Assembly: GCA_016180085.1 (NCBI GenBank)
Contig: JACPBX010000036.1
Coordinates: forward strand, 1-12,859
Direction of reading: 5' to 3'
Origin: Candidatus Woesearchaeota archaeon
GTDB lineage: Archaea > Nanobdellota > Nanobdellia > Woesearchaeales > UBA10216
DNA: 12,859 nucleotides
The first letter of the stretch is position 1. Each line of letters opens with the position of its first letter. A model generated the notes under the pieces. It saw only the letters and a list, made by a program, of their open reading frames with translations, was not told the DNA's origin and searched no databases. This document shows, piece by piece, positions 1 to 12,859 of this stretch. A program made the position numbers and the translations under genes.

Positions 1-154
1 GGACGAAGTGATGAGACAAGCAGAGAAAGCTGGTGCCAAGATAACTAAACCTGCTCAGGATACCTTTTGGGGTGGATATGCAGGTTACTTCCAAGATCCG
101 GATGGTCATTTGTGGGAAGTGGCTTGGAATCCACAATGGAAGATTGAAGAATAG
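1..154 (+). CDS. VOC (glyoxalase/bleomycin-resistance) family protein, C-terminal part; 5' end lies outside the window
   Basis: The frame from nt 2 reads DEVMRQAEKAGAKITKPAQDTFWGGYAGYFQDPDGHLWEVAWNPQWKIEE* (TAG 152-154). FWGGY-GYF-DPDGH-WE is the typical C-terminal VOC motif. Not in the supplied ORF track because it is partial. Confidence 0.9.
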   Translation, partial: DEVMRQAEKAGAKITKPAQDTFWGGYAGYFQDPDGHLWEVAWNPQWKIEE

Positions 155-223
155 TTTTTGAAGAATTATCTTCTAAAAAACAATACGGCCCCAAACTTAG
201 TCATTCGGACAAATTGCGAATCC

Positions 224-249
224 GGCTGCCTTTATTTTGGCAGTTTTTT
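224..249 (+). terminator. Stem-loop followed by a U tract; putative terminator between convergent genes
   Basis: GGCTGCC (224-230) / loop TTTATTTT / GGCAGTT (239-245), then more T's. It lies between the VOC stop (154) and the convergent lipoprotein stop (264). Confidence 0.5.
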
Positions 250-263
250 GGATTACCGCTTGG

Positions 264-1046
264 CTATTCAAGCTTCACATAGTCCTGGTCGCGGCTGCCT
301 GGGAAATTGGCATCGCCGTTACGGGTTCCTTCAACAGGGCACGGCTCAGCGTCCCTTTCTGCTTTTGGGATGATGATGTTTTCAGGGTTTACCCCTCTGG
401 CAGCGTATTCGTCAAGCACAGCTGCTGACATGTGGAGGAATGGCGAGTCAAACACCTGCCCCCTGAAGCCGAACTGCTTCAGGCCTATGTCGAAGTTGTG
501 AATCTCTTGATGCGCGTAGCCGACCAGCTGCCCGGCCTTAACAGAGCTTCCTTGTCTAACTTCAGGCAGTTGGCTGATGTGAAAGAAGATAAAGTTCCAT
601 GAAGGCGCTGCATTGGCTGAGATGAACATTTGTTTTCCAGGAGGGGATTCAAGAAGCTCTGATACCTTTCCATCAAAAGGGGCAAAAATTTTCACTGTGT
701 TGCCAGCGCGCAATTTCTGGAGAGGTTCAACATAATGCTTCATGGACCTGAGTGTTTCCCTCTCCCCATTTTTGTTGAGGCCGCTGTAGTCATGCCCGAT
801 ACAGCTTCTGAATTTGGAAATCCTTTCTATCTGGGACAAGTCAAGGGGGTTGGCAACGATGAACTTGTCGCCGCTTTTCTGGATTACTGCCGTTGCTGTT
901 ACTGATGGTTCTGGAGAGGCTTTTCCAGACTCTCCAGCCTTGCTTGCATCTTCGGCTGGCTGTTGCTTATTCTCTTGAACACAACCGCTAACCAGAAAGA
1001 TAGTAAGTGCAACAACCGCAATAACGGTTAAAGCTTCTTTTTTCAT
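264..1046 (-). CDS. Putative lipoprotein with a peptidase M23/LytM-like hybrid fold (catalytic status unclear)
   Basis: N-terminus MKKEALTVIAVVALTIFLVSGC has basic residues, a hydrophobic stretch and a lipobox-like SGC, followed by a low-complexity linker. The core VKIFAPFDGKV...FFHI...GSSVKAGQLVGYA...HNFDIG follows the M23-like pattern (V-A---G-V ... G--V--GQ-IG ... H). Alternative GTG start at 1058 overlaps the corA stop (GTGA). Confidence 0.6.
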   Translation of the reverse strand: MKKEALTVIAVVALTIFLVSGCVQENKQQPAEDASKAGESGKASPEPSVTATAVIQKSGDKFIVANPLDLSQIERISKFRSCIGHDYSGLNKNGERETLRSMKHYVEPLQKLRAGNTVKIFAPFDGKVSELLESPPGKQMFISANAAPSWNFIFFHISQLPEVRQGSSVKAGQLVGYAHQEIHNFDIGLKQFGFRGQVFDSPFLHMSAAVLDEYAARGVNPENIIIPKAERDAEPCPVEGTRNGDANFPGSRDQDYVKLE

Positions 1047-1054
1047 CTTTGAGC

Positions 1055-2035
1055 TCACAGCCAGTCGTTCTTCTTTGCGTAGAAAAAGATGGCGGCCATT
1101 AATGCCAGGGTTGACCCGGTTACCGCGTAGAAGCCCCAGTCGTACTGCGCAAATGGTATGACGCTGAAGTTCATCCCGAATATTCCTGATATCAGTGTTG
1201 GTATGAGCAGTATCAGTCCGTAAGCGGCAAGCCTCTTCATAACCATGTTCAGGTCGTTTGATATGATAGCCAGCCTGTTGTTTACGCCTGTTGCGTAAAC
1301 TGTCAGGGTGTCGCTCAGCATCTCCTTTTGTGCCGCGGCCACGTCTATCTGGTGCAGGAATGTTTCGTGGACATCGCCCAGCAGCCTGATGCTCTCGGTA
1401 TCAATGCTGACCTGCGCTACACCCATTCTTATAAGCGAGATGACCCGTGTTGTTGCCCAGAACTGCCTGCTGAGCTTGTACAGCTGCGATTTGAGGTACA
1501 TTATGTCCTCGACCTTTACCCTGGACTCTGTCTCGAACAAAGCTGCCTTGAATTCTATGTTTTTTATCTGCTCCTCTATCTTCCCGAGGACCTCATAGTT
1601 CTCGTCAACGTCTTCCTGCAGGAAGTTGCAGAGTATGTGGCCTATGCTTCTTACCTTTGTCTTCCTGAACTCCTCAAACAGGTTGTCCACAAGCTCATCA
1701 TAATACCTTGATTCCTTTGACGAAGCCACTATCAGGCATTGGGGTGTAAGAACGAAAAGCAGGTTTGTGAAGTCCACCTTGCCGTTTTCTAGGAAGACAG
1801 ACCTCATCACGAACTGGAAAGGGACTGTTATGAACCTTCTGGAATGGAATTCCTTCGCAAAGTTGTTAATGGGCTTCTTGTCGAACTTGAAGTCATAGGC
1901 AACCTTGTCAATCTCTTCCCTGCCAGGCCTGCTTAAGAAGATGAGAAGGTAGTCTTTCTTCCCCGGCTTTGGGTAGTCAAGCGTTGAGCCTTTCTTTGCA
2001 GAGCCTTTTTCGCCAAACAGGACGTAGCTTATCAT
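1055..2035 (-). CDS. corA: CorA-family Mg2+/Co2+ transporter
   Basis: 326 aa with a large soluble N-terminal domain and two C-terminal TM helices. The GMN signature (GIFGMNF) ends TM1 and is followed by an aromatic loop (PFAQYDWGFY). GAGGA SD-like sequence precedes ATG 2035. Confidence 0.93.
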   Translation of the reverse strand: MISYVLFGEKGSAKKGSTLDYPKPGKKDYLLIFLSRPGREEIDKVAYDFKFDKKPINNFAKEFHSRRFITVPFQFVMRSVFLENGKVDFTNLLFVLTPQCLIVASSKESRYYDELVDNLFEEFRKTKVRSIGHILCNFLQEDVDENYEVLGKIEEQIKNIEFKAALFETESRVKVEDIMYLKSQLYKLSRQFWATTRVISLIRMGVAQVSIDTESIRLLGDVHETFLHQIDVAAAQKEMLSDTLTVYATGVNNRLAIISNDLNMVMKRLAAYGLILLIPTLISGIFGMNFSVIPFAQYDWGFYAVTGSTLALMAAIFFYAKKNDWL

Positions 2036-2130
2036 TGCGCTTCCTCTTTTGCATGATCTTTGTCGTCGATCCGTCCACAGTTTGCCAGTAACAGGTCGGC
2101 GGCTCTTCCTGCTTTTGACTAAACAGCCCC

Positions 2131-2219
2131 TTATTTAAACTTTGCCTTTTTGATGCGTGAGCTGAAAAATCAGTTTAGGCGATTTTTCCAAACGCGGAAT
2201 TTGGAAAAAATATTTAAAC
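2131..2219. promoter_or_regulatory. Divergent archaeal promoter region (corA / methyltransferase) with two TATA-like boxes and inverted repeats
   Basis: TTATTTAAAC at 2131-2140 reads TTTAAATA on the minus strand, towards corA. TATTTAAAC at 2211-2219 follows an A-rich BRE-like run and lies about 27 nt before ATG 2246. Inverted repeats at 2164-2188 and 2183-2209. Confidence 0.5.
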
Positions 2220-2245
2220 GCGCCAGAGGCAGTTTTGCAATTGTC

Positions 2246-2773
2246 ATGAAAAAGCAGGTTTTCAGGTTATTGGCAAATTTTGTTTTTCGGACAGGGCAAT
2301 TCAATAACAGGTCTGTAAGGGAATTTGCACAGCGAATCAGGGATAAAACTATTCTGGAGCTGGGCAGTGGGAGGATGGAAGGGGGGAAATACAGTTACTC
2401 CCTGAGGCGTTTTTTTGACCGTTCCAACAGGTTCCTTCAGTCCGATGTTGTTAAGGAGTTCGGGCACAGGGTTGTAGACGTAACGAAAATGAATTACAAA
2501 AGCGAGTTTGATGTCATACTGTGCACCAATGTTTTGGAGCACGTGTTTGATTTTCATAAGGCTGTTGTTAACATTTATGCTGCTTTGAAAAGCGGCGGCG
2601 CGGCAGTGATTTTTGTCCCGGCATTTTATCCCTTGCATGATGAGCCGAATGACTTTTGGAGGTTTACGGAGCACTCCCTGAAAATTCTGCTTAAGAAGTT
2701 CAGGAGAGTTGAAATCAGGCACAGTGGTTTGCGCCAGTATCCTTTCGCGTATTACGTTGAGGCATACAAATAG
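2246..2773 (+). CDS. Class I SAM-dependent methyltransferase (Methyltransf_11-like)
   Basis: Motif I ILELGSG, acidic motif LQSDV, then FDVILCTNVLEHV and LKSGG. The start is placed at ATG 2246 rather than TTG 2150 because a TATA-like box sits inside the extended ORF. Confidence 0.85.
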   Translation: MKKQVFRLLANFVFRTGQFNNRSVREFAQRIRDKTILELGSGRMEGGKYSYSLRRFFDRSNRFLQSDVVKEFGHRVVDVTKMNYKSEFDVILCTNVLEHVFDFHKAVVNIYAALKSGGAAVIFVPAFYPLHDEPNDFWRFTEHSLKILLKKFRRVEIRHSGLRQYPFAYYVEAYK

Positions 2774-2803
2774 GATTTAAGCCGCTCTGCAAAGGCTTTG
2801 AAC

Positions 2804-2839
2804 ATGCTAAAGATTGACGGAGGTTAGTTGGAGGGTTAA
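2804..2839 (+). pseudogene. Decayed remnant of the rtcA 5' end (MLKIDGG*LEG*)
   Basis: ATG CTA AAG ATT GAC GGA GGT TAG TTG GAG GGT TAA aligns without gaps to the start of the intact rtcA at 4383 (MIKLDGSYGEG). Five of 11 residues are identical (M, K, D, G... E, G pattern), with L/I and I/L swaps, and TAG falls at the Tyr codon. Same strand, 30 nt after the methyltransferase stop. It is short, so chance similarity cannot be fully excluded. Confidence 0.7.
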
Positions 2840-4382
2840 AATTTGCTTTTTCGGGTAATAGTTACCGGAAATCTTACGAAATAAAGCACTGGACACTGGA
2901 CAGATGCCCGGCGAGGGTATATAAACTACTTCTTCATAAGGCTCGGATGACCGCAGAGCTGCCAAAATTGTGATTTTCCCTTGCGCGGCAAGGTCGGCTT
3001 TACAACCTAAAATCACATTAGGCAGCTCCGCTTAAAGTCCTCCTCGCCAAACTACGGAGGTTTCTTTCCTAATGGAAGAAACCTCAACGCGTGATTGAGG
3101 TTTCAGGGGTAAAGAAAATGGTAAAAATAGATTTGCATTTACAAAAATCATTAACTAGCTATAAGAATAAATCTCCCTCTGTTAAGACTCTTATTCATTG
3201 GTACGATTTATATGAAAGACATAGTATCAAAATCGAAAATAACTTTCTGCTTCTGCTTTTAAGAAGGGCTATCTACAAAGCAGGCAATATATCAAATTTG
3301 GGTAAAGAACTTCATATTTCCAGAAAAGTCCTCTCAACTCTGCTTCATGGAAGGTATAACCCAAAAATTATTACTTTAAGAAAAGTAGCAGAGTATGTAA
3401 ACTACCCTTTAAATAAGATTGATAAAAAAGTTATCGAATTACGAAACCTCAAGCCAAACCTCCCTTTTAATCTTAATACAAAGGAAGGTGCGGAGATAAG
3501 AGCAGCTTTTTTATCTGATGGCCATAACGATAAAAATCCTGCAGGTAAGCCACAATATTGTGCTTTAGAGAAAGAATTGCACGTACGTTTGATTGAGCTT
3601 TGTGGCATAGTTTTTGGTGCTTTTAAAGCTAAGACAATTTTTAACAACAGATCATATATAACACGCTTTCCCGCGGTTTTGGGTTCTGCCCTAAAACTAA
3701 GCGGAGTTCCGAGAGGGAGTAAGCAAATAGCAAATTGCTATGTGCCAAAAGATATATTTCTCGGGAGTAAACAAATCCAAACGGCTTATTTAAGAAGATG
3801 TTTTGATGATGAAGGCGATGTTTGTTTTGATTCTCATGGAAAGCGTGCAGTCAGATTGGCAAGAAGCGTTGATATAACTACTAGCTGCAATTGGAATAAT
3901 CTCCCTTCTGAGAAATGGATAAGGTACAATTTGCCTGACACAATCAGAAATAATTTGCTGTTTGGGGAATGGCTTTTGCTTCTCAGGCTAAAAATAGACG
4001 CCAGATTTTATCCTGAAGGCATATACCTCTCTAAAAATAAGCAAATTACAGCAAAATGGCGAATACAAATTGGTCAGCAAGATAATGTGCGTAGATTCTC
4101 GAACTTGATAGGTTTCAATTTAAGAAACAAAAAAGAAAAATTGAGTAAAATGATAAATTCCTACAAATTTAGAAAACTACCAAACGGCGAAGGGAGAAAA
4201 CAGGCATTATTCTTTATCAGGAAAGTTTATAATGAGAAAGGCTACTTCCAATTTAATGACTTGGGAAAAGAATTAGTTGCTGGTGGCAGGAGTCACGATT
4301 TAGCAGGCATGTATTTAAAAGAATTTATCGAAAGGGGTCTCATTAGCAAAGTTAAGCGCGGAATTTATATTTTTAAGCAAAA
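2840..4382 (+). mobile_element. Putative free-standing homing-endonuclease element inserted at the rtcA 5' end (structured non-coding region plus LAGLIDADG ORF)
   Basis: Bounded by the rtcA remnant on the left and the intact rtcA start on the right. Much more AT-rich than the flanks: by hand count 15/60 G+C at 3121-3180 and 17/60 at 3601-3660, versus 38/60 at 4681-4740 in rtcA. Exact boundaries are inferred. Confidence 0.6.
2849..3104. ncRNA. Candidate structured RNA/leader of unknown family
   Basis: Complementary segments: 2849-2858/2862-2871; 2910-2917/3041-3048; 2953-2963/3021-3031; 2969-2977/3009-3017; 2979-2984/2988-2993; 2992-2996/3003-3007; 3057-3069/3074-3085; 3078-3087/3095-3104. 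No convincing tRNA, SRP, RNase P or group I core motifs were recognised. Confidence 0.5.
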
Positions 4383-4386
4383 ATGA
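3118..4386 (+). CDS. Double-motif LAGLIDADG (DOD-type) endonuclease-like protein with an N-terminal XRE-like HTH and a C-terminal winged-helix-like region
   Basis: Motif 1 is AEIRAAFLSDGH and motif 2 is AYLRRCFDDEGDV, both with acidic residues at the catalytic positions. HTH-like GNISNLGKELHISRKVLSTLLHGRYNPKIITLRKVAEYV; C-terminal YLKEFIERGLISKVKRGIY. No intein splicing blocks (no N-terminal C/S block, no terminal HN). ATG 3118 has a GGGGT SD (3106-3110); the track's GTG 3091 lies within a hairpin. Confidence 0.8.
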   Translation: MVKIDLHLQKSLTSYKNKSPSVKTLIHWYDLYERHSIKIENNFLLLLLRRAIYKAGNISNLGKELHISRKVLSTLLHGRYNPKIITLRKVAEYVNYPLNKIDKKVIELRNLKPNLPFNLNTKEGAEIRAAFLSDGHNDKNPAGKPQYCALEKELHVRLIELCGIVFGAFKAKTIFNNRSYITRFPAVLGSALKLSGVPRGSKQIANCYVPKDIFLGSKQIQTAYLRRCFDDEGDVCFDSHGKRAVRLARSVDITTSCNWNNLPSEKWIRYNLPDTIRNNLLFGEWLLLLRLKIDARFYPEGIYLSKNKQITAKWRIQIGQQDNVRRFSNLIGFNLRNKKEKLSKMINSYKFRKLPNGEGRKQALFFIRKVYNEKGYFQFNDLGKELVAGGRSHDLAGMYLKEFIERGLISKVKRGIYIFKQK

Positions 4387-5498
4387 TAAAATTGGATGGC
4401 TCATACGGTGAAGGCGGAGGTGCCATTTTGAGAATGGCTTTGGCACTCTCTTCTATTACTCTTCAACCCTTCGAGATTGTCAACATCCGCAAAGGGCGCC
4501 CTAATCCAGGCCTTCAGCCGCAGCACTTGGCATGCATAAAAGCCTTGGAAGATCTTTGCAACGCTTCTTCGGAAGGCGCTGAGGCAGGTTCTGCGACGGT
4601 AAAATTTTTTCCAGGCAAAGCTCAATCCCGCACATTAAGCATTGATATCGGCACTGCCGGCTCAGTTACTCTGCTGCTGCAGGCTGTTCTGCTCCCGGCA
4701 TTGTTCGCTCCAGGGAAGGTCCGCCTCAATCTGGCAGGCGGCACAAACGTGATGCGCAGCCAGCCTGCTGAGTATTTCAGCGAGGTTTTCCTTCCTCACA
4801 CAGCTCGTTTTGGCAGCTGCAGCTTTTCGCTATTGCGGCGGGGGTATTTTCCTAAGGGTGGCGGGAAGGCGGAGCTTGAGATAAGGCCGCTTTTCCGCCT
4901 TGGTGACTACGACACTTTTGCAGATTTCAGGAAAGCCGTTTCGCAGCAACTGCCAGGAATAAACCTGGCTGAAAGGGGAAAGCTCCTGAAAATAGCCGGG
5001 ATATCGCATGCCTCAGCGGATTTGAAAAAGGCTGAGGTTGCTGAAAGGCAGGCGCATTCAGCGAAGATTTCGCTTTCTCGGCAGCTGCTGAAAATTGGCA
5101 TAAGCTGCGGGATAACCATCCGGGCAGAGTACTCAGAATCCTTTTCAACAGGTTCAGGGATAACACTGTTTGCTTATTTCTCGGCTGCTGGAAAGGATGA
5201 CATTGATGCTGCCAATCCTGTAATTCTTGGCGCTGATGCGCTTGGCGAGCGTGGCAAAAAGGCCGAGGTTGTTGGCCAGGAAGCTGCAACTGCTTTGGTC
5301 AGGGAAATAAGCTCAGGGGCGTGCGTTGACCATTATCTTGCGGACCAGCTCATTCCTTTTATGGCCATTGCCGGCAACAGCAGGATTCTGACTTCGGAAG
5401 TAACAAACCATTGCCTTGCCAACATGTTTGTCGTGGAGAAATTCCTTGGCAGGTGCCTTGAGGCAGATAAGGAAAGAAAAGTGGTTCTGACTATTTGA
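4383..5498 (+). CDS. rtcA: RNA 3'-terminal phosphate cyclase
   Basis: DGSYGEGGGAILR, IR-GR--PGL--QH, GTAGS, GGT, RGYFPKGGG and YLADQL motifs. The adenylated His context is present (VTNHCLAN, equivalent to SCHLLTN in E. coli). The start overlaps the upstream stop (ATGA). Confidence 0.95.
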   Translation: MIKLDGSYGEGGGAILRMALALSSITLQPFEIVNIRKGRPNPGLQPQHLACIKALEDLCNASSEGAEAGSATVKFFPGKAQSRTLSIDIGTAGSVTLLLQAVLLPALFAPGKVRLNLAGGTNVMRSQPAEYFSEVFLPHTARFGSCSFSLLRRGYFPKGGGKAELEIRPLFRLGDYDTFADFRKAVSQQLPGINLAERGKLLKIAGISHASADLKKAEVAERQAHSAKISLSRQLLKIGISCGITIRAEYSESFSTGSGITLFAYFSAAGKDDIDAANPVILGADALGERGKKAEVVGQEAATALVREISSGACVDHYLADQLIPFMAIAGNSRILTSEVTNHCLANMFVVEKFLGRCLEADKERKVVLTI

Positions 5499-5502
5499 AC
5501 TA

Positions 5503-7209
5503 TTATCTGAGCGAAGCCAGCTTCAAGTCGGCTTCAACCTCAAGGATTTCGTACTCCATCTCTTTTTTCTCGTTCATCGTCATGTAGACTGTGTTGAAGA
5601 CAGACTGAGCCTGCTCAAGCGCCTTTTGGGCTTCGTCAACGTTGTTTTGCCGTATGTGCTGCTTTGCCTCTTCCAGTAGCGCCTGCAGCCTTTCTTTTCC
5701 GTATTCCCCTCCAAGCCTCAGGTCCGGCATCCCTTTCAGTTCCTGGGCAAAGTCCGGCAAGCGTTCAGGCTGCTCTGCCAGTAATGTCTCTTGCCTTTGC
5801 ACCGTGAGCCTGTGCTTCCTCATGAATATCCCAAACTTCTTCCTTTCAATTTCTCCTTTCTGCTTTATCAGCTCGTATCTTTTTCTGGTGATGTCAAGCT
5901 TGTTGGCGTTTAGCTCTGCTTCCTCGCTGCTTAGCTCCTTTTCATGTCTGTCCAGCTCCTCCTCTTTCCTGTCAAGCTCTGCCTCTTCGGGCGTTTTTCT
6001 TTCCCTTGCCTTTTTTATTCCCCTTGCGGATTCCCCTGCAACTTTTTCCTCGGAGGCCGGCAGCTCTTGCATTTCCTCTCCCATTCCTTCCTCAGCTTCT
6101 TCTTTCGTTTCTTTTTCTTTCCCTTTCCCGCTGCCCTCTGCCCATTGTGCATAGTGGGGCTCAAGCTCAGCAGCTTCTGCGTCTGATTTTTGATCCCTGT
6201 CAGCCTTGCCTGGCCTGAATTCGCCCATTCCTGTCCTTGGCGTTTCTGGCATCCCGAACTCTTCGCCAAGCTCCCCAAGATCTTCCAGGCTTGGCAGTTC
6301 AGGCACTGTGCCTTCTTTTTGCACTATCTCCTCTTCCCGATTGCCTTGCATGCCGGCTTGGGCCTCTGGATGTTCTTCTGCAAATAGCTCAGGAATACTC
6401 CCCTCCTTGTATGGAGTTTCAGGAATCTTGGGGAACTCAGGAAGTTCAGGCACCGCCTGCACCGCCTCTTCAGGGCCTTTTTTCTTGAATGGCCAGAACC
6501 ACCTTCCTGGTTTTGCAGTGCGCTTGGCTTCTGTAGTTTCTGCTTCTTCAGTTTTTTCAGTTATTGGGGGGATTTCAGGCAGCTTTAGTTCCAGTTCATC
6601 GCCAAGCCTTTCTTTTTCAATTTGCGTTTCCTGCGCTTCTTTTGGCATCTCAATCCCATCCTTCGCCGGTTTTATCTCTGCAGCAGCCCTCGCCCTCACA
6701 AGTTTCCTGGCTGGTTTTGTTGCTTTCATTGTCTTTGCAGCCGCCATTGCTGCCGTTTCCGCTTTTCTCCTTGCGGTCTTGAGGTTCAGAATTTCTTTTT
6801 CTACATACCTTGCGGCTTGCAGCCTGCCTTTTGCGCTTCTAAGCTGGCCAGCGAGCTTGTCATCGTTCACTATTTCCTTTACCCACTCGGCAATGTCATT
6901 CCGCTCCTCGTTCACGTGCTCCTTGTAGTCAGCCGCCTTCATTTTCTTCAGCGCTGTGGCAAGTTCTTTCAGGCTCTTTACAGTTGCGCCGTTATTAAGC
7001 CAAAGGGCCAGCTCCGGCTCAACCTCTTCCTTCGCATTTAAGGCTGCCTCAGCGCCCTCCCCAGCTGCCTGCTCTGATTCAATCTCTCTCGCAGCTGCGA
7101 CATCTATTTTTTTTAAGAATTCCGGCTCTTCCTGTGCAGCTGCAGCAGCTAAGGTGCTAATTGTATCTTCTCTTTTTTTGCCTAGCTTCAAAAAGCCGAA
7201 TAAGCCCAT
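5503..7209 (-). CDS. Large acidic hypothetical protein with a DUF5752-like domain, a disordered E/P-rich linker, a coiled coil and a C-terminal helical module
   Basis: LWLNNGATVKSLKELATALKKM---YKEHVNEERNDIAEWVKEIVNDDKLA resembles the DUF5752 pattern as recalled from Woesearchaeota proteins (not searched). ATG 7209 (MGLFGFLK) is preceded by GAGGGGG. Confidence 0.7.
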   Translation of the reverse strand: MGLFGFLKLGKKREDTISTLAAAAAQEEPEFLKKIDVAAAREIESEQAAGEGAEAALNAKEEVEPELALWLNNGATVKSLKELATALKKMKAADYKEHVNEERNDIAEWVKEIVNDDKLAGQLRSAKGRLQAARYVEKEILNLKTARRKAETAAMAAAKTMKATKPARKLVRARAAAEIKPAKDGIEMPKEAQETQIEKERLGDELELKLPEIPPITEKTEEAETTEAKRTAKPGRWFWPFKKKGPEEAVQAVPELPEFPKIPETPYKEGSIPELFAEEHPEAQAGMQGNREEEIVQKEGTVPELPSLEDLGELGEEFGMPETPRTGMGEFRPGKADRDQKSDAEAAELEPHYAQWAEGSGKGKEKETKEEAEEGMGEEMQELPASEEKVAGESARGIKKARERKTPEEAELDRKEEELDRHEKELSSEEAELNANKLDITRKRYELIKQKGEIERKKFGIFMRKHRLTVQRQETLLAEQPERLPDFAQELKGMPDLRLGGEYGKERLQALLEEAKQHIRQNNVDEAQKALEQAQSVFNTVYMTMNEKKEMEYEILEVEADLKLASLR

Positions 7210-7325
7210 TACTTCCCCCTCTTTTACTGCTCCCGGCACTAAAAACCGTTATTGCTGCTATTTAATACTTTTGATTTTTAAAATTGCAAATCTTTTTAAA
7301 GCTCCTGCTGTTCCACCCTCTTGGC

Positions 7326-7493
7326 ATGGCGGATGTTTGCAGTTCCTGCAAGAACCAGGTAACCAATATGAAAGGAATGGTCAGGTTTAGCTGCCCTGGC
7401 TGCGGCAAGGTTGAGTTTGTCAGGTGCCAGCGCTGCAGGGCTAACGCTGTCCAGTACAAATGCCAGGAGTGCGGTTTCTCAGGCCCGAACTAG
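7326..7493 (+). CDS. Small double Zn-ribbon protein (COG2888/DUF1610, HVO_2753-like)
   Basis: MADVCSSC...FSCPGCG...RCQRCR...YKCQECGFSGPN has four CxxC motifs and the conserved CGF-GP end. It sits directly upstream of EF-1beta, a well-known archaeal gene pair. Confidence 0.9.
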   Translation: MADVCSSCKNQVTNMKGMVRFSCPGCGKVEFVRCQRCRANAVQYKCQECGFSGPN

Positions 7494-7505
7494 GTCAAGC
7501 GAAAA

Positions 7506-7781
7506 ATGGCAACAGTAATAGTCACAATGAAGATAATGCCTTCCTCGCCTGACGAGGACTTGGAATCAATAAAGTCGGCTGCTGCAGGGCTGATAACAGA
7601 GTTTGGCGGCGCTGTCGGAAAGGTTGACGTTGTACCCATTGCCTTCGGCCTCAAAGCCCTGGTTTTCATGTTCGCAATGGACGAGAACAAAGGCGGCACT
7701 GAGGATGTTGAAAAGAAGATAAGCGCCCTTGCTGGTGTAAACAGCGTCCAGGTCACCGATGTCAGGAGGGCGGTTGGCTGA
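7506..7781 (+). CDS. ef1b: Archaeal elongation factor 1-beta
   Basis: 91 aa; KIMPSSPDEDLE, PIAFGLKAL and a GGTEDVEKKI...GVNSVQV C-terminus match aEF-1beta. Confidence 0.95.
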   Translation: MATVIVTMKIMPSSPDEDLESIKSAAAGLITEFGGAVGKVDVVPIAFGLKALVFMFAMDENKGGTEDVEKKISALAGVNSVQVTDVRRAVG

Positions 7782-7815
7782 TTCTCAGGCTTAGCTTCTG
7801 TCGCTGGCTTGCCGG

Positions 7816-8412
7816 TCACTGGCTCGCGATTATATGCTTCAGCCTTTCAAACTCTGACTCTGTAATCGTGCCGTTCAGGTATTTTTCTGTCAGGTAGTGG
7901 GCTTCGGTCATTGCTGCCTGCTGCGCAAGGGCTTTGTGTATGTGCATTATTCTTGAATAGTATTGTGCCTTTTCATCCTCTTCCATCTGCGCATATATCT
8001 GCTTTATGCTGCTGTAAAGGGCATAAGCTTCGGGGTGGTTGCCTTCCTTAATGGCGTTTTCCGCTTTTTCAACTGTGCCTTTTATGCCTGGAGTTTTGCT
8101 TTCCTTCATGCCCGCCAAAGCGCCTTGCCCAATCCTTGCAACAACCACCAGCATGGCTATTGACAGCAGCCCAAGCAGGGCAGAGCCGGCAGCCTTTTGC
8201 AGGCCATCCAGCTGCGCCGGGCTTATGCCCTCGTCTGCAGCTTTTCCGGCTACTGCTGCAAAGTCGCCTTTGGTAACGCTTTCTTTTGCAACGGTGAATC
8301 CCGTTATTGTATTCGCTACAAGGAAAGTTCCGGCCAACGACAGGACAATTGCTGTAACTATGATTATTCTCCCGGTAGCAGATGCCCTTTTTTCCCTCTC
8401 CTCTTTTGTCAT
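7816..8412 (-). CDS. Hypothetical membrane protein: two TM segments, a helical module and a SHOCT-like tail
   Basis: ATG 8412 with a GAGGT SD. The 81-codon upstream extension in the track overlaps trm1 and is unlikely to be real. TM1 IIIVTAIVLSLAGTFLVA is followed by ITGFTV; TM2 is ALLGLLSIAMLVVVA; the tail YLNGTITESEFERLK is SHOCT-like. Confidence 0.7.
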   Translation of the reverse strand: MTKEEREKRASATGRIIIVTAIVLSLAGTFLVANTITGFTVAKESVTKGDFAAVAGKAADEGISPAQLDGLQKAAGSALLGLLSIAMLVVVARIGQGALAGMKESKTPGIKGTVEKAENAIKEGNHPEAYALYSSIKQIYAQMEEDEKAQYYSRIMHIHKALAQQAAMTEAHYLTEKYLNGTITESEFERLKHIIASQ

Positions 8413-8450
8413 GCCTGAAATTACCTCTGCTTTTTCTATGCTTTTTTCTA

Positions 8451-9626
8451 TTATAAACTTTTCGCAGCAGCCACAACTTCCTTTACCGGGGCGTTCGTCT
8501 TCACTCCTGTTGTCGAGCAGTGGGTTGGCGAAGCAGCGTAGCCCTTCTGCCGCAGCTTCCTTATTACCTCGGCTGTTCTCGGCTGCTGCCCGATTTTGTG
8601 CCTCCCGCATATGTCCTCTATTGCGTAAAACCCAACGCCGCATTTTCCTTCCCACTTCGCTTCCTCAGCAGTCACCTTAAGGAAAGCTTTCGTTTTCTCG
8701 TCAACGTAATTGTTTTTCACAGCCTCAATTGCCATTTTCTTGGCTAAGTTCGCATCAAACAGCCTTCCCACCCACAACGGTCCTGCTTTTTCCATTTGTT
8801 TCCCGCAGCTTCCGCACATCAATTTACCATTCTCAGAAATTTTCTTGTTGCAGCAACCGCTGCAGTAGTGCAGCTCTTCGTGCTGTGATATTACGTCGCT
8901 GCATCTTGCGGTGCTTGCCTTGCACACCAGAAAAGTCCTCACATAGTGCTCTTTGTAGTAGCTGAACACTGGAATCAGCGCTTTTTCATGGACAAGCCCA
9001 AACAGCTGCGCAAGCCTCACCATTATCCTCAACCCTGTTTCGTGCATGAAGCCGTTCCTGAGCGGGACAGAAAGGTATTTTCTCCTGCAGGCAGTTGGCG
9101 AACTTCCCGCCAGGGCGCTTGTGTCTGTTGCTGTTACTGCCAGCACCCCATTATGCCTTAACCTTCTCACAGCCGTGTCCAGAAAGGCTCCAGGGTAGCC
9201 AAAGGGGTCTATATCTATGTAGCTGAACATTCCGTTGTTGAGCAGAAACTTGTTTGCTTCATTCTGCCCAACAGCAACCTTTTTCCCTGTTTTAATCTTG
9301 TTCAGCCGCAGATTTTTTTTAATCAGCGCAACAGCCGCAGCGGAGTAATCGTTCATCCTCAAAACTTCAATACTTCCTCTGCCTAGCTCCAGCAACGTCC
9401 TTACGCCTCTTACCCCTGTAGCAGCCATCGGGTCTGCAATCCTCCATTTTTCAACGCCATACGCTTTGGCAGCCGCTGCCAGGAGAAGCACGGTTATATC
9501 GCGATTTGACTTCATGACCGGATTGTAAAATACCGGCATGGCGCTGGATATCTTGCCGCCAGCAGCCTTTGGGACAGCTATCCTGGCTTTTCCTTCGACA
9601 ACAATATCCTGATTCATGCCCTTCAT
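8451..9626 (-). CDS. trm1: tRNA (guanine-26 N2)-dimethyltransferase
   Basis: VFYNPVMKSNRD, DPMAATGVRGVR, DIDPFG, TATD, HETGLR, Zn-finger CSGC...CGSC and GPLW motifs. The start may be ATG 9617. Confidence 0.93.
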   Translation of the reverse strand: MKGMNQDIVVEGKARIAVPKAAGGKISSAMPVFYNPVMKSNRDITVLLLAAAAKAYGVEKWRIADPMAATGVRGVRTLLELGRGSIEVLRMNDYSAAAVALIKKNLRLNKIKTGKKVAVGQNEANKFLLNNGMFSYIDIDPFGYPGAFLDTAVRRLRHNGVLAVTATDTSALAGSSPTACRRKYLSVPLRNGFMHETGLRIMVRLAQLFGLVHEKALIPVFSYYKEHYVRTFLVCKASTARCSDVISQHEELHYCSGCCNKKISENGKLMCGSCGKQMEKAGPLWVGRLFDANLAKKMAIEAVKNNYVDEKTKAFLKVTAEEAKWEGKCGVGFYAIEDICGRHKIGQQPRTAEVIRKLRQKGYAASPTHCSTTGVKTNAPVKEVVAAAKSL

Positions 9627-9686
9627 GCCATCTGGAATAAATCATGAACAGCTTAATAAACTATGCACTCATTCAGATGCAAAAGA

Positions 9687-10088
9687 ATGAAACTGATAAA
9701 AAAATCCGCACTGGCTGTCATAAAGGACAACAGGCTCCTGCTTGTGAGGGCGAAAGGCAGCAGCTACTTCCTGATGCCCGGAGGCAAGCCCAAGGAAGGC
9801 GAGTCAGCTGTTGAGGCGCTGAATCGCGAAATAATGGAAGAGCTCAGCTGCACCATTGACAGCTCATCGATTGCTTACCTCGGCAACTTCGAGGACCTCA
9901 CAGCAGATGGCAAGGCAAGGGTTTCGATTGACCTTTACACCGGCGCATTGGCCGGGGAGCCGAAGCCGTCTTCAGAGATAGAAGAGCTCAAGTGGATGTC
10001 TGCAAAGGACGCAGTAAACCCCTTCCTGACTCCTGTAGTAAAAAGGCAGATAATGCCGTTCCTTGTCGGGAGGAAGATGCTAAGCTGA
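9687..10088 (+). CDS. NUDIX hydrolase
   Basis: Nudix box GGKPKEGESAVEALNREIMEELSC fits GX5EX7REUXEE. Start placed at MKLIKKS. Confidence 0.9.
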   Translation: MKLIKKSALAVIKDNRLLLVRAKGSSYFLMPGGKPKEGESAVEALNREIMEELSCTIDSSSIAYLGNFEDLTADGKARVSIDLYTGALAGEPKPSSEIEELKWMSAKDAVNPFLTPVVKRQIMPFLVGRKMLS

Positions 10089-10099
10089 CATAGCAACTG

Positions 10100-12076
10100 A
10101 TGGGAATCTTTAAAAACACTCGTCCTGTCCTTCTTTACGATGATGCCAAAATGCCCCCTTCAGCACCAGCCGCAAGTAACGAGAAGCACAATTCCGCATC
10201 AGGCGGAATGGGCAATCGGACATCGTCCGATTTGCATCTCCGCTCTGTCATCTGCACAGTCCTTGGCCACGTTGACCACGGCAAGAGCAGCATCCTTGAC
10301 AGGATTAGGGGCACTTCTATCGTTAAGTCAGAGCCTGGCCAGATTACCCAGGCCATTGGTGCTTCAATAGTCCCTGTTTCTGTTATTAAGAAGCTGTGCG
10401 CCCCTCTCCTGCAGCAGCTGAAGCTTAACCTTACCATACCCGGCCTTCTTTTGATTGACACGCCAGGCCATGCCGCTTTTGTCTCCCTCAGGAAAAGGGG
10501 CGGTGTCCTGGCTGACATTGCCATCCTGGTTATTGACCTGAATGAGGGCTTCATGCCGCAGACTCTGGAAGCGCTAGACATTCTCAAGAACTACAAGACG
10601 CCTTTCATTGTTGCAGCAAACAAAGTAGACCTGGTTCCGGGATGGAGGGCTGATTTGCCAGGTGGCAGCGGAAATGGCGGCAGTAGTGGCAGTAGCAGCA
10701 GCAACGGCGAAGAATTACTTATGACAAAAATATCAAAACAGCAGCAGCCTGTCCAGGATGAAATTGACAAAAGGCTTTACAACCTTGTTGCGAAATTCGC
10801 CGAATTGGGCTTTGACTCTGACAGGTTTGACAGGGTTTCGGATTACTCAAAGCAGCTTGCGATTATCCCCTGCTCGGCCAAGACCGGGGTTGGCATTCCT
10901 GAGCTTCTTGTTGTTGTTTCTGGTTTGGCGCAGCGCTTCCTTGAGACAGAATTAAGCTTTACCCCTGACTCTGCAGCTAAAGGGACTGTTCTGGAAGTGA
11001 AACAGGAGAAGGGGCTGGGCGCAACTGTTGACGTGATAATTTATGACGGCTCGCTTCAGAGGAACGATACGGTCGTTATCGGCGGTGTGACTGCCCCGAT
11101 AGTCGCCAAGGTTAAAACTCTGCTCGAGCCCCAGCCCCTGGCCGAGATGAGGGACAGGAAGGCGAAATTCGTTGCTGTTGACAAAGTCACGGCAGCGACA
11201 GGCGTTAAGATTGTTGGAAGTGGTGTTGAGGAAGCTATTGCAGGGATGCCTGTTGTTTCTGTTTCGGGCAGCCTTGGCATTGAGGAGGCAAAAAGGCTTG
11301 TGCAGAAGGAGATTGAGGAGTTCAGCCTTTCTGTTGACGAGTCAGGCATTGTAATAAAGGCAGACACTCTCGGCTCCCTGGAAGCGCTGATGAAGCTTCT
11401 GCACGAAAAAAACATAACAGTCAAGGCAGCTTCCATAGGCAATATTACAAGGAAAGACATTGCCGATGCAGAATCAAACATTGAAGGCAATCCCCTGGCC
11501 GCAGCCATACTTGGTTTCAATGTAAGCCTAGGCCAAGATGCAGAAGGGTCTGTTCCTCCATCTGTTAAGATAATCACAGGCAACATAATATATTCGATTA
11601 TGGACGAGTTTTTGGGTTGGCAGGGGCAGGAAAAGCAAAAGCTGGAGTCAAAATCGCTTGAAAAGCTCACCAGGCCGTGCAAAATCCAGCTCCTGAGGGG
11701 CTACGTCTTCAGGCAGAGCAACCCTGCAATTGTCGGGGTTGAAATTCTTGCAGGCAGCTTGAGGACGGGAATGCGGCTTATGAAAGCCACAGCTTCTGCG
11801 GATGAGAGTGGAAAGCCGATAACCACCGTGAAGGAAATCCAGCTGGAGAGTGAGAACATCACAACAGCAGAAAAAGGGAAGCAGGTTGCTGTTTCGCTTG
11901 AGAAAGTGATTGTAGGCAGGCAGGTTAATGAGGGGGATACCCTCTTAAGCTTTGTTCCCGAAGACGATTTCAGGAGGCTGAAAGAGTTCAAGCAGTACCT
12001 CTCTGCCGACGAAATCGAAGTGCTGAGAGAGGTTTCTGAGCTCATGAGGAAGGATAACCCGGTATGGGGAATTTGA
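10100..12076 (+). CDS. infB: Translation initiation factor aIF5B (archaeal IF-2)
   Basis: G1 GHVDHGKS, G3 DTPGH, G4 NKVD, plus ITQAIGA, SAKTGVG, KADTLGSLEAL and FRQSNPAIVG. No intein. The true start may be ATG 10151 (TATA-like CTTTAAAA at 10108-10115). Confidence 0.96.
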   Translation: MGIFKNTRPVLLYDDAKMPPSAPAASNEKHNSASGGMGNRTSSDLHLRSVICTVLGHVDHGKSSILDRIRGTSIVKSEPGQITQAIGASIVPVSVIKKLCAPLLQQLKLNLTIPGLLLIDTPGHAAFVSLRKRGGVLADIAILVIDLNEGFMPQTLEALDILKNYKTPFIVAANKVDLVPGWRADLPGGSGNGGSSGSSSSNGEELLMTKISKQQQPVQDEIDKRLYNLVAKFAELGFDSDRFDRVSDYSKQLAIIPCSAKTGVGIPELLVVVSGLAQRFLETELSFTPDSAAKGTVLEVKQEKGLGATVDVIIYDGSLQRNDTVVIGGVTAPIVAKVKTLLEPQPLAEMRDRKAKFVAVDKVTAATGVKIVGSGVEEAIAGMPVVSVSGSLGIEEAKRLVQKEIEEFSLSVDESGIVIKADTLGSLEALMKLLHEKNITVKAASIGNITRKDIADAESNIEGNPLAAAILGFNVSLGQDAEGSVPPSVKIITGNIIYSIMDEFLGWQGQEKQKLESKSLEKLTRPCKIQLLRGYVFRQSNPAIVGVEILAGSLRTGMRLMKATASADESGKPITTVKEIQLESENITTAEKGKQVAVSLEKVIVGRQVNEGDTLLSFVPEDDFRRLKEFKQYLSADEIEVLREVSELMRKDNPVWGI

Positions 12077-12129
12077 TTTTTTTAAGAAGCAGAAATTCTT
12101 TCGATCTTTACACTAATTCTTTTATTTTT

Positions 12130-12208
12130 AGTGCGCGGGGGGGGGCAAGAACCCTGTGGGTTGAACCCTGCAAGGTGAAACGCGTAGTAGTTTACTCACA
12201 GCGTCACT
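12130..12208. other. GC-rich foldback element between convergent genes
   Basis: AGTGCGC (12130-12136) pairs with GCGTCACT (12201-12208) with one bulge; CTGTGGGT pairs with ACTCACAG. It contains a 9-G run and follows a T-rich tract after the infB stop. Confidence 0.35.
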
Positions 12209-12608
12209 CTATTGACACGCAAAACTGCCGCGCTCCAAGCGGCATTATTTCGGCTTTCTTCTTATGAACGCCGTGTGCGAATTCCTTTGGTATTCTCATT
12301 GTCCAGTTGTCCCCGTCATAGCTTATGGCACGTTCCATCTTAAAGTCGTTCCTCAATACCCTGCTTACTATCATCGCCCTGTCCAGCTTTTTTGCCTCTT
12401 CCAAGCCGAGGTACCGCTTCCCGCATTTCTCGCATTCAAACCCGTTTGCTCTTACAGATACATCATTTCCAACCACAACTTCTATCTGGCTCTTCTTTGC
12501 TTTCGAACCGCACCGGGTGCACGTCAGGGTTTTTGGCTGGAAAGCGCCTTCTTCTATCTGGAACTGCGCATCCTCCAATCCATCAAAGTCAATTTCTTCC
12601 TTTTCCAT
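12204..12608 (-). CDS. Putative antitoxin: YgiT/MqsA-type Zn finger plus a C-terminal AbrB/SpoVT-like segment
   Basis: CTRCG...CEKCGKRY Zn ribbon followed by LEEAKKL; C-terminal ISYDGDNWTMRIPKEF resembles the AbrB/MazE beta pattern. ATG 12608 has an AAGGTGG SD (the track's 12617 start is a GTG within that SD). Confidence 0.6.
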   Translation of the reverse strand: MEKEEIDFDGLEDAQFQIEEGAFQPKTLTCTRCGSKAKKSQIEVVVGNDVSVRANGFECEKCGKRYLGLEEAKKLDRAMIVSRVLRNDFKMERAISYDGDNWTMRIPKEFAHGVHKKKAEIMPLGARQFCVSIE

Positions 12609-12624
12609 TCTGGCCACCTTTGCT

Positions 12625-12859
12625 TCATTTTGCCTTCTTGTAAGATTTTACCTGTTTCTTGCTTGAAGGGTATGCTGTTGTTACTTCAGCTTCCTTCGTC
12701 TTTTCGTCATAGCTGAAGTAAATTGTTATGTGCCTGTTGCTGCTTAGACCGATTGCCACGTACTGGCCGCCGCCCACCTTCTTGAATTTTGGGCTGCCCT
12801 CTTTCAGCGCATCGTGAACTTCTTCCTGCAGCACGTTGTGCTTCTCGAAAATCTTAATG
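12625..12859 (-). CDS. Putative BrnT/DUF4258-like RNase toxin; 5' end outside the window
   Basis: The frame stays open to the window edge: ...IKIFEKHNVLQEEVHDAL...YVAIGLSSNRHITIYF...EVTTAYPSSKKQVKSYKK. This matches the BrnT-like pattern KH-V--EEV ... Y-AIG ... I-TA ... Y-K. Directly upstream of the Zn-finger gene. Confidence 0.65.
   Translation of the reverse strand, partial: IKIFEKHNVLQEEVHDALKEGSPKFKKVGGGQYVAIGLSSNRHITIYFSYDEKTKEAEVTTAYPSSKKQVKSYKKAK

Follow-up and report, generated by a model that had tools for sequence, protein, structure and literature searches.

The rtcA gene (RNA 3'-phosphate cyclase) of a Candidatus Woesearchaeota archaeon (DPANN, genome of ~1 Mb) appears to have been invaded by a homing-endonuclease cassette of the free-standing kind, with the codons of the conserved Y-L-E-G-G-G-Q motif as its target; the probability of this reading is put at about 85%. 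The window, i.e. the whole stretch of DNA that was analysed (12,859 nt), comprises positions 1–12,859 of contig JACPBX010000036.1 of assembly GCA_016180085.1. In it, a fragment of an old rtcA start and a complete rtcA gene flank an endonuclease gene that is preceded by its own promoter module and leader (Table 1).

Table 1. Features of the rtcA locus (positions in the window)
Feature	Positions	Strand	Basis
Putative promoter region of the resident rtcA, decayed	2774..2803	+	Loose alignment with the TATA-containing stretch 5' of rtcA in L119, L106, L108 and L011
Resident rtcA start, dead stub (codons 1–11)	2804..2836	+	Match to rtcA N-termini; similarity to relatives ends after coding nt 32
Spacer, left end of the insert	2837..2884	+	No similarity to empty-site relatives; 3' part resembles DNA upstream of other leader copies
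Promoter module	2885..2934	+	Doubled heptamer box (2887–2902), then BRE/TATA-like element (2918–2925)
Structured 5' leader	2941..3117	+	Common to free-standing nuclease genes of the genus
Free-standing homing endonuclease gene	3118..4386	+	N-terminal HTH, two LAGLIDADG domains, C-terminal winged helix; Asp codon 3517–3519, Glu codon 3811–3813
First five endonuclease codons, rtcA-start-like	3118..3132	+	Direct repeat D7 with 4380–4398
Replacement rtcA 5' end	4383..4460	+	Start codon overlapping the endonuclease stop (ATGA); converted tract to ~codon 26
Live rtcA, complete	4383..5498	+	Pfam RTC and RTC_insert

The two rtcA starts

The LAGLIDADG reading frame encodes 422 aa from the ATG at 3118, with a GTG at 3091 as an open alternative start. 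As stated in the preliminary description of this DNA, its TGA and the ATG of a complete rtcA overlap. The protein encoded from this ATG matches Pfam RTC with an E-value of 6e-73, and the profile is covered from its position 1. The insert had also been characterized as about 1.55 kb of AT-rich DNA, which holds for the endonuclease ORF (35% G+C, compared with 52% for rtcA) but not for the 280 nt in front of it (2840–3117), the G+C content of which is ~44–46%.

The upstream stub contains in-frame stops at codon 8 (TAG, 2825–2827) and codon 12 (TAA, 2837–2839). A position matrix of residues 2–17 of 45 rtcA N-termini was scanned over ~2 million six-frame positions of the genome, and the dead 11-codon start described previously was outscored by rtcA alone (17.0 and 57.3, respectively), while the next best position in the whole genome reached 9.8; the match is not one of chance. 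The stub is identical at 24 of 33 nt to the rtcA start of L119 and at ~26 of 33 to that of G007. The rtcA N-termini of the same genus are closer to it than to the live start at 4383, and Leu9, the genus-type residue, is present in the stub and absent from live rtcA. Sequence comparison therefore supports the proposal that the stub derives from the start of the resident rtcA and has been left to decay. Between the stub and the live start, the reported identity of 18 of 33 nt was reproduced. The third codon position was said to differ in every codon after ATG; it does so in 9 of 10 codons, with codon 2 (CTA vs. ATA) as the exception. A recent tandem duplication, which had been argued against already, is excluded because the stub is closer to the genus alleles than to the live copy.

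With regard to the soundness of the assembly, the right-hand junction is reproduced in the independent public assemblies L120 and L121 (4 and 1 differences, respectively), and the left junction is present in one assembly, that of the present contig. These two public contigs end at 4448 and 4460, precisely at the end of the converted tract described below. Endonuclease-free relatives have the same two flanks side by side, CorA on the left and rtcA with a ~560–580-aa gene of the minus strand on the right, so a chimeric join is unlikely. The shortness of the stub (33 nt) and the repeated nature of the leader, which can lead assemblers to false joins, would suit an origin of the stub by chance, by local tandem duplication or by faulty assembly. 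Such an origin is extremely improbable in view of the outlying matrix score, the affinity of the stub to the genus alleles, the synteny of the flanks with empty-site relatives, and the recurrence of the same layout in unrelated assemblies.

The 5' codons of live rtcA and the rest of the gene have different affinities. Codons 9–26 are 94% identical to those of the endonuclease-free L106, compared with 75% for the rest of the gene, and only 63% identical to those of L011, the closest relative overall (p = 1.8e-4 and 0.004 for the mosaic tract). Beyond the first ~26 codons, the gene product is 81–84% identical to same-genus proteins, and four changes fall at genus-invariant positions (residues 4, 9, 14 and 18). 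The fragment is native-like and the end in use is divergent, as in mosaic host genes of the WHO and mORF type (see below). The earlier notion of a cassette that does without splicing and carries a replacement 5' end is supported. The converted tract is kept in L106 and L108, from which the endonuclease gene is absent. In raw counts that ignore kinship, canonical E-G-G-G-Q occurs in none of 22 endonuclease-linked rtcA genes vs. 15 of 21 unlinked ones, and all three unlinked E-G-G-G-A alleles carry other footprints.

The endonuclease and its leader

In an alignment of 29 sequences (A2), the catalytic residues Asp143 and Glu241 of the endonuclease (P0001 numbering) do not vary, nor do the motifs around them; the closest homologue (P0004) is 72% identical. 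The window protein has no match to Pfam LAGLIDADG models at E ≤ 0.01, while 26 of the 29 relatives match PF14528 (LAGLIDADG_3). A profile search against PDB sequences found the HTH domain alone; the nuclease core was recognised only by comparison of folds. The AF2 model (pLDDT 91.4) displays the tandem alpha-beta-beta-alpha-beta-beta-alpha fold of monomeric LAGLIDADG enzymes, and Foldseek matched it with a probability of 1.00 to 7qsu, 1dq3, 2dch and I-DmoI entries. The best fold matches are all archaeal, namely, the TliVMA and PI-PfuI intein endonucleases, I-Tsp061I and I-DmoI, with WhiA ranked lower. These best matches share the catalytic fold but depend on a splicing host element, whereas the rtcA cassette has none and adds HTH and winged-helix domains. 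Judged from its motifs and predicted structure, the product of 3118–4386 is a double-motif LAGLIDADG homing endonuclease, for which cleavage is predicted.

The promoter module upstream of the leader is present in 10 of 10 genomes of the genus, with ~16 copies in the genome under study, where it precedes diverse genes. Full copies of the leader were found on C36, C18 and C11 of the same genome, as well as in G004–G008, and they precede LAGLIDADG_3 or other nuclease-like ORFs. Folding of the leader gave z = -3.0, and compensatory changes were observed in 9 of 58 consensus pairs. The leader-bearing cassettes on C11 and C18 are intergenic, with neither a coupled downstream gene nor a stub at these copies; the stub–endonuclease–rtcA layout is specific to the rtcA family and not to the leader copies. 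The 280-nt leader is native to the genus, so the cassette in its present form is not entirely foreign and either arose inside the genus or spread within it.

The structured leader and the fact that archaeal LAGLIDADG genes are classically intron-borne could suggest that the insert is a spliced intron (group I or archaeal bulge-helix-bulge) and that the upstream start is in use. This is highly improbable: the upstream piece is closed by a stop at codon 8, the endonuclease ORF has its own start and stop, rtcA is complete without splicing, and the same leader is found in intergenic DNA before other nuclease genes. No Rfam family was found in the whole window at E ≤ 1, and this result, along with the identity of the leader as a genus-wide 5' module of unrelated nuclease genes, led to the rejection of a group I or other intron.

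Occupied, empty and partial alleles

In DPANN metagenomes, the endonuclease gene is paired with rtcA in every locus with DNA past its stop (~40 loci, of which ~28 are distinct); rtcA overlaps this stop by 4–20 nt, and the upstream neighbours vary. The layout found in the window, with the endonuclease flanked by a gene fragment and a full-length host gene as in WHO and mORF elements, recurs, in agreement with what had been anticipated for other element-bearing loci, in five further independent lineages (L072, L092/L093, L094, L096/L097 and L073). In all of them the stub has the same break point, at nucleotide 30–33 of rtcA. The spacers vary between lineages, the endonuclease is conserved, and many occupied loci have no stub. 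In L023, a partial allele, only 66 nt of spacer separate the stub from the new start, and the endonuclease gene is absent; this stub was missed by the 16-residue matrix and found by a 9-residue one.

The endonuclease gene was not found in nine same-genus genomes, is absent from 19 related rtcA loci, and occurs in only 9 of ~185,000 species genomes. A weak paralogue match in the unpublished genome G154 was left out of account. Among close relatives it is thus polymorphic for presence and absence at one fixed site, the rtcA start, as is characteristic of homing elements. Element-free relatives have the predicted start of the Y-L-E-G-G-G-Q type. At the empty sites of the closest relatives, however, rtcA adjoins CorA and not, as the preliminary description had it, the methyltransferase. 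The methyltransferase is thereby ruled out as the original upstream neighbour and is a separate insertion. In 22 of 22 loci, the G+C content of the endonuclease gene is below that of rtcA, and the divergences of the two genes disagree in both directions (endonuclease vs. rtcA, 90% vs. 66–72% in some pairs and 37% vs. 67% in others). The downstream EF-1-beta gene is part of a synteny common to several marine lineages, so the endonuclease–rtcA pair may have been inherited vertically there for a long time, which also fits a host-useful role.

WhiA is a domesticated LAGLIDADG protein that has lost the catalytic acids. By analogy, the HTH–LAGLIDADG–winged-helix protein might be a domesticated DNA-binding partner or regulator of rtcA, which arrived with the rtcA 5' end by ordinary recombination and does no homing today. 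The strictly conserved, overlapping gene pair, the intact reading frames (~420 aa, 65 clusters), the two extra DNA-binding domains, the presence of WhiA among the fold matches, and the synteny shared in some lineages are all consistent with such a role. It is nonetheless unlikely, as both catalytic acids are invariant, with no WhiA-type loss, and searches of nine further genomes of the genus did not find the gene. Moreover, converted tracts exist without the gene, the stubs of independent lineages break at one nucleotide position, and a regulatory role would not account for a gene fragment with a fixed break point.

L023 could also be taken as a sign that the mobile or regulatory unit is a short restart module, made up of the stub, a spacer, and a new start with the first ~12 codons, and that the endonuclease is a later passenger in it. 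This appears very unlikely. The break point is central to ~20 bp of conserved coding sequence, where a LAGLIDADG target would be expected, and the spacers differ between lineages whereas the endonuclease is conserved. In all loci the endonuclease stop is inside the new rtcA start, so that the two are physically one unit, and a full cassette minus the endonuclease gene would be exactly the short module.

Proposed homing route and related systems

In the favoured reading, that of a homing cassette, a monomeric double-LAGLIDADG enzyme would cut endonuclease-free rtcA near coding nucleotides 30–34, a position deduced from the six independent stub break points. The break would be repaired from an occupied allele: the right-hand end would pair with donor rtcA downstream of the cut, and copying would run back through the donor rtcA start, the endonuclease gene and the leader, while the left-hand end would either pair with the donor stub or be joined illegitimately. 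In the recipient, the original codons 1–11 would persist as a dead stub, followed by the cassette and by a new start fused to the recipient's own gene body; at the present locus, the converted tract would run to ~codon 26. Splicing would not be needed, since translation of rtcA would begin at the new start. In every locus this start overlaps the stop of the endonuclease gene, so the two genes are probably coupled in translation. The new start rebuilds an uninterrupted target-like sequence in which nearly every third position is recoded and Leu9 and Gln14 are changed to Gly and Ala, respectively. The recoding and residue changes presumably protect the cassette from its own enzyme and make recombination with the stub less likely.

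A wider scheme, considerably more speculative and rather doubtful at this stage, is a homing cycle with autonomous and non-autonomous partners at DPANN rtcA. Endonuclease-less restart modules such as L023 would be miniature elements, copied into naive alleles with the endonuclease acting in trans, and repeated rounds would force Gln14 to Ala and Gly11 to Ser into a near-invariant motif. In this genus, rtcA would also have been placed under a regulon-type promoter and a structured leader common to all free-standing nucleases.

Intronless homing by free-standing endonucleases is known from phages (T4 SegG, MobE and similar). The likeness includes a free-standing gene beside its target, co-conversion of flanking markers and self-protection by target polymorphism; however, the T4 genes are intergenic and leave no gene fragment, whereas the rtcA cassette lies inside a coding sequence and brings a duplicate start. 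Closer parallels are the WHO elements at FBA1 of Torulaspora and Lachancea yeasts (Coughlan et al. 2020, eLife, PMC7282813). In both systems a free-standing LAGLIDADG-type gene adjoins a full-length host gene, the host gene is mosaic, there is no RNA or protein splicing, and the old end is left as a fragment, which in WHO can serve as a homology arm (PMC7282813). Both carry a replacement host-gene end, which confers resistance in WHO and would presumably do so in the rtcA cassette (PMC7282813). WHO replaces the 3' end of its host gene (PMC7282813), whereas the rtcA cassette replaces the 5' end and must therefore also supply a start codon and expression signals. Furthermore, the WHO protein is an intein-derived zinc-finger fusion that homes meiotically in a eukaryotic nucleus and has demonstrated cleavage activity (PMC7282813), whereas the rtcA-cassette protein combines HTH, two LAGLIDADG and winged-helix domains, is encoded on an archaeal chromosome and is known here from sequence and predicted structure. 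The mORFs of fungal mitochondria likewise create gene hybrids, in atp6 of Allomyces macrogynus and in atp6, atp9, cox2 and nad3 of Glomus (PMC3630166). There, the coding region has received a LAGLIDADG or GIY-YIG ORF along with a second, foreign copy of the gene terminus; the native terminus resembles that of relatives and the inserted one has diverged (PMC3630166). The mORF replacements are C-terminal and lie in organelle genomes (PMC3630166), whereas that of rtcA affects the N-terminus, involves a restart of translation and is found in an archaeon.

A literature search found no paper linking LAGLIDADG genes to RNA 3'-phosphate cyclase, nor one on such cassettes in DPANN archaea or any archaeal case. 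The earlier remark that no such case was known for rtcA needs tempering, since the principle has been published for mORFs and WHO elements (PMC3630166, PMC7282813). The rtcA case would extend to Archaea a mode of gene invasion without intron or intein, in which a gene end is replaced and the gene restarted. Naive, occupied, endonuclease-deleted and converted-only alleles occur at this single site, a natural series that makes it possible to test directly both the homing cycle and what resistance at the target site costs a conserved enzyme motif. With its two accessory DNA-binding domains and a target of ~20 bp that can be predicted, the enzyme may also add a new specificity to the LAGLIDADG toolbox. 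In annotation, short upstream ORFs that resemble the start of the gene itself can be scars of such end-replacement.

The first five endonuclease codons also resemble an rtcA start. At the present locus the resemblance is weak, with a 5-mer score of 5.8 that is reached by ~4 in 10,000 random M-starts, and these codons are possibly an older captured rtcA start; a clear rtcA-type M-I-E-I-D-G opens the endonuclease in four relatives.

The rtcA stub and its surroundings

Upstream of rtcA, the RNA 3'-phosphate cyclase gene, the window carries an endonuclease ORF and a dead rtcA start, hereafter the stub. The stub begins at an ATG on the same strand as rtcA and 1.6 kb upstream of it. In a six-frame scan of the 1-Mb genome with a position matrix of residues 2–17 from 45 rtcA N-termini, the stub (17.0) ranked second only to rtcA itself (57.3), with the next-best position scoring 9.8. 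Six same-genus rtcA genes share the N-terminal pattern M-[IL]-K-[IV]-D-G-[SG]-[YH]-L-E-G-G-G-Q, as the preliminary description had expected of element-free alleles. The stub fits this pattern, Leu9 included, whereas the live start at 4383 has Gly9, Ala14 and Met18 at positions invariant in the rest of the genus. The stub is identical to the closest relative, the empty site L119, at 24/33 nt, and the likeness ends after coding nt 32. The earlier count of 18/33 identical nt between stub and live start was correct; third positions after the ATG differ in 9/10 codons, not in all as had been stated. Tandem duplication, already disfavored in that description as a recent event, is largely excluded along with chance and misassembly by the genome-wide score, the greater closeness of the stub to relatives' alleles than to the live copy, the flanking synteny, and recurrence in unrelated assemblies. 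The stop within the stub and the completeness of rtcA downstream exclude an intron, as does the failure to find a ribozyme or splicing motif, in line with the earlier view of a non-splicing cassette. The 578-aa gene lies tail-to-tail with rtcA, an arrangement conserved in the related loci L119, L106 and L108.

Features of the rtcA locus in the window
Feature	Position	Strand	Remarks
CorA gene	1055–2035	minus	upstream
Small SAM-methyltransferase gene	2150–2773	+	
Spacer, 30 nt		+	methyltransferase to stub ATG
rtcA stub, 11 codons	from ATG at 2804	+	TAG = codon 8, TAA = codon 12
Non-coding DNA, 280 nt		+	between stub and ORF
Promoter module and structured 5' leader	2885–3117	+	233 nt before endonuclease start
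Endonuclease ORF, 422 aa	3118–4386	+	
Complete rtcA	4383–5498	+	ATG overlaps TGA of ORF
578-aa gene	5503–7239	minus	downstream; no Pfam family

The endonuclease and its pairing with rtcA

Against Pfam, the window protein gave weak HTH matches only. Database searches revealed 65 clusters at 36–72% identity to it, and LAGLIDADG_3 was matched by 26 of 29 aligned family members. Their alignment contains two LAGLIDADG helices with terminal acids Asp143 and Glu241, all invariant, and the AlphaFold model made from it (pLDDT 91.4) best matches the solved structures of the TliVMA and PI-PfuI intein endonucleases, I-Tsp061I and I-DmoI, with WhiA ranked lower. The assignment to LAGLIDADG proteins is thus upheld. 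The endonuclease additionally has an N-terminal Xre-type HTH and a C-terminal winged helix (AbiEi_4 matches in five members).

Five homologues were looked up in public assemblies, and each directly precedes and overlaps rtcA; their upstream neighbors vary (acetyltransferase, mechanosensitive channel, HAD hydrolase, others). Two collection scans yielded 39 further endonuclease loci, and wherever sequence is available beyond the endonuclease stop, the next gene is rtcA, with an overlap of 4–20 nt. The commonest overlap, 14 nt, places the stop within the Ile4-Asp5 codons of rtcA. Given these overlaps, transfer of the whole endonuclease gene always brings an rtcA start along. In many of the loci (e.g., L058, L064, L074, L076), the linked rtcA often seems to begin with TTG or GTG in the last endonuclease codons, which fits termination-reinitiation rather than an independent start. 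A domesticated regulator paired with rtcA would also account for so strict a gene pair, but it leaves unexplained both the invariant catalytic acids and the sporadic distribution of the family, which is rare (9 loci in ~185,000 species genomes).

Four family members begin with a clear start of the rtcA type (M-I-E-I-D-G or nearly so). The first six codons of rtcA are fused in frame to the endonuclease in P0043, P0045, P0032, P0039 and at 995–1012 of locus L070; these fused proteins are evidently translated from a captured rtcA start. The N-terminus of the window protein, M-V-K-I-D, is a weaker match, reached by ~4 in 10,000 random M-starts, and may keep a trace of an older captured start; if so, three rtcA starts stand in series there.

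Empty sites, recurrent stubs and mosaic rtcA genes

The endonuclease gene was not found in the nine other genomes examined from the genus, one of which has a 30%-identical paralogue at another place, and it is missing within 1.5 kb of rtcA at all 19 related rtcA loci. In the closest empty sites (L119, L106/L107, L108), CorA is followed by 100–170 nt, rtcA and a ~520–580-aa minus-strand gene as in the window; CorA, not the methyltransferase proposed earlier, is therefore the neighbor of element-free rtcA. The window matches L119 as far as a shared TATA-like element beside CorA. The methyltransferase begins exactly where this match ends, which indicates a separate insertion rather than an ancestral neighbor; the locus thus seems to have received two insertions independently. 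The CorA–rtcA interval of L119, L106 and L108 lacks the methyltransferase, and a 63%-identical homologue lies downstream of rtcA in genome G007.

When the rtcA matrix was run over all endonuclease-bearing loci, stubs were found just 5' of the endonuclease in four further lineages (L072; L092/L093; L094 and L096/L097; L073) with differing spacers of 35–175 nt, so the predicted remnant–endonuclease–rtcA layout does recur. The endonuclease-free locus L023 (genome G024) has a 10-codon stub that lies ~94 nt ahead of rtcA; between the stub and a live start of the Gly9/Ala14 type stands a 66-nt spacer. With a shorter matrix the L023 stub scored 19.2; over 2 Mb of six-frame sequence, values above 16.2 were otherwise reached only by rtcA and the window stub. 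L023 probably represents a cassette that has lost its endonuclease gene by deletion. In all six stub cases, the rtcA likeness ends at coding nt 30–33, within the E-G|G-G codons. A site-specific endonuclease would predict just such a break point, common to independent lineages whose spacers are unrelated; a domesticated regulator leaves it unexplained.

Comparison of the rtcA 5' codons with the rest of the gene, as proposed earlier, revealed a mosaic. Overall, the window rtcA is nearest to L011, with 79.5% nt identity beyond codon 26 and 63% in codons 9–26, whereas L106 shares 94% (51/54) in codons 9–26 and 74.8% elsewhere (binomial tails for the two contrasts, 1.8e-4 and 0.004); over codons 13–26, L106 is identical at 42/42 nt. 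Both L106/L107 and L108 have the same converted tract without endonuclease or stub, and over its first six codons L106 looks like the window stub, not the live start. L106 and L108 are read either as alleles from which stub–live start recombination removed the endonuclease, or as alleles converted without gaining it. Two independent public contigs, L120 and L121, encode a protein identical to the window endonuclease (1–4 nt differences) and map to 3008–4448 and 3041–4460; their left ends lie inside the repeated leader and their right ends at the end of the converted tract, the latter hinting at allele branching, as would arise from the coexistence of several alleles in the samples.

The E-G-G-G-Q motif is kept by none of 22 distinct endonuclease-linked rtcA genes (the last residue is Ala in 13; the first Gly is replaced by Ser in five, of which four keep Gln and one also has Ser last; four have other changes) and by 15/21 unlinked loci, the loci not being phylogenetically independent. 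Among the unlinked loci, the Ala form occurs in precisely three, L023, L106 and L108, and in the within-genus cases the motif change is seen to travel with the element. G+C is lower in the endonuclease gene than in the linked rtcA at 22/22 loci (35% vs. 52% in the window). Pairwise divergences of the two genes correlate only moderately (r = 0.55) and conflict in both directions, with identities of 90% for the endonuclease vs. 66–72% for rtcA in L088/L090 and L072/L092, and of 37–39% vs. 67–68% for L101 against L070, L071, L083 and L090.

In the proposed homing cycle, the enzyme would cut naive rtcA near nt 30–34, and repair would copy the spacer, the endonuclease gene and the donor rtcA start from an occupied allele, with conversion running a few dozen bases further into rtcA. 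The recipient's own first 11 codons would stay behind as the stub, which could serve as the left homology arm in later rounds, and rtcA would be re-expressed from the new start overlapping the endonuclease stop. Since this start restores a continuous target-like sequence, it would have to be resistant to cutting; recoding and the Leu9 and Gln14 changes are candidates for the predicted resistance. Mirror-image counterparts of this cycle are the model for the WHO elements at yeast FBA1, put forward together with cleavage experiments (PMC7282813), and the mORF gene hybrids known from fungal mitochondria (PMC3630166). The terminus-replacement principle is already published for these eukaryotic systems, and no paper on an archaeal rtcA endonuclease cassette was found in the literature. 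New here are an archaeal chromosomal family of terminus-replacing elements, replacement of a gene's 5' end with translational restart, a dedicated HTH-LAGLIDADG-wHTH endonuclease (assigned from sequence and model), and the presence of every stage of the proposed cycle at a single site.

Promoter module and leader

The promoter module (2887–2925) contains two copies of the heptamer box CACTGGA, followed by GC-rich DNA and a BRE/TATA-like element. It precedes ~16 diverse genes in the same genome (e.g., at C42:31056, C15:44965, C21:2332 and C41:1660), several of which have BRO-N/antirepressor-like N-termini, and the doubled heptamer with TATA has the look of an operator–promoter unit that defines a single regulon. 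The full leader also precedes three other nuclease-type ORFs of this genome (C36:354–533, C18:8191–8429, C11:5552–5786) and, in three or more further genomes of the genus, LAGLIDADG genes. Its fold has nine covarying base pairs, and an Rfam search gave no match. Promoter and leader (~230 nt; also at L110–L114) are shared by several unrelated free-standing nuclease genes (LAGLIDADG_3; an ORF with weak Mrr_cat/LexA matches) and are present in all 10 genus genomes; they may serve selfish nuclease genes as a shared control element. As the leader is native to the genus, the cassette uses a genus-native expression module, on which the window rtcA probably now depends.

Follow-up and report, generated by a model that had tools for sequence, protein, structure and literature searches.

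A new family of covarying structured elements in the control module of free-standing homing endonuclease genes of Woesearchaeales

Free-standing homing endonucleases are toxic selfish genes, and to our knowledge little has been reported on how archaea, especially the tiny DPANN archaea, restrain them. In IS10 (RNA-OUT), in IS200 (art200), and in type I antitoxins, a long imperfect stem-loop lying over the 5' end of an mRNA silences a selfish or toxic gene; in IS200, besides the upstream hairpin, another stem-loop conceals the ribosome-binding site. In homing endonuclease genes of phage T4, such as I-TevI, a hairpin buries the Shine-Dalgarno (SD) sequence and limits translation.

The element described here is located at positions 2944-3050 of a stretch of 12,859 nucleotides from a Woesearchaeota genome (hereafter the window). 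Equally to IS10 RNA-IN/RNA-OUT, IS200/art200, and type I toxin-antitoxin systems, its stem-loop overlaps the (predicted) 5' end of the mRNA of a selfish gene, and as in IS200 an upstream hairpin is combined with a hairpin masking the SD site. There are also differences: the element is archaeal, its partners are homing endonucleases, an antisense promoter is not recognisable, the conserved hairpin lies off the SD site and the start codon, and the operator is common to DNA-repair genes. Similar to the I-TevI hairpins, the hairpin CUCCAAAG...CUUUGGAGG of the family members with low GC content buries the GGAGG Shine-Dalgarno site, whereas 2944-3050 is a distinct upstream domain of far greater size, which covaries in its own right and whose strand signature is the opposite one. 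With riboswitches and attenuators the locus has in common a structured 5' domain followed by mutually exclusive hairpins (H1 and H2, see below), as well as a U-tract in low-GC members; unlike these, it shows no association with metabolic genes, consists of a mostly continuous helix without an invariant pocket, and has wobble pairs that favour the other strand. No paper describing the element was found in the literature; PMC6125680 deals with group I introns within the rRNA genes of these archaea and is a different matter.

A sequence-only reading of the window had proposed an extensively paired RNA between 2910 and 3048. A structured element of around 100 bases (roughly 85-110 nt across the family) is real, but its borders have to be corrected to 2944-3050, the part matched by the covariance models (113.6 bits with model R1, 87.8 bits with model R2) and given here without assignment to a strand. 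The region 2905-3055 folds with -50.4 kcal/mol (z -3.9) on the plus strand and with -63.9 kcal/mol (z -5.5) on the minus strand, and on either strand none of 200 dinucleotide shuffles folded as well. The element is closed by helix P1, whose 5' arm GGATGAC (2945-2951) pairs with 3037-3043, followed by P2 (2953-2963 with 3021-3031), an internal loop, P3 (2969-2977 with 3009-3017), and an apex (2979-3007) with two hairpins, CCTTGC-GCG-GCAAGG at 2979-2993 and a second small one at 2996-3007; between the 3' arms of P2 and P1 (together 3021-3043) lies a conserved linker, CTYAAM (3032-3036). P1 of the window contains one U.C mismatch, whereas the other three copies of the genome read GGAGGAC/GTCCTCC. 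P1, P2, an A/U-rich internal loop, and P3 are conserved across the family, while the apex is variable, with two hairpins in GC-rich members and a single one in AT-rich members. The whole is mostly one continuous helix and not a junction of several helices with an invariant pocket; its conserved bases that remain unpaired are rich in A on the plus strand.

P2, P3, and both apical hairpins had already been recognised in the sequence-only reading, and the two helices are now found to covary across the four genomic copies and more than 200 related loci. Its outer helix, 2910-2917/3041-3048, is unsupported, because the 5' arm is promoter DNA, with an operator repeat on one side and the TATA box on the other, and because other family members do not preserve the pairing; the family-wide closing helix in its place is 2945-2951/3037-3043, as redefined from the comparison of the four copies. 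Nor is the suggested pseudoknot between GGCTTT and AAAGTC kept in the alignment of the three paralogous copies. A longer P1, extended by GC, tandem GA, and GC as read on the minus strand, was considered as well; 15 of 31 high-GC members have this sequence, but the extension was dropped because cognate flanks pair no better than non-cognate ones. Two coding candidates were likewise rejected: a conserved upstream ORF starting from an AUG in P3 has differing lengths and stops between members, and for a small ORF spanning the core no consistent open frame exists on either strand. Searches against Rfam 15 gave no match at the gathering threshold and none at E<=10 over 2600-3400, nor was the element matched at E<=1 in 14 other family members, such that it has no match in Rfam; tRNA or tmRNA genes were not detected in the window.

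The source genome (45 contigs, 1.0 Mb, 83% completeness) contains four copies of the element with 83-100% identity (C25, which is that of the window, C36, C18, and C11), and these alone exhibit five compensatory pairs. A covariance model built from them found matches in 22 of 100 relatives, some genomes having as many as six copies; a second model found matches in 23 of 151 genomes of the order, a tally that takes in the unpublished genome G155, of which no sequence was used. The element is accordingly absent from about 80-85% of related genomes, and the matches listed from a phylum-level sample all fell within the same order. An exact-pattern scan with one genome per species yielded 108 stretches, nearly all of them titled Candidatus Woesearchaeota, Nanoarchaeota, or Nanoarchaeia, and at least 120 stretches with the pattern were found in metagenomes. 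Altogether, over 200 loci from metagenomes and from MAGs of Woesearchaeota/Nanoarchaeota make up the family.

In the alignment of 32 genome loci, 94.5% of the cells are paired (at most 52% in slid controls), 18 of 36 pairs are changed on both sides, and the covariation score amounts to 0.195 as against 0.077 in shuffles, none of 500 of which reached the observed value. A separate set of 71 distinct metagenome loci gave 91.7% paired cells and 21 of 35 doubly changed pairs, again with none of 500 shuffles as good. Of the P1 pairs, 5 of 6 (genome set) and 6 of 6 (metagenome set) are changed on both sides, and in P3 an A-U pair is swapped for C-G in about half of the members; variation within the family is confined to such helix covariation and to the apex. 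Positions 2944-3050 of the window thus defined belong to a new family of structured elements with strong covariation.

In Woesearchaeales, free-standing homing endonuclease genes carry a portable control module, and the element belongs to it. The order of this module is operator repeat, TATA box, element hairpin, SD-masking hairpin, and ATG, and the orientation of the element relative to the ORF is constant across loci. On its 3' side follows a leader of 20-70 nt with a hairpin, a GGAGG-type site, and the ATG. GC-rich members, including the window, possess two alternative leader hairpins (on the plus strand of the window H1, 3056-3069 with 3074-3085, and H2, 3078-3087 with 3095-3104) with a common middle segment, whereas in low-GC members P1 is followed by U4-6 and the SD-burying hairpin mentioned above is present. 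In the window, the SD-like GGGGT and the ATG at 3118 (3106-3120) form part of the block GGTAAAGAAAATG, which is conserved before unrelated endonuclease ORFs. The conserved core itself covers neither the SD site nor the start codon, and no alternative pairing links it to the SD hairpin.

An ORF is situated 3' of the element in 100 of 105 loci, and among those with enough downstream sequence only 1 of 101 lacks one. LAGLIDADG_3 was found in 59 of 96 following ORFs (14 of 30 plus 45 of 66); others matched LAGLIDADG_1/2 or Hom_end, and several encode Mrr_cat + HNH_repeat proteins. A Y1 (IS200-type) transposase occurred in 1 of 66, and one ORF encodes a 23S-IVP protein; a recombinase is not linked in 95 of 96 loci. 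Within the source genome, the module is 83-93% identical before four unrelated nuclease ORFs, and the other LAGLIDADG matches are intein-like because they lie inside very long frames. The contexts of the element are intergenic or at gene starts, and not in rRNA or tRNA genes.

Concerning the promoter, the TATA box TATATAAA (2918-2925, plus strand), already noted in the sequence-only reading, turned out to be position-fixed across the family: the element starts about 20-25 nt 3' of a canonical TATA box, and a matrix score of at least 8 is reached between -36 and -25 from the element start in 74% of 89 loci. Upstream of it lies an operator-like direct repeat, CACTGGACACTGGACA (2887-2902, plus strand), which with up to 2 mismatches has 17 sites in the genome, each about 13-17 nt 5' of a TATA box, and which 60 of 99 family loci possess when up to 4 mismatches are allowed. 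Elsewhere in the genome, this promoter occurs about 13 times without the element. Besides the four cassettes, repeat and TATA box precede a set of genes of DNA repair and the mobilome, namely those for a Y-family DNA polymerase (IMS), an RNase_H_2-type exonuclease, a primase-polymerase-like protein, a Cas4/PD-(D/E)XK nuclease, three Bro-N proteins, and an HsdM fragment. Most of these non-cassette genes have their ATG 23-27 nt after the TATA box and are probably leaderless, which places the predicted start of the cassette transcript at about 2945-2950, at or just inside P1. The element would then form the first roughly 100 nt of the nuclease mRNA.

The cassette of the window contains a gene (3118-4386, plus strand) with 34% GC as compared to about 50% in its flanks, encoding a homing endonuclease with an HTH domain and two LAGLIDADG-type motifs. 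Pfam gives the HTH domain only, and the motifs (FLSDGH and FDDEGD) were read from the translation; in a search of PDB sequences, the HTH part alone was matched, weakly. The gene is followed by rtcA (RNA 3'-phosphate cyclase, 4383-5498, plus strand), whose complete new start, MIKLDGSYGEGGG at 4383, overlaps the endonuclease stop codon (ATGA), and it is preceded on the left side of the inserted cassette by a dead rtcA 5' end (MLKIDGG*LEG*, 2804-2839, plus strand). In relatives, corA and rtcA are adjacent divergent neighbours, whereas in the window a methyltransferase gene, the dead rtcA start, the module, and the low-GC endonuclease gene are found, in this order, between them, and the rtcA promoter seen in relatives is gone. 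The dead start, the new overlapping start, and the lost promoter together indicate that the cassette replaced the promoter and the first codons of its host gene. In the comparison with the empty site the left border of the cassette is approximate, because the source genome also has the methyltransferase gene between corA and rtcA.

As to which strand folds, the substitution pattern and the promoter disagree. The sequence-only reading had taken two A-C mismatches on the plus strand, which become G-U pairs on the minus strand, as a hint at an antisense-oriented RNA; this observation generalises to the whole family and is its strongest statistical signal. Plus-strand cells with A.C/C.A and with G.U/U.G occur at 18:10, 60:16, and 50:23 in three alignments, whose related sequences are not fully independent, and with relatives at 80-95% identity counted once the ratio is still 45-56:14, such that A.C exceeds G.U in the core 2-4 to 1. 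A near-invariant column of P2 reads A.C in 24, A-U in 6 (a fifth of the members), and otherwise in 2 cases on the plus strand; read on the minus strand, the first two states become G.U and A-U. The closing (last) pair of P1 is C-G in 59, C.A in 15, U-A in 10, and U.G in 1 case, a series that reads as a classic path through a wobble pair only on the minus strand. In 157 of 162 cores (89 of 91 plus 68 of 71), the minimum free energy is lower for the minus strand, and G.U accounts for 7.5% or 4.0% of the core pairs there but for 1.3% or 0.9% on the plus strand. Loops of the GNRA/GNNA type occur 20 times on the minus strand, whereas the plus strand has 5 UNCG loops. In the leader hairpins the bias is opposite in GC-rich members (9.9% G.U on the plus strand, 5.4% on the minus strand) and otherwise missing, and regional mutational skew therefore does not explain the core pattern. 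From all this we infer that the fold kept by selection is that of the complementary (minus) strand.

A minus-strand promoter is, however, not evident. Regular expressions and a matrix trained on the plus-strand TATA boxes revealed no positioned TATA-like box within 110-150 nt; a score of at least 8 is reached in 2% of the 110-nt upstream segments of the minus strand and in 3% of controls, as compared to the 74% at the plus-strand promoter, and the candidates are solely weak A/T-rich hairpin loops in low-GC members. The orientation of the flanking genes (upstream 48 co-directional and 36 opposite, downstream 41 and 28) does not reveal a source of antisense read-through either. Features of a cis-antisense RNA are thus found in the stem-loop fold kept on the strand opposite the gene and not in a promoter of its own; features of a sense leader are found in the 5' UTR position, the fixed orientation, and the use of the gene's promoter, and not in a tolerance of G.U with avoidance of A.C. 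Such a clash, with promoter geometry pointing to the plus strand and wobble statistics to the minus strand, is unusual.

Because the substitution pattern favours the minus-strand fold, a sense/antisense pair is preferred, albeit tentatively, as the best explanation: the element may be a control hairpin in which a minus-strand RNA acts together with the 5' end of the nuclease mRNA and keeps the nuclease silent. The mRNA would start at or just inside P1, and the minus strand would give rise to a stable, structured small RNA spanning this 5' end, in the manner of IS10 RNA-OUT, IS200 art200, and type I antitoxins. By pairing with the mRNA, and together with the SD hairpin of the plus strand, it would keep the toxic nuclease silent, while the operator common to DNA-repair genes would decide when the promoter fires. 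The absent antisense promoter is the main weakness of this explanation, and the fixed spacing between the plus-strand TATA box and P1 counts against it because a sense leader would need that spacing. The A-rich unpaired bases of the plus strand, and the position of the core away from both SD site and start codon, were likewise counted against the antisense explanation.

A plus-strand, cis-acting leader is a possible alternative, with somewhat less in its favour. The hairpin would be the 5'-terminal domain of the nuclease mRNA, serving as a stabiliser, as an attenuator, or as a site for a protein or small ligand, and would set translation together with the SD-masking hairpin. This agrees with the canonical TATA box at fixed distance on the plus strand only, with the start at P1 (about 2945-2950) as judged from the leaderless genes under the same promoter, with the constant orientation in all loci, and with the A-rich unpaired bases. 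The downstream hairpins, furthermore, mask GGAGG and carry a plus-strand G.U signature, H1 and H2 have one segment in common in the manner of an expression platform, and P1 followed by U4-6 in low-GC members would suit an attenuator. On the other hand, G.U makes up only about 1% of the plus-strand pairs and A.C is 2-4 times as frequent in three data sets; in the high-GC group the start is predicted inside P1, such that part of the covarying helix may be missing from the transcript; and neither an alternative pairing between core and SD hairpin nor a conserved upstream ORF was found.

Both strands might also act within one module, which is considered rather unlikely in the following form: the plus strand would supply a promoter wired to DNA repair and an mRNA with a masked ribosome-binding site, the selected fold would come from the minus strand over the first 100 nt, and homing would be licensed only during DNA repair. 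The minus-strand species would be either an antisense RNA that is promoter-less or unconventionally initiated, or a hairpin of single-stranded DNA that becomes exposed when DNA is repaired or replicated.

That the hairpin acts in single-stranded DNA of the minus strand, as a signal for recombination, priming, or transposition of the cassette comparable to integron attC sites, the end hairpins of IS200/IS605, or single-strand origins, appears improbable. It would account for a minus-strand pairing signature without a minus-strand promoter, and G.T wobbles, GNA/GNRA loops, and tandem G.A pairs are generally stable in DNA as well; moreover, one downstream ORF is an IS200-type Y1 transposase, and a primase-polymerase-like gene stands under the same promoter motif. 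The hairpin is, however, internal to the module, between promoter and ORF, and not at a cassette end; as read from the sequence, no matching second hairpin was seen at the 3' end of the window cassette; and a recombinase is hardly ever linked. Homing endonucleases, finally, spread by double-strand-break repair and need no such signal.

It is very improbable that the element is an independent housekeeping small-RNA gene and merely a landing site for homing endonucleases, as its multiple copies and high sequence conservation might suggest, since it is almost never without a following ORF, is absent from most related genomes, and has its promoter and leader in common with the nuclease gene. Equally improbable are an omega-RNA-like guide RNA and the degenerate core of a ribozyme or intron, even if group I or archaeal introns, among them those of Woesearchaeota rRNA genes, are often home to LAGLIDADG genes (PMC6125680): neither group I introns nor other ribozymes were matched at E<=10 over 2600-3400, the Rfam search at E<=1 gave no match to the element in 14 relatives either, the apex is variable, a bulge-helix-bulge motif is missing, the contexts are not rRNA or tRNA genes, and the partners are protein-only nucleases of unrelated families (LAGLIDADG or Mrr-like, PD-(D/E)XK), whereas the omega-RNA of TnpB/IscB needs an RNA-guided RuvC/HNH nuclease and a variable guide segment, neither of which is present. 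Of the sequence-only interpretation, which had considered an endonuclease-associated non-coding RNA, a degenerate ribozyme or intron core, and a regulatory leader by analogy with the RNAs of HNH/TnpB nucleases, a structured, endonuclease-associated, non-coding element without Rfam family in the leader of an HTH-LAGLIDADG gene is retained, while the ribozyme or intron core and the guide-RNA analogy are not supported.

The family provides over 200 natural instances in which a single portable control module stands before unrelated nucleases, and the rtcA case is an example of how such cassettes rewire host genes. The operator common to genes for a translesion polymerase, a Cas4-like nuclease, a primase-polymerase, and Bro-N proteins points to a so far undescribed regulon of the DNA-damage type in Woesearchaeota. 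The clash between plus and minus strand is directly testable by strand-specific mapping of transcripts, and either outcome, if true, would be a novelty: an antisense lock with which archaea restrain homing endonucleases, or a hairpin that functions in single-stranded DNA.

The cassette, which comprises the operator repeat, a TATA box, the hairpin element (window 2944-3050), the leader hairpins, a Shine-Dalgarno sequence and the endonuclease ORF, appears to have entered at the 5' coding end of rtcA (RNA 3'-phosphate cyclase; window 4383-5498, plus strand) and to have supplied this gene with a new start. Upstream of the cassette lies a defunct copy of rtcA codons 1-12 (window 2804-2839), the live replacement start (window 4383-4424) overlaps the endonuclease stop codon (ATGA), and the promoter found before rtcA in relatives is lost from the window gene. 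A class I methyltransferase gene (window 2150-2773) lies here between corA, the neighbour of rtcA in relatives, and rtcA; it is found on the opposite side of rtcA in one same-genus genome (G007) and is missing at the corA/rtcA spot in the remaining relatives compared. Its placement is a local rearrangement adjoining the cassette. Concerning the minus-strand ORF of 578 aa (window 5503-7239), no Pfam match was obtained; its composition is strongly skewed, with plus-strand AT skew reaching as low as -0.6, and conservation in same-genus genomes is limited to its N- and C-terminal parts.

In other genomes, tRNA genes are situated a few hundred bases from cassettes (L036:1199-1304, L032:1959-2042 and L143:1794-1943). 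Two of these three contain long inserts, which are probably introns, and the endonuclease ORF of L143 overlaps at its 3' end with the tRNA gene.

In the window's own genome, the copy on contig C36 (L008, G000:C36:1-475) lacks the segment with the alternative leader hairpins H1/H2 (window 3056-3104), which is present in the orthologous cassette of a sister genome (L018); the deletion fuses a pair of direct repeats resembling GAGGTTTC, suggesting that the segment was lost by recombination between them. In AT-rich loci (L093, L109, L120, L074, L088 and others), the entire leader is near-identical across different MAGs, right down to its hairpin loop and the spacer between SD and ATG (GGAGGTTGATTAAAATG), despite unrelated endonuclease ORFs, implying that modules have been swapped or have recently spread horizontally.

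The operator-like direct repeat CACTGGACACTGGACA with its TATA box (window 2887-2925) also occurs at 16 other sites in the genome (e.g., C11:8843, C18:11157, C40:35129 and C41:1660). Downstream of this promoter, the same genome encodes a Y-family polymerase, an RNase_H_2 exonuclease, a primase-polymerase-like protein, a Cas4-like nuclease, three Bro-N proteins and HsdM, a gene set resembling a woesearchaeotal regulon for DNA damage or the mobilome.
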